Part shown: positions 1 to 51,263 of the stretch, piece after piece | Position numbering within the stretch: position 1 is the stretch's first letter | Layout of the letters: every line of letters begins with the position of its first letter | Made by a program: the position numbers and the translations under genes | The notes under the pieces: generated by a model | Seen by the model: the letters and a program-made list of their open reading frames with translations, nothing else | The model's database searches: none | Told to the model about the DNA's origin: nothing | DNA from: a phage | Direction: 5' to 3' (one strand) | Sequence record: PZ452599.1 | DNA: 51,263 nt

Positions 1-1569
1 ATGATCATATGGGAAGATTTGACGGCGGCGCAAAAGCGAGCCATTAAAGAAATCAGTGAGCATTCATTCGAAAAGATGATCAGAATCTGGTTCCAATTAT
101 TGCAGGGGCAAAAATTCCAGAGCAACTGGCATTTTAGCTTATTGTGCAGTGAGGTAGAGAAGATCATCAATGGAGAGTCGCAGAATGTGATTTTCAACAT
201 TACGCCAGGTAGCGGCAAGACTGAGATTTTCTCGATCCACATGTCACCCTACGCGTCATTGAAAAGCCGGAAAGTGAGAAACCTTAACCTTTCGTTTAGT
301 GATGGCCTTGTCCAGCAAAACAGCAACCGGATAAAGGAGATTATCGGTTCTCCTGAGTGGCAAGAGCTATGGCCTGGAAAACTGGCAAAGGCGAGCGCTA
401 AAGATCTGATAGTCACCGAAGGCGGCAAGGTTAAATTGCAAGTTAACTCACGTTCTATTGGCGGCCAGGTAACAGGTTTGCGTGGCGGATATATGGATGA
501 TGGTTTTACTGGTATGCTGGTTCTTGACGATCCAGACAAGCCGGATGATATGCTTTCTAAGGTCAAGCGCGAGGCTATTCACATGCGGTTAAAAAACACA
601 GTGCGATCGCGTCGAATGAAAGACACCACGCCAATTGTTATGGTGCAACAGCGACTACACGTTAATGATTCCACCTGGTTCATGCTTAATGGCGGGATGG
701 GTGGTATTGAGTTTAAAGTCGTGAGCATTCCGGCGCTGGTTACGAAAGAATACCGCGAAACGCTTCCTGATTGGTTGAAGCCTGAATTTGATCGTGATGT
801 GCTGTCAAGTAAGCCAGTGATGATAGATGGCGTCGCTCATTATTCATTTTGGCCTGCGAAGGAAAGCGCGGAGGAGTTGCTTGCATTGCGCAATGCAGAT
901 CCTTACACGTTCGCCAGCCAATACCAACAGCAACCAATCGCGCTTGGCGGGAACGTGTTTAAAACAGAGTGGTTCCAGTATTACGGCAGCGGCGAAAAGT
1001 GCGCACTACCAAAACCGGATCGCTTTGAATACACATTTATTACTGGAGATACCGCGCAGAAGGCCGGAGAGCTTAACGACTATTCGGTTTTTTGTTATTG
1101 GGGGATGTATAAGAATCGCGTTTACTTCATTGATGGCATTCGCGGAAAGTGGGAAGCGCCGGATCTTGAATTAAATTTTATTGCCTTCGTTAACCAGTGC
1201 TGGAAGCGCAATAAGGAGTGTGGCAGCTTGCGACGTATCCACATTGAGGATAAGGCCAGCGGCACGGGTTTGATTCAGGGGGCCAAAAAGAAGATCCCGA
1301 TTGATATAAATCCCGTTCAGCGAAGCAATGACAAGGTAACGCGAGCAATGGACGCCGCGCCAGTAATGAGGGCCGGACGTGTGGCACTGCCAGAAAATCA
1401 CCCAATGCTGCCTGAGATACTGGCAGAGGTTGCAGCATTCACTTTTGATGATTCTCATCCCCATGATGATATTGTCGATAATATAGTTGATGCTGTTAAC
1501 GTCGAAATGAACTTGGCAGATGATCCGGTGGCAAGGATGAAAAAGCTGGCAGGTCTACGCAATAAATAG
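1..1569 (+). CDS. terL: terminase large subunit
   Basis: 522-aa ORF with Walker A-like NITPGSGKTE and Walker B-like MLVLDDPD; directly follows terS if window ends are joined; ATG at position 1. Confidence 0.8.
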   Translation: MIIWEDLTAAQKRAIKEISEHSFEKMIRIWFQLLQGQKFQSNWHFSLLCSEVEKIINGESQNVIFNITPGSGKTEIFSIHMSPYASLKSRKVRNLNLSFSDGLVQQNSNRIKEIIGSPEWQELWPGKLAKASAKDLIVTEGGKVKLQVNSRSIGGQVTGLRGGYMDDGFTGMLVLDDPDKPDDMLSKVKREAIHMRLKNTVRSRRMKDTTPIVMVQQRLHVNDSTWFMLNGGMGGIEFKVVSIPALVTKEYRETLPDWLKPEFDRDVLSSKPVMIDGVAHYSFWPAKESAEELLALRNADPYTFASQYQQQPIALGGNVFKTEWFQYYGSGEKCALPKPDRFEYTFITGDTAQKAGELNDYSVFCYWGMYKNRVYFIDGIRGKWEAPDLELNFIAFVNQCWKRNKECGSLRRIHIEDKASGTGLIQGAKKKIPIDINPVQRSNDKVTRAMDAAPVMRAGRVALPENHPMLPEILAEVAAFTFDDSHPHDDIVDNIVDAVNVEMNLADDPVARMKKLAGLRNK

Positions 1570-1595
1570 CACTAATTGCTAAAAAGTTATATAAT
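1564..1595 (+). promoter_or_regulatory. variant motif (TAGCACTAATTGCTAAAAAG) followed by TATAAT, between terL and portal
   Basis: Begins with terL stop TAG; TATAAT at about 1590-1595; a near-identical variant follows the kinase gene at 47321-47358. Confidence 0.35.
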
Positions 1596-1598
1596 CAA

Positions 1599-1622
1599 GG
1601 CTGGATTTTTCCAGCCTTTTTT
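1599..1622 (+). terminator. intrinsic terminator after terL
   Basis: Hairpin GGCTGG-ATTTTT-CCAGCC followed by T-run. Confidence 0.55.
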
Positions 1623-1639
1623 ATTATGGAGATTTGACG

Positions 1640-2932
1640 ATGAGTGAAAAAACAAGGCTAGTTAAGGCCGATGGATACAACGAGATTTTCAAGGGTAGCA
1701 AGGGCAATGGGCGTGTGGAGTTGCCTTTCTTTATGCAAGGGTTCGAATACACCACGCACGCTGATTTTTACATTCGCGACGGCCTAGCAAAACGAATTAT
1801 CGACGTTGTTCCAGAAGAAATGGTGACACCTGGATTTAATATTGATGGCGTGGAAGATGAGGAGAGTTTTAGATCTTTGTGGGATGAGAAGCGACTAAAC
1901 GATAAAATCATTGATGCGCTTTGCTGGTCGCGTCTTTTTGGTGGCGCTGCAATCGTGGCAATCGTTCAGGATGGCAGGGCATTAAAGTCACCTGTAGCGC
2001 CTGGTGCAATCCTTGAAGATGTTCGCGTTTACGATCGCTTTCAGGTTCGCGTAGAAAAGCGCGAAACTAATCCACGTAAGGTGCGATATGGTGAGCCATT
2101 AATTTACACCATTTCACCTGGTGCGGACTTGCCAGAATATCAGGTTCACTATTCGCGAGTCTGTATTATCGACGGTGAGCGGCTACCAAATCAGCGACGT
2201 CAGTCAAATGATGGTTGGGGTGAGTCAATCCTGAATAAGCGATTGGTTGAGGCTATTTGTGATTACAACTACTGCGAAAACTTAGCAACTCAATTGTTGC
2301 GACGTAAGCAACAGGCAGTATGGAAAGCTAAAGGACTTGCCGATCTTTGTGATGATGATGATGGTGTTAACGCCGCACGTTTGCGCCTTGCTCAAGTTGA
2401 TGATGAGGGTGGCGTAGGTCGTGCGATCGGCATTGATGCGGAAGATGAGGAATATGATGTTTTAAATTCTGATATTTCCGGCGTCGATTCATTCCTGGAA
2501 AAGAAGATGGATCGCATTGTATCTCTTTCCGGCATCCATGAAATCATCCTCAAAAACAAGAACGTTGGCGGTGTTAGCGCGAGCCAAAACACGGCGCTTG
2601 AAACCTTCTACAAGCTGATCGATCGAAAGCGAAAGGAAGAATACAAACCAATCCTTGAATTTCTGATCCCGTTCCTGATTCAAGAGGAAGAATGGAGTAT
2701 TCAGTTTGCGCCGTTAAGCGTTCCCAGCGAAAAGGACCAGGCCGAGATCTTGAACAAGAATATTGATTCTTTGAGCAAGGCTATTGACGGTCAATTCATG
2801 GATACAGAGGAGGCGCGCGACACATTGCGAGCCATTGCGCCTAACGTTAAACTAAAGGACGGCAATAACATTAAATTACCTGAGCAGGACGTAGAGCCGG
2901 AGCCAGGAACAACCGAGGGTAGCAATCAATGA
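1640..2932 (+). CDS. portal protein
   Basis: 430 aa immediately after terL; ATG 1640 with GGAG 8 nt upstream (track ORF begins at in-frame TTG 1634). Assignment by position and size. Confidence 0.65.
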   Translation: MSEKTRLVKADGYNEIFKGSKGNGRVELPFFMQGFEYTTHADFYIRDGLAKRIIDVVPEEMVTPGFNIDGVEDEESFRSLWDEKRLNDKIIDALCWSRLFGGAAIVAIVQDGRALKSPVAPGAILEDVRVYDRFQVRVEKRETNPRKVRYGEPLIYTISPGADLPEYQVHYSRVCIIDGERLPNQRRQSNDGWGESILNKRLVEAICDYNYCENLATQLLRRKQQAVWKAKGLADLCDDDDGVNAARLRLAQVDDEGGVGRAIGIDAEDEEYDVLNSDISGVDSFLEKKMDRIVSLSGIHEIILKNKNVGGVSASQNTALETFYKLIDRKRKEEYKPILEFLIPFLIQEEEWSIQFAPLSVPSEKDQAEILNKNIDSLSKAIDGQFMDTEEARDTLRAIAPNVKLKDGNNIKLPEQDVEPEPGTTEGSNQ

Positions 2933-3684
2933 TAGTGAAAGGCGTCGTTAAACAATGGCGCTTTCCTGAAGCAAGCGAGCGGCAATTGCGCCGCTCAATT
3001 CAGGAGGCGATAAGGGATCTTGTTGTGCTGATGCGCAGCAAAACAAAGGAAATGAAATTTGACGCGGACACCGAAGAAATCAACGCCGCAGAGGATGAGA
3101 TTAGTAGCTTCGCGTTAAAGCTAATAGCTGGCATCGCCGCATCACTTCCGGTTATCGGCCTTGCTGTTTATAAATTCAACGCAAAGCAATTTATTAACGT
3201 AGCGAAATCAACGGGAGGCAAGTCAAATTCCGCCGTTATCATCCTTATGGCTATTGGGGCCAATGCGAATGAGAGTTGGTATAGGACGCTATACGGTCAA
3301 TGGCATGACATGACGATCGCATCTCTTCAAAAACTATTTGGAAACATCGTGTCTGACTGGTCAACCAATATCAGATCGGCAAACTTTCGCGGAATGAGAG
3401 ATAGTCAGGTTAATGAATTGGCTGGTAAGAGGTTCGCAGTGTATAGCTCTTGGGGTAAGACAAGGGCTGAAAATATCATAGGCGCTTGGAATAGTAGACT
3501 CATGCGCCAGCGTCTTTATGATTCAAAAGTAACTCATTATTTTTGGCATGGTATGCTTGATGACAGAGAACGATTGCAGCATGTACAATGGGAAGGTAAG
3601 CGCATTGCGCTAGATTCTGAACATGATTTTCCTGGTGAGCCTTTCGGTTGTCGTTGTTGGGCCATACCAGACTGGAACAGTTAA
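2929..3684 (+). CDS. minor head / head morphogenesis protein
   Basis: 250 aa; ATGA start-stop overlap with portal; position between portal and scaffold-like gene. Confidence 0.5.
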   Translation: MIVKGVVKQWRFPEASERQLRRSIQEAIRDLVVLMRSKTKEMKFDADTEEINAAEDEISSFALKLIAGIAASLPVIGLAVYKFNAKQFINVAKSTGGKSNSAVIILMAIGANANESWYRTLYGQWHDMTIASLQKLFGNIVSDWSTNIRSANFRGMRDSQVNELAGKRFAVYSSWGKTRAENIIGAWNSRLMRQRLYDSKVTHYFWHGMLDDRERLQHVQWEGKRIALDSEHDFPGEPFGCRCWAIPDWNS

Positions 3685-3694
3685 GAGGTGTTAA

Positions 3695-4810
3695 ATGAAG
3701 GCAAAACAAAGATTTGATAGCGCCAAAGTAAAGGCGCACTTTGATGATAACGGGTTTTTAGTTGATCGCCCTATCGTGGCGCGAATTGGTTTACAAGTCT
3801 ATCAGACTCCCTTCGGTGAGCGCAGAGAATTTCGTCCGGCGTCCGAAGTATTCAAGGCCGACTCACTCGCCACCTTCGCAGGGAAGCCAGTCACGGTTGG
3901 TCACGTTACGGTAACTCCAGAAAACGCCGAAAAGGTTGTGGTTGGTTCTTGTGCTGGCGCTGGTGTGCCGAACGGGATCGGCGTAGAGGTTCCGTTAAGC
4001 ATTTACTCAAAACGAGCAATCGAAAGCGCGAAGAAGCGAGACACGGCTGAAATTTCAGTTGGTTATACCTCGGTTGATATTGATAAACCTGGCTGGGGCA
4101 ATAATAAAACTGGTGAGTACGTTTTCGATGAGGATGTTAGCGAAGACTGGAAACCGGATTCTCCTGATTGGGTTAAGTTTGATGCAATCCAGACTGAAAT
4201 CAAGGTAAACCACATCGCGTTAGTCTTCCGAGGTCGTGCTGGTATTGCAAAATTAAACCTTGATAGTCAGCAAGATTTTCCGTATAGTGACGAAGTTATT
4301 AACAACAAAGAGGATCAAACCATGACTGTAAAAATTAAACTGGATGGCGCTGTAGAATTTGATGTTCCGAAAGCAGTTGCGGATCACATTGAATCACTGA
4401 AAGCTGATGCAAAAGCACAGAAAGAAAAGGCGGACGGCCTGGAAGCTGAGCGAGATGCACTGCAAACCAAAGTAGATGGCATTCAGGATCAGATTGATGC
4501 CGCAGTCAAGAAAGCCAAAGAAGATGCCGCGCAACATGCTCAATTAGTAGCAGACGCTAAAGAGTTAGGAATCAAGTGCGACGGCCTGGATGCGAAAGCA
4601 ATCAAGGTTGCATACATCAAAGAAGTTATGGGCAATGACGTTTCCGATAAAACTGATGCCTATATCGAAACAGCTTTCGACATCGCCAAAAACTCTGATA
4701 AAATGGCGGCGCAGCGTAAGAGCATTAAGGGTGACTCTTTCGCGAATGAAAAACATGATGAAGCAGGTTCTAAGCTGAATCCTAACGCTCGTTTTGAGAA
4801 ACTGAAATAA
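3695..4810 (+). CDS. putative prohead protease / scaffolding protein
   Basis: 371 aa; GAGGTG RBS; C-terminal coiled-coil-like A/K/E/D-rich segment; position before capsid genes. Confidence 0.45.
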   Translation: MKAKQRFDSAKVKAHFDDNGFLVDRPIVARIGLQVYQTPFGERREFRPASEVFKADSLATFAGKPVTVGHVTVTPENAEKVVVGSCAGAGVPNGIGVEVPLSIYSKRAIESAKKRDTAEISVGYTSVDIDKPGWGNNKTGEYVFDEDVSEDWKPDSPDWVKFDAIQTEIKVNHIALVFRGRAGIAKLNLDSQQDFPYSDEVINNKEDQTMTVKIKLDGAVEFDVPKAVADHIESLKADAKAQKEKADGLEAERDALQTKVDGIQDQIDAAVKKAKEDAAQHAQLVADAKELGIKCDGLDAKAIKVAYIKEVMGNDVSDKTDAYIETAFDIAKNSDKMAAQRKSIKGDSFANEKHDEAGSKLNPNARFEKLK

Positions 4811-4822
4811 GGAGTAATTAAA

Positions 4823-5332
4823 ATGGCTAAAATTGGAGCAAGTTATTTTGACACTATGGCGCGTGCGCTTCCTGGTCAGGTATCCGACACGTCAGCATAT
4901 AACATCGACGGCGCTTGCGTTCTTGACAAGGAAGACGGCATCCCAATCCTGGTTGGCGTGGCTGTTAAGCTAAAAGGCGTTGACTCAATGGGTAATAAGC
5001 TGATCGACGCTATTTCTGGTGGTGGTGATGTTCCTTATGGCGTTGGCGTTCGTTCGCACTTTCAAACTACGGCTGATAATGGTCGAATGGTTTATGAGGC
5101 TGGCGGCGGAATCAACGTTATGACTGAGGGCCGTGTCTGGATGATTGGCGATGATTCCGATAAAAGCAAAAAGCCAGAATATCGTGAGCCTGTAAAAATT
5201 GATGAAAACTCTGGCAAGGTGAAAAGTGCTGGCGCTATCAATACAAACTGGGTTTACACTGGCGATAAAACCACTTTTGGAACTGGCAATAATATGTTGA
5301 CTTTGTTTGAAGTTCAGGTCTTCCCAAGCTAA
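4823..5332 (+). CDS. capsid-accessory (decoration-like) protein, paralog A
   Basis: 169 aa; AAGGAG RBS; shares YNIDG and RGVW/EGRVW motifs with the next gene; occupies the lambda gpD-equivalent position before the major capsid gene. Confidence 0.4.
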   Translation: MAKIGASYFDTMARALPGQVSDTSAYNIDGACVLDKEDGIPILVGVAVKLKGVDSMGNKLIDAISGGGDVPYGVGVRSHFQTTADNGRMVYEAGGGINVMTEGRVWMIGDDSDKSKKPEYREPVKIDENSGKVKSAGAINTNWVYTGDKTTFGTGNNMLTLFEVQVFPS

Positions 5333-5338
5333 AATCAA

Positions 5339-5362
5339 GGCGCTCGCTTGAGCGCCTTTTTT
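5339..5362 (+). terminator. intrinsic terminator between the two capsid-accessory paralogs
   Basis: Hairpin GGCGCTC...GAGCGCC followed by TTTTTT. Confidence 0.6.
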
Positions 5363-5382
5363 ATTATGTAAGGAGAAATGAA

Positions 5383-5922
5383 ATGGCTAAAGATTATTCA
5401 TCTATTATGGGTCTTTCTTGCCCTGGTTGTTTGGTTGATTCTACTCGCTACAATATTGATGGTACTGGCGTTTGTGGTTCTGAATCGATCATTGCTGGTA
5501 AGGTTGTTTTCTTTAAGGAGAGAATCGGCGGTTACAACATATTTGTTGACCACAAAGAGGAGGACGCTGTGGTTGCGGGTGTTGCGCTAAGGAGCAACAT
5601 AACAACGACAGTTAACGAGGAAGACGGGTATTCCGACTACAAGGAAGGAGACGCCATCAACATTTTGACAAGAGGTGTTGTATGGTGTGTAACTCAAACA
5701 ATTGAATCTCCCCCTGAGCATGGGGATCTTGTTTATGTTAACAATGATGGTTTTGTAGCAAAGAGTGATGGCGATGAAATCGTCGATGGCTGGATTTTTA
5801 CTGGTGACTTCTACAAGTTTGATGAAACAATAAACATAGTCGGAGTCAGAATAACGCCGCTTTATCATAGAAAATATCTTCTCACTGGTGCGATCATTGA
5901 GGCTGAAAATGGATACATATAG
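5383..5922 (+). CDS. capsid-accessory (decoration-like) protein, paralog B
   Basis: 179 aa; ATG 5383 is 9 nt from AAGGAG; tandem paralog of 4823-5332; ends at TAG 5920-5922 with an open in-frame continuation. Confidence 0.4.
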   Translation: MAKDYSSIMGLSCPGCLVDSTRYNIDGTGVCGSESIIAGKVVFFKERIGGYNIFVDHKEEDAVVAGVALRSNITTTVNEEDGYSDYKEGDAINILTRGVVWCVTQTIESPPEHGDLVYVNNDGFVAKSDGDEIVDGWIFTGDFYKFDETINIVGVRITPLYHRKYLLTGAIIEAENGYI

Positions 5923-6165
5923 GGAACAGAGACGATTGATAACGTCCAATTAAAGGTGACAGTTGTTCCGACTTGGGCCGATGACAAAACTGGTCAGTGG
6001 ACAATTACAAATCCACAAGATCCAATGGTTGCCAGTGTTAGTCGAACAGGCCTTGTTGTTCCTACTGGTGTTGGAGGTAGAGTTAACGTCAACTGGACTG
6101 CTAATGATGGTTCTGGAGTTGCTGACCAGTTTGATATTGTATTTACGAAAACCGCTGGCGAATAA
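5923..6165 (+). CDS. in-frame Ig-like extension downstream of TAG (candidate readthrough product of 5383-5922)
   Basis: No stop between TAG 5920-5922 and TAA 6163-6165 in the same frame; translated segment (VQLKVTVVPTW...WTITNPQDPMVASVSRTGLVVPTGVGGRVNVNWT) resembles a bacterial Ig-like domain; only a weak GTG at 5956 for independent initiation. Confidence 0.35.
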   Translation, partial: GTETIDNVQLKVTVVPTWADDKTGQWTITNPQDPMVASVSRTGLVVPTGVGGRVNVNWTANDGSGVADQFDIVFTKTAGE

Positions 6166-6190
6166 CTAATAGCATAAAAAAACATTGCAC

Positions 6191-6210
6191 GTTTAACAAA
6201 AAGTGCTATC
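6191..6210. promoter_or_regulatory. reverse-oriented motif copy (GTTTAACAAAAAGTGCTATC) upstream of major capsid gene
   Basis: Located between the Ig-like ORF and terminator 6217-6241; function and direction unresolved. Confidence 0.3.
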
Positions 6211-6216
6211 ATCTAG

Positions 6217-6241
6217 GCCGTTACATTTAACGGCCTTTTTT
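6217..6241 (+). terminator. intrinsic terminator upstream of major capsid gene
   Basis: Hairpin GGCCGTT-ACATTT-AACGGCC followed by TTTTTT. Confidence 0.6.
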
Positions 6242-6255
6242 ATGGAGGAAGCAAA

Positions 6256-7227
6256 ATGGCTAAAAAATATGATGAACTAGATGCTACGATTGTGGCGAAT
6301 CATTTGCAGATTCAGGGTGTTAAGTCCGACGCTTCTGATATGGGTATTTGGACCGCTCAAGAGCTACACAAGATCCGCTCTACCGCATACGAGAAAGAGT
6401 ATCCGGCAGGTTCCGCGCTTCGCGTATTCCCTGTAACAAACGAGCTTTCTGATACTGACAAGACTTTCGAATATCAGACTTTTGATAAGGTTGGCTACGC
6501 GAAAATTATCGCCGACTACACCGATGATCTGCCGACTGTGGACGCGTTGATGACTTCTGAGTTTGGCAAAGTGTTCCGCCTGGGTAACGCTTATCTGATC
6601 TCCATTGATGAGATTAAAGCAGGTCAGCGAACTGGCAAGAGCCTGTCAACTCGCAAGGCTAACGCTGCGCAAAATGCACATGATCAGTTGATTAACTTCC
6701 TGGTGTTCAAAGGTTCCAAGCCTCACAAGATCGTTTCCGTTTTCGATCATCCTAACCTTACGAAAATTGTTTCTAAAGGCTGGATGAGCCAGGACGGCAA
6801 TACCAAGTTCCCGGAAGTGGCAAGCGATGAACTGGAGGCCGCAATCGAAACGATCGAGGAAGTAACCAAAGGTCAGCACCGCGCGACCAACATCCTGATC
6901 CCGCCGTCCATGCGTAAAGTCCTAACGGTTCGAATGGAAAATACCACTGAAAGTTATCTGGAATACTTCCAGAAGCAAAACGGCGGTATCACTATCGACT
7001 CTATCGCAGAGCTTGAGGATATTGACGGCAAAGGTACGAAAGGTTGCTTGGTTTACGAAAAAGATCCAATGAACATGAGCATTGAGATTCCAGAAGCGTT
7101 TAACATGCTTCCGGCGCAGCCAAAAGACCTGCATTTCAAAGTTCCTTGCACTTCCAAGTGTACTGGCCTTACGATTTATCGTCCGTTTACGATGGTGCTT
7201 ATTACTGGCTTGAAAAAGTCAGCTTAA
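6256..7227 (+). CDS. major capsid protein
   Basis: 323 aa; GGAGG RBS; preceded and followed by intrinsic terminators; size and position typical of siphovirus major capsid. Confidence 0.7.
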   Translation: MAKKYDELDATIVANHLQIQGVKSDASDMGIWTAQELHKIRSTAYEKEYPAGSALRVFPVTNELSDTDKTFEYQTFDKVGYAKIIADYTDDLPTVDALMTSEFGKVFRLGNAYLISIDEIKAGQRTGKSLSTRKANAAQNAHDQLINFLVFKGSKPHKIVSVFDHPNLTKIVSKGWMSQDGNTKFPEVASDELEAAIETIEEVTKGQHRATNILIPPSMRKVLTVRMENTTESYLEYFQKQNGGITIDSIAELEDIDGKGTKGCLVYEKDPMNMSIEIPEAFNMLPAQPKDLHFKVPCTSKCTGLTIYRPFTMVLITGLKKSA

Positions 7228-7238
7228 TCAGATAACAT

Positions 7239-7268
7239 GGGGAGCCTTAAGGGTTCCCCTTTTTTTTA
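7239..7268 (+). terminator. intrinsic terminator after major capsid gene
   Basis: GC-rich hairpin GGGGAGCC...GGGTTCCCC followed by T8. Confidence 0.65.
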
Positions 7269-7285
7269 TTTATGGAGTACACAAA

Positions 7286-7552
7286 ATGAGCAAAACTTTA
7301 AAACTTAAAGTAACTGGCATTTGCATGATTATTATGGACGGTAAGCGTTATCATCCTGGTGATGAAATTGAAATTGAATCTGAACGCATTAATGATTCCG
7401 CAATTGAATACCTGATCGCTCGCGGTGATGTGGAAGTTAAAGACAATTCCGAAATTAACGAGCAAATCAAGGCGAAAGCGGAGAAGAAGCGCAAAAAAGA
7501 TCCTACCGAGGGCAAGAGCCGCAAAGAGCTAGAGGACGGCGGCGAATATTAA
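7286..7552 (+). CDS. hypothetical protein, structural module
   Basis: 88 aa; GGAG RBS; lysine-rich C-terminus; flanked by terminators. Confidence 0.5.
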
Positions 7553-7557
7553 TAATT

Positions 7558-7576
7558 GGGGCGCTTATGCGCCCTT
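7558..7576 (+). terminator. terminator-like hairpin
   Basis: Hairpin GGGCGC-TTAT-GCGCCC followed by short T-run. Confidence 0.4.
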
Positions 7577-7598
7577 TGTCACATCTGGAGAAAACAAA

Positions 7599-8018
7599 AT
7601 GGTAGATGAATTTTACACAGACGCTGAAATCATGCAGCAAATCGTAAAGTTAGCGCCGCCAATGCAACAAGTTGATCCCGATTTAATTGTGGCATGGATT
7701 GAGCTTGCTAAAGAGTTTGTTTGCAAAAAACGGTTTAAAAACTCATACCCTAAAGCGGTTGCGCTTTACACTCTTCACCTTATGACCTTAGACGGGGCAA
7801 TGAAACAGGAAGGTGAAAGCGTAGAAAGCTACTCCCGCCGCGTTGCCTCGTTCACTCTGACTGGTGAGTTTAGTCAGACGTTTGATCGAATTTCTTCCGA
7901 TACAAGCGGAAAGCAGATCCGACAAACGCCGTGGGGCAAAATGTACGAAGTGTTAAACCGTAAGCACGGTGGCGGCTTTGGCCTTGTGACTGGATTGCGC
8001 CGGAGATGCTGCCGATGA
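7599..8018 (+). CDS. putative head-tail connector / adaptor
   Basis: 139 aa; GGAG RBS; position between capsid and tail genes. Confidence 0.45.
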
Positions 8019-8386
8019 ACTACAATGAGATTGCAAGAATGGCTACGGCTGGGATTAACTTTTTCAGCGATGCTAACGGTATGTTTAAGTGCATCACGCA
8101 GCAGGGAGGGGTTGAGATTATCGGCGGAGAGGAAGTTACCAAGCCGGAGATTTCAGTGATGATAAAGGGGCTTGTTAGATCTCCGAGGACTAGAGAGGTT
8201 GACGGTGAAGCAATCCGAGTAACCGACAAGTTGGGGATATTCACCAATGAAACTGAGATCAAAAATGGTTATCAGATTGAAATTGATGGCGAACGTTATG
8301 TTGTCGTTGAAGCAAGGCCAGTCAGGCAGACTAACATCACGGCGGCTTATCGTCCGATATTAAGGAGGATTGCTGTGCATGGCTGA
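8015..8386 (+). CDS. putative head closure / head-tail joining protein
   Basis: 123 aa from ATG 8015 (ATGA overlap with upstream stop; GGAG 10 nt upstream); track start 8006 lacks RBS spacing. Confidence 0.45.
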
Positions 8387-8822
8387 TAACTATAAGATCA
8401 GGGAATTTCACGGTGATATAAGCAGGTGGATTGATTCAGTAAGCAGCGGCCTTGTTGATTGCGTTGAAATGTTCGCGACAAACGTCCACGAGGATCTTGT
8501 AAATCGCTCGCCAGTTGATACGGGCCGATATAAAGCCAACTGGCAGATAACAGCAAACAAGCCGCCGCTATATGCGCTCAACCAATACGATCGCGATGGT
8601 AGTAAAACCATTGCAGAAGGTAAGCGAGCAATATATGCAATTATGCGTGGCGGTGGCGCTGTGCGGTCAATCTATTTTTCAAACATGCTCATTTACGCAA
8701 ACGCGCTTGAATACGGGCATTCAAAACAAGCGCCGTCCGGCGTACTTGGAATCGTGGCGGTAAAGCTGCGATCTTATATGGCTAAGGCAATAAAGGATTC
8801 GAGGGCAAAAAATGCACTATGA
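8379..8822 (+). CDS. tail completion protein (HK97 gp10-like)
   Basis: 147 aa from ATG 8379 with AAGGAGG 9 nt upstream; DTGRYKANW motif typical of gp10-like neck proteins. Confidence 0.5.
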   Translation: MADNYKIREFHGDISRWIDSVSSGLVDCVEMFATNVHEDLVNRSPVDTGRYKANWQITANKPPLYALNQYDRDGSKTIAEGKRAIYAIMRGGGAVRSIYFSNMLIYANALEYGHSKQAPSGVLGIVAVKLRSYMAKAIKDSRAKNAL

Positions 8823-9213
8823 TTTAATGTTGGCGGCAAGAAAGGCGCTGGCGGCTGAATATGAATCACGATTTAAGATAGCCTATGAAAACGTTGATTT
8901 TGTGCCGCCTGGAGATGGTTCTATGTGGTTAAAATTTAACTACATGGAAGCGGACACGGATCGCATATCTCTTGATAGAAAATGTGTTTCTTACATCGGT
9001 TTGGTTCAGGTTGGAATTGTTATTCCTCCTGGTGGTGGCACTGATAAAGCGCGTTTGCTGGCTAAAGAGATTGCGAGATTTTTCTATGATGGTAGAATGT
9101 TTGAAACTGGCTATATTAGCGAGGGAGCAAACGTCCACGCATTACTAAAAAGTGAAACAGGTTGGTTCTTGCCGATCCGTTTCAGTGTTAGGCTTGACAC
9201 AAAGGAGGAATAA
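8812..9213 (+). CDS. putative tail terminator / tail assembly protein
   Basis: 133 aa; overlaps upstream gene by 11 nt; position immediately before major tail gene. Confidence 0.4.
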   Translation: MHYDLMLAARKALAAEYESRFKIAYENVDFVPPGDGSMWLKFNYMEADTDRISLDRKCVSYIGLVQVGIVIPPGGGTDKARLLAKEIARFFYDGRMFETGYISEGANVHALLKSETGWFLPIRFSVRLDTKEE

Positions 9214-9215
9214 TC

Positions 9216-9878
9216 ATGCACTTGCCTAATGGTTCTCAAATTTTCATCGGCGTTAATATGGGTGAGCCAATTAGCGCGACTCAAATCAGCAATGCTGATA
9301 ATCCTGTTTTTACAACCGAAAACACTCAAAGCATCAAAAAAGGCGCTTATGTTCTTATTGAAACATCTTCTTGGGGAAAACTTGTTAGTCGAGTGCTTCG
9401 AGTTAAGGAAGTATCAGATAATGTAAGTGTTACTCTTGAGGGTGTTAGCACTAAAGATACAAACGTATTTCCAGAAGGACAGAACACAGCAACTTTCCGA
9501 GAAGTGAAATCTTGGGTAGAGGTTCCTTGCGTACAGGATCTTGCGCAGGACGGCGGCGAGCAACAGTATTACACTTATCAGTGTTTGGCTGATGACCAGG
9601 AACAGCAGTTGCCGACCTACAAGAGCGCCGTTTCTCTTACCTATACTTTCGCGCATGAATATGATAATCCGATTTATCCGATCTTGCGCGAGGCTGAGGA
9701 ATCCGGCGACGTAACCGCTTTGCGTATGTACGTGCCGAAAGCTAAAGAGATGCGTTGCTGGGCTGGCGTATTGTCTTTTAATGACATTCCGCAAACCACT
9801 ATGAACGAAATGGAAACTGTTTCCCTTTCCGTATCTCTGAAAGGTCGATTCACGTTCTTACCTTCTGACGTTAAGTAA
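9216..9878 (+). CDS. major tail protein
   Basis: 220 aa; AAAGGAGG RBS; followed by strong terminator; precedes chaperone and tape measure genes. Confidence 0.6.
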   Translation: MHLPNGSQIFIGVNMGEPISATQISNADNPVFTTENTQSIKKGAYVLIETSSWGKLVSRVLRVKEVSDNVSVTLEGVSTKDTNVFPEGQNTATFREVKSWVEVPCVQDLAQDGGEQQYYTYQCLADDQEQQLPTYKSAVSLTYTFAHEYDNPIYPILREAEESGDVTALRMYVPKAKEMRCWAGVLSFNDIPQTTMNEMETVSLSVSLKGRFTFLPSDVK

Positions 9879-9883
9879 AACAA

Positions 9884-9905
9884 GGGGCGTTGCGCCCCTT
9901 TTTTC
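9884..9905 (+). terminator. intrinsic terminator after major tail gene
   Basis: Hairpin GGGGCG-TTG-CGCCCC followed by T7. Confidence 0.7.
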
Positions 9906-9943
9906 ATTCCTGTAAAATCAATCTATCAAATAAATTAATTCCA

Positions 9944-9963
9944 CTTTTAACAAAAAGTGCTAT
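9944..9963. promoter_or_regulatory. reverse-oriented motif copy abutting RBS of tail chaperone gene
   Basis: CTTTTAACAAAAAGTGCTAT immediately followed by AAGGAGA and ATG 9978; contains TGCTATAAG resembling an extended -10. Confidence 0.3.
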
Positions 9964-9977
9964 AAGGAGATCTTGAG

Positions 9978-10295
9978 ATGGCAAAGATGAAACTAACGTT
10001 AGGCCCACTGCCTGATTTTAAACTGCCTGTTTCTTTCGTGCTTCCAAATGGTGATGAGCAAGTTATTGTTTTCACTGTGCGCCACAAGAAGGCAAGCGAG
10101 ATTCACGAACGATACACGGCAGAAAAGCCGATGAGCGACGTAGAAATGATCACCTTCCTTGCTTCCGGTTGGGATCTGGAAGATGAATTTAACGAGGAAA
10201 ACGTTGCTAAATTGCTGGATTATTACCCTTCTGCGTCATTATCGCTGACTGGTCATTATATGAAAGCACTTGCGGGGCAGCGGGTAAAAAACTAA
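9978..10295 (+). CDS. tail assembly chaperone (lambda gpG-like)
   Basis: 105 aa; AAGGAGA RBS; ends with slippery A_AAA_AAC directly before its TAA; -1 frame stays open to 10612. Confidence 0.7.
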   Translation: MAKMKLTLGPLPDFKLPVSFVLPNGDEQVIVFTVRHKKASEIHERYTAEKPMSDVEMITFLASGWDLEDEFNEENVAKLLDYYPSASLSLTGHYMKALAGQRVKN

Positions 10296-10612
10296 AGCGG
10301 GCGGTTTACCTGTTTTACCTCAAGCCGCCAACTGACGCACAATTAGAGGCCGTCGGCCTATCCCGTTCAGACTACGAAGGGGAGGAGCCGCCGGAGGTAA
10401 TTTTTGATGAATCAATGTTTCAATCTTGGGATCTGTTTTGCGCCATGCAGACGCAATGGAGATCGACTAGCGGCAGCGTGTATGGGTTCGACTATAACGT
10501 TTTGCCCATGCTTTTTGACATTTACAAGATTGATGATCGTGAGATGGCGCTAAATGATTTGCGCATCATGGAACAAAAGGCGCTAGAAATGATTCATTCA
10601 AACAAAACATAA
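9978..10612 (+). CDS. tail assembly chaperone frameshift product (gpGT-like; -1 shift at 10286-10292)
   Basis: -1 frame open from 10211 to 10612 overlapping the end of G; slippery heptamer AAAAAAC at 10286-10292; canonical position before the tape measure gene. Confidence 0.6.
10286..10292 (+). other. -1 programmed frameshift slippery heptamer A_AAA_AAC
   Basis: Heptamer sits in zero frame immediately before G stop codon 10293-10295; -1 frame is open through 10612. Confidence 0.6.
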
Positions 10613-10632
10613 GCGCCGCGAGGCGCTTTTTT
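10612..10632 (+). terminator. intrinsic terminator / attenuator between chaperone and tape measure genes
   Basis: Hairpin GCGCC-GCGA-GGCGC followed by TTTTTT. Confidence 0.5.
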
Positions 10633-10651
10633 AATATCTGGAGGTTTTAAA

Positions 10652-13333
10652 ATGGCTGAAAAATACGCTGGCCTAACGCTAGGCGTTGACGTGTCGCAGG
10701 TCAACAATGCTGTTAAATCATTGCAGCAATTCAAGAAGGCAAACGACGACGCAAAAAAAAGCGTTAATGAATTTGTTGATTCTGAGGTTGTGGCCCGACA
10801 GCAAGCAAAACAGCTTGCCGAAGAACTGGCGCGCCAGAAAGCAGAATTTAAGAAAATCCAGGAGTCAATTGATCCCACCGCATCAAAGATGGATAAGCTG
10901 AGAAAGGCAGCGACACAGCTTGATGCGCTATGGAAAAAGGGCGTTGTTCCTGATCAGACTTTTTTTGAGCTTGGGGCAATTCTTGAGACGCAGCAAAACA
11001 AGCTGATCGCAACAAAAAAAGCGATGACAGAGGAAGGCCGCGCGGCGCTTGAGGAATCAAAGAACAAGGCGCGCGCAGCGGAAGAGGCTAAAAAATTCGT
11101 CCAGGCTTTGCGTGAGCAGGAAGAAGCAGCAGGAAAAAGCAAGTCTGAATTGCTGGAAATGAAAGCGGCACAGCTTGGAGTTAGCCAGGAGGCAGCACCT
11201 TACATCGCAAGGCTGAAAGAGCAGGAAAAGCAGATCCAGAAACTTGGGATTTCTACAGGCCAATACAAACAAGCAATGGCGCAATTGCCAATGCAGATCA
11301 CAGACGTGGTGACTTCACTTGCTTCTGGTATGCCAGTTTGGTTGGTCGCAGTCCAGCAGGGTGGACAGATCAAGGATTCTTTTGGTGGTGCATCCAATGC
11401 TTTAAAAGCGTTGCTATCTTTCCTGAATCCGGTAAACGTGGCGTTTGGTTTGCTTTCCGGCACGCTGGCAATTGCTGCATATAATGCCCACAAAGCACAG
11501 ACAGAGCTTGAGGCAATTAAAAAAACCGTTCAGGAAACAACTGGCTTGAGTGGTGAGTTTGCCGAAAAGATTGCTATAGGAATCCAGGAGCTTTCCGACA
11601 AGACAGGCGAAAGCGCCGAAGATCTGGCAAAGGCTTACATCACCACGAAAGACGGCGCGAGCGAGGCGATTAAAAAACTGGTTGACGTTGGAATGACTTA
11701 TGATGACGCGAAAAAGAAAGTCAACGAGTACAAGTGCGCGTCTAGCTTTGTCAGCTTGAATAACGAAATTGCAAACCACAAAAACAAAGTCCTTGAGTTG
11801 GGCGAGTCGTGGTATGAAGTTTTGAAAGCTAAGCGTGATTACGCTTCCCCGTCCGGCGGCCTGTTAGGTAAAGAGCTTGGCTATGTTAATCCTATGCTTA
11901 AGTTTGCACTTAACACTTATGAAGACATTGGAAAGGTCGTAAAAGATGCGAATAAGGACATGGCGGAGCGAGCGGAGCGAATCGACAAAGAAAACCTGTC
12001 ATTAAACAGAGTGAGAGCGGCGCAAGAGGCTTTAAACAAAGCCATTGAGGATCAGAAGGGCGTGGCGCGTTCGGCTGATGAAGAACTGAAAAAGCGCGCG
12101 GCTGAAAACGTGGAGTTCAGACGCAAAGAGCTTGAGGAGATCAAGAAGCAGGAGCAGAAAAAGAAAGAGGCTAAAGGGGGAATAGTTCGCGGCCCTACTG
12201 AGCAGCTTGATAAAGAGTTGTACGTTTTAAAAGCGCAACTGGAAACTCTTAAAGAGCATCGCACTGTTAACGATGTTATTTCTCGCCAGCGTAAATCTTT
12301 ATGGAGCATCGAAAAGCAAATCGAGATCCTGGAGAATGCGCAGAGCAAGCGTAAATTGACCGGAGCGGAACAGGCGCTACTAAACGAGCAAAAAGCCGTT
12401 CTTGAAATGGCAAGACAAAAAGCGGAGCTAGGGGATCAGATTGTTTTGCAGGAGCGCAAAAACAAGCTGGAGCAAGATAGTCTTAAGTTTATCCGTGAAA
12501 CGGAGGCGGCTATTGATGCGATTGGCCTTAAGCAACTTGGCTACACTGAAAAGCAGATCGAGCGTGAGCTAGAGTTACGCAAGCTGCGCACCGACTACGA
12601 GGCGCAAGGCGGAAGCGTTAGCGACGAAGTTTTTCAGCAAATGGAGACGAAACTTAAGCTGTATTACCAGGCACAAGACGAGGCGCAAGGCAACTGGTTA
12701 GCCGGAGCAAAGAACGCATGGGAGCTATTCGCGGAAGATGCAAACAATGCCTATGGCAATGTTCAGCAGATTGCAAGCGAGGCGTTAAACGGCCTTACAA
12801 ACCAATTAGCGAATTTTATCGCTACTGGCAAGGCAAACTTTAAAGACTTCTCGACGGCTATCATCAAAATGATTATTCAGATGATCACGAAAATGGTTGT
12901 CTTTAATGCGTTATCTGGCCTGATGGGTGGTCAAACCTGGACGATGGGGAGCTTGCTTAAGAATATTGGCGGATTTGCTGGCGGTGGATACACTGGCGAT
13001 GGCGGGAAGTATGAGCCAGCCGGAATTGTTCATAAGGGTGAATTTGTCATGACGAAGGAGGCAACGCAGCGTATCGGAGTAGGCAACTTGTACCGCATGA
13101 TGCGAGGCTATGCTAACGGCGGCGTTGTTGGTGGTTCCGGCTATACTGGCGGTGGCACTGTCACTGGTGGAGCACCTCAATTTAACATCGGTGGGATTGA
13201 TGTTAGCATCAATAACGGCAATGATCCGAAGGGTATCGAAACTGGTGTTAAGATGATCTTTACTGATATGATTAGACGTTCCTGTATGCAGGGCGGGGAG
13301 GTTTACGAATTTGTTATGAGCAAGCGAGGTTGA
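10652..13333 (+). CDS. tail tape measure protein
   Basis: 893 aa; GGAGG RBS; long coiled-coil-rich sequence, Gly-rich C-terminus; position after G/GT. Confidence 0.85.
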   Translation: MAEKYAGLTLGVDVSQVNNAVKSLQQFKKANDDAKKSVNEFVDSEVVARQQAKQLAEELARQKAEFKKIQESIDPTASKMDKLRKAATQLDALWKKGVVPDQTFFELGAILETQQNKLIATKKAMTEEGRAALEESKNKARAAEEAKKFVQALREQEEAAGKSKSELLEMKAAQLGVSQEAAPYIARLKEQEKQIQKLGISTGQYKQAMAQLPMQITDVVTSLASGMPVWLVAVQQGGQIKDSFGGASNALKALLSFLNPVNVAFGLLSGTLAIAAYNAHKAQTELEAIKKTVQETTGLSGEFAEKIAIGIQELSDKTGESAEDLAKAYITTKDGASEAIKKLVDVGMTYDDAKKKVNEYKCASSFVSLNNEIANHKNKVLELGESWYEVLKAKRDYASPSGGLLGKELGYVNPMLKFALNTYEDIGKVVKDANKDMAERAERIDKENLSLNRVRAAQEALNKAIEDQKGVARSADEELKKRAAENVEFRRKELEEIKKQEQKKKEAKGGIVRGPTEQLDKELYVLKAQLETLKEHRTVNDVISRQRKSLWSIEKQIEILENAQSKRKLTGAEQALLNEQKAVLEMARQKAELGDQIVLQERKNKLEQDSLKFIRETEAAIDAIGLKQLGYTEKQIERELELRKLRTDYEAQGGSVSDEVFQQMETKLKLYYQAQDEAQGNWLAGAKNAWELFAEDANNAYGNVQQIASEALNGLTNQLANFIATGKANFKDFSTAIIKMIIQMITKMVVFNALSGLMGGQTWTMGSLLKNIGGFAGGGYTGDGGKYEPAGIVHKGEFVMTKEATQRIGVGNLYRMMRGYANGGVVGGSGYTGGGTVTGGAPQFNIGGIDVSINNGNDPKGIETGVKMIFTDMIRRSCMQGGEVYEFVMSKRG

Positions 13334-13335
13334 TA

Positions 13336-13686
13336 ATGAAGCTGGATCAGTTTAAGTGGTGTACGCAGGTTCAGAACGGCGGCGGGGCAATGACGTCATC
13401 GAATAACGATCGAGAGATTGCATTCGGTAACGGATACACACAGGTAGCATCTGGAGGTTTTAACACAATCCGGCGAGAGTTTAGCATTGTTTACGCTGGG
13501 ATTGATTACAGAGATGTTGTCAAGTTCCTGAATGAGCACAGGCTAAAGCCTTTCTTGTGGATCATGCCTGATGGAAGCCCTGGATTGTTCAGGGTGAAAA
13601 GCGGCAGCGTCGGCCTTACTCCACTGTCGCCAACCGTTCAGGAAGTAAAAGCTACTTTTACGGAGCAATTTACATCAATGCAATAA
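13336..13686 (+). CDS. minor tail protein (lambda gpM-like)
   Basis: 116 aa from ATG 13336; immediately after tape measure; followed by terminator. Confidence 0.75.
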   Translation: MKLDQFKWCTQVQNGGGAMTSSNNDREIAFGNGYTQVASGGFNTIRREFSIVYAGIDYRDVVKFLNEHRLKPFLWIMPDGSPGLFRVKSGSVGLTPLSPTVQEVKATFTEQFTSMQ

Positions 13687-13690
13687 TTTA

Positions 13691-13715
13691 AAGCCGCCTT
13701 TGTGCGGCTTTTTTC
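13691..13715 (+). terminator. intrinsic terminator after gpM-like gene
   Basis: Hairpin AGCCGC-CTTTGT-GCGGCT followed by TTTTTT. Confidence 0.6.
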
Positions 13716-13748
13716 TTGATGTTACAATGAGCAAAAAGGAGGTAGAAA

Positions 13749-14510
13749 ATGGCTAATAAAGAATCAGGTAGAGTTGAATTTGAGAACTGCCTACAAAGTT
13801 TGTACCCAGGAGAAATTATAACGCTTGTAGAGATTGACGGGACGAAGTTCGGGGCAAATATTTACCGATTTCACAATGAGAACATTTCTTATACTGCCGA
13901 AGAATTAATGCAAGCGCAGCAAACCGGAATCTTGCCGCCGAAAGATATTATTTTTCAGGGTGAGGTTTACGGAGCGCGGCCTTTCGGTGTGAGCGGGATT
14001 AACTTCACAAGTAACGGCAGGGCAGATAAGCCTCAACTTATAGTGTCAAACCTTGACAGCAGGGTTAGCGCCATGATCAGAAATTACAATGGCATGATGC
14101 AAGCAAAGGTGACTTTCTGGATTACGGCAAAGGAATTTATAGGAGAAGGCGGAGCAATCAAAGATGGCGCTTACAGAAAATTGGTTTATTACATTGAGCG
14201 CCCAAGCCAGTATAATAGAGAGGTGGCGAAATTTGATCTGACGTCGCCTTACGATATGGATGGATTGATGATCCCGCCGCGCATCACTCAAAGCGTTTGC
14301 TATTGGGCGCAAAGGGGGTGGTACAGGAGCGGAAAGGGTTGCTCTTATAACGGATCGGCAATGTTCGATAAAGACAATAAGCCAGTAACAGATCCATCAC
14401 AAGACTATTGCGCAGGAACTGTAACGGCTTGCAAATTGAGATTCGGTCAGCAAAACGAGTTGGATTTCGGCGGTTGCGCGGTGGCGTCACTGCTACGGAG
14501 GAATCAATAA
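13749..14510 (+). CDS. minor tail protein (lambda gpL-like)
   Basis: 253 aa; AAGGAGG RBS; C-terminal cysteine cluster as in gpL. Confidence 0.75.
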   Translation: MANKESGRVEFENCLQSLYPGEIITLVEIDGTKFGANIYRFHNENISYTAEELMQAQQTGILPPKDIIFQGEVYGARPFGVSGINFTSNGRADKPQLIVSNLDSRVSAMIRNYNGMMQAKVTFWITAKEFIGEGGAIKDGAYRKLVYYIERPSQYNREVAKFDLTSPYDMDGLMIPPRITQSVCYWAQRGWYRSGKGCSYNGSAMFDKDNKPVTDPSQDYCAGTVTACKLRFGQQNELDFGGCAVASLLRRNQ

Positions 14511-15241
14511 TGATTAGTGCAAAAATTAAACTTGAAATAATGCAGCACGTTAAAGAGGAATACCCTAAAGAGGCTTGCGGCGTCATAACTCAAAAGTCAC
14601 GGGTACAGAAATATCACCGCATAACCAACGTGCATGACGATCCAGAAAATCATTTTGAAATGGACGCCGTAGAATACGCTGAATCGCTCGACAAAGGCGA
14701 ATTAATCGCGGTGGTGCATTCCCATTGCGGGGATGGTGCTAGTACGATACCGAGCGCGCACGACTCATGTATGTGCGATGAAATGGGTGTATCGTGGATT
14801 ATAGTTTCATGGCCCGAAGGTGATATGAGAATTGTCGAGCCGCAGGAGAGGCCGCTTATCGGTCGCCCGTGGTCGCTGGGGTCGTTCGATTGCTGGGGTC
14901 TTATCATGGCGTGGCATAAACAGCACGGAGTAGTATTGAATGACTTCCGAAAGCCTTACGAGTGGTGGAAGTCAGAATATGGTGAAAATCTTTACCAGGA
15001 TAATTATTTGAAAGAGGGATTTGTTGAAACTAACGAGCCTCCAAAACCTGGTGATATGGTGATTATGCAGCTATCATCGCCAGTCTGGAATCATGCTGGG
15101 ATTTATTTGGGTAACAATCAGCTATTACATCATGCGTTTGGAAAGCTATCTCGCATTGACTTGTATTCTGGATGGTATCAGGAGCACACTGTAAAAATTT
15201 GCCGACATAAGGATCTGAAATATGACATTGAAAGTAATTAA
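14510..15241 (+). CDS. tail assembly protein (lambda gpK-like; JAB/MPN plus NlpC/P60-like)
   Basis: 243 aa from ATG 14510 (TAATG overlap with L); HSHCGDGASTIPSAHD JAMM-like motif and DCWGL Cys/His motif. Confidence 0.8.
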   Translation: MISAKIKLEIMQHVKEEYPKEACGVITQKSRVQKYHRITNVHDDPENHFEMDAVEYAESLDKGELIAVVHSHCGDGASTIPSAHDSCMCDEMGVSWIIVSWPEGDMRIVEPQERPLIGRPWSLGSFDCWGLIMAWHKQHGVVLNDFRKPYEWWKSEYGENLYQDNYLKEGFVETNEPPKPGDMVIMQLSSPVWNHAGIYLGNNQLLHHAFGKLSRIDLYSGWYQEHTVKICRHKDLKYDIESN

Positions 15242-15818
15242 GCTATCTGGTTCCCTGGGTCGTAGGTTTGGCGTCTTTCACAAAATGGCGGTTGACTCAT
15301 ACCCCGAAGCAATACGCGCGTTATCTTCCCAGGTTGAAGGGTTCAAAGACTACATGCAAAGCGAAGTAGGATCACGCATGAAGTATGCTGTATTCGTTGA
15401 CGGTAAAAACATTGGTCAGCATGATGAAAAATCATGGAAGTGCGCGCGAGAGGTTCGAATAGTTCCTGTTCCAACTGGCTCTAAGTCCGGCGGCCTGTTC
15501 AATGTTGTTTTTGGTGCTGTAATTATGGCTACTGCTTTCATTACTGGCGGTGCAAGCCTGGCGGCTATGGGCGCTTTTGCATCTTCCGCATTTATGATGG
15601 GTGGTGCTATCGCGCTTGGCGGTGTCATGCAAATGATCTCGCCGCAGCAGGGTGGAATGAAACTGCAAAGCCAATCAGCAGAAAACAAGCCTTCTTACGC
15701 TTTCGGCGGCGCAGTAAATACCACGGCGGCAGGTTATCCGGTTCCTTTGCCATATGGATATAGGACAGTAGGCGGCGCGATCTGGTCGGCTGGCAGCTAC
15801 GCAGAAGATAAAGCATAA
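15222..15818 (+). CDS. tail assembly protein (lambda gpI-like)
   Basis: 198 aa; overlaps K by 20 nt; Gly/Ala-rich hydrophobic C-terminal half as in gpI. Confidence 0.7.
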   Translation: MTLKVIKLSGSLGRRFGVFHKMAVDSYPEAIRALSSQVEGFKDYMQSEVGSRMKYAVFVDGKNIGQHDEKSWKCAREVRIVPVPTGSKSGGLFNVVFGAVIMATAFITGGASLAAMGAFASSAFMMGGAIALGGVMQMISPQQGGMKLQSQSAENKPSYAFGGAVNTTAAGYPVPLPYGYRTVGGAIWSAGSYAEDKA

Positions 15819-15823
15819 AAAAA

Positions 15824-15848
15824 TACCCGCCTTGCGCGGGTATTTTTG
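15824..15848 (+). terminator. intrinsic terminator after gpI-like gene
   Basis: Hairpin TACCCGC-CTTG-CGCGGGTA followed by TTTTT; TATAAT-like element follows at about 15857. Confidence 0.6.
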
Positions 15849-15896
15849 TGCCTTTATAATGTGCAAACCAAGAAACAGCACAAAAGGTTAAAAGTC

Positions 15897-18800
15897 ATGG
15901 CTAAATATATGATAAGTGGCAGTAAAGGGGGCGGTCAAAAGCCCTACGTGCCAAAAGAGATGGAAGATAACCTGATCTCGATAAATAAGATTAAAGTTTT
16001 GCTTGCTGTATCTGATGGCGAGTGCGATCCAAATTTCACGTTGCGCGATCTTTATCTTGATGATGTTCCGGTTATTGCCAGCGATGGCACTGTTAACTAC
16101 GAGGGAGTTACGGCTGAATATCGACCAGGTACGCAGACGCAAGATTACATCCAGGGGTTTACTGACACATCAAGCGAGGTGACAGTTTCGCGAGATATTA
16201 CAGCAGACAATCCTTATGTTATATCTGTAACAAATAAAAATCTTTCTGCGATCAGAATCAAAATTCTGATGCCAGTTGGCATTAAGACAGAGGATAACGG
16301 CGATCTTGTTGGCGTAAGGGTTCAATATGCCGTAGATATGGCTGTTGATGGCGGTTCTTATAACGAGGTTATGAGAGATGTAATTGACGGCAAGACGAGA
16401 TCAGGATATGACCGCAGCAGAAGGATTGATCTTCCTAAGTTTGATGAGCGCGTTTTAATCAGAGTCAAGCGACTGACTCCAGACAGCACATCTTCAAAGG
16501 TGACTGATAAAATCAAACTGCAAAGTTACGCTGAGGTTGTGGATGCAAAATTCCGTTATCCTCTGACTGGCCTTGTATTCGTAGAATTTGACAGCGAATT
16601 GTTTCCTACGCAAATCCCTAACATTTCTATAAAAAAGAAATGGAAGATTATTAATGTGCCAAGCAACTATGATCCAATATCAAGAGAATATCACGGGTCA
16701 TGGGATGGGACTTTTAAAAAAGCGTGGTCAAATAATCCTGCTTGGGTTCTTTATGATCTGGTAACGAATCAGCGTTATGGGCTTGACCAGCGAGAGTTAG
16801 GAATACAGATCGACAAGTGGAGCTTATACGAGGCTGGCGTTTACTGTGATCAGAAAGTTCCAGACGGTAAGGGCGGTACAGAGCCTCGCTACCTATGCGA
16901 TATGGTGATCCAGAATCAGGTTGAGGCTTATCAGCTAATCCGTGACATTTGCTCAATCTTTCGCGGAATGAGCTTTTGGAATGGTGAGAGCTTATCAATC
17001 GTGATTGATAAGCCGCGCGATCCATCATACGTGTTTACTAATGAAAACGTCATCAACGGTGATTTTCAGTACACAACCGCAAGCGAAAAAAGCATGTACA
17101 CGCAGTGTAACGTGACGTTTGACGACGAACAAAACATGTATCAGCAGGACGTAGAGGGGGTTTTTGACACTGAGGCGGCATTACGATTTGGATACAATCC
17201 AACAAGCATTACAGCGATCGGGTGTACACGCAGGAGCGAAGCGAATCGTCGAGGTCGGTGGGTTTTGAAAACAAACCTTAGAAGCACTACTGTAAACTTT
17301 GCTACCGGACTAGAGGGGATGATTCCATCAATAGGTGATGTGATTGCTATCGCTGATAATTTTCAGAGCAGCAATCTAACGTTAAATCTTTCGGGACGAG
17401 TAATGGAAGTTTCAGGCTTGCAAGTTTTCGTTCCGTTTAAAGTTGATGCGCGTCCTGGTGATTTTATTATCATCAATAAGCCGGACGGCAAGCCAGTTAA
17501 GCGAACGATCTCAAAGGTGAGCGCAGACGGAAAAACCATTGAGTTAAATATTGGCTTTGGTTTTGATGTTAAGCCTGATACTGTTTTTGCGATTGACCGT
17601 ACTGACCTTGCGTTGCAGCAATACGTTGTGACAACTATCAGCAAGGGTGATGACGAAAACGAGTTTACCTATTCAATCACGGCTGTGGAGTACGATCCGA
17701 ACAAATACGACGAGATTGATTATGGCGTAAACATTGATGACAGGCCTACTTCAATTGTTCAGCCTGACGTGATGGAAGCGCCGGAGAATGTTCAGATCTC
17801 ATCTTATTCTCGCGTCGTGCAGGGTGTTAGCGTTGAAACTATGGTTGTTTCATGGGATAAGGTTCCTTACGCATCGCTTTATGAAATGCAGTGGCGAAAA
17901 GGTGATGGCAACTGGCTGAATACGCCGCAGACAGCTAACAAAGAGATAGAGGTAGAAGGAATTTACTCAGGGAACTATCAAGTAAGGGTTAGATCTGTTT
18001 CTGCAAGTGGGAACACCTCCCCGTGGTCAAAGATTGCAACCGCCACCCTGACAGGTAAAGTTGGCGAGCCAGGAGCGCCGATTAATCTTACAGCTTCTGA
18101 TAATGAAGTTTTTGGCATTCGTGTTAAATGGGGTATGCCGGAAGGATCAGGCGATACGGCTTACATTGAGCTTCACCAATCGCCAGACGGAACGGTTGAA
18201 AACTCAAGCCTGCTTACGCTGATTCCATATCCTCAATATGAGTATTGGCATAGCACGTTACCAGCGGGTCAAGTTGTATGGTATAGAATCCGTAGCGTTG
18301 ACAGGATCGGCAATGTTTCCGGCTGGACTGACTTTGTTCGCGGCATGGCGTCAGATGATGTTGAATCTGTTTTAGGCGACATTCTGGACAAGATTTTTGA
18401 TACCGAAGCGGGTCAAGAAATCAAAGAGAACGCCATAGACAGTGCCAACAAAATCAAAGACCAGGCGCAATCAATCATCCAGAACGCATTGGCAAACGAT
18501 GCTGATGTGAAATGGACGCGAGTACAAAACGGAAAGCGCAAGGCTGAATATGGTCACGCTCTTGAGCTTATCGCCAACGAAACGGAGGCGCGAGTAACTC
18601 AAATCGAAGAGTTAAAGGCTTCAATTGATGACGATATAGTTTCAAGTATCAAAACCGTTCAGGAAGCGATTGCCAACGAAGCAGAGACGCGAGCTACTCA
18701 AGTTCAGCAGCTTGATTCTAAATTTACGAAGGAAATAGACGGCGTAAAACGAGATACGGCTGCAAGTATTGGTGAGGTAAGGCAAACCATTGCTAATGAA

Positions 18801-19475
18801 TCAGAAGCGCGTGCTCAGGCAGTTCAGCAGCTTGACGCTAAGTTTACGAAAGAGATAAACGACCTTGACGAAGTGATCAAAACCGAAGTCGAGGCTAACA
18901 TCTCAGAAGTGAAACAGGCGATCGCTAATGAGACAGAGGCAAGGGTTCAGGCCGACCAGTCTTTAACAGCTAAATTCGGAGACGTTGAGTCAGCACTAGC
19001 AGAAAAACTTGATTCGTGGGCTAACGTTGATTCGGTTGGCGCTAAGTACGCTATGAAATTGGGCCTTACTTACAAGGGGCAGAAGTACAGCGCAGGAATG
19101 GTAATGCAGCTATCGCAATCGTCGCAGGGGTTGATCTCACAAATCCTTTTCGATGCTAACAGGTTCGCGATCATGACTAGCTCTACTGGCGGTACGTTTA
19201 CATTGCCGTTTGTAGTAGAAAATAACCAGGTGTTTATCAACAGTTTGTTGGTGAAAAACGGGTCCATTACTAACGCAATGATTGGTAACGTGATTCAGTC
19301 AAATAACTTTGTTCAGAATCAGCAAGGATGGAGGCTTGATAAAAATGGTAACTTTGAGAACTACGGAACGAGAGCGGGAGAAGGAGCTACAAAATTCACT
19401 AACGAAGGCTTAAAAGTGAAAGATGCAAATGGACGATTGAGAGTTGAGATAGGGAGAATAACCGGAAGTTGGTAA
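15897..19475 (+). CDS. tail tip / central fiber protein (lambda gpJ-like host specificity protein)
   Basis: 1192 aa from ATG 15897; NPAWVLYDLV gpJ-like motif; C-terminal IANExEAR tandem repeats; followed by bidirectional terminator. Confidence 0.85.
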   Translation: MAKYMISGSKGGGQKPYVPKEMEDNLISINKIKVLLAVSDGECDPNFTLRDLYLDDVPVIASDGTVNYEGVTAEYRPGTQTQDYIQGFTDTSSEVTVSRDITADNPYVISVTNKNLSAIRIKILMPVGIKTEDNGDLVGVRVQYAVDMAVDGGSYNEVMRDVIDGKTRSGYDRSRRIDLPKFDERVLIRVKRLTPDSTSSKVTDKIKLQSYAEVVDAKFRYPLTGLVFVEFDSELFPTQIPNISIKKKWKIINVPSNYDPISREYHGSWDGTFKKAWSNNPAWVLYDLVTNQRYGLDQRELGIQIDKWSLYEAGVYCDQKVPDGKGGTEPRYLCDMVIQNQVEAYQLIRDICSIFRGMSFWNGESLSIVIDKPRDPSYVFTNENVINGDFQYTTASEKSMYTQCNVTFDDEQNMYQQDVEGVFDTEAALRFGYNPTSITAIGCTRRSEANRRGRWVLKTNLRSTTVNFATGLEGMIPSIGDVIAIADNFQSSNLTLNLSGRVMEVSGLQVFVPFKVDARPGDFIIINKPDGKPVKRTISKVSADGKTIELNIGFGFDVKPDTVFAIDRTDLALQQYVVTTISKGDDENEFTYSITAVEYDPNKYDEIDYGVNIDDRPTSIVQPDVMEAPENVQISSYSRVVQGVSVETMVVSWDKVPYASLYEMQWRKGDGNWLNTPQTANKEIEVEGIYSGNYQVRVRSVSASGNTSPWSKIATATLTGKVGEPGAPINLTASDNEVFGIRVKWGMPEGSGDTAYIELHQSPDGTVENSSLLTLIPYPQYEYWHSTLPAGQVVWYRIRSVDRIGNVSGWTDFVRGMASDDVESVLGDILDKIFDTEAGQEIKENAIDSANKIKDQAQSIIQNALANDADVKWTRVQNGKRKAEYGHALELIANETEARVTQIEELKASIDDDIVSSIKTVQEAIANEAETRATQVQQLDSKFTKEIDGVKRDTAASIGEVRQTIANESEARAQAVQQLDAKFTKEINDLDEVIKTEVEANISEVKQAIANETEARVQADQSLTAKFGDVESALAEKLDSWANVDSVGAKYAMKLGLTYKGQKYSAGMVMQLSQSSQGLISQILFDANRFAIMTSSTGGTFTLPFVVENNQVFINSLLVKNGSITNAMIGNVIQSNNFVQNQQGWRLDKNGNFENYGTRAGEGATKFTNEGLKVKDANGRLRVEIGRITGSW
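18560..18980 (+). repeat. imperfect tandem repeats of about 123 bp (3-4 units) inside gpJ-like gene
   Basis: Repeated IANE(T/A/S)EAR...QQLD(S/A)KFTKEI units; clearest pair near 18666-18740 and 18789-18863. Confidence 0.65.
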
Positions 19476-19509
19476 AAAAAAAGGGGGCATAGCCCCCTTT
19501 AATTTTAAT
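19474..19509. terminator. bidirectional intrinsic terminator between convergent gpJ-like gene and leftward operon
   Basis: A9, hairpin GGGGGC-ATA-GCCCCC, then T-rich run. Confidence 0.7.
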
Positions 19510-20119
19510 CATAATGTGATGAATTTATAACCAAAACAGATGAAGCCGTGTAAATACCAACAGGACCAGAAGTTTGTGCAACCTGCCTAGATAAAGAATA
19601 TACCCCGTTGCCATACGCGGCAGCTTGAGACTCAAATATCATGAATCCACCTAAAGACGGATTACGCACAGAGTTTAAAGCTGTTAGTGATGGCATGATG
19701 GCGCAAGGGTATCCCAAGTTAACGTCAAAAGTGATCCCGCTTACAGATACAAGTTTTGCATCCAAAGGCTTCATCTTTCCATGATAAACCATCTCACCAT
19801 TAGCATTATAAAAAGCTATTCCGTGACTACCAGGAGGAGTAACCATATTGCTAAAAGCATAAACAAATACCTCACCTTGATTGTCTGACTTTTCTATCTT
19901 TATTGCGTGCTTCCCACCATTATTAAACTGAGTAAATGCTATGTATGATTTTGATGTTAATCTTACAAAAAAGAAGCACGGTCTATTTATTGGTATAGAA
20001 GTATTAAAAACGGTTCCTGTTCTTGCTGATATTTTCCCTTTATCTATAAGGTTAACAGGAGTGAAATCTGGACTTAACCACAATGATCCGTCTGGTTTTT
20101 TTATGCTCATCCCGTACAT
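19505..20119 (-). CDS. hypothetical protein; candidate receptor-binding protein (two-repeat)
   Basis: 204 aa from ATG 20119 (GGGGG 6 nt upstream); contains two copies of a ~60-100 aa unit also found in the upstream gene; lies between gpJ-like gene and Cor-like lipoprotein. Confidence 0.35.
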   Translation of the reverse strand: MYGMSIKKPDGSLWLSPDFTPVNLIDKGKISARTGTVFNTSIPINRPCFFFVRLTSKSYIAFTQFNNGGKHAIKIEKSDNQGEVFVYAFSNMVTPPGSHGIAFYNANGEMVYHGKMKPLDAKLVSVSGITFDVNLGYPCAIMPSLTALNSVRNPSLGGFMIFESQAAAYGNGVYSLSRQVAQTSGPVGIYTASSVLVINSSHYD

Positions 20120-20121
20120 TA

Positions 20122-20400
20122 TTACCCCCAAAAAGTATATATATATCTTGAGTCAGATCCAGAAAGTCCGCTCCATGTAACAGTATCACCGCTTACACCT
20201 AAACTTGGAGCGCCAGGATCTCCTCCGCGCCACGAACTCATTCCAACATATATTGCTTTCAACGACTTACCTGGCGGCCTGTTTGAGTAGGTCTTACTGC
20301 CAGATGATTGAGTAAATTTATCCAAGAAAAAAACTGGAGTTAAAAGGCCAGTAACATTTCTACCTTGCTCATCATATATTGCATACCCATATTCAGCCAT
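20122..20400 (-). CDS. hypothetical protein; candidate receptor-binding locus component
   Basis: 92 aa; GAGGTG RBS; start overlaps lipoprotein stop; YGYAIYDEQG motif repeated in downstream gene. Confidence 0.35.
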   Translation of the reverse strand: MAEYGYAIYDEQGRNVTGLLTPVFFLDKFTQSSGSKTYSNRPPGKSLKAIYVGMSSWRGGDPGAPSLGVSGDTVTWSGLSGSDSRYIYTFWG

Positions 20401-20674
20401 TTTTGCACCTCAAATCAATGAATTTTCTTTCATCTTGCCAACGGTTGATAAATTTAACTTCTTTATTGTCAACGCTCAACCTGTATTGCTTTTGGCTGAA
20501 TCTGTTTTCGCGGACAGCATTAATTTTAACTTCATGGAATCCGTTAACAGGGAATGTTTTAACGTTAAATTTTGCCGTGCAATCGATCTCCTTGAAGTTA
20601 CCAGTAGGCGAATAAGAACATCCGGTCAGAGCGGCTACGGTGGATATAACTGCGATTAATTTTTTCATCTTCAA
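20393..20674 (-). CDS. outer-membrane lipoprotein, Cor/Llp-like superinfection exclusion candidate
   Basis: 93 aa; signal peptide with lipobox LTGC (MKMKKLIAVISTVAALTGC); first gene of leftward operon driven by a motif-type promoter. Confidence 0.55.
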   Translation of the reverse strand: MKMKKLIAVISTVAALTGCSYSPTGNFKEIDCTAKFNVKTFPVNGFHEVKINAVRENRFSQKQYRLSVDNKEVKFINRWQDERKFIDLRCKNG

Positions 20675-20699
20675 TACCCCTTAGTTGTTGTTGGCTGTA

Positions 20700-20743
20700 A
20701 CTATACACGATCCGGCAAGCCGAGTTTAGCAAAAAGTGCTACT
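20700..20743 (-). promoter_or_regulatory. motif-type promoter (variant GTAGCACTTTTTGCTAAAC plus TATAGT) for lipoprotein operon
   Basis: Motif reverse-complemented on + strand at 20725-20743; -10-like hexamer 18-19 nt downstream on the - strand. Confidence 0.45.
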
Positions 20744-21112
20744 TGTTATTTTTTGTTTTCAGGTGTTATCGGATTTAAGACGGCGTAAATTTAGCGCAAA
20801 TTTTAACCAACATAAGAACAATAAATAATCAATAAAATAGGTATATACATATAAAATCAATAGTTTATTTATTTATGTATGTGTATTTGTTTTTTCTTGT
20901 TATCTGTGTTTCTTGTGGTTTTGGTTGTTTGTGGTGATTTTTCTTTCTGAGTATCTGTGTGTGCCATCATTCATGTGTATGTATATAATCCTGCGTATCT
21001 GAGAGAACAGAGGAACAAGAAAAATAACACATATTAATCATTAATTTACGTGTCAGATTTGTTTTCTTGTCATCTGAGAACGTTTAGAAAACAGAAAAAA
21101 ACAAAACAACTA

Positions 21113-21140
21113 TTGACTAAATCAACCAAATGGCTACAAT
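21113..21140 (+). promoter_or_regulatory. sigma70-like promoter (TTGACT, 16 nt spacer, TACAAT) for the recombination operon
   Basis: Hexamers at 21113-21118 and 21135-21140, about 30 nt upstream of the RBS of gene 21171; A-rich GAACAAGAAAAA box upstream. Confidence 0.55.
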
Positions 21141-21170
21141 GCACACACAAAGCAACGAGGAGCATTAAAG

Positions 21171-22226
21171 ATGAGTGATTTTAACGCCTATACTAGCGAA
21201 GAAATGAGCAATGAGCTTTATCATGATCCTAACGCGTGGACGGCTGAATACGTCAGCGGTTCCAGCCTGGCGGAGATTTACAGCACTTGCCCTGCGTACT
21301 GGAAGTACAAGCCTCGCCAGGAAACCAAAGCACTTGTTTTCGGTACGCAGTCGCATACCAATTTTGAAAGCAAGGAGTTATTCGAAAAAACATATCGCCG
21401 CGCACCGTCGCAGGATGATTTTAAAGATCTGATCACAAGTCAAACGGCGTTGGCCTCAAAGCTGAAATCTTTTGGCCTGAAAGGTACAACGGGTAAGCAA
21501 TACCCCGAATTGCTGGAAATGCTGTACAAGTGCGGTGAGGATCTCAATGTATGGTGGCTTATCGAAATGATGGCAGAATGCCAGGCCGCAGCGGAAGGCG
21601 TGCAGTTAATCGACGCGAAAGATTATGATGCCTGTGTAGCGATGCGGCGCGTACTTGAGGCAATACCTGAGCATAATGCTTGCATGAATAGCCCAACCGC
21701 GCAGCGTGAAATGTCAATATTCGGGATCATCAATGGCGTAAAAGTTAAAGTGCGCCTTGATCACGTTGACGTAAACAAGGATGTAAAGGCCACAATCATT
21801 AACGGTTACGACGAAAAAGGCCGACCTATTTATGAAGAAGTCATCTATCCAGAAGCTGTGATTATAACTGACTATAAAACAACGGTTAGCGCAAATCCGG
21901 TTGACTTCCAGCGTCTGGCTTACAATCACGGCTATTATCTCAAAATGGCTTTGCAACATGATTTATTCAAAAAGGCGTATCCAGACGAGGAAAGACCAGT
22001 AATTGTGAGATTGCTTGCTCAAGAGAAGAAAGAGCCTTACTTGCCGCTCGCATTCCGAATGAACATTGAGCAATTGAAGATCGGGCGTATCCAGTACATG
22101 AGCGTGATCAACAAGTTCAACGTTTGCCAACAGTTAGATGAATGGCCTTCGTATGCAAACGGACAACCAGAAATTGATCTTGATACTCCTGATTGGGTGC
22201 GCGCTCAATTCAGGCAGTATCTATAA
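21171..22226 (+). CDS. putative recombination exonuclease (PD-(D/E)XK superfamily)
   Basis: 351 aa; GAGGAG RBS; RLDHVD...IITDYKTT nuclease-like motifs; first gene after a sigma70-like promoter; upstream of Erf-like and SSB genes. Confidence 0.55.
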   Translation: MSDFNAYTSEEMSNELYHDPNAWTAEYVSGSSLAEIYSTCPAYWKYKPRQETKALVFGTQSHTNFESKELFEKTYRRAPSQDDFKDLITSQTALASKLKSFGLKGTTGKQYPELLEMLYKCGEDLNVWWLIEMMAECQAAAEGVQLIDAKDYDACVAMRRVLEAIPEHNACMNSPTAQREMSIFGIINGVKVKVRLDHVDVNKDVKATIINGYDEKGRPIYEEVIYPEAVIITDYKTTVSANPVDFQRLAYNHGYYLKMALQHDLFKKAYPDEERPVIVRLLAQEKKEPYLPLAFRMNIEQLKIGRIQYMSVINKFNVCQQLDEWPSYANGQPEIDLDTPDWVRAQFRQYL

Positions 22227-22301
22227 CAAACTAAACAAATAGCTAAACTTTTATAATGGTTGGTGATATAATTCGCCAACCAGATAACAGGAGAATGAGA
22301 A

Positions 22302-22559
22302 ATGACAGACAAAGACAATGCCACATTATTGCATTTAGAACGATTCATTGATCGAGTAACTATTGCAATGAAAGAATTTATTAAGCCGATGAACATTAAA
22401 GAGTCGGAAGAAATGAAGACTTACATCAAGGACGTGGTTGCATCCATTGACAACGTTATCCTTGTTGCAACGATGAGCAAGGGAAACAAAGAGCGCGAGA
22501 GGTTGGTTACTGAATCAACAGAAGAATTTATTAAAATGATTGAAAGCGAGAAGGAATAA
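22302..22559 (+). CDS. hypothetical protein
   Basis: 85 aa; AGGAG RBS 9 nt upstream. Confidence 0.5.
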   Translation: MTDKDNATLLHLERFIDRVTIAMKEFIKPMNIKESEEMKTYIKDVVASIDNVILVATMSKGNKERERLVTESTEEFIKMIESEKE

Positions 22560-23216
<657 letters not shown>

Positions 23217-23221
23217 TAAAC

Positions 23222-23243
23222 GGGGCGCTTGCGCCCCTTTTGT
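23222..23243 (+). terminator. intrinsic terminator / attenuator between Erf-like and ssb
   Basis: Hairpin GGGGCGC-TTG-CGCCCC followed by TTTT. Confidence 0.5.
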
Positions 23244-23259
23244 CATAGGAGAAAACAAA

Positions 23260-23712
23260 ATGCACGTTATTACAGGTGAGATCAGAAAAGAGCCAAAGGT
23301 AAAGCAAATGCCTAACGGCAGCACGCTATATGTTGTTGAGCTTTCCGAGCGATACAAAGACCGAGAGGGAAATTGGCAGTATACAAACTATGTGTTTTTC
23401 TTTAACGCGAAAACAGACGGCCTGAATGGTTGGTATGCTGAGGCTTTCCAAGTAGGAAAGGTTATTTCTGTTTCCTGCGATACCTTGCGAGTTGAAACGC
23501 GAGAATACAACGGAAAGATTTACAGCACCGTGCAGCCTGGCGGATTTGCAAACCTGCTATTTAGCCAGCGCGGAGAAAGCCAGCAACAATATCAGCAGCG
23601 AACGCAAGGAGGCTGGGGGCAACCACAACAGCAACAGCAACAAAATACTCAACAGCAGCCACAGCAAAGCAATCAGCCGCCGATTGACTTTGACGATGAT
23701 ATACCATTCTAA
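23260..23712 (+). CDS. ssb: single-stranded DNA-binding protein
   Basis: 150 aa from ATG 23260 (GGAG RBS); Q/P-rich linker and canonical acidic tail DFDDDIPF. Confidence 0.85.
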   Translation: MHVITGEIRKEPKVKQMPNGSTLYVVELSERYKDREGNWQYTNYVFFFNAKTDGLNGWYAEAFQVGKVISVSCDTLRVETREYNGKIYSTVQPGGFANLLFSQRGESQQQYQQRTQGGWGQPQQQQQQNTQQQPQQSNQPPIDFDDDIPF

Positions 23713-23715
23713 TAA

Positions 23716-23748
23716 CAAAAAGCCCCGCATATGCGGGGCATTTTTATT
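23716..23748. terminator. bidirectional intrinsic terminator between ssb and lateral fiber gene
   Basis: A-run, hairpin GCCCCGC-ATAT-GCGGGGC, T-run. Confidence 0.7.
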
Positions 23749-26047
23749 TGAGATCAACAAGTTTTGCAACCATCGACTTTAATTCGTCAACCTCACTTCT
23801 TAGCGATCGCAATTCCTCCTCCTGCTCTTTGCAAACTTGCAATATGTATGCAGTTACCGCTGAGTAGTCAACTTGTAGAAATCTTTCCTTCCCAATAAGT
23901 TCGCTACCGTCTTTTGTTGGGCCATGCAATTGCTGATAATCCTCAAAAGAACTAATAGCCTCCGGCACAACCTCCATGATCTCTTGAGCTATAACTCCAG
24001 CATAAGGCATACCATCTTTCTTTAACGTGTATGTATACCCACTAACTTTCTCAAGACCTAGCCTTGCATTTTCAATTGGTTTAATGTCAGTTTTCAAATC
24101 TCTGTCTGACCCATGGTTAAATGCTGTTGCGTTCACAGGTCCGTTAACTTGCAGGTGTTTAGAGTTATTTGAGTTTAACTGAGCATAGAACACCCATCCA
24201 GGGCCGTTATCGAAACCCCACTCAATAACCGACTGACGATCTGACCCGTTGCCCCACAACTTGAAGGTTGCCGGGTGTGACGAGTTGCCATCGTTCAGCA
24301 TTTTGAAATACTTACCACTCGGTCGGTCTATCTCCAAACTCGCCGCCTGTACATATGCTTTCCCCGCGAAATTCTTAGTTCCGAGTACGACGCCGTCGGT
24401 GATCAATTCAACCCTAGAAGACGTGATGTCGTTCAGAAACAGGGCGCTCGTTCCGGTGTCCTTCCCTAAAAACCAAAGACGTGTGCCTGCGGAGTTGTAC
24501 CCTGTTACATGCAGTGGTTGGTTGTTTGTTGACGCTGTTCCGTCGATACGAAAACCGCCATTGGCTGTTGTAACTTTAAGGCTGGGTACGGTCATAGCGA
24601 ATGCGCCACTGGCCGCAAGGCCGTTATACGCGATCAGCTTGTTGTCATACGCAAACTCACCATTGTCGCGCATTTGTAGCGCTTTCTGCGACGTCCTGTT
24701 GCGAATGCCAACATCAGATCCGCCAACAAACATCTCAACAATTCTAGACCCGCTTTTAGCTCTTACATAAGCATTAAATTCAGGAGACGACCCCGCGTTA
24801 TACAACTCGTACCATTGCGACCAGTTGCCAGTAGCAGCGTTACTAAGCCATCGCATAAAACGACGCCCGCTGCTGAATGTTGTATACGTCTGTATGCAGC
24901 TTTTAGGATCGTTAGCGCCAGTGCGCTGAACAAGTAGGCAGCCTGCCGCCTGAATGGGATAATTACGCTCCGGCGTTGCGCTGGCAGACGTGCTAGTATA
25001 ATAAAATCCAGCCTTATCGCCCTGAAGAACGTTAAGATCTTCGCTTACCAACGATGCCTGTCGCTCGTGCATTGCCTGAAGGTTTTTTCTCGCGCCCTGG
25101 TCGTTCGATGCGCCTGTCCCGCCGTCCCCGATCGCCACGTCACCGTTAGCACCCAGCTTCGCCAGTTCAATGGCGCCCACATTTCCAGATGAGCCGTTAA
25201 TCGCGGCATTGTTTCCAGCGAAAACCTTCACGCGAGATGTCTGGTAGTCAACGTTAAACGCAAAAAATGTGTCACCAGCCCCGCCGCACACCCCTGGACC
25301 ATACCTGAACGGCGTCATATCGCCAGAAGGGAACTGCGTAATATCATCGACGCGCCAGAATCCTCCTTTGACAGTATCGCGCAACCGCTTGAGCATATCC
25401 CTTACGCCAGTCGGCGCAGGTAATGTTACACCCGCATACGGCACTCTATTTTGAGCTTCTGAACTTTCAGCAGCAGCCGCTGCGCGATCAGCTTCTGTTT
25501 TAGCCTTGTTTGCACTGTTTGCAGCATTAGTTTCAGATGTTTTGGCGTTTGTCTCAGAAGTCTTCGCGGCACTAGCCGAGTTAGCAGCATTAGTTTCCGA
25601 TGTTTTAGCGTTTGTCTCAGAAGTCTTCGCAGCGCTGGCGCTTTGTTTTGCTGATTCAGCGCCTTGTTTCACCTGATTTACAAGATCTTTCAACCCATCA
25701 AGATCGAAATCTTTAAAAAATTCAAGTGCGTCAGCGATCTCCGTTTCCTTGCTTTGATAGTAACGCAGTGTTTCCGCTACGTCCTGCGCCAGCCCGTCAA
25801 CCGTTAACGAGTCATGAAGCAAGATCAGGTAATTTGTCTTTTGGACTACCGCGCCGCCAGTAGTAATTGCGCGAATGCTTGTATCGCTAATCACCTCTGT
25901 AATCACAGCAGCTTGCAAAGGTTGAGTAAGAAAGAAAATAGTTGCACCTGGGCGAATCAATGTTAATTGCTCACGCCATTTTGTATCGTAACCAGTTACA
26001 TAACCTTGCGCGTCCATAGACGCTTGGCCTTGTCTGTAAATCGCCAT
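23744..26047 (-). CDS. lateral tail fiber with C-terminal intramolecular chaperone (S74-like) domain
   Basis: 767 aa from ATG 26047 (GGAGG RBS); tandem [22 protein letters not shown] repeat; C-terminal [13 protein letters not shown] with [11 protein letters not shown]...VDYSAV resembling auto-cleaving chaperone domains of tail fibers. Confidence 0.7.
25521..25646 (-). repeat. tandem 63-bp direct repeat (2 copies) inside lateral fiber gene
   Basis: 25521-25583 and 25584-25646 are about 90 percent identical; encode [22 protein letters not shown] twice. Confidence 0.8.
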
Positions 26048-26065
26048 TTGTAAAATCCTCCTAAA

Positions 26066-26097
26066 TAGCACTTTTTGCTAATGACAATGCAGATAAT
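26066..26097 (+). promoter_or_regulatory. motif copy (variant TAGCACTTTTTGCTAATGAC) adjacent to lateral fiber start
   Basis: Plus-oriented copy whose reverse complement abuts the fiber RBS; GATAAT at 26092-26097; direction of action unresolved. Confidence 0.35.
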
Positions 26098-26112
26098 AGC
26101 ATTTTCAAGTGT

Positions 26113-26138
26113 AAAAAAAAACCCCGCATAAGCGGGGC
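26113..26138 (-). terminator. intrinsic terminator after primase gene
   Basis: Hairpin CCCCGC-ATAA-GCGGGG preceded on + strand by A9 (T-run on - strand). Confidence 0.6.
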
Positions 26139-26153
26139 AATACTAGCGGAGTT

Positions 26154-27083
26154 TTATAGCAGTGATTCAGGCTTGTAGATTTTTCTTTCTACACCCTGTT
26201 TAAAATTATCGTTAACAGGCATCATTATGTCAAGCCCTCTTTCCTCTGCCGCGATTATCACATCACGATCATCTTTCCGGCAGACTACGCGCATCCTTCT
26301 TTCTCCTTTATATCTATGCGCAACCATTTCAAGATTTGAAGGAGTAAAGCAAGCCCACACCTCTTGACCAGTTGATAAATGAACATGCTGGGAATCAACC
26401 CAATCAAGGCACAAATAGATCGTCTTATCCGTGCTACCTGTTTTAACAACAGATCCGCGCGTGTAGTCGCGAGCTAAAAACCAATCCTTTCCATCCTCAT
26501 CAATGAAAAGCACGTTACACATTTCATCATCCAGCCCGTCATCATGCACCAGGTGACAAGGTAGCGCGTGAATGTATCGACCATCCTTGACGCCGCAATC
26601 ATAATGACAATCTTCCGGCGGATATATCCCCTCATAAACGCTTAAGGGTGTGCGATCGAATTTTAATGTTTTTGCCATCACTTTTTCGCAGCATTCATGA
26701 CTTGCCTGTTTCCCGAACGAGTAGCCAGAAGAACGTGAAGCGCGTTTGTTTGCTCTGATCCTGTAATCCTGCGGCACTTTGCCGAGGAAGCGGCCCAAAA
26801 TGTTGATGGCCTCGCTGTAAGGTTCGCCAGTCAATTTCATTAACCAACCGATTCCAGTGTCGTTACCGCACACGTTGCAGATCGCGCCGCCGTCGCCCTC
26901 TTCGTTTAGCTTATCAGTCCATCTAAAACGATCCTTACCGCCGCAGTGTGGGCAAGGCTGATGCTTTTTGTTGAAAACATCGCTATGCAGTCCGCAAATG
27001 CTTTGTAGCGCTTCACGCCATAACCCCTTCATATATGGCAAAACATCTTCTTTCTGATAGGTCATAAAGTTTTCAGTATTCAT
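26154..27083 (-). CDS. DNA primase (zinc-ribbon plus TOPRIM-like)
   Basis: 309 aa from ATG 27083 (GAGG RBS); CPHCGG...CNVCG zinc ribbon; acidic TOPRIM-like C-terminal region. Confidence 0.6.
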   Translation of the reverse strand: MNTENFMTYQKEDVLPYMKGLWREALQSICGLHSDVFNKKHQPCPHCGGKDRFRWTDKLNEEGDGGAICNVCGNDTGIGWLMKLTGEPYSEAINILGRFLGKVPQDYRIRANKRASRSSGYSFGKQASHECCEKVMAKTLKFDRTPLSVYEGIYPPEDCHYDCGVKDGRYIHALPCHLVHDDGLDDEMCNVLFIDEDGKDWFLARDYTRGSVVKTGSTDKTIYLCLDWVDSQHVHLSTGQEVWACFTPSNLEMVAHRYKGERRMRVVCRKDDRDVIIAAEERGLDIMMPVNDNFKQGVERKIYKPESLL

Positions 27084-27137
27084 GGCAAACCTCAATAAAA
27101 AGCCCAGCAAATATTATCATTTCGCTGGGCCTTATCA

Positions 27138-27614
27138 TTAGCTATTCGTGCTGTTATCACCTTTGTAGAATCGTCCGCCTGGTTCGTAGTCTGAATTTTT
27201 GACTACGCGCAACATTTCGTATTTGTCGCAACGGGTAGTAAGTGGCTTGCCGTTAGAGTCAAACCGCAGATCTGGACGACAAAATGATGCGCGGTATCCT
27301 TTGCATCCATTATATTTGTAGTCGTTATGCACCTTTTGTGCTCCGGAGGCTGAAATCATACCACGCTTTCGCCATTGGTTAACGACTTGCTGAGATACGC
27401 GCAGACGTCGAGCCATAGCAGGAACACCGCCGTAATACTCGATCAGAATGTCAAGGCGAGATTTCAGGCTTGCTTTTACCTCATCTCGCAGGATAAGAAA
27501 TCCGGTTCGGTGTTTTCGTGGCTTTTTGTCTTTACCTCTTCGCGTTCCGTTGTTACCGTTAATAGTGCGCTTGTCGATCTCACCCGTAGACACTGCAATT
27601 CGTGCATCTTTCAT
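27138..27614 (-). CDS. putative HTH DNA-binding protein
   Basis: 158 aa; GAGGTG RBS; central helix-turn-helix-like segment ARRLRVSQQVVNQWRKRG; start abuts a motif copy. Confidence 0.45.
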   Translation of the reverse strand: MKDARIAVSTGEIDKRTINGNNGTRRGKDKKPRKHRTGFLILRDEVKASLKSRLDILIEYYGGVPAMARRLRVSQQVVNQWRKRGMISASGAQKVHNDYKYNGCKGYRASFCRPDLRFDSNGKPLTTRCDKYEMLRVVKNSDYEPGGRFYKGDNSTNS

Positions 27615-27626
27615 CTAGTCACCTCA

Positions 27627-27669
27627 TAGCATTTTTTGTTAAAACAGTTTATTGTAATGAGTCTATTAT
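27627..27669 (+). promoter_or_regulatory. motif-type promoter for helicase operon in divergent region
   Basis: TAGCATTTTTTGTTAAAAC at 27627-27645, 18-nt spacer, TATTAT 27664-27669; the same motif abuts the RBS of divergent gene 27138-27614. Confidence 0.5.
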
Positions 27670-27701
27670 ATACTCCAAATGGCATTTTTTAAAGGTTTAA
27701 G

Positions 27702-29699
27702 ATGATTCCAAATATCGAAAAACAAATATCAGCGTTAGGCGAGTCAGTAATAAAAAGCATCCAAGAGCGATTCACGGTTGGCAATATAGTGCCTTATCCT
27801 TATCAGTGCGTTGCGTATGCCGAGATCGCAAAGCGCATGAAAAACTATGAGCATCCTTTCTTTGTTAAGGCTTCTGTGTCGGCTGGTAAAACATTGATGT
27901 TTGCGATGGTTGCGGCGCAATGCCGCAAGATGGGATTGAAAATGATGGTCCTTGCTCGCCAGGCTGAAATTGTTGATCAGGATTCAGAAGAGATCAGCAA
28001 TCTTGGCGTGCCAAACTCAATCTATTGCGCCGGACTGAAAACAAAAAGCGCATACTTTCCGATCGTAGTCGGTTCTGAGGGCACTGTAGTAAACGGATTG
28101 TTTAAGTCGTTAGGTGATTATGTTCCGCACGTTATCGGTATTGATGAATGTCACCAGGTGGATTGGGAGGATCTCGCTGATGCGATAGAAAATAATGAAT
28201 CTTACCAGCAGATGACCACTAAGAAGGATTTGCCTGTACTGATTGGAGAAGAACAGCAATTTGATTCCAATGGCGATCCAATGTTCGGAACAGGGCGCAC
28301 ACAGTACACCGTAATAATCATGGAAATGATGCGCAGGTGTCGCGAGGCATACGGGCACGAATTGCGAATATTCGGTATGACTGGATCTGAGTTTCGCGGC
28401 GTGGTTCCAATACTGGTTGAAGATAAGAACAAAAAGGGATTCTGGCGTGAGCAGGTGACTAACATAGACACAAACTACTTAATCAAATTTGGCTCGGTAG
28501 TGCCAACAAATTTCGGCGACGTAGGCGATCTGGGGTATGACCTTTCAGAGTTCGAAGCCAGTAGCGAGGATGGCGTTTCAGACTTTGACGCTAAAACATT
28601 GCGCAAGATGGAAGAAAAGATCCATCAAGACGCAACAATGACACAGAAAATCATGGCTAAAGTCCATGAGATATGCAAAGACAGGAACGGAGTTTTAGTT
28701 ACATGCGCAGGGGAAAGACACTGCAAGGAGGCCGCCGCCGCACTGCCGCCAGGCGTTGAATACAGGATCATAACTGGCAAGACTGGAGATAATCAGCGTA
28801 AAGAGTGGCTGAGGGAGGCATACGAGGGAAAAGTAAAATACATCTTCCAGGTACAGGCGCTTACCACTGGCGTTAACGTTCCGTTTTGGGATACTTCGGT
28901 AATACTGAGAAAGATAGGATCTCTAACATTGCTTATCCAGCTTTTGGGGCGCGGTATGCGACTGCTTAAGCAATGGCACATTGAGCAGGGATTCAAGAAA
29001 AAAGACCATCTTGTATTGGATTTTGCCGGTACTATGGATGAGTTAGGGGATTTGTATTTCGATCCAATCCTTGAGCAAGCGCAATTCCAAAAGAGATTTA
29101 CAAACGGGAAAGAGCCTAAGACTTGTCCGATATGTGGAACGCTAAACAGCTTTTACGCTCGCCGATGTATGCACGTAGACGATAACGGGAAGAGATGCGA
29201 GCATTTTTGGACTTACAGAATTTGCGAGGACCAGGTAGATCCGAGAACGAAAAAGATAATCAAGCGCGGTTGCGGAACAAAAAACGACGTAGTGGCGAGA
29301 GTATGCCGTTGTTGCGATATTTCTCTTGTCGATCCTAACGAGAAGTTAAGCGGCAAGCACTACACCAAAAACGATTGGTGCAACGTTAAATCTTTCCGCG
29401 TTGATATGACGAAAAACCAGAAAGGAATTGTTTTTTGCTATGAGCTTGAGGCCAACGGCGACACGTTCAAGGCATACGAAAGATTTTTCCCTGAGTCAGA
29501 AAGCAACATTTGCCGGACGATATGGAGAAAAATAGCATTGCAGCACATACCGGATCGCAAGATTGCTGGTATGGTGGCGAGCTATAGAAATGCGCGTAAA
29601 ATAATGTCATACGCTCATCACATCATGCCTCCTGTACGCGTAACGCATCGCAAAAACGGCAAAGGTGAGGATAACATTGCAAAACGGGAGTTTGTTTAA
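27702..29699 (+). CDS. SF2 DNA helicase (DExH-box) with C-terminal Cys-rich zinc-finger region
   Basis: 665 aa; Walker A SVSAGKT, Walker B GIDECHQ; C-terminal CPICG...CxxC clusters. Confidence 0.75.
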   Translation: MIPNIEKQISALGESVIKSIQERFTVGNIVPYPYQCVAYAEIAKRMKNYEHPFFVKASVSAGKTLMFAMVAAQCRKMGLKMMVLARQAEIVDQDSEEISNLGVPNSIYCAGLKTKSAYFPIVVGSEGTVVNGLFKSLGDYVPHVIGIDECHQVDWEDLADAIENNESYQQMTTKKDLPVLIGEEQQFDSNGDPMFGTGRTQYTVIIMEMMRRCREAYGHELRIFGMTGSEFRGVVPILVEDKNKKGFWREQVTNIDTNYLIKFGSVVPTNFGDVGDLGYDLSEFEASSEDGVSDFDAKTLRKMEEKIHQDATMTQKIMAKVHEICKDRNGVLVTCAGERHCKEAAAALPPGVEYRIITGKTGDNQRKEWLREAYEGKVKYIFQVQALTTGVNVPFWDTSVILRKIGSLTLLIQLLGRGMRLLKQWHIEQGFKKKDHLVLDFAGTMDELGDLYFDPILEQAQFQKRFTNGKEPKTCPICGTLNSFYARRCMHVDDNGKRCEHFWTYRICEDQVDPRTKKIIKRGCGTKNDVVARVCRCCDISLVDPNEKLSGKHYTKNDWCNVKSFRVDMTKNQKGIVFCYELEANGDTFKAYERFFPESESNICRTIWRKIALQHIPDRKIAGMVASYRNARKIMSYAHHIMPPVRVTHRKNGKGEDNIAKREFV

Positions 29700-30118
29700 T
29701 GGCTATAACTGATAAAGGCGATTATCTTGAGTTTTACGAAAGGGATCCAACCGACACGAGAAGGGAAGTTAATCACCAGATAGATAGTTTTCAGTGGTTG
29801 ACTTATGCTCATCCTTATTTGCTGGCGTGGCATACGGTAAACGAGAATGAGAAGTCTAAAGCAACGGCGATGATTGATCAGCAGTCCGGCTTGGTTAAGG
29901 GAGTAAGCGATTTCATCATCCTGATTGGTTTAAACGGAAAATACCCCTTTGCAGCGATTGAGATCAAACGAGTGAATAAATCAGGCAAGGGGAAAGCATC
30001 ACCAGTCAGCGATGAACAAAAGGCTTTTTTGCGTCGCGTTCGCAGCTTAGGAGGATTCGCTGCGGTAGCCTACGGATTCAATCAGTTTAAGTTGGCTATT
30101 GAATACATGCTTAAATAG
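29699..30118 (+). CDS. VRR-NUC domain nuclease
   Basis: 139 aa; TAATG overlap with helicase; GVSDFIILIG...AIEIK PD-(D/E)XK-like motif. Confidence 0.55.
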   Translation: MAITDKGDYLEFYERDPTDTRREVNHQIDSFQWLTYAHPYLLAWHTVNENEKSKATAMIDQQSGLVKGVSDFIILIGLNGKYPFAAIEIKRVNKSGKGKASPVSDEQKAFLRRVRSLGGFAAVAYGFNQFKLAIEYMLK

Positions 30119-30158
30119 CACTTTTTGTTAAAACTGGCGCGATGGATTGCGCCATAAT
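30116..30158 (+). promoter_or_regulatory. motif-type promoter (motif, 18-nt hairpin spacer, CATAAT)
   Basis: TAGCACTTTTTGTTAAAAC 30116-30134; spacer hairpin GGCGC...GCGCC; CATAAT 30153-30158; upstream of dam. Confidence 0.5.
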
Positions 30159-30198
30159 TCAATAACACGAGATGGCTTTTAATAGCGGAGAAATGAAA

Positions 30199-30924
30199 AT
30201 GGCTAAAGATATTTTAGATAAAGACACCCATGACGCATTCGTTAGCTTTGAGCAGTTGGAGAGAGAAACGTTTATAGGGAATGCCCTTGCAACTGGAGGC
30301 CATTACCAGGCAGTAAAGCCAAATCAATATTATAAGGTAAGCGGAAACCGATACGCTGGAAGCACTACGCCGGACGTTGTGCGAGATATGTGGAGCACGC
30401 CTCAAGAGATCGTGGAGTGGATGGAATCAGAATTTGGTGAATACGATCTCGACGCGGCAGCAAGCCAGGAAAACGCAGTTTGCGAGAAGTTCTATAGCAA
30501 GGAGACAAACTGCTTAAAGCGTTGGTGGGGTAGCAACAAGCACGTATGGCTTAACCCGCCGTACAGCAACCCAACTCCATTTATCAAGAAAGCAATTGAG
30601 CAAATGGAGCACAACAACCAAATTGATGTTTTGTTGCCAGCAGACAACTCTACAGCATGGTTTTATGAGGCGCAGAAAAACGCGGCTGAAATTATCTGGA
30701 TCACTGGCGAGGTTTACGAAGAGGGTGGAGTAGAATACTCCCGCACCGGAAGAATTGCCTTTGTGTCTGGATTGACTGGTGAGCCTGTGCAGGGCAACAA
30801 CAAGGGAAGCGTGATTTTTGTCATGCGCAAACTTAAAGAAGGCGAGGAGCAGAAAACGCGATACGTTAAGATCAGCGATATTTGCCCTTCTGTAACCGAA
30901 CGTCGCGCACGCAAACGGAGCTAA
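30199..30924 (+). CDS. dam: DNA N6-adenine methyltransferase (phage Dam-like)
   Basis: 241 aa from ATG 30199 (GGAG 9 nt upstream); catalytic NPPY motif (VWLNPPYSN). Confidence 0.7.
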   Translation: MAKDILDKDTHDAFVSFEQLERETFIGNALATGGHYQAVKPNQYYKVSGNRYAGSTTPDVVRDMWSTPQEIVEWMESEFGEYDLDAAASQENAVCEKFYSKETNCLKRWWGSNKHVWLNPPYSNPTPFIKKAIEQMEHNNQIDVLLPADNSTAWFYEAQKNAAEIIWITGEVYEEGGVEYSRTGRIAFVSGLTGEPVQGNNKGSVIFVMRKLKEGEEQKTRYVKISDICPSVTERRARKRS

Positions 30925-30928
30925 CACG

Positions 30929-31186
30929 ATGGAAAAAGAGAGAAGCGTTTATTTAAATGAAACTGGCGAGTGGTTGTTATTTCGTGCTATGGTGTGCGAT
31001 GCACTTGATAAAAACCCTAACGTGAAAAAAATGATTGATTGCGATCCGTGGGAATTTTCAAGCGCATTAGATATGAGCTTTGAGGAGACAAGAAAACTCC
31101 CGCTTGAAAAATGGCACGAACAAATCAGAAATGACATGCAAGAGTTTGTCGATTCGTGGAATTTTCAGCACGGAATGATCCACTAA
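30929..31186 (+). CDS. hypothetical protein
   Basis: 85 aa; stop is followed directly by a motif copy. Confidence 0.5.
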   Translation: MEKERSVYLNETGEWLLFRAMVCDALDKNPNVKKMIDCDPWEFSSALDMSFEETRKLPLEKWHEQIRNDMQEFVDSWNFQHGMIH

Positions 31187-31229
31187 TAGCACTTTTTGTT
31201 AAAACGCCCGGCCTAGTGTCGGGCATAAT
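31187..31229 (+). promoter_or_regulatory. motif-type promoter
   Basis: Motif 31187-31205; spacer hairpin GCCCG...CGGGC; CATAAT 31224-31229; upstream of gene 31262. Confidence 0.5.
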
Positions 31230-31261
31230 TATTTCAACGAAGCAAACATGAGGAAATAAAA

Positions 31262-31441
31262 ATGGTGGTATTCGATAAACGCGCTTTTAATCTTGCTCAA
31301 GAAGCAGCAAAAGGTTCAGTAGAGGGCGGTTCAAAGGAAGGATTCCAGTTTGATTGGGAGATCGCAATGTTTTTACTGAAAGTTGCATACGGTCACGCGC
31401 CAATTGAACAAGCGGAGGCATATTATAAGCATGAAGGTTGA
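31262..31441 (+). CDS. hypothetical small protein (59 aa, not in ORF track)
   Basis: ATG 31262 with GAGGA RBS, downstream of motif promoter 31187-31229; stop overlaps next start. Confidence 0.5.
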   Translation: MVVFDKRAFNLAQEAAKGSVEGGSKEGFQFDWEIAMFLLKVAYGHAPIEQAEAYYKHEG

Positions 31442-31673
31442 GCAAGGGAGAGATGCGGTATGGAATCACGCTAAAGAATGCGGTATTGCCGACGATATAA
31501 AGAAGATCGCGCAATACTTTGATATTGCAGATGTGAGCATAATTAGCGGCGACAAGATGACTTTCCTCAAGGAAAGGCCGCGAAAAATGGTAAGAGTTCC
31601 AGCAGTTCCAACAAAAATTGATTTCAAAGAGGCAATGGCTAAAATCCGAGAGCCTCGCAAATATTATAAATGA
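31431..31673 (+). CDS. hypothetical protein
   Basis: 80 aa from ATG 31431; overlaps upstream stop (coupling); track start 31383 lies inside the preceding gene. Confidence 0.45.
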   Translation: MKVEQGRDAVWNHAKECGIADDIKKIAQYFDIADVSIISGDKMTFLKERPRKMVRVPAVPTKIDFKEAMAKIREPRKYYK

Positions 31674-31767
31674 GGATAGTTATCATGTGGCGCTTGTTTG
31701 TTCTACCGTTACCCGTTATCATCGCTGTTACAGTTATGTACCATATAGTGATGAGATAGGTAGCAGA

Positions 31768-32883
31768 ATGAAAAATGTAAAAATTACAGATGAGCAATTC
31801 AAGATCGAACGGGCGGCAGGTAAGACATATAAACAGATCGCTCAAGAGTACGGAATGAATGTGAGAAGCGTCGAGCGTCGCGCGGCGCGTCTTGCAAAGC
31901 AAGGACAGTTATCGACCATCGGAGCGCCTGGTTTTGGTGTTCATGGTGAGTCAGTAATGACTGACAAAGAAGGAAATATAATCCTCAAGTGGACCAAAAC
32001 CAGCAAGGATAAAGAGCAATTAGAGGCACTGATGCGCGCAGCTATGGAGGCGTTTAGCGAGGAAGTGCCGCGATTAGATCCAGTTCCATTGCAGGAGCGT
32101 AACTATAATGAAACGCTTTCATTGTATCCGATCTTTGACATGCACTTAGGCGCTATGGCCCATAAGCACGAATGCGGCGAAAATTGGGATACTGCTACGG
32201 CGGAGCGCGTTATGAATAACTTTATCGACTATGCTTTGATGTGCGCACCGGACAGCGAAAAGGCTGTTATCCTGATTGGTGGCGATATGCTGCATAGCGA
32301 CGGCCTTGAGGCGGTGACACCTGCAAGCGGTCACGTACTTGATCAAGATAGCCGATATGCAAAATTGGTTTACGTTGCAATCCGCGCAATGCGTCGCGCA
32401 ATTAATAAAATGCTGTTAAAGCATAAACATGTTGAGGTCCAGATCGTAGAGGGCAATCACGACCAATCAGGAATGATTTGGCTACGCGCAGCGATGGCGG
32501 CAGCATATGAGAACGAGCCGCGCGTTTACGTTGATGTTTCTCCTCGCGTTGTTCACCACACGCAATACGGAAAAACTTTCCTTGCGTACCATCACGGGCA
32601 CACAGTGCGCAAACCTGAGACTTTGCTAATGATGTGCGCGTCAGATTGGCGGGAGGACTTCGGAAACTCAAAAACGATGTATGCGCACGTAGGGCACTGG
32701 CATCACCAGACCGTAACAGAAACGTCGCTTGGCATCGTGGAGGTGCATAGCACCCTGGCGGCAAAAGACGCATACGCCGCGCGAGGTGGCTGGAGATCTC
32801 GACGCCGTGCAGCGGTTATCATTTACGACAAAGAGCATGGAGAAGTGGGGCGATTTGTTCACTATCCAGAAATGATGAATTGA
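31768..32883 (+). CDS. metallophosphoesterase with N-terminal HTH-like domain
   Basis: 371 aa from ATG 31768; calcineurin-like motifs DMH, GDMLHSD, GNHDQ, GHWHH; N-terminal KTYKQIAQEYGMNVRSVERRAARL HTH-like segment. Confidence 0.6.
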   Translation: MKNVKITDEQFKIERAAGKTYKQIAQEYGMNVRSVERRAARLAKQGQLSTIGAPGFGVHGESVMTDKEGNIILKWTKTSKDKEQLEALMRAAMEAFSEEVPRLDPVPLQERNYNETLSLYPIFDMHLGAMAHKHECGENWDTATAERVMNNFIDYALMCAPDSEKAVILIGGDMLHSDGLEAVTPASGHVLDQDSRYAKLVYVAIRAMRRAINKMLLKHKHVEVQIVEGNHDQSGMIWLRAAMAAAYENEPRVYVDVSPRVVHHTQYGKTFLAYHHGHTVRKPETLLMMCASDWREDFGNSKTMYAHVGHWHHQTVTETSLGIVEVHSTLAAKDAYAARGGWRSRRRAAVIIYDKEHGEVGRFVHYPEMMN

Positions 32884-32929
32884 TGAATTTTTATTTAAAT
32901 CAATGACAAATTAAATCAAAAACTTGCAA

Positions 32930-32960
32930 AGGGGCGGCGTTTGTCGCCTCTTTTTTTTGT
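32930..32960 (+). terminator. intrinsic terminator after metallophosphoesterase gene
   Basis: GC-rich short hairpin followed by T8. Confidence 0.5.
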
Positions 32961-33029
32961 TTAATTTTTTTACCATGTGCGTTTATCATGCGGTCAATAT
33001 ATTGACTTTAATTAATATGGAGAATAAAA

Positions 33030-33245
33030 ATGAAAGATTTTATTAACGCAGCTACCGCCGGATCTGGCGGTTCATCTATCGCAAGCGCCGCTACAGGGCA
33101 GTTAACCATTGCTATTGCTAGCTTTGTTTTAATGGCTGCATTCGGTGCATGGGGCGCTTACCTTCGCTGGCGTGATAGTAAAAAATTCCACGAGGCGATC
33201 GAAAAAGGTGATATTCAAAAAGCTATTGAGATCAGGGGCAAGTAA
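33030..33245 (+). CDS. holin (pinholin-like, two TMDs)
   Basis: 71 aa; GGAG RBS; Gly/Ala/Ser-rich weak TMD1 plus hydrophobic TMD2 and charged C-terminus; directly upstream of endolysin. Confidence 0.6.
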
Positions 33246-33736
33246 TGAGCATAAAGAACAGGGTAGCGGCTGCGGCCTTTGGCGTTGCGGTTGCCTTGAC
33301 TTCTCCACTTCTTGAAGAGATCGAAGGGGTAAGATACAAGCCATACAAAGATATTGCGGGGGTATGGACGGTTTGCGCAGGAATCACCGGACCAGATGTT
33401 ATCCTGGGGAAAACGTACACTAAAAAAGAGTGTGATGCTTTGTTGGCTAAACATATCCAGGTTGCTAAAAAAGAAGTTGACAAGCAGGTTAAGGTTGACA
33501 TTCCTGATAGTATGCGTGCAGCAATGTACTCATTCACTTATAATGCAGGCGTGGGAGCTTTCAGAAATTCAACAATGCTGAAACTCATCAACCAGGGGAA
33601 ATTAAACGAGGCTTGCGATCAGCTTTATCGTTGGACGTATTACCATAACCCCAAAACAGGAAAGCGCGAGAAGTCTAAAGGCTTACTTAACAGGCGCAAG
33701 GTCGAATACAAATATTGCACGATGGATCTGAAATGA
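33245..33736 (+). CDS. SAR endolysin (T4/lambda-type lysozyme)
   Basis: 163 aa; TAATG overlap with holin; N-terminal weakly hydrophobic SAR-like segment; catalytic E-8aa-D-5aa-T triad. Confidence 0.7.
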
Positions 33737-34128
33737 TGAAGAAATTTTTACTTACACCAATCGCAATGGCGGTGATCTTGTCTGGATGTTCAAGCGTTAT
33801 GCCACTGACCGGATTAATCGGCAGTAAGCCGGAAATCACAGCACAGGCTGGCGCGGAGAACGTGAAGCAGACAGTTGGCATTACAGCAAAGCATGACGCC
33901 AGCACAAAACAGAAAACCACAATAAAGGAATCTGCGGTTGACAAGGTGGACACGTCCAGCAAGAAGGATTTCACAACATCAACCATTCAGGCCAATACCA
34001 TCAAGGCAGACAAAATTCAGGTCGTGCAGGGTAATAACGGCAGATGGTACGATCCAATAATCATATGCGTGGTTGTGTTCATTGTGCTGATTTGTCTTTA
34101 CTGGAGGGAAAAGAAAAAGGAGGCTTAA
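33733..34128 (+). CDS. unimolecular spanin (u-spanin)
   Basis: 131 aa; N-terminal lipoprotein signal with lipobox ILSGC and C-terminal [19 protein letters not shown]; overlaps endolysin stop. Confidence 0.65.
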
Positions 34129-34146
34129 TGCCTCCTTTATTTTTAT
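34119..34146. terminator. bidirectional terminator after spanin gene
   Basis: Hairpin GGAGGC-TTAAT-GCCTCC (includes spanin stop) followed by T-rich run; convergent with leftward gene 34143-34367. Confidence 0.55.
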
Positions 34147-34367
34147 GTGTCGGGCCACATATGAGTTTCGTTTGTTGGCTTGTTCGATTCGTCGTAATGC
34201 CTTACTTCAATGCTGCAAGTGTCGCCGTACAGTTCTGCAATCTTGCGCTCATTTTCAACAGCCGATTGCTCACTCCATCCAAAATCCCTGTCATAAATTG
34301 TCGGGATTTCAGCAGAAGATCCGTTGTCATGATTATATACGCGAACTACTAAAAACTTGCTGGACAT
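34143..34367 (-). CDS. hypothetical protein
   Basis: 74 aa; AAAGG RBS; downstream of motif promoter 34404-34448. Confidence 0.5.
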   Translation of the reverse strand: MSSKFLVVRVYNHDNGSSAEIPTIYDRDFGWSEQSAVENERKIAELYGDTCSIEVRHYDESNKPTNETHMWPDT

Positions 34368-34403
34368 AATTTTACCTTTTGGTTGTTTCGTTTCGATGAA
34401 ACA

Positions 34404-34448
34404 AATATACCCGACAATAGGTCGGGCGTTTTAACAAAAAATGCTATT
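34404..34448 (-). promoter_or_regulatory. motif-type promoter
   Basis: Motif variant (AAAAAATGCTATT) 34428-34448; spacer hairpin CCCGAC...GTCGGG; TATATT -10; upstream of gene 34143-34367. Confidence 0.45.
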
Positions 34449-34638
34449 CCATGCGCTTTACCGTAACCAGTAATACACCATCATCATTGCATAAAACATG
34501 TTCAGTGGTGCTAAAAGCGAGCATATCTGAATAAAGTAGCGTAAGTAAAGCATGAATAAAATCCTCATGTGATATTGAATTTACGGCGCAGTGCTTCAAG
34601 ATCTTGTCTATTAGCTTTTGCCTGGAACAATTCATCAT
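34444..34638 (-). CDS. hypothetical protein (start uncertain)
   Basis: 64-aa ORF whose stop lies inside a motif copy as for other genes; overlaps 34565-34960 by 74 nt in another frame. Confidence 0.3.
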   Translation of the reverse strand: MMNCSRQKLIDKILKHCAVNSISHEDFIHALLTLLYSDMLAFSTTEHVLCNDDGVLLVTVKRME

Positions 34639-34960
34639 CGCCCATCTCCCCTATTCTAGCCATATCCCTGATCCAGTCGTTGCGCATACCATCCAGGCTA
34701 TACAATTCGAATCCGAAAGGCCGCTTTGACGATCCTTTGGACCAGTATTTTCCGCAGACCCCATCTATATAACCAGCCGTCATCATTCTTGCGCAAAATT
34801 CCTTAGATGCAAGGCTGGCGAACATTCGCGGCGTAAGTCCGGCGGCCCGTGCGATCCGCTCGCATTCTCTATGCTGATAGATAAATTTGGCTATGTGCTG
34901 CCTGTTAAACCAGTCGTATGACTCACACCATTTATACAGATCAAGCAAAAACATAATCAT
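34565..34960 (-). CDS. hypothetical protein
   Basis: 131 aa; ATGA overlap with upstream gene stop. Confidence 0.5.
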   Translation of the reverse strand: MIMFLLDLYKWCESYDWFNRQHIAKFIYQHRECERIARAAGLTPRMFASLASKEFCARMMTAGYIDGVCGKYWSKGSSKRPFGFELYSLDGMRNDWIRDMARIGEMGDDELFQAKANRQDLEALRRKFNIT

Positions 34961-36537
34961 CCCAGCAGTATTGGATTTACAAAAATAACACCATTAATCA
35001 CACAAACATAATTTCTCTCTTCCAGCATTGGCAGCAAGTGCCCTTCTATCCTCTTCATTACGCCAGCTTGACCAACGAAAGGTTTTACCTTTCTCGCTGA
35101 TTCGTACAGGGCGCGAATATTCAGAATCCCTTTATTAGCCTTGCCGTGTCTAGTGATCAATTCAATCAATTTACCCATTTCAGCATCATCACCAGCATAA
35201 CCAGAAGCATTGGCGGCGCTAATGTATGTTTTGCTCAATTCCTGAAACATGATCAGCGCCTCTTGCATTGTTTCCACGTCGATCTCTTTCGACTTCTGCG
35301 GGTATCCAGCAGGATTAAACCAGTTGCGGATAACATGCAGGACGGAAGCAAGCCTGATCACCTGTTTATCCATTTTACCAAGCGCACCGCGTAACATTGT
35401 ATGAGAATACTTTCCGCCGTCTGCAAGATGCGGTTCCATATCCTGACGAGCAATGTTTAGCACTCGCATAGCTGAACGGCTTATTTTCAGCGATATATTT
35501 GATTCGCTCATGATGTTATGCACCAATTGATAATATTGGGCCTTCAATTCAGAATCCACCGCCTCATAGGTAGAATCACCATTTTCATCAATGAATGAGC
35601 GACGGCCTAAGAATGATTCCTCGCGGACCAACAAAAAGCGCTCACTCACACCGATACCGCGCGATCCAGCGTCCATGATTCCGCTTATCGTTTCATCCTG
35701 GGCTATAACGCTCATACATCCAAGCGCGCGAAAACTCATGTTATTGTCAGCATTAGCACGGGCAATTGATACGTGACCATTATCCCACGCCTTAAGCACT
35801 AGCTCACTGTTAGTCTTCCTTTCGCTATTTGCATAGGTCAAGCCTAGCAGACTGTTAATACTTGTTGCTTCGTCAGATATTACGGCAAAGTTACCTTGCT
35901 TGTTGTTGATTTTCGCCAAGCCTTCTGGAGTGGTATCTGAAACAGGGAAAGTTATATCACACATCTTTTCCAGCTTCTCCTCCAGATCCTCTTTTTCCTG
36001 GTATAGAGATTCCATATCAGCGCCTGATCTTTCGCTTTTCATCTCCTTTGCAAGACCTGCCAACTTTGCCTGTATTTTCTTTCTTTCCTTGCGGCGTTGC
36101 TCGTTGATCTTCTCAACTTCCGCAATCATCGGAGCAATAGCCATGCTGTTGATCGCAGATTTACCAGTTGACGGCGGCTGGCTTGTAACGACGTAAAGCG
36201 CAGTCGGCTGATCTGTTCCGTGATAGTCAACCGTAAAGCGTCCAAGCATAGCGGCAGAAATGCAGCCGATAAAGTGCATGTAAGCCGATGATTCAGGGAA
36301 TTGAACGGATCGCGCAATGCTGCGTGATAGCTTGCCGACAACATCAATATCATTACCAAGAGAAATAACGGGGTAGCGATCGTGACCGCTATTTACATCC
36401 TTCACGTCGCCCCAAAAGCTGGACGACTGGCGATAGCCGTTAGCCTGAATTGATACGCGAACTGGTGAAAGGTTCTGGCTTTCAGCCATAGCGATTATTT
36501 GCTGTGGAGTTAATTTGTTCGTTTCTAATGAAAACAT
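34957..36537 (-). CDS. P-loop NTPase, putative replication-associated protein
   Basis: 526 aa; AAAGGAGA RBS; Walker A-like SQPPSTGKSA; large early gene on the same strand as primase. Confidence 0.5.
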   Translation of the reverse strand: MFSLETNKLTPQQIIAMAESQNLSPVRVSIQANGYRQSSSFWGDVKDVNSGHDRYPVISLGNDIDVVGKLSRSIARSVQFPESSAYMHFIGCISAAMLGRFTVDYHGTDQPTALYVVTSQPPSTGKSAINSMAIAPMIAEVEKINEQRRKERKKIQAKLAGLAKEMKSERSGADMESLYQEKEDLEEKLEKMCDITFPVSDTTPEGLAKINNKQGNFAVISDEATSINSLLGLTYANSERKTNSELVLKAWDNGHVSIARANADNNMSFRALGCMSVIAQDETISGIMDAGSRGIGVSERFLLVREESFLGRRSFIDENGDSTYEAVDSELKAQYYQLVHNIMSESNISLKISRSAMRVLNIARQDMEPHLADGGKYSHTMLRGALGKMDKQVIRLASVLHVIRNWFNPAGYPQKSKEIDVETMQEALIMFQELSKTYISAANASGYAGDDAEMGKLIELITRHGKANKGILNIRALYESARKVKPFVGQAGVMKRIEGHLLPMLEERNYVCVINGVIFVNPILLG

Positions 36538-36565
36538 TCGTTAGCTTCTCCTTTGTGGGCCGTAA

Positions 36566-36610
36566 ATTTTAACGGCCCAATACTACCCCGTTTTGTCAAA
36601 AAGTGCTATT
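36566..36610 (-). promoter_or_regulatory. motif-type promoter (variant with TTGACA)
   Basis: Motif 36590-36610 (- strand reads AATAGCACTTTTTGACAAAAC); spacer hairpin GGGCCGTT...AACGGCCC; TAAAAT -10; upstream of P-loop gene. Confidence 0.5.
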
Positions 36611-36827
36611 TGATCCGCTCTATTGCAACCAGAAGTCGATCAGGCTGGCGGTCGCTGTAGCATTCTCCTGTAATCCCATCCTTAAACGTAAAGTAAAGCG
36701 CCTTATGATATGAAAAACCAATCAGCCAACCTACCGCCGTTTTTTTGATGGGCCTGACTATATCGCCAGGCTTGAAAGTCTTTGTGGTAGAATGCGTTAC
36801 TTTGTAACGGTTCTCACTGTTTATCAC
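36606..36827 (-). CDS. hypothetical protein
   Basis: 73 aa; GTG start overlapping upstream stop (GTGA); stop inside motif copy. Confidence 0.4.
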   Translation of the reverse strand: MINSENRYKVTHSTTKTFKPGDIVRPIKKTAVGWLIGFSYHKALYFTFKDGITGECYSDRQPDRLLVAIERIK

Positions 36828-37210
36828 AGATATTTGCCCTCAAACAGATAACATCCGCCAGCAGAGAATCCGACCTCTTCACGGTACAGGTTCCAGCGGT
36901 CGCCGCACTCATCAAAAACATAACCCGCAACGCTTCCAAGCGGTCGCCCTTTCTCGATCTGGTATCGCTTGCCCTGCTTAAAGTGCTTTTTGCACGGCAT
37001 GTTATGATCTACAAACGTGCAAAGAACGGTTTTTGTGTTAATGGCGCGGTAATCATCTCGGTTTGCTGGAAGCCAGCGGCTACCCTTAACAAGCGTCTTA
37101 ACTTGGAACTCTTCCACCTCGATCACATCATCACTTCCTGCAATCTTCTGATAAACCTTTTTAAAACGGCCTTTCATCAATACGTTGGTTTCATTACAGA
37201 TAACATTCAT
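36824..37210 (-). CDS. hypothetical protein
   Basis: 128 aa; AAGGAGA RBS; downstream of motif promoter 37241-37284. Confidence 0.55.
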   Translation of the reverse strand: MNVICNETNVLMKGRFKKVYQKIAGSDDVIEVEEFQVKTLVKGSRWLPANRDDYRAINTKTVLCTFVDHNMPCKKHFKQGKRYQIEKGRPLGSVAGYVFDECGDRWNLYREEVGFSAGGCYLFEGKYL

Positions 37211-37240
37211 GATCAGATCTCCTTTGTTTGTTCGATGTGA

Positions 37241-37284
37241 TTATGCCAGGTTTTTACACCTGGCTTTTAACAAAAAGTGCTATT
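37241..37284 (-). promoter_or_regulatory. motif-type promoter
   Basis: Motif 37264-37284; spacer hairpin GCCAGG...CCTGGC; CATAAT -10; upstream of gene 36824-37210. Confidence 0.5.
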
Positions 37285-37990
37285 TTGAGTTTGACTCAAA
37301 GACGGCGCGAGCAAATCCGCGCGGAGTGAGGGAGCGGATCATCTTTGTGCGCGATGACTTACCGCCAGTTTTGGCCCAGCCTGGATTATCTTTGTCTTCC
37401 TCTTTCGGCAGGATTAAAGCGCGCGGAGGAATAACAAAGCCGTTGCCAGTCCAGAGGCACGTTTTCTTAAAATAGCGATCCCGTGCCGGAATAATATCAG
37501 GGAAGTCGGGATGTTTATCATCTTCCGGCAGATAGCCAGCGTAATCGCACGGATGGAACGTATAATCAGGCTTTCGCCATAACGTTGACAACTTGCCAAC
37601 CGGATTTTCGATCATGTAAGGAACACCGAAATAATCAGCTATATCAGCCGCGATTCTGCAAGTGTCGGCGGCCTCATCTTGGAACGATGGATTCTCAAGG
37701 CGTTTTTTGGCCCAATGGCGAGATCCGCTATTTGCAAGGTCGGTGCACGGCGGAAATGCCATAATAAAGTCAGGAATGCCCCATTCCTCCCAGCGCGCGC
37801 GGTGGTAAAATCTTTCATCAATCCAGACGTTAACGTATTCGATATTCTCATGCTGTATGCGCACTGACTGGTAATCACCGTGATCGCCGCCGTCAGCATT
37901 AAAGCAAATGCACTTATAGCCATTATCAGCCCAATCTTTAACGGCTTTACCAGATCCATCAAATAGGGAGAATATTAAACCTTTATACAT
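37280..37990 (-). CDS. DNA (cytosine-5)-methyltransferase-like protein
   Basis: 236 aa from ATG 37990 (GAGG 8 nt upstream); motif I FDGSG, motif IV FPPCTDLANSG, motif VI ENPVG. Confidence 0.6.
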   Translation of the reverse strand: MYKGLIFSLFDGSGKAVKDWADNGYKCICFNADGGDHGDYQSVRIQHENIEYVNVWIDERFYHRARWEEWGIPDFIMAFPPCTDLANSGSRHWAKKRLENPSFQDEAADTCRIAADIADYFGVPYMIENPVGKLSTLWRKPDYTFHPCDYAGYLPEDDKHPDFPDIIPARDRYFKKTCLWTGNGFVIPPRALILPKEEDKDNPGWAKTGGKSSRTKMIRSLTPRGFARAVFESNSK

Positions 37991-38000
37991 CGTCATTACC

Positions 38001-38225
38001 TCAAAACGGAAAACAGCTCGGACAACTAGGATCGAAATCGCATCCACAATCATTAACAATCATATTGGGATCTGCAAATATTGCGCTTGATTCAAGATCC
38101 ATATCCATATCACCTAAAGCCTCATCAAGAGTCTTAATTTTATATGCCACTTCAAGCGCCGCCTCTTTATTTAGTCCGGCATCTTCTGCCATTTGAAGGC
38201 GCTCAAAAAAACCGTCCTGACTCAT
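38001..38225 (-). CDS. small acidic protein (candidate DNA-mimic / anti-restriction)
   Basis: 74 aa, strongly D/E-rich with C-terminal CGCDFDPSCPSC; GGGAG RBS; ATGA-coupled to upstream membrane peptide; immediately upstream of the C5-MTase gene. Confidence 0.45.
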   Translation of the reverse strand: MSQDGFFERLQMAEDAGLNKEAALEVAYKIKTLDEALGDMDMDLESSAIFADPNMIVNDCGCDFDPSCPSCFPF

Positions 38226-38338
38226 CGCATAACTCCCTTAATAACAGCCAAGATAATAGCCAGGCCAGCAGCAGTAACCAAAAATCCAACCGCGCCAATA
38301 ATCGAATAAAAAAAGAAATCAATAGCTTTATCTATCAT
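38222..38338 (-). CDS. small membrane peptide (38 aa, not in ORF track)
   Basis: ATG 38338 with GAGGTG RBS; single hydrophobic helix; stop overlaps next ATG. Confidence 0.45.
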   Translation of the reverse strand: MIDKAIDFFFYSIIGAVGFLVTAAGLAIILAVIKGVMR

Positions 38339-38349
38339 TTTTCACCTCA

Positions 38350-38373
38350 TTTAAAAGGCGGCAAAACGCCGCC
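38350..38373 (-). terminator. intrinsic terminator
   Basis: Hairpin GGCGGC-AAAA-CGCCGCC with A-run on + strand (T-run on - strand) after gene 38381-38608. Confidence 0.5.
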
Positions 38374-38380
38374 AGATTAA

Positions 38381-38608
38381 TTAAAGAGCGCGCCAACTTT
38401 GAATATAGAAAGCGTTTTCTTCCAGTAATTCTTTTACCTGATCTTTATTGTATTTGCGCACCTTACCGCCTGGATGGATACCAATAAGATAGCCGCCTTT
38501 GCCCTCGGTGATAGTGATTTGGCTAATTCCGCAGGACTTATCAAGTTTTACAGCCACGCGGTGATGAGCGTCAATAGTTGCCATAATGTTTAAAACTTTT
38601 GCTTTCAT
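38381..38608 (-). CDS. hypothetical protein
   Basis: 75 aa; GAGGA RBS; followed by leftward intrinsic terminator. Confidence 0.5.
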   Translation of the reverse strand: MKAKVLNIMATIDAHHRVAVKLDKSCGISQITITEGKGGYLIGIHPGGKVRKYNKDQVKELLEENAFYIQSWRAL

Positions 38609-38716
38609 TTAAATATCCTCAATTGAAATATGAATGACGTGGCGCTCTTTTTCCGTCGCCGCCGTAATGGTCATTTGCAACCGCCACCATCCAAGCGTTT
38701 TTGAAAATAAATAGCC

Positions 38717-38929
38717 TCATTTCTTATTTTTCAGCTTAAATTTATGACCTGGAACACCAGCTCCAATATACCCATCGTTGTATTCCATTAAATAAAGGTG
38801 AAGACCATTATCTGAAATTACATGAGGATCTTCTTTGAGATTTCCCATTAGTGGATATTCTTTTCCGCGCGTAAATTTCCAAATTGAGTTATAAGTTTCT
38901 ACGCATTTAAGTTTTAATTGCTTTGCCAT
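38717..38929 (-). CDS. hypothetical protein
   Basis: 70 aa; TAATG-type overlap with upstream gene. Confidence 0.45.
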   Translation of the reverse strand: MAKQLKLKCVETYNSIWKFTRGKEYPLMGNLKEDPHVISDNGLHLYLMEYNDGYIGAGVPGHKFKLKNKK

Positions 38930-39210
38930 TATGCGATCCCAGTTACGTTAAAACTTACAGCCTTTGTTGCGCTAAATACATAAGCATCAACAGCGCCGCC
39001 AAATACACGAATTTTACCCTGGCCGTACTGCGCATTCATATTTCGCCAAACCGTTCTATTAGAGCAGAATGCGCTACCAGTCTTAATAAGCGTATCCATC
39101 TCTTTTCTTAGATCGCGATAGTCCAGCCAGAATCTAAAGGCACGCTGTTTAATTCGCGCCGCCTTGATTTTTTCTCTTGCGCTATTGAAATCATTCTTTC
39201 CGTATGCCAT
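38929..39210 (-). CDS. hypothetical protein
   Basis: 93 aa; overlapping start/stop with neighbours. Confidence 0.45.
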   Translation of the reverse strand: MAYGKNDFNSAREKIKAARIKQRAFRFWLDYRDLRKEMDTLIKTGSAFCSNRTVWRNMNAQYGQGKIRVFGGAVDAYVFSATKAVSFNVTGIA

Positions 39211-39407
39211 TAAATGATCTCCATGTATGTTTCAAAGCCATTTAACTTGAACAGGCCGTTTTCACATTTGCGCACGTTCCAAGTTAGCCCTGAGTGGTAC
39301 GCCTCCATATCATCAAGGTCAATGGTGATTTCAGCACCTTTCTTAAACAAACCTTTTTCGTGAGACTTGTCGCGCTTAACAACTTTAACATCAACCTGAT
39401 TTTCCAT
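39210..39407 (-). CDS. hypothetical protein
   Basis: 65 aa from ATG 39407 (GAGGA 7 nt upstream); track start 39458 would lie inside promoter motif 39463-39483. Confidence 0.5.
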   Translation of the reverse strand: MENQVDVKVVKRDKSHEKGLFKKGAEITIDLDDMEAYHSGLTWNVRKCENGLFKLNGFETYMEII

Positions 39408-39438
39408 CTTTAAATCCTCGCTTGTTGTCGATGGGTGT

Positions 39439-39483
39439 AATATACCATTCAGGCGCACATAGTTTTTAACAAAAAGTGCTATT
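39439..39483 (-). promoter_or_regulatory. motif-type promoter with conserved leader
   Basis: Motif 39463-39483; TATATT -10; leader ACACCCATCGACAACAAGCGAGGA nearly identical to that at 39915-39944. Confidence 0.5.
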
Positions 39484-39769
39484 AAACAACTTTTCCAGTT
39501 AAAGAGATAAGTTGCCTTGTGATTTTGTGGCGGCGATACTGACGCTCGACAACAGGAAGGTTTTCACCGATTTGATGACCAAAACAGATCGGCAATTCAC
39601 CTTCAAGGGATCGGAAGCCACCAAATTCAAGATCCCGCACTGGCTTAGCGCGCCAGGCTTCAATAAATCCGCGCTCGTCACGAGTGATATAGCGGTATAT
39701 ATTCGGGAGGGGCAATTGTATCCCCTCAAAATCCACTGTGTCGGTGTAGCTGTAAAACTTAGAACTCAT
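39482..39769 (-). CDS. hypothetical protein
   Basis: 95 aa from ATG 39769; track start 39820 overlaps an upstream small gene; stop inside motif copy. Confidence 0.45.
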   Translation of the reverse strand: MSSKFYSYTDTVDFEGIQLPLPNIYRYITRDERGFIEAWRAKPVRDLEFGGFRSLEGELPICFGHQIGENLPVVERQYRRHKITRQLISLTGKVV

Positions 39770-39912
39770 AGTCAACAACTCCAAACTCGTTAACGATTTG
39801 CGCCTTATAGAAGCCACCATTTTTCGCCAGGTTGTAACAAGCGGCTAAGGTTTCAAATTCGCGCGCTTCCGGCTGGCTGTTTTCGTGTTCCCAGGTAATC
39901 AGAGTAACCATT
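39763..39912 (-). CDS. hypothetical small protein (49 aa, not in ORF track)
   Basis: ATG 39912 with GAGGA RBS, downstream of motif promoter 39945-39989; leader nearly identical to that of gene 39210-39407. Confidence 0.45.
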
Positions 39913-39944
39913 TTCAAATCCTCGCATTCGTTGTCGATGCGTGT

Positions 39945-39989
39945 AATGTACAGGAATACGAGGATTGAGTTTTAACAAAAAGTGCTATT
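39945..39989 (-). promoter_or_regulatory. motif-type promoter with conserved leader
   Basis: Motif 39969-39989; TACATT -10; leader ACACGCATCGACAACGAATGCGAGGA. Confidence 0.5.
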
Positions 39990-40252
39990 TAGTCCAGGAA
40001 TTCGATTTCACGCTCTCCAGTTAACGGATCCACAAGCCAGAATCCGAGCGGTTCGCCGTGAACACCGCCATAGAATCCAAGCGCTGTCAGATCTTCACCT
40101 TTAACGAATACCAGGTTTCCGCTACGGCTTACGTGAGACACGTTAACGATAACCGGAAATGTGCGATCCTTAAATGCAGGCCGCAGGGCGTAACATCCGT
40201 TGTTGAGCAAACGTGCTTTGCGCTTAACTGGAATAGGTGCATTAATTTTCAT
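39989..40252 (-). CDS. hypothetical protein
   Basis: 87 aa; AAGGAG RBS; stop inside motif copy. Confidence 0.5.
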   Translation of the reverse strand: MKINAPIPVKRKARLLNNGCYALRPAFKDRTFPVIVNVSHVSRSGNLVFVKGEDLTALGFYGGVHGEPLGFWLVDPLTGEREIEFLD

Positions 40253-40478
40253 GGTTATTACTCCTTATCGTAAAGATTTAAAGACGTATAGTTTATTGCG
40301 GTAACTATATATCCGCATTGTTATTTCTCGCAGTGCAATATATTCCTTCCTGTTTTCCGGCAGACTGGCGAGCAATAACAGGCAGTATTTATAAGCGCGG
40401 TCAAGATTTCTTTCCGTGCCCCTGCAATATCCCTTGTTGCGCCTGGAACGGTACAGCCATAACAATTTCTTGAACATT

Positions 40479-40688
40479 TCAGATACGCCCATACAGATCA
40501 CAGACTTCGTTGATAAAACAGCGTTGAGACTCTTTATCCTGCTTCTCAAACATCGCACGGCACTCATAGCGGTGATTATGCACGATGACAACAACCATAT
40601 TTTCAGGTGCTGACGGGTGACGCGCGGAAGCGTCGCAGATTGAAACATCCATACCCATCTCATGTGCTTTCTTGATCACATCCAACAT
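40479..40688 (-). CDS. hypothetical protein
   Basis: 69 aa from ATG 40688 (AGGAGA 7 nt upstream). Confidence 0.45.
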   Translation of the reverse strand: MLDVIKKAHEMGMDVSICDASARHPSAPENMVVVIVHNHRYECRAMFEKQDKESQRCFINEVCDLYGRI

Positions 40689-40942
40689 TTTTTCTTCTCC
40701 TGCAATAAGCAAACATCATTGATAAAATCAGCACGGCCCTTAATGTTGCTGATGTGGAACGTCTTTTCAGCGTACAGGCCATCACCTTCAATCACGATCA
40801 TTACGCGAGTCGGTTTATTCACGGGCGCACACGAAAAGAGTGGTCGCACCGGAAGAAATTTAGTAGCCACATCCAGGTTAGCCCTGGCGGCCCTGCAAAA
40901 TGCCTCCGCCAGATCCAAATCATTTTCGGTAATCACCGCCAT
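40676..40942 (-). CDS. hypothetical protein
   Basis: 88 aa; start overlaps upstream stop. Confidence 0.45.
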   Translation of the reverse strand: MAVITENDLDLAEAFCRAARANLDVATKFLPVRPLFSCAPVNKPTRVMIVIEGDGLYAEKTFHISNIKGRADFINDVCLLQEKKKCWM

Positions 40943-41214
40943 TACTTCTTGATCTCCTCACTGATAAATTTCAGCACCTGACGCAAGAAAACCTCGTTGT
41001 TGATAGTCGCTGGCAATTCTTCTTTCACTTCTTGCGGCAGATAGATATTGCCGTGCCAGGTCAAGCAATCGTAGTTGATACGATAAGAGCAAAGCCACTC
41101 GCAATCGTTATCTGCTTCCCAAATACAGAGTTGCAGAACATCGCCAAAATCTTCAACAGTCAGATCCAGACCGTGACGCTTAGCGAAATTGAAAGTGGTT
41201 TTGCTGATGTTCAT
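40942..41214 (-). CDS. hypothetical protein
   Basis: 90 aa; GGAG RBS; first gene downstream of motif promoter 41249-41293. Confidence 0.5.
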   Translation of the reverse strand: MNISKTTFNFAKRHGLDLTVEDFGDVLQLCIWEADNDCEWLCSYRINYDCLTWHGNIYLPQEVKEELPATINNEVFLRQVLKFISEEIKK

Positions 41215-41248
41215 TGCTATCTCCTGAGCGGTTCGTTTTGATGTGTGT

Positions 41249-41293
41249 AATGTACCCGATCAGACGACCTGAGTTTTAACAAAAAGTGCTATT
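41249..41293 (-). promoter_or_regulatory. motif-type promoter with conserved leader
   Basis: Motif 41273-41293; TACATT -10; leader ACACACATCAAAACGAACCG; upstream of gene 40942-41214. Confidence 0.5.
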
Positions 41294-41322
41294 TGACGGT
41301 TAGCGCCAGGATTGTGATCGAA

Positions 41323-41413
41323 ATAATCAGAAGTAATCATTCGTAATCAAATCACGTCAAAATGATGATTGCCTTTGCAAATTTGATGAGAAAAGTAATC
41401 ACGTTTAATCATT
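41323..41413. repeat. cluster of short GTAATCA / TAATCA iteron-like repeats
   Basis: At least five copies in 90 bp inside the 600-bp non-coding region; a related TTAATCATTAAT element occurs at about 21035-21047. Confidence 0.45.
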
Positions 41414-41831
41414 GGTTGCAGGGGAGATAGTGAAACCTTCCCCTCTTGCCTCACTTTTCCGCCTGGCTGTCAGTGGTTGTTATGTTCCGTTCCCACGTGT
41501 TTTTTTGTTGACCTTCCGCAAAATACGATAACAAAAAATAACAAACAATACCTATATAATACATTGAAAAATAAGGATTATTTATTTATATGTATCTATA
41601 TATTCTCTTTTGTTATCTTGGTTATTGTGGTATTTGGTGGGGGTATATAGTTTTTGTGTATCTGTATGTGTGTATGGGTATGTAGGGGCATATATATCTA
41701 TATGGCGCTTTCCGCGCGAAAACTTCGATAACAGGCAATGATAACATTGATTTATAAGGAAAAATAACGCCCATATTGTTATTGTGCCACCATATAAAAT
41801 TGATAAAACACGCGGGAACAAGAAAAAACAG

Positions 41832-41860
41832 TTGACACATTAAATAGCATTATTGATAAT
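41832..41860 (+). promoter_or_regulatory. sigma70 consensus-like promoter (TTGACA, 17 nt spacer, GATAAT) for the rightward early operon
   Basis: Hexamers at 41832-41837 and 41855-41860; GGAACAAGAAAAA box immediately upstream; RBS and ATG 41889 follow. Confidence 0.6.
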
Positions 41861-41888
41861 GCCCACACCTAACAACCAGGAGGCAGAA

Positions 41889-42353
41889 ATGAGCGAGCAA
41901 TCATTCACTGACACGCTGCGCCGTGCCGCTATTATGCTGGCTAACGGCGAGGAAGAGACGATCAAGATTCCTGACGCGTATTTGCAGGTCCACATGTTCG
42001 GCAAGAAGTCGGCAAGCAATCCGGCGGCCTACATTCGCCAGATCATGAGTCGAGTGCCAGAAGTCGCCGAGCGGGGGCGCGTATCCGTTACCCGTGGCGT
42101 TTACGGGCCGGAAGATGAAAACTTCGGTAGCACTTTCTACGAGGTGCGGATTGTTGAAGGTCGCCGCAAGGTTTACAACAAAGAGGCACTGGAAAGGGCA
42201 GTACGCCAGGCCAAGCGCAAAGTTGCAGAGGCGATCATTGATATGTCACCCAACCTGGCAAACTATGAGCCGGAAGAGTACGAAACATTATCAAAGGCCG
42301 TCGCTGACTTTCACGCGATGATCAAAAAAACTTTCCTGGAGGATGAGCAATGA
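41889..42353 (+). CDS. hypothetical early protein
   Basis: 154 aa from ATG 41889 (AGGAGG RBS); first gene after canonical promoter 41832-41860. Confidence 0.55.
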   Translation: MSEQSFTDTLRRAAIMLANGEEETIKIPDAYLQVHMFGKKSASNPAAYIRQIMSRVPEVAERGRVSVTRGVYGPEDENFGSTFYEVRIVEGRRKVYNKEALERAVRQAKRKVAEAIIDMSPNLANYEPEEYETLSKAVADFHAMIKKTFLEDEQ

Positions 42354-42613
42354 AAAAGGCATTAATCAGCGTTTTGGCGGCAATGGCATTCCTGACCGGA
42401 TGTAATGGTGATGGCGCTTACGTCGATGCGCAAATGGCTAACCCTTCCGATACTTACAACGTCAGAAAACTATTTACAGTTGATGGTTGCGATGTGTACA
42501 GGTTCAGCGATAGCCGATACGTGTACTTTACCAACTGCCAGGGTAGCGCAAACTGGTCAACTAACGAAGGTAAGTCGGTTGGTCACTACCAGAACACAAC
42601 AAACGTGAAATAG
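42350..42613 (+). CDS. lipoprotein (second; candidate superinfection exclusion or surface-modifying protein)
   Basis: 87 aa; ATGA coupling; signal peptide with lipobox FLTGC (MKKALISVLAAMAFLTGC). Confidence 0.55.
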   Translation: MKKALISVLAAMAFLTGCNGDGAYVDAQMANPSDTYNVRKLFTVDGCDVYRFSDSRYVYFTNCQGSANWSTNEGKSVGHYQNTTNVK

Positions 42614-42653
42614 CACTTTTTGTTAAAACGCCAGGTGCAAAGCCTGGCATAAT
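42611..42653 (+). promoter_or_regulatory. motif-type promoter
   Basis: Motif 42611-42629 (begins with stop codon of lipoprotein gene); spacer hairpin GCCAGG...CCTGGC; CATAAT 42648-42653. Confidence 0.5.
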
Positions 42654-42685
42654 AGCCTCATCGAAACGAGATTGAGGAAACAAAA

Positions 42686-42871
42686 ATGGCACGTCGCATC
42701 ACCAAAGACCTTAAAGTTCTTAACAAAGAAAACGTAGTTAAAATCCTGGTTATTTGGGGCTACAACGAAGAAACAGCAAAGCAGAAGGTAGAGGCAGGTT
42801 ATGACCTGGCTGTAAAAGCAATGCCAAACGACGACGCCAAAGGCATTGCAAACTATGTAGCTTTCTTTTAA
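42686..42871 (+). CDS. hypothetical protein
   Basis: 61 aa; GAGGAAA RBS; downstream of motif promoter 42611-42653. Confidence 0.5.
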   Translation: MARRITKDLKVLNKENVVKILVIWGYNEETAKQKVEAGYDLAVKAMPNDDAKGIANYVAFF

Positions 42872-42886
42872 TTAGCGGGTGAATAA

Positions 42887-43072
42887 ATGAAAACGAAATT
42901 AGTCCATAAATCAGAAATTAAGATCGGCGATACTGTGATTCACAACGGCGAGCTTAGAACGGTTGGCAAAGAGTCAATAAGCCACGATGAATTTATGGGG
43001 ATCTTGTTGTTCGGTGACTCTTATCGTCTTGGTTACAAGATGGTTGAGCTTGTGGAAGAGGTAAAATTCTAA
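42887..43072 (+). CDS. hypothetical protein
   Basis: 61 aa; GGGTG RBS; C-terminus VELVEEVKF resembles C-termini of 44364 and 44582 gene products. Confidence 0.45.
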   Translation: MKTKLVHKSEIKIGDTVIHNGELRTVGKESISHDEFMGILLFGDSYRLGYKMVELVEEVKF

Positions 43073-43073
43073 A

Positions 43074-43116
43074 TAGCACTTTTTGTTAAAACTCGAAAAC
43101 GATAACCAGGCATAAT
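43074..43116 (+). promoter_or_regulatory. motif-type promoter
   Basis: Motif 43074-43092; 18-nt spacer; CATAAT 43111-43116; upstream of gene 43172. Confidence 0.5.
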
Positions 43117-43171
43117 AAATCACATAGGGCGGCACGGCGTCACCCAGTTAAACCAATCAGGAGAAAGCACC

Positions 43172-44065
43172 ATGTTAAAACTTGCTGACATTAAATTCCC
43201 TATCACCTTCGAATCTCGCGGCATTGGTCATTACATTTTTACCGATGAAAAAACATGCCATAAGGTTGATATGAATAGCGACAAACTAAGCCCATCAACA
43301 ATGGAGATCCTGCACTTTATTGATGCGCACAATACGCATTACAACGCACTTAAAGACTATGGCTATGCAATGCCAGGCTACACATGTTTGCACTACAAGC
43401 CATATAAGGGCCAGGTGTTACCAGTGCGCTCACCGGAACGCGCAGAGATTCCGATGGTCAATATGAAAACCTGCGACTACAAAAAGCTGTGGTGCTTAAG
43501 TCTGGACAATATCAAGTATCCGATCACGTTCCACACGACTGGTAAGTCAACGATTCGCTACACATCGCGCGACAATGGCGTTTATAGCGATGGTACGAAA
43601 TCAGAGTTGAAAGTTGATTTCTTTGTCAACGGTCACAACAAATTCAATCCGCACAACGAAGAGGATAAAGTGTATTACGTGGAAGACATTACAAAACACT
43701 TGTTTGGAGAAACTCCATTCGGCGGCGGAAAGACGTCAATTCAAAAAATCATTGGCGAGGAGATCCACAAAGCGGCTGCCGAAATGAAAGCGCCTGGAGG
43801 CTGGCGTATTGATAAGAGCGCCTTTGCCTATCAAGAAATCGTAACGCAGGGCGCGATTGAAGATATGCCAGTTGCAGCCACGCTAAAAGGAGTCCGACTT
43901 GATGACGGCACATGGTATGAGTTAACGGCTACACCAAAGACGATCGAAATTCATGATGATGTTGTTATCCTTCTGCTTCACTACGGCGGCACTAAAAACC
44001 GGACTGTTGCAGGTGAGATCAGCATCAAGCGCGGAACGATGGTTAAGTGGAAGGTGAAGATTTGA
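43172..44065 (+). CDS. hypothetical protein with internal duplication
   Basis: 297 aa; AGGAGA RBS; two related segments (LADIKFPITFESRG... / LDNIKYPITFHTTG...). Confidence 0.55.
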   Translation: MLKLADIKFPITFESRGIGHYIFTDEKTCHKVDMNSDKLSPSTMEILHFIDAHNTHYNALKDYGYAMPGYTCLHYKPYKGQVLPVRSPERAEIPMVNMKTCDYKKLWCLSLDNIKYPITFHTTGKSTIRYTSRDNGVYSDGTKSELKVDFFVNGHNKFNPHNEEDKVYYVEDITKHLFGETPFGGGKTSIQKIIGEEIHKAAAEMKAPGGWRIDKSAFAYQEIVTQGAIEDMPVAATLKGVRLDDGTWYELTATPKTIEIHDDVVILLLHYGGTKNRTVAGEISIKRGTMVKWKVKI

Positions 44066-44141
44066 GTTTGCTCACTGCGGCGCACGTCGCCGCATGGATC
44101 GGATTGTTTGCCTACCTGTTTAGCTTTTATTGAGGTGAGAG

Positions 44142-44294
44142 ATGGCTACCTGGATTTTGCTGATTCTTATGATTGATGGCGGCGTTGACCATATCGAAAT
44201 GAATAGCCAGCAATCTTGCATTGAGGCACGAGAGCAGATCAAGAACAACAACAGGTTTTATGCGTACACTCACACGCTATGTATTAAGAAATAG
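44142..44294 (+). CDS. small membrane protein (50 aa, not in ORF track)
   Basis: ATG 44142 with GAGGTGAGAG RBS; N-terminal hydrophobic helix WILLILMI; stop TAG begins next motif copy. Confidence 0.45.
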   Translation: MATWILLILMIDGGVDHIEMNSQQSCIEAREQIKNNNRFYAYTHTLCIKK

Positions 44295-44333
44295 CACTTT
44301 TTGTTAAAACTCAAATGTGGGGCCAGGTATAAT
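44292..44333 (+). promoter_or_regulatory. motif-type promoter
   Basis: Motif 44292-44310; TATAAT 44328-44333 lies in the loop of hairpin GGGCC...GGCCC; upstream of gene 44364. Confidence 0.5.
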
Positions 44334-44363
44334 GGCCCTACTTTCAACGAAGGAGATAAAACG

Positions 44364-44582
44364 ATGTACATTAAAAAGAAGATGAAATGCGTTTCCGTTA
44401 ACTATGCTTGCTCTGGTATGTTCAAGCCTGGCGAAATCTATACAGCGCAAAAACTGAAATCATCAACCGGATCTTTTTACGTGAGCAATAGTAAGGGGCA
44501 TCGCATGTTCCTGAACGGCGGCGAAGGCACTAAGGTTATGGCACACGCTATGGTAATGGCTGAATTTGAGGAGGTGAAATAA
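44364..44582 (+). CDS. small protein of FxPGxxY family, paralog 1
   Basis: 72 aa from ATG 44364 (AAGGAG RBS); FKPGEIY...FLNGGEG and C-terminal AEFEEVK shared with next gene and HAD-protein C-terminus. Confidence 0.5.
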   Translation: MYIKKKMKCVSVNYACSGMFKPGEIYTAQKLKSSTGSFYVSNSKGHRMFLNGGEGTKVMAHAMVMAEFEEVK

Positions 44583-44815
44583 TGATCATTGAAAACAACT
44601 TTCTTTGCGTTAAGAGCAATCGACCATTCTTCACGCCTGGCAAGGTGTACCAGGGCAAGAAGGACACAAGAGATGGTCACTCTTATCATGTTCACTGCAA
44701 CAACGGATACAAGTTTTACCTTAACGGCGAGAATGGAACTGAGATCGTTGCTTTTGAAAACGTAGTTGCCGAGTTTGAGCAGCTTACAGACGCTGAATTT
44801 GAGGAAGTGAAATAA
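44582..44815 (+). CDS. small protein of FxPGxxY family, paralog 2
   Basis: 77 aa; TAATG overlap; FTPGKVY...YLNGENG; ends AEFEEVK. Confidence 0.5.
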   Translation: MIIENNFLCVKSNRPFFTPGKVYQGKKDTRDGHSYHVHCNNGYKFYLNGENGTEIVAFENVVAEFEQLTDAEFEEVK

Positions 44816-44817
44816 TC

Positions 44818-45027
44818 ATGGATCAGAACAAAACAGCAAAATATAAATTCACTGACGACTACGGAGACACTATCGACGTTTATCAGCGTGGGAATCAGAT
44901 CTTTATAGATGGCACTTTCGAATATGGCCGGATGCCAGACTTTCGGGGAATACTTTCGGCAGATAGCGCGCGACGCATGGCGAACGTGTTAAATAAACTG
45001 GCGGCAAAGATTGAGGCGATGCAATGA
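44818..45027 (+). CDS. hypothetical protein
   Basis: 69 aa; tightly packed after paralog 2. Confidence 0.45.
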   Translation: MDQNKTAKYKFTDDYGDTIDVYQRGNQIFIDGTFEYGRMPDFRGILSADSARRMANVLNKLAAKIEAMQ

Positions 45028-45815
45028 AAAAATACACTTTCGAACTGTGGGGCAAGAAGTACGAATTAATCACCAGCAAGCCGATTGTTATCGTTGATCT
45101 GGACGGCACGCTATCGGAAGGATCGCATCGTTTGCATTTGCTGCCAACTGAAAACTTGCACCTTACGGAATCGTGGCGCGAGTTTAACAGGGCCGCCGCC
45201 GGAGATTCACCGATTAAAAGCACTATCGCGGTTATTAACGGTTTATGGGTGTCGGGATTTGCCATCGTCATCTTGACCGGACGCAGCGACGAGGTTCGCT
45301 ATGAAACCTGCAAATGGTTGAATGAGAACGGCGTGAAGTTTGACGAAATCATCATGCGCCGCCAGGAGGACAACCGAAAGGATACGGTTATTAAAGAAGA
45401 AGCCTTGCGCGCTATTGGCCTGGACAACATTGTTTGCGCCTTTGACGATTCGCCGAACGTGGTTAAGCACTTCCGCAGCTTGGGGATCACAACCTATCAG
45501 GTCACGGAATACGACAAGCCACACGCTCACATACAATCTCACGGCGTGGATGAATTGAAGTCAAAAATCGAATGCGAAGGCGAGCACTGTTTTAGTGTGG
45601 TTGATGGTAAATGTTTGCGTTGCGGCGTGGAATCAATCAAGATCACGAAGCGCGCCCGATTCGTCGGCAGCAAAGACAGCCTGGTCAATGCCAGCTTTAT
45701 CAAAGGCAAGGTTTATGATGTTCATAGCCATGATAAAAACCGATTCTTTTTGTGGGATGAAAAAGGTTTTGGCTGGTGCTTTAAGCATGACGACGGCGAT
45801 TTTGTTAATGCGTAA
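45024..45815 (+). CDS. HAD-family phosphatase with C-terminal zinc-ribbon / FxPGxxY-like domain
   Basis: 263 aa; HAD motif I VIVDLDGTL, motif II ILTGRSD, motif IV FDDS; C-terminal CxxC...CxxC followed by FIKGKVYDV...FLWDEKG. Confidence 0.6.
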   Translation: MKKYTFELWGKKYELITSKPIVIVDLDGTLSEGSHRLHLLPTENLHLTESWREFNRAAAGDSPIKSTIAVINGLWVSGFAIVILTGRSDEVRYETCKWLNENGVKFDEIIMRRQEDNRKDTVIKEEALRAIGLDNIVCAFDDSPNVVKHFRSLGITTYQVTEYDKPHAHIQSHGVDELKSKIECEGEHCFSVVDGKCLRCGVESIKITKRARFVGSKDSLVNASFIKGKVYDVHSHDKNRFFLWDEKGFGWCFKHDDGDFVNA

Positions 45816-45858
45816 TAGCACTTTTTGTTAAAACATCTTAACGGGCTTGCGGTATAGT
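45816..45858 (+). promoter_or_regulatory. motif-type promoter
   Basis: Motif 45816-45834; TATAGT 45853-45858 inside hairpin GGGCTT...AAGCCC; upstream of gene 45890. Confidence 0.5.
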
Positions 45859-45889
45859 AAGCCCATCAACAACAAACGAGGATTAAATC

Positions 45890-46153
45890 ATGGCTAACAA
45901 GATCGAATTTTTCAAAGCGGTAGACATTATTGATGGCGCGCCTAGCTTCTTTGCGATCCATTCTATTGACGGCAAGGATATTGGGTACAACGTTATCCGT
46001 CGAGATGGAATCTCAAAACTTAGCGATCTGGTAGGACATATTGTGTCAAACGGGAAATGCGCATGGCCCGATTCGCAACGAGAGCCACGCCGCCGCGACA
46101 TGGTAGAGCCTGTTCTGCTTTACACTCTGGTAGTAGAAGGAGAAAATAAATGA
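45890..46153 (+). CDS. hypothetical protein
   Basis: 87 aa; GAGGA RBS; downstream of motif promoter 45816-45858. Confidence 0.5.
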   Translation: MANKIEFFKAVDIIDGAPSFFAIHSIDGKDIGYNVIRRDGISKLSDLVGHIVSNGKCAWPDSQREPRRRDMVEPVLLYTLVVEGENK

Positions 46154-46335
46154 TTTGGTTACTTGCTTTTTTGGTTGTTTTTCTTTACATTTCAGGCTTG
46201 TTTACGTTCCGCGCGTTGGTGAAATATTCTGACGCGACAGACAAAGACGATAAAATCGTTCTCGCTTTCTGGTTTGTTTGGGTGTGGTTAGCAATTTACG
46301 AGATCATCAGAGACAAACAGAAATTTGAGTGGTGA
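46150..46335 (+). CDS. small membrane protein (two predicted TMDs)
   Basis: 61 aa; ATGA coupling; hydrophobic LLAFLVVFLYISGLF and LAFWFVWVWLAIY segments. Confidence 0.45.
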   Translation: MIWLLAFLVVFLYISGLFTFRALVKYSDATDKDDKIVLAFWFVWVWLAIYEIIRDKQKFEW

Positions 46336-46391
46336 TTCTTGCTATGGCGCATTCATGCAGTGCGCCATGTTGAGAAAACCTAAAGGGGGAA

Positions 46392-46535
46392 ATGATGCGT
46401 AACTTTGAAAAAATCATTACCAAAAAGAAGCGTCGCGGGTACGATGAGCATGTGGAGTTTGTGAACAAACAGCGCAAGAAGCGCCATAGACGCGAAATGC
46501 TGCATAATATCAAATCACGCTATGGAGAAAACTAA
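46392..46535 (+). CDS. small basic protein (47 aa, not in ORF track)
   Basis: ATG 46392 with AGGGGG RBS; K/R-rich; stop abuts next ATG. Confidence 0.4.
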   Translation: MMRNFEKIITKKKRRGYDEHVEFVNKQRKKRHRREMLHNIKSRYGEN

Positions 46536-46727
46536 ATGCAATTGCCACCATTTGACAAAAAAAGCGAAGAGATTGCCAAAACTGCATGTCACCTTCGAGA
46601 GCTTGCCGACATGATAGAGCGCGGTCAGGTTATGATTGTCAATATGACGATCAAAAGCGAGAATAGAAATTTCAAGGTTTTAAGCGAGACAACAGAAATT
46701 ACCGTCTTGAAAGCAAGGGGAGAGTAA
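46536..46727 (+). CDS. hypothetical protein
   Basis: 63 aa; immediately after small basic ORF and before kinase. Confidence 0.45.
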   Translation: MQLPPFDKKSEEIAKTACHLRELADMIERGQVMIVNMTIKSENRNFKVLSETTEITVLKARGE

Positions 46728-46729
46728 TC

Positions 46730-47320
46730 ATGAAACGAGACATTATCATCCTTAATGGGCCTCCAGGTTGTGGAAAGGACACTATTGCAGCTTACCTAAC
46801 GGGCCATCGTTACCCTGCTGTCAAGGCGTCATTCAAACAGCCGATGTTCGATATTGCGTTTTCCATGCTGGGAGTGTACCGATACGATGAATTTATGGAC
46901 CTGTACAACGACCGAGAACAAAAAGAAAAGCCTCAAGTTATTTTGGGCGGCAAGTCACCTCGACAATTCATGATCTGGATTAGCGAGGATGTAATGAAGC
47001 CAGTTTTTGGAGATCACTATTTCGGGCGTCGAATGGTTGAAGAGATTCACGAGATGTACCGAGATTTGGCGGTTGTGATCAGTGATGGCGGATTCCCCGA
47101 AGAAATCAAACCGCTGGTTAAGGCAGGGCATGAAGTGCATATTTGCCGATTGCATCGCGACGGCTTCACGTTTGCTGGCGATTCGAGAGACTACATTGAC
47201 CTGAGCGGTTATCACTATCGAATCCATCACTATGACTTCCACTTGCAGGACGGCAAACCGGAACTGGCTGTAAACGAGATCGTCAATGCTGTCAAATGGA
47301 AACACACGCAGATTAAATAG
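46730..47320 (+). CDS. P-loop nucleotide/nucleoside-monophosphate kinase (T4 gp1 dNMP kinase-like)
   Basis: 196 aa; Walker A LNGPPGCGKDT; stop is followed by a variant motif copy. Confidence 0.55.
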   Translation: MKRDIIILNGPPGCGKDTIAAYLTGHRYPAVKASFKQPMFDIAFSMLGVYRYDEFMDLYNDREQKEKPQVILGGKSPRQFMIWISEDVMKPVFGDHYFGRRMVEEIHEMYRDLAVVISDGGFPEEIKPLVKAGHEVHICRLHRDGFTFAGDSRDYIDLSGYHYRIHHYDFHLQDGKPELAVNEIVNAVKWKHTQIK

Positions 47321-47358
47321 CACGAATTGCTAAACGCGGGGCGCAATGCCTCGCTATA
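47321..47358 (+). promoter_or_regulatory. variant motif (TAGCACGAATTGCTAAAC) followed by TATAAT
   Basis: Begins with kinase stop TAG; TATAAT at 47353-47358; upstream of gene 47391. Confidence 0.4.
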
Positions 47359-47390
47359 ATGCAAACACCAATCAACGAGAGGAAATCACA

Positions 47391-47771
47391 ATGGTTAACA
47401 TCAGAAAAATCCGCGTCGGCACTAAATTCTTAGTTACTTACGCAATTCCAGATAGCGGAATGAAGAAGGGCCAGATTGTTAAGGTTGATAGCAAAAGATT
47501 CGGAATCCCTGGTATCAATGGCTATCTAATCAATAGAGATCTTGGATTCGACGGCTTCGCTATCCGTGCGCTTGAGGGTATTGTTGCCACTCTTAAACGA
47601 ATCACTAATCATCGCGGCTGCCCAATCAAGACGATTAAAGCGCCAATAAATTACGGCAAACTGGATAATCGTCGAATCCGCCGCCTGGCGCGTAACGCGT
47701 TAAAATTCCGTGGCGTAGGCGATGATTTCTACTATGGATACAAGAGGATTGCGCGCAATGCTGGGAAATAA
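47391..47771 (+). CDS. hypothetical protein
   Basis: 126 aa from ATG 47391 (GAGAGG RBS), downstream of TATAAT at 47353-47358. Confidence 0.45.
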   Translation: MVNIRKIRVGTKFLVTYAIPDSGMKKGQIVKVDSKRFGIPGINGYLINRDLGFDGFAIRALEGIVATLKRITNHRGCPIKTIKAPINYGKLDNRRIRRLARNALKFRGVGDDFYYGYKRIARNAGK

Positions 47772-47870
47772 CAATAACGCAACGAATCCTAAGCCACCTT
47801 TTGATTTTCATTCCGCAATGATTGCGGTATTATCAATGCTACTTTTTCTTTATAGCATGAGGGCGCTACT

Positions 47871-48119
47871 ATGGTTTTTAACGCATTAAAACGACTGTTT
47901 AAGCCGGAATACCGGATCGTATTTTGCCGCGACTGTTCTACTTATCATGTGCAGCGACGCAGCTTAGGCGGCAATTGGCACTATGTTACAGATGACTTTT
48001 TCGGCATCATTGCCACTGAATTTAAGTATTACAGTGATGCTTATATGTACGTGAAGAAGCGCCACCGCTTACGCAAGTGTCGTTTTTCCGTGCTGATTCA
48101 CGTTAATGATTGTTACTGA
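47871..48119 (+). CDS. hypothetical Cys-containing basic protein
   Basis: 82 aa; GAGGG RBS; CRDC motif. Confidence 0.45.
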   Translation: MVFNALKRLFKPEYRIVFCRDCSTYHVQRRSLGGNWHYVTDDFFGIIATEFKYYSDAYMYVKKRHRLRKCRFSVLIHVNDCY

Positions 48120-48126
48120 GGTGAAA

Positions 48127-48309
48127 ATGAAAACTGGTATTATTATTCTTTTCCTGATCCTTTTCGGTAGCCATTTAACCATTAACTATGAGGGCATTAT
48201 GGCCTTTTGGGGCAACTTGATGGTTTTTGCCGCTGGTTCAATTACTGGCTACTCTGACGGGAAAAAGGACGGTGTTCGCAAGATGCTGATGGGACTTAAA
48301 CAAAAATAA
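48127..48309 (+). CDS. small membrane protein
   Basis: 60 aa from ATG 48127 (GAGGTG RBS); hydrophobic IIILFLILFG and LMVFAAGSITG segments. Confidence 0.45.
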   Translation: MKTGIIILFLILFGSHLTINYEGIMAFWGNLMVFAAGSITGYSDGKKDGVRKMLMGLKQK

Positions 48310-48320
48310 GGGGATCTGAA

Positions 48321-48611
48321 ATGGCAAACAAAACTTACCGCAAACTACTGGTTAACGCTTTTGAAAACATTGCGCAGTGTAACAAGTGGAACGACTCTAA
48401 ACACTCGCCAGTCACAATGAAGCGCGCCGGATTCAAAAATGCTCGTTCATGGGCGCGAGCTTTCGCAGCTTGCTATATGCCGGATGGTGGACTAGGAGCG
48501 ATGAACGATTTTTTGATCAACATGATAGAGGAAGCTGCGCGAGAGGATCGACCGCTGACACAGCGAGATTTTGACGACTTCGCGCGCGATGAGCTTTACT
48601 ATCTGAGCTAA
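48321..48611 (+). CDS. hypothetical protein
   Basis: 96 aa; AAGGGG RBS; stop followed by motif copy. Confidence 0.5.
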   Translation: MANKTYRKLLVNAFENIAQCNKWNDSKHSPVTMKRAGFKNARSWARAFAACYMPDGGLGAMNDFLINMIEEAAREDRPLTQRDFDDFARDELYYLS

Positions 48612-48654
48612 TAGCACTTTTTGTTAAAACTTCCGCAAGGGCATTTGATAAAGT
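48612..48654 (+). promoter_or_regulatory. motif-type promoter
   Basis: Motif 48612-48630; GATAAA-like -10 inside hairpin AAGGGCA...TGCCCTT; upstream of gene 48687. Confidence 0.45.
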
Positions 48655-48686
48655 GCCCTTATTGAAGCGAAACAGAGGAAAGCGCA

Positions 48687-48899
48687 ATGAAAATCAAAAT
48701 CACCAAAATCGACACCATCAACGGCGACGGATCAATCACTCTTGAGCAATGCGGTTTGGTTGTTGGTGATGTGCTGGAGGTTGACGGTCATTTCAGCGAC
48801 GGATCTTATTGTGTTATTGCGCCGCGTAACAGCGAGTTTATCAAGGCTGGCGATAATATTAGTGTTAACCATGACGAATGCGAGGTAGTAGAAGAATGA
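48687..48899 (+). CDS. hypothetical protein
   Basis: 70 aa; GAGGAAA RBS; downstream of motif promoter 48612-48654. Confidence 0.5.
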   Translation: MKIKITKIDTINGDGSITLEQCGLVVGDVLEVDGHFSDGSYCVIAPRNSEFIKAGDNISVNHDECEVVEE

Positions 48900-49159
48900 T
48901 CACGATTAACCTGTCAGAGCAGCAAGCGCGCATTATGTTAGCGGCCTTTGGTTGGCGAGATGATGACGGTATTCAGGCAACGGTTAAAATCCCTGAGACG
49001 GTAGCGCGTGAAGTTTTTAACCAGCTTGAACACGCATTTGTTCCTGTTGGCACTGATCAGGCAGAAACAGCGGCTTGGTTCGGAGAGAACGGATACAGAG
49101 ATCAGCAAGTCGAAAACTGGAAGCGCATAAACGAGACTATGGAGGAATCAGGTTTATGA
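48896..49159 (+). CDS. hypothetical protein
   Basis: 87 aa from ATG 48896; ATGA coupling. Confidence 0.45.
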   Translation: MITINLSEQQARIMLAAFGWRDDDGIQATVKIPETVAREVFNQLEHAFVPVGTDQAETAAWFGENGYRDQQVENWKRINETMEESGL

Positions 49160-49470
49160 TTTACATTCACTACTACCAAATCGGAACTAACGAGAACAAA
49201 AAAGAGCATCGTTTCATCCACGATGATTTTGACAAGGCAAAGGCCCAGCAACAGGTTTTAGGCGGCGTTATTCAGGCTTTTGAGCCTGTGGAAGATATTG
49301 AGTACCGCGAGCATTTAAAAGATGTTGTTATTGATGAGATCTCTTGCTTGATTGATGATATGACAAATCACGGCCCTGGTTCCCCGTGGGAAGATGCAGG
49401 ATCTGTAACGTGGGATAAGGCCAAAGTTAAGACGCTAAACAACTTTCGAGAGATTCTCGACGGTTTTTAA
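49156..49470 (+). CDS. hypothetical protein
   Basis: 104 aa from ATG 49156 (GGAGG RBS); ATGA coupling. Confidence 0.5.
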   Translation: MIYIHYYQIGTNENKKEHRFIHDDFDKAKAQQQVLGGVIQAFEPVEDIEYREHLKDVVIDEISCLIDDMTNHGPGSPWEDAGSVTWDKAKVKTLNNFREILDGF

Positions 49471-49540
49471 TTAAAAACGCATAGCCGTTAGAGCGCCTCA
49501 ATCGCATTCTAACGAGCTATTTTTCTGGTAAGGTGATTTA

Positions 49541-49669
49541 ATGGATGAGTACAAACAACCTTCGCAGTGGTGCAAAGAGAAGCAAGAAGAGGCACTGGAG
49601 CGCGGAGATGTGGAAGAAGCTATGAACTATTTCAAACTTGCGGAAGAATGGAAGGGGAGAGGATACTGA
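49541..49669 (+). CDS. hypothetical small acidic protein (42 aa, not in ORF track)
   Basis: ATG 49541 with AAGGTG RBS; stop overlaps next ATG; alternative to the RBS-less upstream extension of track ORF 49567-49899. Confidence 0.35.
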   Translation: MDEYKQPSQWCKEKQEEALERGDVEEAMNYFKLAEEWKGRGY

Positions 49670-49899
49670 TGTTCGGCATGAATGAGGCGCAATTCAACGC
49701 AGCTAAACGCCAGGCTAAAAAGTGCGGCGAGGCGATGAAAGCGGATGTGGAAAAGCGCGGGAAGTATGTTGATGAAGTAATGAAGGGCATCATTGCAGAA
49801 CACTACCAGCCAATCGCGCCAATGTTGACGATCACTCAATTCATTTGGCTATGTGGTTACTTGCGTGGACGTTGGGGGAACGCTTTCGACAGGGAATGA
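49669..49899 (+). CDS. hypothetical protein
   Basis: 76 aa from ATG 49669 (GGAGAGGA upstream); shorter form of track ORF 49567-49899. Confidence 0.45.
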   Translation: MFGMNEAQFNAAKRQAKKCGEAMKADVEKRGKYVDEVMKGIIAEHYQPIAPMLTITQFIWLCGYLRGRWGNAFDRE

Positions 49900-50061
49900 T
49901 TGACAACTCTTTCCTGATTGGTTAGCATGGCGTCGTTTACATAAGAGCGGCTTAGTCCGAACGCGTGACGCGATAGTCACACAGCAACGGCGATATGCAG
50001 GAGGTTTTTGCAATGCAAGATAATCCGTAAGACGTATCGCCTTTTTTAATGGAGATCCAAA

Positions 50062-50295
50062 ATGATTAAATACAAATTAACCGTTTCTTTCCGTGATACC
50101 GTTATTCATCCTTTCTACAATAGCTTTGTTAACAGCTTTACAGTAGAAGCGACAGAGGATCAGCTGGACGGTGACGAAACTTGCATTTCTATTGGAAATG
50201 TTGCTTACCCGATTCACAACATTACCAGCATTAAGCGTGAGGTTGTCGCTGATGAATTACAAAGTGAAGATGACGATCCGGCGAATGGGGCGTAA
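50062..50295 (+). CDS. hypothetical protein with acidic C-terminus
   Basis: 77 aa; GGAG RBS; preceded by hairpin plus T-run. Confidence 0.5.
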   Translation: MIKYKLTVSFRDTVIHPFYNSFVNSFTVEATEDQLDGDETCISIGNVAYPIHNITSIKREVVADELQSEDDDPANGA

Positions 50296-50437
50296 TTGCC
50301 AATCATGCAAACAGGAATATGAATGCGTAGTTGATGCTCTTGATGAACTGGAAGCAGTAGCAAAAGCAAAAGAGCAATCGGGCGCTAATCCTGAAACACA
50401 TCAATTTTCAATTAACCTTGTGAGGGCTTTACAATGA
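50252..50437 (+). CDS. hypothetical protein (start uncertain)
   Basis: 61 aa from ATG 50252 (GAGG 9 nt upstream); overlaps end of previous gene in another frame; ATGA-coupled to next gene; alternative starts at 50270 and 50285. Confidence 0.35.
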   Translation: MNYKVKMTIRRMGRNCQSCKQEYECVVDALDELEAVAKAKEQSGANPETHQFSINLVRALQ

Positions 50438-50658
50438 TCGCATTATCTTTCTGCATTGGTTTTATCATGGCTATCATTATCTTTTCCGTTGTCATGCGCT
50501 TTGCTTATAAGTTCGTGATTAATAAAGGTTGGTACGCTTCTGCAATCTGGAGCGAAAAACAAAAGAAATGGCTTGTACGTGGTCAATACCTGATGATCGG
50601 TAGCAAGATCCTAAATTCCATTCGAGCCAAAGATGGGAAAGTAAAATATACAGCTTAA
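50434..50658 (+). CDS. small membrane protein
   Basis: 74 aa; N-terminal TMD IALSFCIGFIMAIIIFSVV; followed by terminator. Confidence 0.5.
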   Translation: MIALSFCIGFIMAIIIFSVVMRFAYKFVINKGWYASAIWSEKQKKWLVRGQYLMIGSKILNSIRAKDGKVKYTA

Positions 50659-50662
50659 AAAT

Positions 50663-50688
50663 CACCCGCCGCACGGCGGGTTTTTTAT
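50663..50688 (+). terminator. intrinsic terminator before terS promoter
   Basis: Hairpin CCCGCCG-CAC-GGCGGG followed by TTTTTT. Confidence 0.65.
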
Positions 50689-50699
50689 TGCCCGTTGTT

Positions 50700-50708
50700 T
50701 GGTATAAT
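50700..50708 (+). promoter_or_regulatory. extended -10 promoter element (TGGTATAAT) upstream of terS
   Basis: TGnTATAAT at 50700-50708, between terminator 50663-50688 and terS RBS. Confidence 0.5.
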
Positions 50709-50736
50709 CAGGCATCTAACCAAAGGAGGATTAACA

Positions 50737-51263
50737 ATGGCTAAAAACGTTGAGCCTGCTGTAAAGGCATTAAATTTCAAAGAGTTATACAATAAAACTT
50801 ATGGCGATATTGTTACGCTAAACAACCGCCACAAGTACACGCCGGAACAGGTTTTTGATATGGCGATCCGCTATTTCACTTGGGCCGAAGAGAATCACAT
50901 CCAGGCGGCTGAAACTGCTTCCTTTCAGGGTGACGTGTACGAGAGCAGAGTTTACAAGCCTCGCGTTTTCACGGTTAACGGATTCAGCTTGTATCTCGGC
51001 GTGACTGAGGCCGCCGTAAGCAAATGGCGTAAAGAGCCTGGATTCTGCGATGTGATGGAGTTTGTTGATAAAGTAATTTACGAGCAAAAATTCCAGCTTG
51101 CGGCAAATAACATGATTAACGCTGGATTTATCGGTAAAGAGATCGGAGTAGAGAAGCCAGCAACAGTGAGCGTTGAAGCGAGCGCGGCAGCTAATGCAAG
51201 CATTGACGCAGTAACTGCCGATGAGGTGAAAGAGGCTGTGATTGATATTCTGGAGCAACTTTA
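50737..51263 (+). CDS. terS: terminase small subunit (3' end completed only if window ends are joined)
   Basis: AAAGGAGGA RBS; 175 codons to window end; final TA plus position 1 A forms TAA overlapping terL ATG; HTH-like FSLYLGVTEAAVSKW segment. Confidence 0.6.
   Translation, partial: MAKNVEPAVKALNFKELYNKTYGDIVTLNNRHKYTPEQVFDMAIRYFTWAEENHIQAAETASFQGDVYESRVYKPRVFTVNGFSLYLGVTEAAVSKWRKEPGFCDVMEFVDKVIYEQKFQLAANNMINAGFIGKEIGVEKPATVSVEASAAANASIDAVTADEVKEAVIDILEQL

What the first reader, a model, noticed from the sequence alone, without database searches (positions are those of the whole stretch)
23744..26047. Lateral tail fiber encoded inside the replication region, with tandem 63-bp repeat and C-terminal auto-cleaving chaperone-like domain
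The 767-aa minus-strand gene sits between ssb and primase, far from the tail module. It carries a perfect-register tandem duplication (25521-25646) that could expand or contract by slippage. Its C-terminus ([30 protein letters not shown]) matches the intramolecular chaperone of fibers that is removed by autoproteolysis at a conserved Ser.
Basis: partly seen in the sequence, partly recalled or inferred. Interest (0 to 1): 0.5.

Follow-up and report, generated by a model that had tools for sequence, protein, structure and literature searches.

The report
Ordinary T1-like phage side tail fibre
This is the standard side (lateral) tail fibre gene of a T1-like coliphage, in the place where the whole phage family keeps it, with a helical stalk whose length varies between relatives and a self-removing folding domain at its end; nearly identical genes are already in the public databases, so it is ordinary.

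Summary
A 767-aa minus-strand gene (23744-26047; ATG behind an AGGAGG site) lies between ssb and primase. It contains two adjacent 21-aa copies that are identical as protein and 54/63 identical as DNA. It ends in a Peptidase_S74 intramolecular-chaperone domain (44.7 bits, cut-off 22) with Ser647 and Lys652 spaced as in endoNF, T5 pb1 and MyRF.

None of this is unusual. The window is a Warwickvirus (Drexlerviridae, T1-like) genome, 98% identical to phage Poky. The gene is 96.7% identical to the annotated tail fibre of phage JLBYU26. All five related genomes inspected show the same ssb / fibre / primase order, and the BASEL paper describes it as conserved across Drexlerviridae.

The "63-bp repeat" is part of a heptad array (A-x-x-S/A-x-x-x) in a helical stalk. 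Relatives carry 41 to 167 residues there, always in steps of 7 and mostly of 21. Copy number therefore does vary, but whether by slippage or by recombination is not shown.

Divergence from the closest relatives is concentrated in aa 321-450, a fibre "knob" fold. Self-cleavage (83 kDa to 69 + 14 kDa) is inferred, not shown. Interest is low.

The parts
23744..26047 (-). Lateral tail fibre gene, 767 aa plus stop codon
   Evidence: ORF. RBS and ATG. PHROG tail-fibre families. 96.7% nt identity to JLBYU26_83 and 91.2% to POKY_30, both annotated as tail fibre.
26056..26062 (-). Shine-Dalgarno site AGGAGGA, 8 nt upstream of the ATG
   Evidence: Sequence read directly. Invariant in 6 Warwickvirus genomes.
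26112..26138 (-). Terminator-like hairpin (GCCCCGC-TTAT-GCGGGGT) plus T9, between the primase stop codon and the fibre gene
   Evidence: Consensus scan and sequence. Conserved in relatives. Function inferred only.
23722..23739 (.). Bidirectional terminator-like hairpin between the convergent ssb and fibre genes
   Evidence: Found on both strands. Also reported as inverted repeat I1.
25808..26047 (-). N-terminal beta-rich anchor domain, aa 1-80
   Evidence: AF2 strands at aa 6-76. 5' end of the gene shared at 90-97% nt with many Drexlerviridae. Similar to the unmodelled N-terminal anchor of DpK2/Depo32 (PMC10581125). BASEL: only the far N-terminus is conserved, 'likely attached to the virion' (PMC8594841).
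25451..25798 (-). Alpha-helical stalk, aa 84-199, presumed trimeric coiled coil
   Evidence: AF2 helices at 84-113 and 116-193. The homologous part of DpK2 is seen by cryo-EM as an 'extended triple helical bundle' (PMC8552709). Weak hits to the T7 gp17 N-terminal fibre region.
25451..25660 (-). Ala/Ser-rich heptad array, aa 130-199, the length-variable zone
   Evidence: Heptad decomposition. Relatives carry 41, 55, 62, 69, 83, 104 or 167 aa between fixed flanks.
25580..25642 (-). Copy 1 of the 63-nt (three-heptad) duplication, aa 136-156
25517..25579 (-). Copy 2 of the 63-nt duplication, aa 157-177
   Evidence: 54/63 nt identical to copy 1, all differences synonymous.
24698..25087 (-). Variable knob-like domain, aa 321-450, candidate specificity determinant
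24110..24697 (-). Beta-rich distal shaft and tip, aa 451-646, the C-terminal end of the predicted mature fibre
   Evidence: AF2 short strands, pLDDT about 75-89. phrog_6578 tail fibre over aa 469-764. Weak profile hits to T4 gp34.
23747..24109 (-). Intramolecular chaperone / self-cleavage domain (Peptidase_S74), aa 647-767
   Evidence: Pfam PF13884, 44.7 bits against a cut-off of 22, aa 647-697. Sequence hits to S16 gp37, the MyRF ICA domain, GA-1 gp12 and 8HQZ_d 'L-shaped tail fiber assembly'. AF2: beta-hairpin at 698-726 and terminal helix at 728-765.
24092..24109 (-). Predicted catalytic dyad Ser647 (24107-24109) and Lys652 (24092-24094), with the scissile bond at Gly646|Ser647
   Evidence: SDRDLK motif. 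Ser invariant and Lys at least 90% conserved in 62 homologues. Same S-x4-K spacing as endoNF S911/K916, MyRF S587/K592 (PMC8326128) and T5 pb1 S1264/K1269 (PMC4690869).

Best explanation
The gene encodes the lateral (side) tail fibre of a Warwickvirus (Drexlerviridae, T1-like) coliphage.

Inferred assembly. Three chains associate, nucleated by the C-terminal chaperone domain (aa 647-767). This domain templates folding of the beta-rich distal part. It then cuts itself off at Gly646|Ser647 using Ser647 activated by Lys652. An 82.7-kDa precursor would yield a 69.1-kDa mature chain and a 13.7-kDa fragment that leaves the virion.

Inferred architecture of the mature trimer. The conserved N-terminal domain (aa 1-80) anchors it to the tail. 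A triple-helical stalk (aa 84-199) projects outward. A knob domain (aa ~321-450) and the distal tip, exposed by the cleavage, make reversible first contact with a surface glycan such as O-antigen or LPS. The gpJ-linked receptor-binding protein then binds the terminal outer-membrane protein.

Stalk length. The stalk is a heptad array whose length changes in evolution by in-register gain or loss of heptads, mostly three at a time (63 nt). The 63-nt duplication in this window is one such block.

Shown here: the domain assignments, the conserved dyad, the conserved gene order, and the length variation among relatives.

Inferred: trimerisation, actual cleavage, the ligand, and the mutational mechanism.
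For: Identity and gene order. The gene is 96.7% and 91.2% nt identical to the annotated tail-fibre genes of JLBYU26 and Poky. The order exonuclease, Erf, ssb on one strand, then fibre, primase and regulator on the other, then helicase, is the same in JLBYU26 and Poky. The shorter tonijn, tiwna and swan01 loci show the same ssb / fibre locus / primase core. Neighbour domains. The BASEL paper states that this locus is flanked by conserved, syntenic recombination and primase/helicase genes in Drexlerviridae and that only the 5' end of the fibre gene is conserved (PMC8594841). Backbone homology of many relatives stops at window 23745-23748, the gene's stop codon.

Chaperone domain. Peptidase_S74 hit above the gathering score. 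The Ser/Lys dyad is conserved. The domain matches S16 gp37, MyRF ICA and GA-1 gp12, whose crystallised chaperone fragment begins at the aligned Ser. A profile hit to 8HQZ_d 'L-shaped tail fiber assembly' has E 1.3e-15. Homologous domains end tail-fibre genes in 709 phage records. The sister Warwickvirus fibres of tonijn and tiwna also carry the domain. The mechanism is established for T5 pb1 and endoNF (PMC4690869, PMC8326128).

Stalk. AF2 predicts a helix. The homologous region of DpK2 is a triple helical bundle (PMC8552709). Heptad arrays of 41-167 aa are all in register.

Knob..
Against: No experimental data exist for this phage. Cleavage, virion incorporation and ligand are all inferred.

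The lateral fibres of T1 itself gave no density in the cryo-EM map (PMC11945409). BASEL notes that glycan binding by Drexlerviridae lateral fibres 'has never been directly demonstrated'.

The monomeric AF2 model of a trimeric fibre is only moderately confident (pLDDT 69.5, pTM 0.29), and is low around the cleavage site (aa 647-654 below 50).

The strongest variability lies in an internal knob, not at the extreme tip, so which part binds the receptor is open.
Confidence: 0.88

Rival explanations
1. The 63-bp tandem repeat is an active contingency locus. Replication slippage within this phage's population frequently adds or removes copies, tuning fibre length on short time scales.
For: Length differences in exact multiples of 21 aa among very close relatives: 746, 767, 788, 809 and 872 aa. 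All changes keep the reading frame.
Against: The two copies are only 86% identical over 63 nt (90% in the 60-nt core), and the longest identical run is 23 nt. Tandem Repeats Finder does not report the array. Adjacent AKTSETN heptads use different codons at every third position, which disfavours slippage.

Arrays in relatives differ in block composition, not only in number. Poky has the same length but different heptads. That fits unequal or inter-phage homologous recombination better. The phage encodes an exonuclease and an Erf annealing protein next door.

An identical array occurs in an independent metagenomic homologue, P0006, which implies stability.
Confidence: 0.15
2. The protein is a tailspike-type polysaccharide depolymerase like DpK2/Depo32, with which it shares its N-terminus, rather than a non-enzymatic fibre.
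For: The N-terminal 175 aa match the 7LZJ/7VYV/7VZ3 depolymerases at E 1e-60. These are receptor-binding proteins of Klebsiella phages RAD2 and GH-K3.
Against: The similarity ends at about aa 175-182. There is no beta-helix or glycosidase/lyase Pfam hit. The centre has a fibre-knob fold like the R2 pyocin fibre and short-strand shaft repeats. The C-terminus is an S74 chaperone instead of the DpK2 carbohydrate-binding module (PMC8552709).
Confidence: 0.05
3. The C-terminal domain acts only as a trimerisation and chaperone module and stays attached, so the virion carries the full-length 83-kDa chain.
For: Cleavage was not observed here. The Pfam model covers only aa 647-697. AF2 confidence at the cleavage site is low.
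Against: The Ser647/Lys652 dyad is intact and conserved across 62 homologues, with the exact S-x4-K spacing shown by mutagenesis to be required for cleavage in endoNF, MyRF and T5 pb1 (PMC8326128, PMC4690869). In T5 the uncleaved chaperone masks the receptor-binding site (PMC4690869).
Confidence: 0.08
4. The gene's position among replication and recombination genes reflects a recent, lineage-specific insertion of a foreign fibre gene into this genome.
For: The gene is a mosaic. Its central part (aa ~199-619) is about 83% nt identical to fibre genes of Dhillonvirus phages. Backbone homology breaks at the gene boundary.
Against: The locus itself is fixed. All five related Warwickvirus genomes inspected have a fibre gene in this slot, and BASEL reports full synteny of the flanks in 13 Drexlerviridae genomes (PMC8594841). 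The 5' 400 nt and the upstream intergenic region are 90-98% conserved. What is exchanged is the cassette's content, not its position.
Confidence: 0.03

Closest known systems
Tail fibre proteins of Escherichia phages JLBYU26 (UGO56456.1) and vB_EcoD_Poky (UGO52269.1), Warwickvirus, Drexlerviridae
   Same: 96% and 93% amino-acid identity. Same gene order and same domain order. The S74 domain has no amino-acid differences from either.
   Different: JLBYU26 has 105 extra residues (15 heptads) in the stalk. Poky has the same length but a different heptad composition. Both differ mainly in aa 321-450.
Bacteriophage T5 L-shaped tail fibre pb1 and the T5-like lateral fibres (8HQZ_d)
   Same: A lateral fibre of a siphovirus that makes a reversible first contact. 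In pb1 the C-terminal ~130-residue intramolecular chaperone is removed at Thr|Ser using a Ser and a Lys five residues later, unmasking the receptor-binding tip (PMC4690869). The profile hit to 8HQZ_d 'L-shaped tail fiber assembly' has E 1.3e-15.
   Different: pb1 is 1396 aa and has a different N-terminus and a bullet-shaped tip. The pb1 crystal structures were not found by sequence search. In T5 the ligand and the cleavage are experimentally shown; here they are not.
Endosialidase endoNF (phage K1F) and MyRF ICA domains, Peptidase_S74 / PF13884
   Same: HMM match above the cut-off. Ser-x4-Lys dyad. A C-terminal helix that forms the trimerising coiled coil in the known members (PMC8326128).
   Different: The upstream cargo is a fibre shaft and knob, not a sialidase beta-propeller or triple beta-helix stalk. 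Foldseek similarity of the whole model to 3GW6 is weak (E 0.018).
Capsule depolymerases DpK2 (phage RAD2, 7LZJ) and Depo32 (phage GH-K3, 7VYV/7VZ3)
   Same: The N-terminal ~175 aa (anchor domain plus triple helical bundle with Ala/Ser heptads) are highly similar.
   Different: After aa ~180 those proteins have a catalytic beta-helix and a carbohydrate-binding module. This protein has knob and shaft domains and an S74 chaperone instead.
R2-type pyocin tail fibre (6CL6, 6CT8, 6CU2) knob domains
   Different: It belongs to a contractile-tail particle with a different N-terminal attachment. It has no S74 chaperone and uses a separate assembly chaperone (from my own knowledge, not tested here).

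Membership tests
Peptidase_S74 / intramolecular chaperone auto-cleavage (ICA) domain | Match to the family HMM (PF13884) above the curated gathering score | tested here: met
   44.7 bits against a cut-off of 22, E 1.7e-11, aa 647-697, profile positions 1-56 of 58.
Peptidase_S74 / intramolecular chaperone auto-cleavage (ICA) domain | Catalytic Ser at the first residue of the domain and a Lys five residues later | tested here: met
   S647-D-R-D-L-K652. Ser invariant and Lys at least 90% conserved in 62 homologues. Spacing equals endoNF S911/K916, MyRF S587/K592 and pb1 S1264/K1269 (PMC8326128, PMC4690869).
Peptidase_S74 / intramolecular chaperone auto-cleavage (ICA) domain | Located at the C-terminal end of a trimeric fibre or spike, with a beta-hairpin 'tentacle' and a terminal trimerising helix | tested here: met
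   The domain is the last 121 aa. AF2 secondary structure: strands 698-710 and 716-726, helix 728-765. This matches the description of the pb1 chaperone (PMC4690869). It rests on prediction only.
Peptidase_S74 / intramolecular chaperone auto-cleavage (ICA) domain | Actual autoproteolytic release of the domain after trimer folding | not testable with these tools
   Needs SDS-PAGE or mass spectrometry of virions or recombinant protein. Predicted products are 69.1 and 13.7 kDa.
Drexlerviridae lateral tail fibre | Conserved N-terminal (anchor) region shared across the family | tested here: met
   The 5' 300-410 nt are 90-97% identical in many Drexlerviridae whose fibre genes are otherwise unrelated. 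BASEL describes exactly this pattern (PMC8594841).
Drexlerviridae lateral tail fibre | Locus between the recombination genes (exonuclease/Erf/ssb) and the primase/helicase genes | tested here: met
   for the window. for five relatives. S1C Fig legend of PMC8594841.
Drexlerviridae lateral tail fibre | Structural component of the virion that binds a surface glycan | not testable with these tools
   Not demonstrated even for the family (PMC8594841). The fibres gave no density in the T1 cryo-EM map (PMC11945409).
Slippage-prone tandem repeat (contingency locus) | Near-perfect DNA identity between adjacent repeat units | tested here: not met
   54/63 identical, longest run 23 nt. Not reported by Tandem Repeats Finder.
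Slippage-prone tandem repeat (contingency locus) | Copy-number variation among close relatives | tested here: met
   Arrays of 41, 55, 62, 69, 83, 104 and 167 aa between fixed flanks, all in heptad register.
Tailspike depolymerase (DpK2/Depo32 type) | Central right-handed beta-helix with a catalytic site | tested here: not met
   Similarity to 7LZJ/7VYV stops at about aa 175-182. No enzymatic Pfam domain. The centre resembles fibre knobs.

The most novel reading that the evidence does not exclude
The heptad array may act as an evolutionary length adjuster for the fibre stalk. In-register gain and loss of three-heptad blocks would change the reach of the fibre from about 6 nm to about 25 nm among otherwise near-identical phages, matching it to the thickness of the host's O-antigen or capsule layer. 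The strictly synonymous divergence between copies would be maintained by selection to limit runaway recombination. This would make stalk length a second host-range determinant, independent of the receptor-binding domains.
Probability: 0.2. Interest if true: 0.35.

Novelty: already known. Interest (0 to 1): 0.12.

Why it matters
It matters little as a discovery. The gene, its position and its domains are already annotated in near-identical phages and described for the family. Three things have practical use.

- Annotation. The gene can be labelled as a lateral tail fibre precursor with an S74 chaperone, predicted cleavage at Gly646|Ser647.
- Engineering. The conserved N-terminal anchor plus stalk, and the self-contained chaperone, mark natural junctions for swapping receptor-binding modules in T1-like phages.
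- A small, testable question. Does the stalk-length variation seen among relatives (6 to 24 heptads) affect host range?

Tried and rejected
- Tandem Repeats Finder on 23000-27000 with minimum score 30 found only a CAACAG microrepeat in ssb and missed the 63-nt duplication. The repeat had to be confirmed with the repeat finder and by translation.
- Foldseek of the full-length monomer model against the PDB gave meaningless top hits (OspA, nucleoporins; TM below 0.1) and only a weak 3GW6 match. A monomeric model of an extended trimer is unsuitable for this.
- Single-sequence and profile searches of the PDB did not recover the T5 pb1 crystal structures. The link to T5-type fibres therefore rests on the 8HQZ_d hit, on Pfam and on the literature.
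- An alignment of the primase-fibre intergenic region in six Warwickviruses, made to look for a conserved promoter, was 98% identical throughout. It cannot separate functional from neutral positions.
- Considered and rejected: a depolymerase identity, a recent insertion of the gene into the replication region, and the 173-aa plus-strand ORF at 24249-24770 antisense to the fibre gene. That ORF has no support and lies wholly inside a well-supported gene.
Full report
**1. What is in the sequence**

The minus strand carries one long ORF ending at 23744. The longest reading starts at GTG 26071 (775 aa). The ATG at 26047 is preceded by AGGAGGA at 26062-26056. The annotated homologues in phages JLBYU26 and Poky start with the same residues, MAIYRQG.

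The gene is bracketed by terminator-like hairpins. One lies after the primase stop codon (26138-26121, followed by T9). The other is bidirectional and lies between the convergent ssb and fibre genes (23722-23739).

Upstream on the same strand are the primase (Zn_Ribbon_Prim) and a Cro/YdaS-like regulator. On the other side are a PDDEXK exonuclease, an Erf annealing protein and ssb. The gpJ-like tip protein ends at 19475. The gene is therefore outside the tail module, but only 4.3 kb from it.

**2. The repeat**

Residues 136-156 and 157-177 are identical ([21 protein letters not shown]). They correspond to window 25642-25580 and 25579-25517. The DNA copies share 54 of 63 bases. All nine differences are synonymous, including an AGC/TCG serine pair, and the longest identical run is 23 nt. 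The chance probability is about 6e-24. Tandem Repeats Finder did not report the repeat.

The duplication is part of a longer Ala/Ser-rich heptad array (aa 130-199). Its neighbouring AKTSETN units differ at every third codon position.

**3. What the window is**

The first 25 kb are 98.2% identical to Escherichia phage vB_EcoD_Poky and 97.7% identical to JLBYU26, both Warwickvirus, Tempevirinae, Drexlerviridae. The fibre gene itself is 96.7% identical to JLBYU26_83 and 91.2% to POKY_30, both annotated as tail fibre.

JLBYU26 and Poky show the full order exonuclease-Erf-ssb, fibre, primase, regulator, helicase. The shorter tonijn, tiwna and swan01 loci show the same ssb / fibre locus / primase core.

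The BASEL paper says explicitly that the Drexlerviridae lateral-tail-fibre locus lies between conserved, fully syntenic recombination and primase/helicase genes. It also says that only the 5' end of the fibre gene is conserved (PMC8594841, read). In line with this, homology of many related genomes to the window stops at 23745-23748, the fibre gene's stop codon. The location is the family norm, not an anomaly.

**4. Domain anatomy**

- **aa 1-80.** A beta-rich domain. Its coding sequence is 90-97% conserved in Drexlerviridae whose fibres are otherwise unrelated.
- **aa 1-175.** These match the N-terminus of the Klebsiella phage depolymerases DpK2 (7LZJ) and Depo32 (7VYV/7VZ3) at E 1e-60. In those proteins this part is the anchor plus an "extended triple helical bundle" that was too flexible to model (PMC8552709, PMC10581125).
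- **aa 84-199.** AF2 predicts helices at 84-113 and 116-193. The T7 gp17 N-terminal fibre region gives weak hits here.
- **aa ~199-619.** This stretch is about 83% nt identical to fibre genes of Dhillonvirus phages. That is cassette exchange between siphovirus groups.
- **aa 451-646.** A shaft of short strands.

**5. The C-terminal domain**

Pfam Peptidase_S74 matches aa 647-697 at 44.7 bits (cut-off 22), starting exactly at Ser647. The motif S647-DRDL-K652 has the Ser-x4-Lys spacing of endoNF S911/K916 and MyRF S587/K592. In those proteins alanine substitutions abolish cleavage (PMC8326128). T5 pb1 S1264/K1269 has the same spacing (PMC4690869).

Ser647 is invariant and Lys652 is at least 90% conserved in 62 homologues. 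Sequence searches of the PDB hit the S16 gp37 tip, the MyRF ICA domain and the GA-1 gp12 chaperone fragment, which begins at the aligned Ser. With a profile, they also hit 8HQZ_d 'L-shaped tail fiber assembly' at E 1.3e-15.

AF2 places a beta-hairpin (698-726) and a long terminal helix (728-765) here. These match the "tentacle" and coiled coil described for the pb1 chaperone.

Homologous domains end tail-fibre genes in 709 phage records (T5-like, rV5-like, T4-like and others). They also occur in the sister Warwickviruses tonijn and tiwna. Phage swan01 instead has a three-gene locus whose last small protein has a borderline S74 hit.

The predicted masses are 82.7 kDa for the precursor, 69.1 kDa for the mature chain and 13.7 kDa for the released fragment.

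**6. Does the repeat vary?**

Yes. Between fixed flanks (…NQVKQGAES and [10 protein letters not shown]…), 26 sequences carry 41, 55, 62, 69, 83, 104 or 167 residues. Every step is a multiple of 7, and most are multiples of 21. The 26 comprise 24 database homologues, JLBYU26 and the window itself.

The window's array equals the shortest type plus one extra block ([21 protein letters not shown]). JLBYU26 has 15 more heptads. Poky has the same length but a different block (AKASENA ANASKNA). One independent homologue (P0006) has an identical array.

The mechanism is open. The imperfect DNA identity and the differences in block composition favour unequal or inter-phage recombination over simple slippage. 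An exonuclease/Erf pair is encoded next door.

At 0.148 nm per residue the arrays span roughly 6 to 25 nm. This figure is an inference that assumes a canonical coiled coil.

**7. Mechanism proposed**

Inferred from the families named above. Three precursor chains are brought together by the C-terminal chaperone. The chaperone templates the distal beta-structure and then cleaves itself off at Gly646|Ser647. The mature trimer hangs from the tail by its conserved N-terminal domain, extends a triple-helical stalk, and uses its knob and/or unmasked tip for reversible binding of a surface glycan. The gpJ-associated receptor-binding protein then engages the terminal outer-membrane receptor.

None of these steps has been shown for this phage or, for glycan binding, for the family (PMC8594841). 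No density for the lateral fibres was seen in the T1 cryo-EM map (PMC11945409).

**8. Verdict**

Every element is ordinary for this phage family and already represented by annotated, near-identical genes: the position, the S74 chaperone, the Ala/Ser heptad stalk and the mosaic receptor-binding part. Novelty: already known. Interest: low. The only mildly open point is whether stalk-length variation has a functional role.

Noticed in passing
window 23745-23748 (boundary), seen in the search with window 1-25000: Homology of several related genomes (JLBYU10, JLBYU07, JLBYU19, JLBYU01, JK16) to the window's backbone ends at the fibre gene's stop codon. The fibre gene therefore behaves as a replaceable cassette with a sharp recombination boundary at the shared terminator.
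   Followed up: partly
window 24698-25087 (aa 321-450 of the fibre): Divergence from the two closest relatives is concentrated in an internal knob-like domain rather than at the extreme tip next to the chaperone. Of 83 differing codons against Poky in aa 321-470, 33 are non-synonymous. Which part binds the receptor is therefore unclear.
   Followed up: partly
GenBank MG065636.1 / MG065637.1 (hits H3, H16), and 21 'Campylobacter' records: Records named 'Campylobacter phage A16a/A15b' carry this E. coli T1-like fibre gene at 80-85% nt identity, and such records also match the backbone. They look like T1-like coliphages, possibly contaminants or mislabelled.
   Followed up: no
L002 4517-4969 (Poky gp29): The Poky record annotates the ssb homologue as 'putative DNA primase'. 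This is probably an annotation slip, because JLBYU26, tonijn and tiwna call the same gene ssb.
   Followed up: no
window 26205-26233, minus strand: A near-consensus sigma-70-like promoter (TTGACA-17 nt-GATAAT, 11 of 12) sits inside the 3' end of the primase gene. It is followed about 65 nt later by the terminator-like hairpin and then the fibre gene's ribosome-binding site. This promoter-terminator-gene order could mean read-through control of fibre expression. The region is 98% conserved in six relatives, so conservation says nothing either way.
   Followed up: partly
L005 372-3316 (phage swan01): A sister Warwickvirus fills the same slot with a different architecture. It has a 659-aa fibre without an S74 domain, a 92-aa protein, and a 224-aa protein with a borderline S74 hit (21.8 bits against a cut-off of 22).
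   Followed up: partly
window 19505-20674, minus strand: Three small genes (208, 92 and 93 aa) lie directly after the gpJ homologue. The last has a lipoprotein signal (LPAM_1). This fits the receptor-binding-protein / superinfection-exclusion locus that BASEL describes downstream of gpJ. The terminal receptor type was not determined.
   Followed up: no
window 23626-23642 and ssb C-terminus (23209-23712): The ssb gene ends in a glutamine-rich low-complexity tract (…QQQQQQNTQQQPQQ…) containing a CAACAG x2.8 microrepeat. This was the only tandem repeat Tandem Repeats Finder reported in the region. The ssb start is also ambiguous: TTG 23209 or ATG 23260, and relatives are annotated both ways.
   Followed up: no
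window 24249-24770, plus strand: A 173-aa ORF runs antisense inside the fibre gene. It has no support as a gene and was treated as a chance ORF.
   Followed up: no

What the first reader, a model, noticed from the sequence alone, without database searches (positions are those of the whole stretch)
31768..32883. Metallophosphoesterase fused to an N-terminal HTH-like domain
All calcineurin-like metal-binding motifs are present (DMH, GDxxH, GNHD, GHWH), preceded by about 60 residues with a helix-turn-helix-like segment. The gene sits between the DNA-metabolism genes and the lysis cassette, so a DNA-targeted phosphoesterase or a phosphatase acting on host signalling are both possible.
Basis: partly seen in the sequence, partly recalled or inferred. 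Interest (0 to 1): 0.45.

Follow-up and report, generated by a model that had tools for sequence, protein, structure and literature searches.

The report
Phage HTH-fused Mre11-like metallophosphoesterase
This gene of a T1-like E. coli phage encodes a real enzyme with a small DNA-binding-type domain fused to a nuclease-like metal-dependent phosphoesterase. It belongs to a very large, already catalogued but never tested phage family, and is a candidate for the unidentified enzyme that breaks down host DNA in T1-type phages.

Summary
Window 31768..32883 (+) is a 371-aa gene of a Drexlerviridae (T1-like) phage, 100% identical to a GenBank protein annotated "DNA repair exonuclease" (PHROG 704, E=7e-149).

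A high-confidence AlphaFold model (pLDDT 93) shows three parts:
- a basic three-helix HTH, residues 8-44;
- a conserved beta-hairpin plus helix, residues 56-99;
- a metallophosphoesterase (MPE) domain, residues 116-365.

The metal-site residues D124, H126, D173, N230, H231, H276 and H312 are invariant in 146 diverse homologues. H310 is H or D.

In unrelated phages the gene sits among replication, recombination and nucleotide-metabolism genes. In E. coli prophages it lies directly upstream of dnaB. In this window a terminator separates it from the lysis cassette.

The best reading is an autonomous, HTH-tethered DNA nuclease of phage DNA metabolism. T5 A1, an HTH-plus-MPE protein that degrades host DNA, is the closest functional analogue, but homology to it is not significant.

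The feature is already catalogued and its function is untested. Interest is modest.

The parts
31768..32883 (+). Complete CDS of the HTH-MPE protein (371 aa plus stop); orthologue of T1 gp16 and, by synteny, TLS Gp66
   Evidence: ORF and translation. PHROG 704 E=7e-149. 100% identical to the phage Kalemo 'DNA repair exonuclease'. T1 gp16 is 377 aa and starts at the equivalent position.
31789..31899 (+). N-terminal three-helix HTH domain (residues 8-44; helices 8-16, 21-28, 32-44); basic, pI 10.2 for residues 1-50
   Evidence: AF2 models. Pfam Sigma70_r4_2, HTH_23 and HTH_28 sub-threshold in this protein. Only HTH families dominate the N-terminal hits of 26 family members, best E=5e-8. Family profile versus GerE E=0.02. 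Local fold matches to LiaR, VraR and DosR DNA-binding domains at 1.9-4.6 A over 43-49 alignment columns, but E about 1.
31933..32064 (+). Family-specific connector: beta-hairpin (56-65, 71-80) plus helix (82-99), carrying conserved G69 and the W75-x-K77 motif
   Evidence: AF2. W75 is conserved in 139 of 146 sequences and K/R77 in 132 of 146. No significant structural match. Also shared with PHROG 284, which matches from residue 64.
32113..32862 (+). Calcineurin-like metallophosphoesterase (MPE) domain, residues 116-365
32137..32145 (+). MPE motif I, D124-M-H126
   Evidence: D124 and H126 are invariant in 146 sequences. The motif aligns to 'SDWHLG' of T. maritima Mre11.
32281..32295 (+). MPE motif II, G172-D173-M-L-H176 (Mre11-style GDxxH)
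   Evidence: D173 is invariant and H176 is present in 141 of 146. The motif aligns to 'GDLLHS' of T. maritima Mre11.
32314..32355 (+). Family-specific conserved loop V-T184-P-x-S-G-H-x-L191-D192-x-D-x-R196, between motifs II and III
   Evidence: T184 is invariant; D192 and R196 are each present in 140 of 146. pLDDT is above 95. Its role is inferred (substrate-binding loop), not shown.
32452..32463 (+). MPE motif III, G229-N230-H231-D232
   Evidence: N230 and H231 are invariant. The motif aligns to 'GNHD' of T. maritima Mre11.
32590..32601 (+). MPE motif IV, H275-H276-G-H278
   Evidence: H276 is invariant. H278 is H in 132 and D in 14 sequences.
32692..32703 (+). MPE motif V, G309-H310-W-H312
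   Evidence: H312 is invariant. H310 is H in 140 and D in 6 sequences. The motif aligns to 'GHIH' of T. maritima Mre11.
32928..32963 (+). Intrinsic-terminator-like hairpin (11 pairs, 6 GC) plus T-tract, closing the transcription unit that ends with this gene, before the holin
   Evidence: Terminators are annotated at the same position after T1 gp16 and AKS96_44.

Best explanation
The gene encodes an autonomous DNA-directed metallophosphoesterase nuclease of the phage's DNA-metabolism module.

Mechanism, inferred from the superfamily's established chemistry:
- A binuclear Mn2+/Mg2+ centre is held by D124 and H126 (site 1), D173 (bridging), N230, H276 and H310 (site 2), and H312 (site 1).
- H231 acts as the transition-state or leaving-group histidine.
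- The centre hydrolyses DNA phosphodiester bonds at ends or nicks, as Mre11/SbcD and PolD DP1 do.

The protein does not use a Rad50/SbcC ATPase or a polymerase partner to reach DNA. It carries its own basic N-terminal HTH, joined by a conserved beta-hairpin/helix connector, that tethers it to DNA or possibly to a partner protein.

Biological role, inferred: processing of DNA ends and intermediates during phage replication and recombination. In virulent T1-like phages it probably also contributes to breakdown of host DNA for nucleotide re-use.

Shown here: the ORF, the domain architecture, active-site conservation, the fold class, the absence of a Rad50-like partner, and the genomic contexts. 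Not shown: catalysis, substrate, DNA binding, and biological role.
For: Active site:
- All MPE metal-ligand residues are invariant or conservatively replaced in 146 homologues of 30-85% identity.
- They align to the motifs of a solved Mre11.

Fold:
- The model is confident (pLDDT 93.2).

HTH:
- Present throughout the family.
- Basic, pI 10.2.

Context:
- In this window the gene is the last gene of the helicase, VRR-NUC, Dam and following unit, and is closed by a terminator.
- T7-like phage: next to a 5'-3' exonuclease, endonuclease VII, dNMP kinase and ligase.
- T4-like contig: next to a PIF1-type helicase and a 5'-3' exonuclease.
- Another contig: next to a DUF3799 exonuclease and an AAA_24 (Sak4-type) protein.
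- Other phages: next to ThyX, dCMP deaminase, a MazG-type pyrophosphatase or a DNA methylase.
- Other phages: next to PNK and dNMP kinase.
- E. coli prophages: directly upstream of dnaB.
- It is a core gene of Drexlerviridae, present in 508 of 522 genomes (PMC13164509).

Precedent:
- T5 A1 is a putative MPE. Some of its homologues carry N-terminal HTH domains.
- A1 is necessary and sufficient for host DNA degradation (bioRxiv 10.64898/2026.04.02.716235).
- T1 and TLS degrade host DNA and re-use the nucleotides, and the responsible gene is unidentified (PMC11447400).
Against: - No biochemical or genetic data exist for any member that I could find.
- Sequence-level links to Mre11 are not significant on their own (E 0.12-0.9).
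- The Pfam Metallophos hit is below the gathering score (16.8 versus 21.5 bits).
- The HTH assignment for this particular protein is sub-threshold. It could mediate protein contacts rather than DNA binding.
- Genomic contexts are varied and only point to DNA and nucleotide metabolism in general.
Confidence: 0.6

Rival explanations
1. It is specifically the host-chromosome-degrading DNase of T1-like phages, a functional analogue of T5 A1 and the function genetically defined as defective in T1 'increased transduction' mutants. Its main role would be host shut-off and supply of dNMPs for phage DNA synthesis.
For: - T1 and TLS degrade the host genome and re-use the nucleotides, and the responsible gene is still unidentified (PMC11447400).
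- T5 A1 is a putative MPE with the same structural relatives (DSB-repair nucleases and proofreading subunits). It is necessary and sufficient for host DNA degradation.
- A1 homologues also carry N-terminal HTH domains.
- In several phages dNMP kinase and PNK genes follow directly.
- The gene is core in Drexlerviridae.
Against: - Orthologues 65% identical sit in integrated, CI/integrase-bearing E. coli prophages. There they lie in the early rightward operon directly upstream of dnaB. An unregulated host DNase at that position would be hard to reconcile with lysogeny.
- Profile-profile similarity to the A1 family is not significant (probability 18-31%).
- The gene is at the end of its operon, not among the earliest genes.
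- The family occurs in phages of many lifestyles.
Confidence: 0.22
2. It is a nucleic-acid end-healing phosphoesterase (3'-phosphatase or 2',3'-cyclic phosphodiesterase). It would work with polynucleotide kinase and ligase to repair broken DNA or RNA, for example damage inflicted by host defence nucleases.
For: - PNK/phosphatase genes lie directly downstream in Webervirus, a Yersinia myovirus and a Pantoea T7-like phage, the last also with a ligase.
- The same adjacency is reported across Drexlerviridae (PMC13164509).
- MPE domains perform this chemistry in bacterial Pnkp (own knowledge).
- This window also encodes a PNKP-type HAD phosphatase at 45024-45815.
Against: - The neighbouring PNK proteins already carry their own HAD 3'-phosphatase domain.
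- In this window the PNKP-like gene is 12 kb away.
- Most contexts lack PNK or ligase.
- The top structural neighbours are phosphodiester-cleaving nucleases.
Confidence: 0.08
3. It is a protein phosphatase acting on host signalling, like lambda PPase/NinI.
For: - It belongs to the same superfamily.
- Lambda carries a Ser/Thr phosphatase between its replication and lysis genes (own knowledge).
Against: - The PPP signatures GDxHG, GDxVDRG and GNHE are not present.
- The HTH fusion and DNA-metabolism contexts argue for a nucleic-acid substrate.
Confidence: 0.04
4. It is primarily a regulator or adaptor. The sigma-70 region 4 / LuxR-like HTH would bind a promoter or origin, or RNA polymerase or the replicative helicase. 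The MPE domain would serve as a scaffold, like the inactive B-subunits of eukaryotic polymerases, or as a modulatory enzyme.
For: - The best Pfam hit of the N-terminus is Sigma70_r4_2.
- T5 A1 is reported to interact with RNA polymerase.
- The prophage orthologue abuts dnaB with a 19-nt gap.
Against: - The catalytic residues are strictly invariant across the family, which is not expected for a pure scaffold.
- No repeated candidate operator was found around the gene.
- The HTH is the least conserved part: 22% mean identity versus 41% for the MPE domain.
Confidence: 0.06

Closest known systems
PHROG 704 / T1 gp16 / TLS Gp66 ('DNA repair exonuclease', 'putative phosphoesterase', 'proof-reading exonuclease', 'HTH and metallophosphatase domains containing protein')
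   Same: This is the family the protein belongs to. It matches full length at E=7e-149 and is 100% identical to the Kalemo protein. Its position upstream of the lysis cassette is conserved in 508 of 522 Drexlerviridae. The HTH-plus-MPE architecture is already written into one GenBank annotation.
   Different: Nothing differs structurally. The names are annotation transfers, and no member has been tested experimentally. Several GenBank records start the gene 27 codons too early (GTG 31687).
Mre11 / SbcD nucleases
   Different: There is no C-terminal capping domain, because the protein ends with the MPE core. No Rad50/SbcC ATPase is found in the window or in T1. There is an N-terminal HTH and a hairpin connector instead. 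Sequence similarity is not significant (E 0.12-0.9). It is not an orthologue.
PolD small subunit DP1 (3'-5' proofreading exonuclease) and polymerase B-subunits
   Different: There is no OB-fold domain and no DP2 partner. T1-like phages encode no DNA polymerase. Identity is only 15%.
T5 A1 (pre-early protein; host DNA degradation and second-step transfer)
   Same: Both are phage-encoded stand-alone MPE-type proteins. Some A1-family members have an N-terminal HTH. There is a collinear weak alignment that includes the shared 'NHD..S.WL' stretch after motif III. The same structural relatives are cited for A1.
   Different: A1 is 556 aa with a roughly 200-residue extra region. hhalign probability is only 18-31%. 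A1 is a pre-early gene restricted mostly to Demerecviridae. This family is found in many phage groups, including temperate ones.
Lambda Ser/Thr protein phosphatase (PPP family)
   Same: Same superfamily, and a comparable map position between replication and lysis genes in a phage.

Membership tests
Calcineurin-like metallophosphoesterase superfamily | Five conserved motifs providing the binuclear metal site (DxH, GD, GNH[DE], H, GHxH) | tested here: met
   All five are present. They are invariant or conservatively substituted in 146 homologues. They align to Mre11 motifs.
Calcineurin-like metallophosphoesterase superfamily | Beta-alpha-beta-alpha-beta sandwich fold | tested here: met
Calcineurin-like metallophosphoesterase superfamily | Pfam PF00149 score above the gathering threshold | tested here: inconclusive
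   16.8 bits versus a cut-off of 21.5, E=0.0099. The family is too divergent for the generic model. This is a detection criterion, not a structural one.
Calcineurin-like metallophosphoesterase superfamily | Metal-dependent phosphoester hydrolysis | not testable with these tools
   Requires enzyme assays.
PHROG 704 (T1 gp16-like 'DNA repair exonuclease') | Full-length profile match | tested here: met
   E=7.3e-149, residues 5-370 against profile positions 3-389 of 390.
Mre11/SbcD | MPE nuclease domain with GDxxH and GNHD motifs | tested here: met
Mre11/SbcD | C-terminal capping domain following the MPE core | tested here: not met
   The MPE core runs to residue 365 of 371, so there is no additional C-terminal domain.
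Mre11/SbcD | Cognate Rad50/SbcC ABC-ATPase partner encoded nearby | tested here: not met
   A Pfam scan of all large ORFs of the window finds none. None is annotated in T1 or in the tiwna region.
PolD DP1 | OB-fold domain plus PDE domain, with a DP2 catalytic partner | tested here: not met
   The N-terminus is an HTH plus a hairpin, not an OB fold. No polymerase is encoded in T1-like genomes.
T5 A1 family | Detectable sequence homology to A1 | tested here: inconclusive
   hhalign of the family profiles gives probability 18-31% with E about 5e-4 to 1e-3 for a single comparison. The alignment is collinear but weak.
T5 A1 family | Host DNA degradation on expression | not testable with these tools
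   Needs ectopic expression or a phage knockout.
PPP Ser/Thr phosphatases (lambda PPase type) | Signature GDxHG, GDxVDRG and GNHE | tested here: not met
HTH DNA-binding domains (LuxR/GerE or sigma-70 region 4 type) | Three- or four-helix bundle with a helix-turn-helix | tested here: met
   Three helices at 8-16, 21-28 and 32-44, with pLDDT about 90. Only HTH families dominate the Pfam hits of 26 N-termini, best E=5e-8. The exact subclass is not resolved: GerE E=0.02 and Foldseek E about 1.
HTH DNA-binding domains (LuxR/GerE or sigma-70 region 4 type) | Actual DNA binding | not testable with these tools
   Needs EMSA or ChIP. A pI of 10.2 is only suggestive.

The most novel reading that the evidence does not exclude
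The HTH-MPE protein is the long-unidentified function by which T1-type phages destroy the host chromosome and recycle its nucleotides. This is the activity missing in the classical T1 mutants with raised transduction frequency. It would be a second, independently evolved example, after T5 A1, of a self-targeting-proof, Rad50-independent MPE DNase used for host takeover. A further speculation is that its sigma-region-4-like HTH directs it to DNA or to RNA polymerase.
Probability: 0.22. Interest if true: 0.6.

Novelty: already known. Interest (0 to 1): 0.33.

Why it matters
The family is very large: 4615 clusters at 50% identity, and about 4% of sequenced phage genomes. It is a core gene of Drexlerviridae and has a strictly conserved active site. 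Even so, its function has never been tested, and its database names ('DNA repair exonuclease', 'DNA polymerase II small subunit', 'oxidoreductase', 'Rrf2 regulator') are transfers or guesses.

Two practical points follow.
- It is a concrete candidate for the enzyme behind host-DNA degradation in T1 and TLS, which the TLS authors state they could not identify. This is now easy to test by the same assays just used for T5 A1.
- If it is that enzyme, knocking it out should raise generalized transduction by T1-like phages, and this would matter for phage-therapy safety.

If it is instead a replication or recombination nuclease, it is an example of an Mre11-like enzyme that replaces Rad50 with a built-in HTH.

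Tried and rejected
- Sequence search of PDB with the single protein found nothing relevant.
- With family profiles, only weak GerE and Mre11 hits appeared. Structure prediction was therefore needed.
Contexts were gathered from annotated phage records and the look-up of encoding contigs instead.
- The first Pfam scan of the whole A2 alignment exceeded the residue limit.
- The PADLOC defence-system library gave no hit.
- NCBIfam gave only sub-threshold hits, PdeM at E=0.003.
- T5 A1 homology was tested three ways and is not significant. A1 is therefore treated as an analogue, not a relative.
- Fold search of the isolated N-terminal 111 residues gave no significant whole-domain match. The hairpin/helix connector therefore remains unclassified.
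- The repeat search around the gene gave only short two-copy matches. No candidate operator for the HTH was found.
- Literature searches for functional data on T1 gp16 orthologues found annotation mentions only.
- I considered and rejected a lysis-related role suggested by adjacency to the holin. A terminator separates the units, and in other phages the gene is not near lysis genes.
- I could not map the classical T1 gene 2.5 onto the sequence with the papers available.

Full report
**Identity of the window.** The region is about 99% identical at the DNA level to Escherichia phages tiwna, Poky, atuna and tonnikala. These are Drexlerviridae, Tempevirinae, Warwickvirus. The window is therefore a T1-like virulent siphophage genome.

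**The observation.**
- The ORF runs from ATG 31768 to the stop at 32881-32883 and encodes 371 aa.
- Its translation is 100% identical to a protein of phage Kalemo annotated 'DNA repair exonuclease'.
- It matches PHROG 704 end to end at E=7e-149.

**Start codon.**
- Several GenBank records start the gene at GTG 31687, giving 398 aa.
- T1 gp16, the orthologue, is 377 aa and begins at the position equivalent to ATG 31768. Homologue alignments also begin there.
- The 81 nt in question instead contain, in another frame, a conserved hydrophobic micro-ORF (see 'Side observations').

**Family size and conservation.**
- tblastn finds the protein in 2042 of 50,697 phage records. Hosts include Escherichia, Klebsiella, Salmonella, Vibrio, Flavobacterium, Rhodobacter and Ruegeria.
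- An exhaustive HMMER scan finds 4615 clusters (50% identity) at E<=1e-3 and 1051 at E<=1e-30.
- In an alignment of 146 diverse members (30-85% identity to the query), D124, H126, D173, T184, N230, H231, H276 and H312 are invariant.
- H310 is H in 140 and D in 6 sequences. H176 is present in 141 of 146.
- Such conservation means the site is catalytic, not a relic.

**Structure.** AlphaFold2 with that alignment gives mean pLDDT 93.2 and pTM 0.78. The model has three parts:
- a three-helix bundle, residues 8-44;
- a beta-hairpin (56-65, 71-80) plus a helix (82-97; 82-99 in the isolated N-terminal model), carrying the conserved G69 and W75-x-K77;
- an MPE sandwich, residues 116-365, that runs to the C-terminus.

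- Generic phosphodiesterases come close behind: MJ0936 14.3, LpxH 13.8, Vps29 13.0, YfcE 12.8.
- PPP-type protein phosphatases score only 9.3-9.6.
- Foldseek gives the same picture, with Mre11 and DP1 at E about 1e-7.
- A profile of the MPE domain retrieves only T. maritima Mre11/SbcD from the PDB sequences. The E-values are weak (0.12-0.56), but motifs I, II, III and V are in register.

**The N-terminal domain.**
- In this protein, Pfam gives only sub-threshold hits: Sigma70_r4_2 E=3e-4 to 2e-3, HTH_23 and HTH_28.
- When 26 diverse N-termini are scanned one by one, the recurring families are all HTH types. Some hits are clearly significant: HTH_8 5e-8, HTH_30 3e-6, Sigma70_r4_2 3e-6.
- The family profile hits GerE at E=0.02.
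- The isolated N-terminal model superposes locally on the LiaR, VraR and DosR DNA-binding domains at 1.9-4.6 A over 43-49 alignment columns, but without statistical significance.
- Residues 1-50 have pI 10.2, against 6.7 for the MPE domain.
- The HTH is the least conserved part: 22% mean identity versus 41%.
- I conclude that an HTH is present. Whether it binds DNA or a protein is untested.
- The hairpin/helix connector has no recognisable relative.

**What it is not.**
- It is not an Mre11/SbcD orthologue. There is no capping domain, and no Rad50/SbcC-like ATPase among the large ORFs of the window or in T1.
- It is not DP1. There is no OB fold, no DP2, and no phage polymerase.
- It matches no defence-system model.

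**Genomic context.** In this window the gene is the last of a rightward unit:
- helicase 27702-29699;
- VRR-NUC 29699-30118;
- Dam 30172-30924;
- small ORFs, then the MPE gene.

The unit is closed by a strong terminator-like hairpin at 32928-32953 followed by a T-tract. The holin (33030), endolysin and spanin follow, behind a promoter-like site at 33002-33031. Terminators are annotated at the same place in T1 and AKS96. A 2026 pangenome study found the order exonuclease, holin, endolysin, spanin in 508 of 522 Drexlerviridae. PNK and dNMP kinase are often inserted after the exonuclease (PMC13164509).

Outside Drexlerviridae the neighbours are:
- a DNA methylase (SE2, RcAqua, DSS3-P1);
- ThyX, dCMP deaminase, MazG or a dNMP phosphatase;
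- a 5'-3' exonuclease, endonuclease VII, PNK, dNMP kinase and ligase in a T7-like Pantoea phage;
- PNK and dNMP kinase in a Yersinia myovirus;
- a PIF1-type helicase and a 5'-3' exonuclease in a T4-like contig;
- a DUF3799 exonuclease plus an AAA_24 protein.

In 35 of 5426 complete E. coli genomes, an orthologue 65% identical at the protein level lies in an integrated prophage. That prophage has a CI-like repressor and an integrase, and the gene sits directly upstream of the replicative DnaB-type helicase gene. The common denominator is the DNA replication, recombination and nucleotide-metabolism module, not lysis.

**Closest functional analogue.**
- T5 A1 is a putative MPE. A 2026 preprint shows it is the sole pre-early gene necessary and sufficient for host DNA degradation. 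It is described as structurally resembling DSB-repair nucleases and polymerase proofreading subunits.
- Among A1 homologues I found several with N-terminal HTH Pfam domains, so the architecture is parallel.
- Profile-profile comparison of the two families gives only 18-31% probability. The alignment is collinear and includes the shared 'NHD..S.WL' stretch.
- I therefore treat A1 as an analogue, or at most a very distant relative.
- The TLS reannotation paper states that T1 and TLS degrade the host genome and re-use the nucleotides, and that the responsible gene has not been identified. It lists TLS Gp66, the gene just before the holin Gp67, as a 'proof-reading exonuclease'.

**Interpretation.**
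- The best-supported reading (confidence about 0.6) is an autonomous DNA nuclease of the MPE class. It would use a binuclear metal site and a built-in HTH in place of Rad50 or DP2, and would serve phage DNA metabolism. Metal-ligand roles are assigned from established superfamily chemistry.
- Whether its main job is processing replication and recombination intermediates or degrading host DNA cannot be decided here.
- The prophage context next to dnaB argues against a purely destructive host DNase.
- The dNMP-kinase neighbours, the T5 A1 precedent and the unsolved T1 phenotype argue for at least a contribution to host DNA breakdown.
- T4 gp46/47, which does both (own knowledge), shows the two roles are not exclusive.
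- End-healing, protein-phosphatase and regulator/scaffold readings are less likely, for the reasons given under 'rival explanations'.

**Novelty.** The protein, its family and even the HTH-plus-MPE description are already in public annotation. What is missing is any experiment. I rate the feature as already known and of modest interest, with a testable link to an old open question in T1 biology.

**Side observations.** A conserved unannotated micro-ORF for a single hydrophobic helix lies immediately upstream of the gene in four Drexlerviridae lineages. The other side observations are itemised in the Noticed in passing list.

Noticed in passing
window 31670-31759 (+) (alternative start ATG 31685); also L006 40740-40811, L012 1411-1488, L013 1418-1486: An unannotated micro-ORF encoding a 22-29-aa hydrophobic, single-TM-like peptide lies directly upstream of the MPE gene in four Drexlerviridae lineages:
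- window: MRIVIMWRLFVLPLPVIIAVTVMYHIVMR
- T1: MKLYFAVVLTPLISFSVMYFIIM
- Webervirus: MRYIAILITAVVLTIAIFNYAIQLG
- AKS96: MKTLLPLLAVPVTFIIMYFIIC

In the window and in T1 its ATG overlaps the TGA of the upstream gene (ATGA).
   Followed up: partly
window 31687-31767: GenBank/RefSeq records of close relatives (for example tiwna gp55, 398 aa) start the MPE gene at GTG 31687. This extension is not conserved: T1 gp16 starts at the equivalent of ATG 31768. It also overlaps the micro-ORF in another frame, so it is a probable start-codon mis-annotation.
   Followed up: yes
window 32928-32963 (+), with flanking A-rich arm 32908-32922 and T-rich arm 32953-32967: A strong intrinsic-terminator-like hairpin lies between the MPE gene and the holin. 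It is flanked by an A-tract and a T-tract, so it may work in both directions. It is followed by a promoter-like site at 33002-33031. Terminators are annotated at the same place in T1 and AKS96.
   Followed up: partly
L016 9001-10119 and L022 6001-7119 (E. coli prophages integrated next to ogt): Orthologues of the HTH-MPE (65% protein identity) occur in 35 of 5426 complete E. coli genomes. They lie inside a prophage with a CI-like repressor and an integrase, immediately upstream of a DnaB-type replicative helicase gene. PGAP calls them 'hypothetical protein'.
   Followed up: partly
P0342, P0344, P0345, P0346, P0348, P0372, P0384 (homologues of T5 A1, L015 1706-3376): Several T5 A1 homologues (about 45-48% identity) carry precomputed N-terminal HTH Pfam domains: HTH_23, HTH_38, CENP-B_N, HTH_7 and HTH_31. 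The A1 family therefore also has an HTH-plus-MPE architecture.
   Followed up: partly
window 45024-45815 (+): This ORF has a PNKP-type HAD phosphatase domain (HAD_PNKP, E=1e-20). In other Drexlerviridae a polynucleotide kinase gene sits directly after the MPE gene, whereas here the PNKP-like gene is 12 kb away.
   Followed up: no
window 32884-33029: There is no stand-alone SH3 (DUF7244) gene between the exonuclease and the holin. A 2026 study reports such a gene in 188 of 522 Drexlerviridae. Here the gap holds only the terminator and a promoter-like site.
   Followed up: partly

What the first reader, a model, noticed from the sequence alone, without database searches (positions are those of the whole stretch)
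37280..38338. Candidate anti-restriction module: small membrane peptide, highly acidic protein and C5-cytosine methyltransferase
Three leftward genes are ATGA-coupled or adjacent: a 38-aa hydrophobic peptide, a 74-aa D/E-rich protein with a C-terminal Cys cluster, and a Dcm-like methyltransferase. Together with the separate Dam-like gene (30199-30924) the phage carries two DNA methyltransferases. The acidic protein is the right size and charge for a DNA-mimic restriction inhibitor, but has no recognisable motif.
Basis: inference. Interest (0 to 1): 0.5.

Follow-up and report, generated by a model that had tools for sequence, protein, structure and literature searches.

The report
Phage Dcm methylase with acidic neighbour

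Summary
On the minus strand lie a 38-aa single-pass membrane peptide (38222..38338), a 74-aa protein with net charge -12 and four C-terminal Cys (38001..38225, ATGA overlap), and a C5-cytosine methyltransferase (37280..37990). A Dam gene sits at 30199..30924. The window is a Warwickvirus (Drexlerviridae), 98-99% identical to phages atuna and FritzSarasin.

The methyltransferase is already known. It is 91% identical to KarlJaspers Dcm. The Dcm of a KarlJaspers strain makes 5mC at CCWGG and triggers retron Ec86.

The "anti-restriction module" reading is not supported.
- Overlapping gene junctions are common in this operon.
- The methylase and the acidic gene occur without each other in other phages.
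- Phage Bas11 carries a 77%-identical acidic protein plus Dcm and Dam, yet EcoKI, EcoRI, EcoRV and EcoP1 restrict it 10^-2 to 10^-7.
- Restriction resistance in the closest relatives tracks loss of sites. The window has 1 EcoRI, 0 EcoRV and 0 EcoKI sites.

New lead: 195 of 214 family members end in [IVLMF]-P-[FW], with an extra W or L in a minority. T1-type members end DDDDYIPW, like the SSB tip DFDDDIPF. My best but unproven guess is a decoy or adaptor for proteins that bind the SSB tail.

The parts
38222..38338 (-). 38-aa single-pass membrane peptide gene. It has its own SD (GAGGTG), and its stop overlaps the next gene's ATG (ATGA).
   Evidence: GRAVY 1.63. tblastn finds it in 101 phage records. 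Four unrelated 36-42-aa transmembrane peptides occupy the same slot, overlapping the acidic gene's start by 1-4 nt, in different Drexlerviridae lineages. Other lineages have none.
38001..38225 (-). 74-aa acidic protein (phrog_9323). It has an N-terminal helical core (AGLNKEAALEVAYK...LDEALGDMDMDLES), an acidic low-confidence linker, a CxC-x5-CxxC cluster, and an extreme C-terminus FPF.
   Evidence: Only 29 clusters at 50% identity among 1.84 billion representatives.
37280..37990 (-). dcm: compact (236 aa) DNMT3-like C5-cytosine DNA methyltransferase (phrog_757). Alternative ATG at 37996.
   Evidence: 91% identical to KarlJaspers Bas06 Dcm. C82, E128, K175 and K176 are conserved.
37999..38002 (-). 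Shine-Dalgarno GAGG of dcm, overlapping the TGA stop of the acidic gene.
   Evidence: Sequence. In phage K42, two retron-escape mutants carry a base change 9 bp upstream of the dcm start. In the KarlJaspers Bas06 sequence that position falls in this GAGG. Matching the two is my inference.
38357..38373 (-). Terminator-like hairpin GGCGGCGTTTTGCCGCC followed by TTTT, between the 75-aa gene and the 38-aa gene.
   Evidence: 7 pairs, 6 G-C; first-listed of the terminator-like sites in 34.8-42.8 kb.
37245..37264 (-). 7-bp hairpin directly after the dcm stop. Each arm carries a CCWGG site. It has no T-run.
   Evidence: -15.3 kcal/mol, z -3.45; CCWGG at 37246 and 37259.
30199..30924 (+).
   Evidence: PF05869, E 9.8e-62. 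Annotated as Dam-like in FritzSarasin.

Best explanation
The locus is a run of three consecutive genes in the long leftward early operon of a Warwickvirus (T1-like) coliphage. It is not a dedicated anti-restriction cassette.

(1) Methyltransferase: shown by orthology. This is the phage Dcm. It is a compact DNMT3-like enzyme that puts 5-methylcytosine on CCWGG. That can protect phage DNA only from CCWGG-specific restriction. The cost is that it triggers retron Ec86.

(2) The 74-aa acidic protein: inferred. It belongs to a small, uncharacterised family found mainly in Drexlerviridae, with longer relatives in Ackermannviridae. A short helical core is followed by a flexible acidic segment that ends in [IVLMF]-P-[FW]. 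This copies the C-terminal tip of SSB (DFDDDIPF), which the phage's own SSB also carries. I propose that it docks through this tip into the pockets of proteins that normally bind the SSB tail. It would then act as a soluble decoy or adaptor in phage replication or recombination, not as a DNA mimic that blocks restriction enzymes.

(3) The 38-aa peptide is a lineage-specific small membrane protein of unknown role, inserted behind a terminator-like hairpin.

Confidence by part: Dcm identity about 0.9; 'not an anti-restriction module' about 0.75; SSB-tail mechanism about 0.3.
For: Dcm
- phrog_757, E 6e-85.
- Invariant FxGSG, PC and ENP motifs across 42 homologues.
- AF2 model with pLDDT 91. Its best PDB matches are DNMT3A/3B catalytic domains, E 1e-8 (weak sequence match).
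- 91% identity to KarlJaspers Bas06 Dcm, with C82/E128/K175/K176 conserved.
- The Dcm of phage K42, a KarlJaspers strain whose genome is 95.4% identical to Bas06, gives 5mC on CCWGG-containing msDNA and triggers Ec86. Escape mutants lose it (bioRxiv 10.1101/2023.08.16.553469).

Not a module
- The methylase lies directly downstream of the acidic gene in most of 78 viral loci. In the T1 clade it is about 3 kb away or not seen.
- JeanPiccard has Dcm at another locus and no acidic gene.
- Methylase homologues outside the phage groups that carry the acidic gene (about 43-kb and 54-kb contigs) have no acidic gene upstream.
- Ackermannviridae homologues of the acidic core have no methylase nearby.

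Not anti-restriction
- Bas11 data.
- Site depletion: the window has EcoRI 1 (expected 21), EcoRV 0 (10.7) and EcoKI 0 (6.2). The maximal-order model agrees. BASEL site counts and plating efficiencies match this.

SSB-like tip
- 195 of 214 unique family members end in [IVLMF]P[FW], with an optional extra W or L. T1-clade members lack the Cys residues and end DDDDYIPW; others end FDDGIPF or KDEIPF.
- The window's SSB ends PPIDFDDDIPF.
- Among 3650 unique ORFs of at least 50 aa from these phages, 52 end that way. About 45 are acidic-family members and 3 are SSBs. The remaining 4 are one P-loop NTPase (...EWADDIPW) and three ORFs that look spurious. Two more NTPase homologues with a DDIPW tail turned up among further loci.
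- The tail region is low-confidence in AF2.
- SSB-Ct = DDDIPF is a documented docking motif (PMC5872125).
Against: - The tip is only three residues long, and I noticed the resemblance after the fact.
- In the window the tip is C-F-P-F preceded by Ser and Cys, not by Asp.
- Some members carry an extra W or L after the F. That does not fit the classical recognition of the terminal Phe carboxylate of SSB.
- The four conserved Cys suggest a folded zinc knuckle rather than a free tail.
- Ackermannviridae relatives keep the helical core but lack the tip. The core may therefore carry the main function.
- No binding, structural or genetic data exist for this family. No complex could be modelled here.
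- Strict adjacency and translational coupling to dcm across most Drexlerviridae could still reflect a functional link.
Confidence: 0.4

Rival explanations
1. One reading: the acidic protein is an Ocr/ArdA-like DNA mimic that inhibits type I (or other classical) restriction enzymes. Together with Dcm and the membrane peptide it forms an anti-restriction module.
For: - Small and the most acidic protein in the window.
- An early gene, adjacent to and coupled with a methyltransferase in most Drexlerviridae.
- The nearest relatives Bas04 and Bas05 are the most restriction-resistant Drexlerviridae in BASEL.
Against: - Bas11 carries a 77%-identical orthologue plus Dcm and Dam. Its plating efficiency is 1e-4 to 1e-5 on EcoKI, about 5e-7 on EcoRI and EcoRV, and 4e-3 on EcoP1.
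- Bas04, Bas05 and Bas06 resistance matches zero or few recognition sites. Bas04 is still hit by EcoRI (4 sites, EOP 0.008) and by EcoCFT_II (3e-4).
- No Pfam hit to Ocr, ArdA or any other family at E<=1.
- The model shows no rigid charged scaffold.
- Conserved positions are mostly hydrophobic residues, Gly and Cys rather than surface acidic residues.
Confidence: 0.07
2. The acidic protein counters a defence system that BASEL did not test (BREX, Druantia, Zorya, type IV enzymes, retrons and others), by DNA mimicry or by direct binding.
For: - Location among small, dispensable early genes. A neighbouring gene family in the same operon (Gp54 of Bas11) is a defence trigger suspected of such a role.
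- High acidity.
- Narrow, phage-restricted distribution.
Against: - No homology to any protein of known function.
- Strong conservation across phages of Escherichia, Klebsiella, Salmonella, Citrobacter and Enterobacter fits a core phage function better than a strain-specific counter-defence.
- An anti-McrBC (Arn-like) role is unnecessary. CmCWGG is not an RmC site, and K-12 itself carries this mark (established knowledge).
Confidence: 0.2
3. The acidic protein is an accessory or regulator of Dcm. It might be a zinc-binding partner that tunes activity or target choice of a methylase with a very small target-recognition region. Or the gene may serve mainly to drive coupled translation of dcm.
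For: - The methylase is immediately downstream even for acidic-protein homologues only 36-49% identical.
- The dcm SD overlaps the acidic gene's stop codon.
- Members with a Cys cluster are the ones adjacent to dcm, while T1-clade members without Cys are not.
Against: - K42 Dcm expressed alone methylates msDNA and triggers Ec86.
- The methylase family has more than 2000 members, most without this neighbour.
- T1, L058 and the Ackermannviridae keep the acidic core with no methylase nearby.
- JeanPiccard has Dcm without the acidic gene.
- The link between the Cys cluster and adjacency is confounded by phylogeny.
Confidence: 0.12
4. The acidic protein is a small zinc-binding host-takeover factor acting on some other target through its helical core (for example RNA polymerase, a nuclease such as RecBCD, or cell division). 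On this view the C-terminal tip is simply part of the zinc knuckle.
For: - Four nearly invariant Cys in most members.
- The helical core is the only part shared with the longer Ackermannviridae proteins.
Against: - The T1 clade replaced all Cys with Asp yet kept the I-P-W end.
- Sensitivity to P2 Old is classically linked to RecBCD inhibition (my own knowledge). It does not track the gene: Bas04 and Bas05 are insensitive and Bas11 is sensitive, and all three carry it.
Confidence: 0.2

Closest known systems
Phage K42 (KarlJaspers-like) Dcm, the trigger of retron Ec86 (bioRxiv 10.1101/2023.08.16.553469); annotated in BASEL as 'Dcm-like C5 cytosine methyltransferase'
   Same: - Same 711-bp gene in the same operon position.
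- 91% identity to KarlJaspers Bas06 Dcm.
- Same catalytic Cys82 and E128/K175/K176.
- Same DNMT3A-like predicted fold.
   Different: - Activity and CCWGG specificity were not measured for this allele.
- The window phage is a Warwickvirus, not a Hanrivervirus.
E. coli Dcm / classical bacterial C5-methyltransferases (Pfam PF00145), M.HhaI type
   Same: Motifs I (FxGxG), IV (PC) and VI (ENV-like ENP). The reported target CCWGG is the same as for E. coli Dcm.
   Different: - No PF00145 or NCBIfam hit.
- Only 236 aa, with about 75 residues where the target-recognition domain normally sits.
- The structure is closest to eukaryotic DNMT3 catalytic domains.
C-terminal tip of bacterial SSB (SSB-Ct, DFDDDIPF), and by analogy the acidic aromatic-ended tails of T7 gp2.5 and gp4 (own knowledge)
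   Same: An acidic, apparently flexible segment that ends in hydrophobic-Pro-aromatic at the very C-terminus. T1-type members end DDDDYIPW. The phage SSB in the same genome ends DFDDDIPF.
   Different: - No OB fold and no sign of ssDNA binding.
- The window allele ends CFPF with a Cys cluster.
- Some members add a residue after the Phe.
- Binding to any SSB partner is untested.
DNA-mimic anti-restriction proteins (T7 Ocr, ArdA, T4 Arn)
   Same: Small size, strong negative charge, early expression.
   Different: - No sequence relationship.
- No predicted rigid charge array.
- An orthologue fails to protect Bas11 from type I, II or III restriction.

Membership tests
C5-cytosine DNA methyltransferase (Dcm-like, phrog_757) | SAM-binding motif I (F-x-G-x-G) | tested here: met
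   FSLFDGSG. F12, G14, S15 and G16 are invariant in 42 homologues (numbering from the MTMYKG start).
C5-cytosine DNA methyltransferase (Dcm-like, phrog_757) | Catalytic Pro-Cys dipeptide (motif IV) and E-N-V-type motif VI | tested here: met
   FPPCTDL (P83 and C84 invariant) and ENP (E130, N131, P132 invariant). These equal C82 and E128 of the mutated K42 enzyme.
C5-cytosine DNA methyltransferase (Dcm-like, phrog_757) | Class I methyltransferase fold superposable on known C5 enzymes | tested here: met
   AF2 pLDDT 91.4, pTM 0.89. In the Foldseek PDB search all 50 listed matches are DNMT3-family catalytic domains, E 1e-8 to 5e-6, TM about 0.5.
C5-cytosine DNA methyltransferase (Dcm-like, phrog_757) | Match to the curated family model (Pfam PF00145 or NCBIfam) | tested here: not met
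   No Pfam or NCBIfam hit at E<=1. Only the PHROG model matches (6e-85). The sequence is too divergent, so this is not evidence against the fold.
C5-cytosine DNA methyltransferase (Dcm-like, phrog_757) | Produces 5-methylcytosine at a defined site (CCWGG) | not testable with these tools
   Shown by LC-MS and motif mutation for K42 Dcm. In the window CCWGG is not avoided (maximal-order ratio 0.96). That is compatible but not proof.
Ocr / ArdA-type DNA-mimic anti-restriction proteins | Sequence membership in a known anti-restriction family | tested here: not met
   No Pfam family at E<=1, no NCBIfam hit. The only PDB sequence match is a designed repeat protein at E 3.2.
Ocr / ArdA-type DNA-mimic anti-restriction proteins | Strong net negative charge | tested here: met
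   Net -12 over 74 aa, pI 4.05. More acidic per residue than any of the 87 greedy ORF calls in the window.
Ocr / ArdA-type DNA-mimic anti-restriction proteins | Rigid fold presenting carboxylates in a DNA-like array | tested here: inconclusive
   AF2 mean pLDDT 62.8. Only three short helices (6-15, 20-27, 33-37), and the acidic half is low-confidence coil.
Ocr / ArdA-type DNA-mimic anti-restriction proteins | Protects the phage from type I restriction | tested here: not met
   By proxy from published data. Bas11 (orthologue 77% identical, 7 EcoKI sites) plates at 4e-6 to 8e-5 on EcoKI.
SSB C-terminal tip motif (SSB-Ct) | Extreme C-terminus hydrophobic-Pro-Phe preceded by acidic residues | tested here: inconclusive
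   Across the family, 195 of 214 members end [IVLMF]P[FW], with an extra W or L in a minority. T1 clade ends DDDDYIPW; others FDDGIPF or KDEIPF. The window allele is ...DFDPSCPSCFPF, where the residues just before the tip are Cys and Ser.
SSB C-terminal tip motif (SSB-Ct) | Attached to an OB-fold ssDNA-binding domain (that is, being an SSB) | tested here: not met
   The N-terminal part is helical, so the protein is not an SSB. The real SSB is at 23260..23712.
SSB C-terminal tip motif (SSB-Ct) | Binds the tail pockets of SSB-interacting proteins | not testable with these tools
   No complex prediction or binding assay was available.

The most novel reading that the evidence does not exclude
The acidic protein family is a free-standing mimic of the SSB C-terminal tail. 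On this reading it is a small phage protein that competes with, or substitutes for, SSB at the docking pockets of host (or phage) replication, repair and nuclease proteins. The same portable D-D-I-P-[FW] tip would be reused by several Drexlerviridae proteins: SSB, this protein, and in some lineages a dNMP-kinase-like NTPase. I found no non-SSB phage protein described in this way in the literature searches.
Probability: 0.3. Interest if true: 0.65.

Novelty: new member of a known kind. Interest (0 to 1): 0.35.

Why it matters
The methylase needs no new explanation. It is another allele of a phage Dcm that marks CCWGG and that retron Ec86 senses.

The useful results are two.

The first is negative. 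In this phage lineage, restriction resistance comes from purging recognition sites, not from an inhibitor protein. A small acidic gene next to a methylase should therefore not be annotated as anti-restriction.

The second is a testable lead. A conserved, uncharacterised early protein of T1-like phages ends in an SSB-like docking tip. If it engages SSB-partner proteins, that would reveal how phages without their own DNA polymerase tap or blunt the host's SSB interaction network. It would also give a compact natural ligand for pockets already pursued as antibacterial targets.

Tried and rejected
1. Arn-like anti-McrBC role for the acidic protein. Rejected: CCWGG methylation gives CmCWGG, not RmC, and K-12 carries the same mark (established knowledge).
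2. Identity with Gp54 of Bas11, the CapRel SJ46 trigger. Rejected: Gp54 is a 66-aa beta-barrel encoded four genes upstream. Its window homologue is at 39213..39407.
3. Over-representation of CCWGG and GATC as a signature of self-methylation. The first-order Markov model gave z of 9-11, but the maximal-order model gives ratios 0.96 and 1.03. The sites are simply not avoided.
4. 'Rosetta-stone' idea that the acidic protein and the DDIPW tail on the P-loop NTPase are mutually exclusive. Rejected: both occur in the same contigs (L208 with L055, L229 with L040).
5. Fold search with the acidic-protein model returned only uncharacterised homologues. The PDB profile search returned nothing meaningful.
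6. Pfam scan of the longer relatives (162-217 aa) found no informative fused domain.
7. Literature searches for a described function of this protein, for Drexlerviridae anti-defence genes, and for SSB-tail mimics found nothing on it.
8. Whether the 2,262-bp deletion in K42 escape mutant 1 removes the acidic gene could not be settled from the text.
Full report
**What the window is.** The region 36800-39300 is 99.2% identical to Escherichia phage atuna and 98% identical to BASEL phage FritzSarasin (Bas04). Both are Drexlerviridae, Tempevirinae, genus Warwickvirus. The finding lies in a long leftward operon of small early genes. The operon runs from a divergent promoter region near 42.2 kb down to a DUF3987 helicase-like gene at 34957..36537.

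**Checking the observation.**
- The 38-aa peptide (38222..38338, minus strand) has GRAVY 1.63. It has one 26-residue uncharged stretch followed by KGVMR.
- The 74-aa protein (38001..38225) has 16 acidic and 4 basic residues, net -12, pI 4.05. Cys residues are at 60, 62, 68 and 71. It is more acidic per residue than any of the 87 greedy ORF calls in the window.
- Its ATG overlaps the stop of the 38-aa gene as ATGA.
- The methyltransferase ends at 37280. Some GenBank records start it at an upstream TTG, giving 257-259 aa and an overlap with the acidic gene. Homologues are 227-238 aa. A GAGG lies 8 nt before ATG 37990, and the characterised orthologue is a 711-bp gene. The real gene is therefore most likely 37280..37990.
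- The Dam-like gene at 30199..30924 matches Pfam PF05869 at E 1e-61.
- Overlaps of 1-4 nt occur at 5 of about 9 junctions between 36.6 and 39.5 kb. Coupling here is ordinary and does not delimit a module.

**The methyltransferase is already known.**
- It has no Pfam or NCBIfam hit but matches phrog_757 'DNA methyltransferase' at 6e-85.
- Its family has more than 2000 members. In 42 aligned homologues the motifs FxGSG, PC and ENP are invariant.
- The AlphaFold model is confident (pLDDT 91.4). Its best PDB matches are all DNMT3-family catalytic domains (E 1e-8, TM about 0.5). This agrees with a weak sequence match to DNMT3B motifs I and IV.
- A preprint (10.1101/2023.08.16.553469) studied the Dcm of phage K42, a KarlJaspers strain whose genome is 95.4% identical to Bas06. 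That 711-bp gene triggers retron Ec86 and yields 5mC on the msDNA stem-loop, which carries a CCTGG motif. A C82A/E128A/K175A/K176A mutant abolishes the effect. All four escape mutants disrupt the gene or its expression: a large deletion, a frameshift, and in two a base change 9 bp upstream of the start.
- The window protein is 91% identical to KarlJaspers Bas06 Dcm and keeps all four residues.
- In the Bas06 sequence, position -9 falls in the GAGG that overlaps the stop codon of the acidic gene. This supports the start and SD assigned here, by inference.
- The same preprint reports Dcm in 34 of 35 Ec86-sensitive phages.

**Do the three genes form a module?**
- I fetched 78 viral loci that encode a relative of the acidic protein. 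In most, a methylase homologue lies directly downstream, even where the acidic protein is only 36-49% identical. All of these are T1-like phages, so the shared order may simply be inherited.
- The exceptions are informative. In the T1 clade the methylase is about 3 kb away, or absent within 4 kb (including the T1-length contig, L053). Ackermannviridae carry the helical core inside longer proteins of roughly 160-230 aa, with no methylase nearby. In Klebsiella phage Magnus the gene sits beside the T4-like DNA polymerase.
- Conversely, methylase homologues in about 43-kb and 54-kb phage contigs have no acidic gene upstream. BASEL phage JeanPiccard has Dcm at a different locus and no acidic gene at all.
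- K42 Dcm works when expressed alone.
- The membrane peptide is even less fixed. Four unrelated 36-42-aa transmembrane peptides occupy the same slot, overlapping the acidic gene's start by 1-4 nt, in different lineages. In others the preceding 73-75-aa gene abuts directly.
- In the window the peptide gene follows a terminator-like hairpin, GGCGGCGTTTTGCCGCC plus a T-run, at 38357..38373.

**Is the acidic protein a restriction inhibitor?** The BASEL paper notes that FritzSarasin and PeterMerian are unusually resistant to restriction. It found no simple link to methyltransferase genes (PMC8594841). Its own tables explain the phenotype.

| Phage | EcoKI sites | EcoCFT_I sites | EcoRI sites | EcoRV sites |
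|---|---|---|---|---|
| Bas04 FritzSarasin | 0 | 0 | 4 | 0 |
| Bas05 PeterMerian | 0 | 1 | 1 | 0 |
| Bas06 KarlJaspers | 0 | 1 | 0 | 1 |

EcoRI and EcoRV values are the table's counts halved, because the table counts palindromes twice.

- Plating follows these numbers. Bas04 is still reduced to about 0.008 by EcoRI and to 3e-4 by EcoCFT_II.
- The window has 1 EcoRI site (21 expected), no EcoRV site (10.7), no EcoKI site (6.2) and 20 EcoP1 sites (52). The maximal-order Markov model gives the same picture.
- The decisive comparison is Bas11 (JohannLBurckhardt). It carries an acidic orthologue (bas11_0050, 77% identical) directly upstream of an intact dcm, plus Dam. It has 7 EcoKI sites. It plates at 4e-6 to 8e-5 on EcoKI, about 5e-7 on EcoRI and EcoRV, and about 4e-3 on EcoP1.
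- The protein has no Pfam, NCBIfam or PDB relative. Its model shows three short helices followed by low-confidence coil (pLDDT 62.8).
- The DNA-mimic anti-restriction reading is therefore not supported for the restriction types tested. Untested systems remain possible.

**What the acidic protein looks like.**
- The family is small. It has 29 clusters at 50% identity among 1.84 billion representatives and 220 clusters at 90% identity. It occurs almost only in T1-like phages of enterobacteria.
- The conserved core is F..RL..AE.AGLN.E.AL.VAY....L..ALGDMDMD.ES. A variable acidic stretch follows, then usually C.C.FDP.C..C.
- The most persistent feature is the very end. 195 of 214 unique members of at least 55 aa finish with [IVLMF]-P-[FW], sometimes followed by one W or L. 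Typical endings are CFPF or CIPF.
- T1-clade members have lost all four Cys and end ...DDDDYIPW. Others end FDDGIPF, KDEIPF or DFDQLPF.
- This resembles the C-terminal tip of bacterial SSB, DFDDDIPF. That tip is the docking motif for many replication, repair and nuclease proteins (PMC5872125). The phage's own SSB (23260..23712) ends PPIDFDDDIPF.
About 45 belong to this family and 3 are SSBs. The other 4 are a dNMP-kinase-like P-loop NTPase of JeanPiccard (...EWADDIPW) and three ORFs that look spurious. Two more NTPase homologues with a DDIPW tail turned up among further loci.
- In these phages the tip therefore looks like a portable motif shared by SSB, this protein and occasionally the NTPase.

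**Proposed mechanism and its limits.** I infer that the acidic protein uses this tip to occupy the pockets that normally bind the SSB tail. It would act as a decoy or as an adaptor that brings its helical core to those partners. T1-like phages encode a primase, helicases, a recombinase, an exonuclease and SSB, but no DNA polymerase is annotated in FritzSarasin. They must therefore engage host replication proteins. That makes such a function plausible. This is a hypothesis at about 0.3 probability. Points against it:
- the motif is short and I noticed it post hoc;
- the window allele has Cys and Ser rather than Asp before FPF;
- some members add a residue after the Phe;
- the Cys cluster may form a zinc knuckle;
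- Ackermannviridae relatives keep the core without the tip.

Rivals are an inhibitor of an untested defence system, a Dcm accessory, or another host-takeover role.

**Verdict.** The methylase is already known, and the module idea and the DNA-mimic idea fail the available tests. What remains of interest is an uncharacterised, conserved early protein with an SSB-like C-terminal tip. Interest is modest at 0.35. If the tail-mimic reading proved true it would deserve about 0.65.

Noticed in passing
whole window: Strong purging of restriction sites. EcoRI: 1 site (expected 21-27). EcoRV: 0 (11-28). EcoKI: 0 (6). EcoP1 AGACC: 20 (30-52). GATC and CCWGG are not avoided (maximal-order ratios 1.03 and 0.96). 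JeanPiccard lacks the T1-type Dam and has GATC at 0.29 of expectation.
   Followed up: yes
window 39213..39407 (-), within ORF 39210..39458: Homologue (53% identity, E 2.5e-20) of Gp54 of phage Bas11. Gp54 is the small beta-barrel protein that directly activates the CapRel SJ46 defence protein (PMC11578894). It lies in the same early operon, a few genes upstream of the acidic gene.
   Followed up: partly
L163 43029..43646 (JeanPiccard bas02_0067); also L208 and L229. Window homologue at 46730..47320 (+).: In some Drexlerviridae the dNMP-kinase-like P-loop NTPase ends ...EWADDIPW or ...WSDDIPW, an SSB-like tip. The window's copy ends ...VKWKHTQIK and lacks it. This suggests the tip is a portable docking motif in this phage family.
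   Followed up: partly
window 23260..23712 (+): The phage SSB gets no Pfam hit at E<=0.01. It still ends with the exact E. coli SSB tip, PPIDFDDDIPF.
   Followed up: partly
window 38357..38373 (-): Terminator-like hairpin (6 G-C pairs plus a T-run), the first-listed such site in 34.8-42.8 kb. It sits 18 nt before the 38-aa gene, inside an otherwise tightly packed operon. It may attenuate transcription into the three genes and the helicase gene beyond.
   Followed up: no
window 37245..37264 (-): A 7-bp hairpin right after the dcm stop (z -3.45 against shuffles). Each arm contains a CCWGG site, the reported Dcm target. It has no T-run, and its meaning is unknown.
   Followed up: no
public records matched: Annotation errors in relatives. 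dcm is started at an upstream TTG and overlaps the acidic gene. The 38-aa peptide is labelled 'translocation/assembly module TamB'. The acidic protein is labelled 'putative cytosine DNA methylase' (for example Pseudomonas phage Motto, Stenotrophomonas phage BUCT705). About 20 records named 'Campylobacter phage' carry this T1-like coliphage sequence and are probably mislabelled.
   Followed up: no
L165 3249..3806 (Klebsiella phage Magnus gp020) and L071-L078: Ackermannviridae encode longer proteins, roughly 160-230 aa by ORF span (Magnus gp020 is 185 aa). They contain the same helical core (AGLN...ALGDMDMD.ES) but lack the Cys cluster and the I-P-F tip. In Magnus the gene lies next to the T4-like DNA polymerase gene.
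   Followed up: partly

What the first reader, a model, noticed from the sequence alone, without database searches (positions are those of the whole stretch)
39410..39445. Three leftward promoters share a 25-nt -10 plus leader block
Downstream of three motif promoters the -10 and initial transcribed region are nearly identical: GTATATTACACCCATCGACAACAAGCGAGGA (39444-39413), GTACATTACACGCATCGACAACGAATGCGAGGA (39950-39918) and GTACATTACACACATCAAAACGAACCG (41254-41228), all read on the minus strand. This is conservation beyond what a promoter needs and points to a shared operator or RNA leader element that co-regulates these small genes.
Basis: seen in the sequence. Interest (0 to 1): 0.45.

Follow-up and report, generated by a model that had tools for sequence, protein, structure and literature searches.

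The report
Shared core of phage promoter cassettes
The three look-alike stretches are real, but they are the downstream half (-10 box, start site, first bases of the mRNA leader) of an ~80-bp promoter-plus-ribosome-site cassette that this T1-like coliphage carries about 20 times, and whose upstream half looks like a binding site for the host's MarA/SoxS/Rob stress regulators.

Summary
GTAYATTACACNCATCRAMAAC occurs at 39424-39445, 39930-39951 and 41234-41255 (minus strand), against a chance expectation of 0.00. A fourth, rightward copy lies at 45852-45873.

The block is not special to three genes. It is the -10 hexamer, a 6-nt discriminator, a C(-1)/A(+1) start and the first ~12 nt of a 25-28-nt A-rich, unstructured 5'UTR. 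It sits inside a multi-copy cassette headed by the published 21-nt direct repeat of TLS/T1 phages.

- **Downstream genes:** they are unrelated, so this is not a gene duplication.
- **Orthologues:** +1..+12 (ATCGAMAACGA) is as conserved as the repeat (0.93 against 0.97 pairwise identity). The TAYATT/ACAC part is the least conserved (0.55) and clade-specific.
- **RNA structure or operator:** there is no RNA structure, no Rfam hit and no discriminator/SD covariation.
- **Cassette edges:** these are mosaic breakpoints, as with the PeSL cassettes of T4-type phages.
- **T7 parallel:** the block resembles the start regions of T7 promoters A1 and A3.

New lead: the repeat fits the marbox consensus at 13-14 of 14 specified positions. 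It faces forward and lies 18 bp from the -10, exactly as at E. coli micF, a class II promoter. Binding was not tested.

The parts
39463..39482 (-). Promoter A: direct repeat read as a 20-mer, ATAGCACTTTTTGTTAAAAA (marbox-like, forward orientation)
   Evidence: Exact DR match. Marbox score 13/14, lying 18 nt upstream of the -10.
39439..39444 (-). Promoter A: -10 hexamer TATATT, preceded by TGg (extended -10)
   Evidence: Fixed 19-nt distance from the 18-mer DR. Invariant in 8 orthologues.
39433..39438 (-). Promoter A: discriminator ACACCC
   Evidence: It is the least conserved segment in orthologues (0.66). Variants seen are atgcgc, aagcgc and acatcc.
39408..39432 (-). Promoter A: inferred +1 (A at 39432) and 25-nt 5'UTR, AUCGACAACAAGCGAGGAUUUAAAG. 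The conserved initial transcribed sequence is 39421-39432 and the SD GAGGA is 39415-39419.
   Evidence: A(+1) is present in 88% and C(-1) in 75% of 404 cassettes, 7 nt after the hexamer. The UTR is unstructured. It aligns with the T7 A1 start site.
39210..39407 (-). Gene A, 65 aa, phrog_7421, function unknown. First gene of the unit driven by promoter A.
39969..39988 (-). Promoter B: DR / marbox-like 20-mer ATAGCACTTTTTGTTAAAAC
   Evidence: 13/14, 18-nt spacer
39945..39950 (-). Promoter B: -10 hexamer TACATT. There is no canonical TGn and no -35.
   Evidence: The sigma-70 consensus scan does not call it.
39912..39944 (-). Promoter B: discriminator ACACGC (39939-39944), inferred +1 A at 39938, and 27-nt 5'UTR AUCGACAACGAAUGCGAGGAUUUGAAA (SD 39919-39923)
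   Evidence: ITS identity is 0.93 across 36 orthologues.
39954..39966 (-). Promoter B: upstream arm (AATCCTCGTATTC, in the DR-to--10 spacer) of a 13-nt inverted repeat. It is complementary to the SD region.
   Evidence: the repeat finder reports arms at 39917-39929 and 39954-39966, 92% complementary. The read-through RNA folds at -19.9 kcal/mol, z -2.57. It is an outlier in the family.
39917..39929 (-). Promoter B: downstream arm (GAATGCGAGGATT) of the inverted repeat. It covers the SD of gene B.
39759..39911 (-). Gene B, 50 aa, phrog_4653, function unknown
41273..41292 (-). Promoter C: DR / marbox-like 20-mer ATAGCACTTTTTGTTAAAAC
41249..41254 (-). Promoter C: -10 hexamer TACATT
41215..41248 (-). 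Promoter C: discriminator ACACAC (41243-41248), inferred +1 A at 41242, and 28-nt 5'UTR AUCAAAACGAACCGCUCAGGAGAUAGCA (SD AGGAG 41221-41225)
   Evidence: It aligns with the T7 A3 start region (p=0.002).
40942..41214 (-). Gene C, 90 aa, phrog_6147, function unknown. Homologues also occur in T4-like, T5-like and other contigs.
45815..45889 (+). Fourth, rightward member of the same sub-type. It has the DR 20-mer, TATAGT (45853-45858), AAGCCC, +1 A at 45865, and the UTR AUCAACAACAAACGAGGAUUAAAUC.
   Evidence: 3 mismatches to the block. It is 0.80 identical to promoter A over -13..+12.

Best explanation
The 25-nt block is the downstream half of a portable promoter/RBS cassette about 80 bp long.

Each cassette reads as follows:
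- a 20-bp direct repeat (ATAGCACnnnTTGyTAAAAc)
- an 18-nt spacer
- a sigma-70 -10 hexamer, often TGn-extended
- a 6-nt discriminator ending in C
- an A start
- an A-rich, unstructured 5'UTR of 25-28 nt that begins AUCGA(A/C)AACGA and ends in a strong SD
- the ATG

Host RNA polymerase is inferred to start at A39432, A39938 and A41242. Each promoter would then drive a short operon of small early genes.

Two layers explain why the three look alike:
1. +1..+12 is kept by purifying selection in all cassettes. The most likely reason is efficient initiation and escape by E. coli RNA polymerase, together with an open, S1-friendly ribosome landing site. The whole UTR lies within the 30S footprint.
2. 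The TAYATT/ACAC flavour is shared because these neighbouring cassettes are recent relatives, through cassette duplication or gene conversion. Cassettes are the recombination joints at which gene modules are swapped.

The upstream repeat is inferred to be a class II activator site that replaces the -35, most likely for host MarA/SoxS/Rob (RamA in Klebsiella).

Shown: the anatomy, copy number, conservation profile, mosaic junctions and absence of structure. Inferred: the TSS, the reason for ITS selection and the identity of the protein that reads the repeat.
For: - **Family size and geometry:** there are 19 DR copies against 0.16 expected. Among 415 distinct cassettes from IMG/VR T1-like contigs, 355 have exactly 19 nt between the 18-mer DR and the -10. 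The consensus is tGgTATAAT.acC.CAtcgAAAcgAAa, with C(-1) 75% and A(+1) 88%. UTR length peaks at 24-26 nt.
- **Published repeat:** the TLS paper reports 21 copies about 76 nt upstream of start codons, function unknown (PMC11447400).
- **Conservation profile in B orthologues:** DR .97, spacer .57, -10 .74, discriminator .55, ITS .93, rest of UTR .69, CDS3 .77.
- **No CDS homology** among the three downstream genes.
- **No structure:** leaders are unstructured and there is no Rfam hit.
- **Mosaic junctions:** DNA upstream of cassette B is unrelated to the window in 29 of 35 orthologue loci, and upstream of C in 13 of 17. L129 has gene A fused behind the gene that precedes cassette B here.
- **T7 parallel:** T7 A1 (ATACTTACAGCC-A-TCGA) matches promoter A at 15 of 17 positions (shuffle p<0.0005). 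T7 A3 against promoter C gives p=0.002. The annotated T7 TSSs coincide with the inferred +1.
- **ITS without the DR:** a 165-kb contig has the same CATAAT-ACACCC-ATCGAAAC behind a canonical TTGACA-N17, so the block works without the DR (L183).
- **Marbox reading:** the consensus AYNGCACNNWNNRYYAAAYN comes from PMC2064960. The DR scores 13-14 of 14. The micF marbox ACAGCACTGAATGTCAAAAC is 15/20 identical, forward-facing and 18 bp from its -10. Class II sites cluster near -41 and lack a -35 (PMC10268841, PMC8811837). The sigma-70 scan finds no -35 for these promoters.
Against: - No transcript 5' ends are available for any T1-like phage, so the +1 is inferred from consensus geometry and the T7 analogy.
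- The sequence-specific conservation of +1..+12 in orthologues is stronger than a generic 'A-rich and unstructured' requirement predicts, so a dedicated reader (protein or RNA) is not excluded.
- The 11-mer CATCGAAACGA is not enriched in the window at up to 2 mismatches (19 against 18.2 expected).
- The T7 similarity p-values are modest after correction for 24 comparisons.
- The DR is far more conserved than the degenerate marbox requires (positions 3, 8-12 and 20).
- A phage Cro-like regulator with its own canonical promoter exists (27138-27614) and could be the real reader.
- T1-like phages grow well in unstressed lab cells, where MarA and SoxS are scarce.
Confidence: 0.7

Rival explanations
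1. The conserved +1..+12 segment is a dedicated regulatory site. It would be either a DNA operator over the start site or a 5'-terminal RNA tag, read by a phage or host protein. Candidates include the Cro-like regulator at 27138-27614, or a RegA-like translational repressor or nuclease. Such a reader would switch all cassette-driven genes on or off together during infection.
For: - In orthologues, +1..+12 is as conserved as non-synonymous codon positions and nearly as conserved as the DR, which is more than composition alone explains.
- The motif is anchored to the start site rather than the SD when UTRs are longer (gene C orthologues).
- The phage encodes an HTH regulator that has its own DR-independent promoter.
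Against: - The segment has no dyad symmetry beyond TCG..CGA.
- Across paralogues it is only a soft consensus, 0.2-1.3 bits per position.
- The same start region occurs in T7 A1/A3 and behind a canonical promoter in a 165-kb phage, neither of which is known to share such a factor.
- KP15 has the cassette, but no 170-kb record appears among the sampled hits of the regulator (sampling incomplete).
Confidence: 0.17
2. The similarity has no function at all. The three blocks would be recent copies of one cassette, made by local duplication or gene conversion, that have not yet diverged.
For: - The trio-specific part (TAYATT + ACAC) occurs in only 11 of 421 cassettes and only in close relatives.
- That part evolves fastest in orthologues.
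- Cassettes demonstrably recombine with one another (L129).
- Promoter A's discriminator differs even in a contig whose gene A protein is 100% identical (L125).
Against: - This cannot explain +1..+12. That segment stays at 0.93 identity across orthologues whose spacers (0.57) and synonymous sites (0.77) have diverged.
- The same segment is shared with T1, Vibrio phage Vc1 and Klebsiella phage KP15.
Confidence: 0.1
3. The block is part of a structured cis-regulatory RNA (riboswitch, attenuator or thermosensor) in the leader.
For: Only promoter B offers any support. In read-through RNA, a 13-bp helix pairs the promoter spacer with the SD region.
Against: - The leaders from +1 fold at -0.9 to -1.9 kcal/mol with z about 0.
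- Across 89 representative cassettes the mean z is +0.2.
- There is no Rfam match at E<=1.
- There is no discriminator/SD covariation (p=0.65) and no spacer/SD covariation across the family (p=0.29).
Confidence: 0.03

Closest known systems
21-nt direct repeats of phage TLS/T1/Rtp/Rogue1 (Kropinski and co-workers, Phage 2024, PMC11447400)
   Same: The sequence is the same (aaATAGCACnnnTTGnTAAAA). The orientation follows transcription, and the distance to start codons is about the same (~76 nt). The three promoters of this finding each begin with one of these repeats.
   Different: That paper treats the repeat alone. It offers stoperator, enhancer-site or UP-element readings and found only three sigma-70-like promoters. 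It does not describe the fixed 18/19-nt link to a -10 box, the CA start or the conserved leader analysed here.
Class II marbox promoters of the MarA/SoxS/Rob/RamA regulon, e.g. E. coli micF
   Same: - The 20-mer fits AYNGCACNNWNNRYYAAAYN at 13-14 of 14 specified positions.
- It is 15/20 identical to the micF marbox.
- It faces forward and lies 18 bp from the -10 hexamer, with its centre near -41.
- There is no recognisable -35, and the -10 and start site are canonical.
   Different: - Binding and activation are untested.
- The phage repeat is nearly invariant at positions where marboxes are degenerate.
- No MarA-like gene is present in the phage.
- The conserved ATCGAAACGA leader has no counterpart at micF.
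PeSLs, promoter(early)-stem-loop cassettes of T4-type phages (Arbiol 2010 PMC2839356; Comeau 2014 PMC4122927)
   Same: - Both are repeated composite cassettes: upstream AT-rich part, promoter, stem-loop, then SD and start codon.
- Both flank small ORFans.
- Cassette edges are the breakpoints of gene gain, loss and replacement.
- Stem-loops covary in two thirds of the cassettes here.
   Different: - PeSLs have a -35 with a 17-nt spacer and a stem-loop upstream of the promoter.
- Here the -35 is replaced by the repeat, and the stem-loop lies inside the spacer or encloses the -10.
- The three promoters of this finding have no local stem-loop.
- The host phage is a siphovirus.
Phage T7 early promoters A1 and A3 (strong E. 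coli RNA polymerase promoters)
   Same: The -10-proximal, discriminator and start sequences are shared. T7 A1 reads ATACTTACAGCC-A-TCGA and promoter A reads ATATTACACCC-A-TCGA. T7 A3 reads CCAC-A-TGAAACGA and promoter C reads ACAC-A-TCAAAACGA. The annotated T7 start sites fall on the same A.
   Different: T7 A promoters have consensus -35 hexamers, no repeat, and no SD within 30 nt. The resemblance may be convergence on a good initiation context.
Phage T5 early promoters with conserved transcribed region (Bujard laboratory, 1980s; from memory, not checked here)
   Same: Strong phage promoters for host polymerase whose homology extends to about +20 and affects late steps of initiation.
   Different: The sequence is different (AUAAAUUUGAGAGAGGAG).

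Membership tests
TLS/T1-type 21-nt direct repeat element | Match to aaATAGCACnnnTTGnTAAAA | tested here: met
   There are exact 18-mer cores at 39464-39481, 39970-39987 and 41274-41291. The window holds 19 copies against 0.16 expected. The consensus is from PMC11447400.
TLS/T1-type 21-nt direct repeat element | Oriented with transcription, intergenic, about 76 nt upstream of a start codon | tested here: met
   The distance from the start of the 21-mer to the ATG is 77-80 nt for A, B and C.
Class II marbox (MarA/SoxS/Rob/RamA) promoter | 20-bp site matching AYNGCACNNWNNRYYAAAYN (RE1 GCAC, RE2 YAAA) | tested here: met
   The score is 13/14 at all three promoters and 14/14 at 47317+. The window has 25 sites with the right spacing against 1.85 in shuffles. 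The consensus was verified in PMC2064960.
Class II marbox (MarA/SoxS/Rob/RamA) promoter | Forward orientation, overlapping the -35 region, centred near -41 | tested here: met
   The site spans -50..-31 relative to the inferred +1. The 18-bp gap to the -10 is identical to micF, measured on NC_000913 with the micF 5' end as +1. This depends on an inferred TSS.
Class II marbox (MarA/SoxS/Rob/RamA) promoter | No recognisable -35 hexamer, with a canonical -10 and start site | tested here: met
   The sigma-70 scan calls none of the three promoters. The family consensus is TGnTATAAT with a CA start.
Class II marbox (MarA/SoxS/Rob/RamA) promoter | Bound and activated by MarA, SoxS, Rob or RamA | not testable with these tools
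   This needs EMSA or in vitro transcription, or a marA soxS rob mutant host. No paper in the library links marboxes to phage promoters.
PeSL (promoter-early stem-loop) mobile regulatory cassette | Repeated composite motif ending in an SD and start codon, placed at ORFan boundaries that coincide with mosaic breakpoints | tested here: met
   Homology with relatives ends at the cassette in 29/35 (B) and 13/17 (C) loci. L129 shows a cassette-to-cassette deletion.
PeSL (promoter-early stem-loop) mobile regulatory cassette | Sigma-70-like -35/-10 pair with a 17-nt spacer | tested here: not met
   There is no -35 at 16-18 nt. The TTGyTA of the repeat lies 21 nt from the -10.
PeSL (promoter-early stem-loop) mobile regulatory cassette | Adjacent stable stem-loop | tested here: not met
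   The family as a whole has spacer hairpins or hairpins enclosing the -10 in 52 of 80 representatives, with covariation p<1e-4. Promoters A, B and C fall in the 'none' class. B instead has a 13-nt spacer/UTR inverted repeat.
Structured cis-regulatory leader RNA (any Rfam family) | Significant covariance-model match or a stable conserved fold | tested here: not met
   There were 0 Rfam matches at E<=1. Leader MFE is -0.9 to -1.9 kcal/mol with z about 0.
   blastp gives E>=4 between the three products and there is no blastn match beyond 12 nt. The products belong to three different PHROGs.

The most novel reading that the evidence does not exclude
The repeat that heads these promoters is a genuine class II marbox. 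T1-like phages, and a few T4-like Slopekviruses that carry the same cassette, would then wire about 20 promoters per genome to the host's MarA/SoxS/Rob/RamA antibiotic- and stress-response activators. The conserved -10/CA/ATCGAAACGA block would be the matching RNA-polymerase half of this activator-dependent promoter. Phage gene expression would sense, and possibly titrate, the host's multidrug-resistance regulators.
Probability: 0.4. Interest if true: 0.75.

Novelty: new variant of a known kind. Interest (0 to 1): 0.45.

Why it matters
The block itself is ordinary promoter biology. It is a multi-copy expression cassette, and the similarity among the three promoters does not reveal a private regulon.

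Placing it in context does three useful things:

1. It turns a repeat whose function the 2024 TLS paper left open (stoperator, enhancer or UP element) into a defined promoter architecture. That architecture predicts start sites which can be checked with a single 5'-end mapping experiment.
2. This would link the growth of a very common group of coliphages and Klebsiella phages to antibiotic-stress regulators, which is relevant to phage-antibiotic combinations. TLS also uses TolC, a mar-regulon product, as its receptor.
3. It shows PeSL-like cassette-mediated gene shuffling in siphoviruses.

The compact cassette (activator site, -10, 25-nt leader) is also a ready-made strong expression part.

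Tried and rejected
- **Gene duplication including the CDS:** no similarity.
- **Anti-SD in the discriminator, active only in read-through RNA:** own-partner duplex energy is -2.65 against -2.71 kcal/mol for permuted partners, p=0.65.
- **Family-wide spacer/SD pairing:** p=0.29. Only promoter B, and weakly C, stand out.
- **Structured leader RNA:** z about 0; Rfam found nothing.
- **Enrichment of the short ITS motif CATCGAAACGA:** 19 against 18.2 expected at up to 2 mismatches, so it is uninformative.
- **A phage-encoded MarA/SoxS/Rob homologue:** hmmsearch with a profile built from remembered MarA, SoxS and Rob sequences against all 392 ORFs of 50 aa or more gave a best E of 1.8. The seeds came from memory, so this is a weak negative.
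- **T1 'transcriptional regulator' ST23 as an AraC-type protein:** it gives only weak, sub-threshold Pfam matches to Cro-type HTH (P22_Cro) and none to AraC-type families. Its homologue is in the window. Whether KP15 has one was not settled (one search shows only a sample).
- **Horizontal transfer of a gene together with the cassette into KP15:** the KP15 genes next to the cassette have no homologue in the T1-like loci held.
- **Readings of the repeat considered from memory and dropped without formal tests:**
  - CRP, FNR, Fis, IHF and ArcA sites (poor fit)
  - Lrp (fits the arms only)
  - a UP element (about 9 bp out of register)
  - a -35 with a 21-nt spacer
  - MerR-type spacer dyads (the dyads covary, so they are not sequence-specific sites)
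  - sigma-32 or sigma-E -10 elements in the start region
  - rrn/lambda boxA
  - a sigma-dependent pause element in the ITS
- **Literature:** searches for T1-like transcript mapping found nothing.
Full report
**What the window is.** The 2.7 kb around the finding is 98% identical to Escherichia phage tiwna (Drexlerviridae, Warwickvirus), and 233 phage records match it. It is the published 21-nt direct repeat (DR) of phage TLS, aaATAGCACnnnTTGnTAAAA. That repeat has 21 copies in TLS, follows the direction of transcription and lies about 76 nt upstream of start codons. The authors also see it in T1, Rtp and Rogue1. They left its function open (stoperator, enhancer site or UP-like element) and found only three sigma-70-like promoters in TLS (PMC11447400).

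**Checking the observation.** The three sequences are present on the minus strand.
- GTAYATTACACNCATCRAMAAC hits 39424-39445, 39930-39951 and 41234-41255, plus a fourth site at 45852-45873 on the plus strand. There were no hits in 100 shuffles.
- Over -13..+12 the three are 0.72-0.84 identical. Other cassette pairs in this genome average 0.44 +/- 0.11. The rightward promoter at 45816+ is 0.80 identical to promoter A.
- Similarity ends at the ATG. The downstream products (65, 50 and 90 aa) are unrelated and fall in three different PHROGs of unknown function.

**Anatomy.** Aligning all DR sites of the window shows a fixed layout: the DR, 19 nt, a -10-like hexamer, 6 nt ending in C, an A, then TCGAAAC-like sequence, a GAGGA-type SD and the ATG.

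An IMG/VR scan for the exact DR returned 120 stretches, almost all from ~50-kb T1-like contigs.
- They hold 415-421 distinct cassettes, and 355 of them have exactly 19 nt between the DR and the -10.
- Anchored on the -10, the consensus is tGgTATAAT.acC.CAtcgAAAcgAAa.a.ggaaaaa.
- C is at -1 in 75% and A at +1 in 88%.
- The distance from that A to the ATG peaks at 24-26 nt.

The inferred starts are A39432, A39938 and A41242, with 5'UTRs of 25, 27 and 28 nt. The same cassette precedes a helicase, a methylase and many small ORFs on both arms of the genome. It is also found in T1 itself and in Vibrio phage Vc1.

**What is selected and what is not.** I fetched orthologues of genes A, B and C with 400 nt of flank and aligned their upstream regions. 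Mean pairwise identity for the 36 distinct B orthologues is:

| Segment | Identity |
|---|---|
| DR | 0.97 |
| Spacer | 0.57 |
| -10 hexamer | 0.74 |
| Discriminator | 0.55 |
| +1..+12 | 0.93 |
| Rest of UTR | 0.69 |
| Codon positions 1+2 | 0.93 |
| Codon position 3 | 0.77 |

A and C behave the same way. Two conclusions follow.
- The first ~12 transcribed bases (ATCGAMAACGA) are under purifying selection.
- The trio-specific part (TAYATT plus ACAC) is the fastest-evolving part of the cassette. Other clades have TATTAT-ctcttc, CATAAT-agcctc or TATAGT-aacccc at the orthologous promoter. Only 11 of 421 cassettes carry TAYATT/TATAAT + ACAC: eight are the window's A-C sites and their orthologues, one is an orthologous variant of C, and two precede other genes.

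The resemblance in the discriminator is best read as recent common descent or local homogenisation, not as a conserved signal.

**RNA-level tests.**
- The leaders from +1 are essentially unstructured, at -0.9, -1.9 and -1.5 kcal/mol with z about 0.
- Across 89 representative cassettes the mean z is +0.2, and the UTRs are 46% A and 14% U.
- Rfam finds nothing at E<=1.
- I tested whether the C-rich discriminator acts as an anti-SD in read-through RNA. Own-partner duplexes are no better than permuted ones (p=0.65).
- Spacer/SD pairing is not a family property either (p=0.29).
- Promoter B is a strong exception. A 13-nt inverted repeat has arms at 39954-39966 and 39917-39929 and is 92% complementary. 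It pairs the promoter spacer with the SD region. The read-through RNA folds at -19.9 kcal/mol with z -2.57. The tiwna version gives -22.4 kcal/mol, z -5.4 against other SDs.
- A plausible but untested consequence is that gene B is translated mainly from transcripts that start at its own promoter.
- Family-wide, the spacer does covary with the discriminator (-4.23 against -2.48 kcal/mol, p<1e-4). Hairpins that enclose the -10 occur in about a third of cassettes (25 of 80) and hairpins inside the spacer in about 40% (31 of 80, four having both); 28 of 80 have none. A, B and C are in the 'none' class.

**DNA-level comparison with known strong promoters.** In the T7 record the annotated starts of promoters A1 and A3 fall on the A of GCC-A-TCGAGAGG and CAC-A-TGAAACGACAG.
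- T7 A1 aligns with promoter A at 15 of 17 positions: ATACTTACAGCCATCGA against ATA-TTACACCCATCGA (shuffle p<0.0005).
- T7 A3 aligns with promoter C at p=0.002 (24 comparisons were made).
- A 165-kb contig carries a gene C homologue behind a canonical TTGACA-N17-CATAAT followed by ACACCCATCGAAAC (L183). The block therefore works without the DR.
- When UTRs are longer, the motif stays next to the start site rather than the SD.

Together these points favour a role at the polymerase or 5'-end level (initiation, escape, an open 5' end) over an SD-linked element.

**Cassettes as recombination joints.**
- DNA upstream of cassette B is unrelated to the window in 29 of 35 orthologue loci.
- DNA upstream of cassette C is unrelated in 13 of 17.
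- In L129, gene A sits directly behind the gene that precedes cassette B here, which is the product expected from cassette-to-cassette recombination.
- This is the behaviour described for PeSL cassettes in T4-type phages (PMC2839356, PMC4122927). It explains why neighbouring cassettes can share a flavour.

**The upstream repeat as a marbox.** This goes beyond the finding's coordinates, but the repeat is part of the same promoters.
- Read as a 20-mer, ATAGCACTTTTTGTTAAAAC fits the MarA/SoxS/Rob consensus AYNGCACNNWNNRYYAAAYN (PMC2064960) at 13 of 14 specified positions. The fit is 14/14 at 47317+.
- The positions that vary among DR subtypes (8-10 and 14) are the degenerate positions of the consensus.
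- On the E. coli K-12 chromosome, the micF marbox ACAGCACTGAATGTCAAAAC is 15/20 identical. It faces forward and lies 18 bp from TAGAAT, with the micF 5' end 7 nt further on. The phage cassette has the same 18 bp.
- The literature places class II sites in the forward orientation near -41, over a missing -35, with normal -10 elements and start sites. The consensus scan indeed finds no -35 for promoters A, B or C.
- A scan for marbox (at least 12/14) plus 17-19 nt plus a -10-like hexamer gives 25 sites in the window and 22 in T1, against 1.85 in shuffles.
- The whole cassette also occurs in the T4-like Klebsiella phage KP15, annotated there as 'putative middle promoter'.
- No MarA-like ORF is detectable in the window (weak test).
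- No paper in the library connects marboxes with phage promoters.

Against this reading:
- The DR is much less degenerate than host marboxes.
- T1-like phages thrive in unstressed cells.
- A phage Cro-like regulator (27138-27614, 58% identical to T1 ST23) has its own canonical promoter (TTTAAA-17-TATAAT) and could be the true reader.
- Its homologues were seen only in 44-52-kb records in a sampled list.

**Verdict.** The inference of a private operator or leader for three small genes is not supported. The block is the polymerase-proximal half of a genome-wide, family-wide promoter/RBS cassette. It combines a strongly selected initial transcribed sequence with a fast-drifting discriminator that these neighbouring copies happen to share. 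The mechanism I consider most likely has three parts:
- initiation by host sigma-70 polymerase at the conserved CA, helped by an activator bound to the marbox-like repeat;
- an A-rich start that favours escape;
- an unstructured 25-nt leader that favours ribosome loading.

What is shown is the anatomy, the statistics, the conservation and the mosaicism. What is inferred is the start site, the cause of selection on +1..+12 and the identity of the activator.

Noticed in passing
L002 1504-1580 and 1150-1240 (Klebsiella phage KP15, GU295964 ~10010-10075 and ~10350-10440): The complete cassette (TAGCACTTTTTGTTAAAA-N19-TATAGT-N7-TCGAAACAAGGGAGGA-ATG) occurs in a T4-like Slopekvirus, annotated as 'putative middle promoter'. 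A second copy has a terminator-like hairpin and the leader CATCGAAACGAAACA, identical to window 34446-. About 70 nt at 80% identity is shared across two phage families.
   Followed up: partly
L183 ~300-400 (IMG/VR contig of 164,706 nt): A homologue of gene C sits behind a canonical TTGACA-N17-CATAAT promoter followed by ACACCCATCGAAAC. This is the same -10/discriminator/leader block without the direct repeat.
   Followed up: no
window 39917-39929 and 39954-39966: A 13-nt inverted repeat brackets the -10, discriminator and +1..+9 of promoter B. It would mask the SD of gene B in read-through transcripts. It is the strongest such pairing among 80 representative cassettes.
   Followed up: partly
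window 37245-37264, 42629-42647, 31205-31223, 34409-34428; L166 vs L167: GC-rich hairpins lie inside the DR-to--10 spacer, or enclose the -10 (45834-45864, 44309-44336, 48630-48660, 36560-36590). The stems change by whole-stem replacement between relatives (CCCCGCgcgaGTGGGG against CCGGAAcggaTTCCGG). Their function is unknown; on the opposite strand they are followed by TTTTAAC.
   Followed up: partly
window 9945-9962 (-) and 6191-6208 (-); T1 L004 ~18850 (-): Direct-repeat promoters point against the structural-gene direction and have no SD/ATG downstream. The one at 9962- is followed about 45 nt later by a GC hairpin plus T-run (GGGGCGCAACGCCCCTTGTTTT) and is conserved in T1. It may produce a short antisense or non-coding RNA.
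   Followed up: no
window 27138-27700: A Cro-like HTH regulator gene (158 aa, 58% identical to T1 ST23) is transcribed leftward from a canonical TTTAAA-17-TATAAT promoter (27693-27665). That promoter overlaps the divergent direct-repeat promoter of the helicase gene (27627+).
   Followed up: partly
window 47317-47390 (+): An extra cassette was missed by the first motif search. Its repeat is the 'GAA' subtype, ATAGCACGAATTGCTAAACG. It matches the marbox consensus at 14/14 and precedes a 126-aa ORF with no PHROG match.
   Followed up: no
window 41333-41401 (-): Three TGATTAC copies, plus GATTA/GATCAC variants, lie within ~70 nt of the non-coding stretch just upstream of promoter C, between the leftward and rightward early gene blocks. 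The whole window has 12 copies against 6.4 expected. It may be a binding array or origin-like region.
   Followed up: no
L129 300-400 (IMG/VR 2974632794): Gene A directly follows the 3' end of the gene that precedes cassette B in the window, and the repeat is one T shorter. This is an apparent deletion of the gene B module by recombination between two cassettes.
   Followed up: partly
phage collection hits: Twenty records named 'Campylobacter phage' (host C. jejuni, ~47-50 kb) match this T1-like coliphage region and its regulator gene. They are probably mislabelled or contaminant T1-like phages.
   Followed up: no
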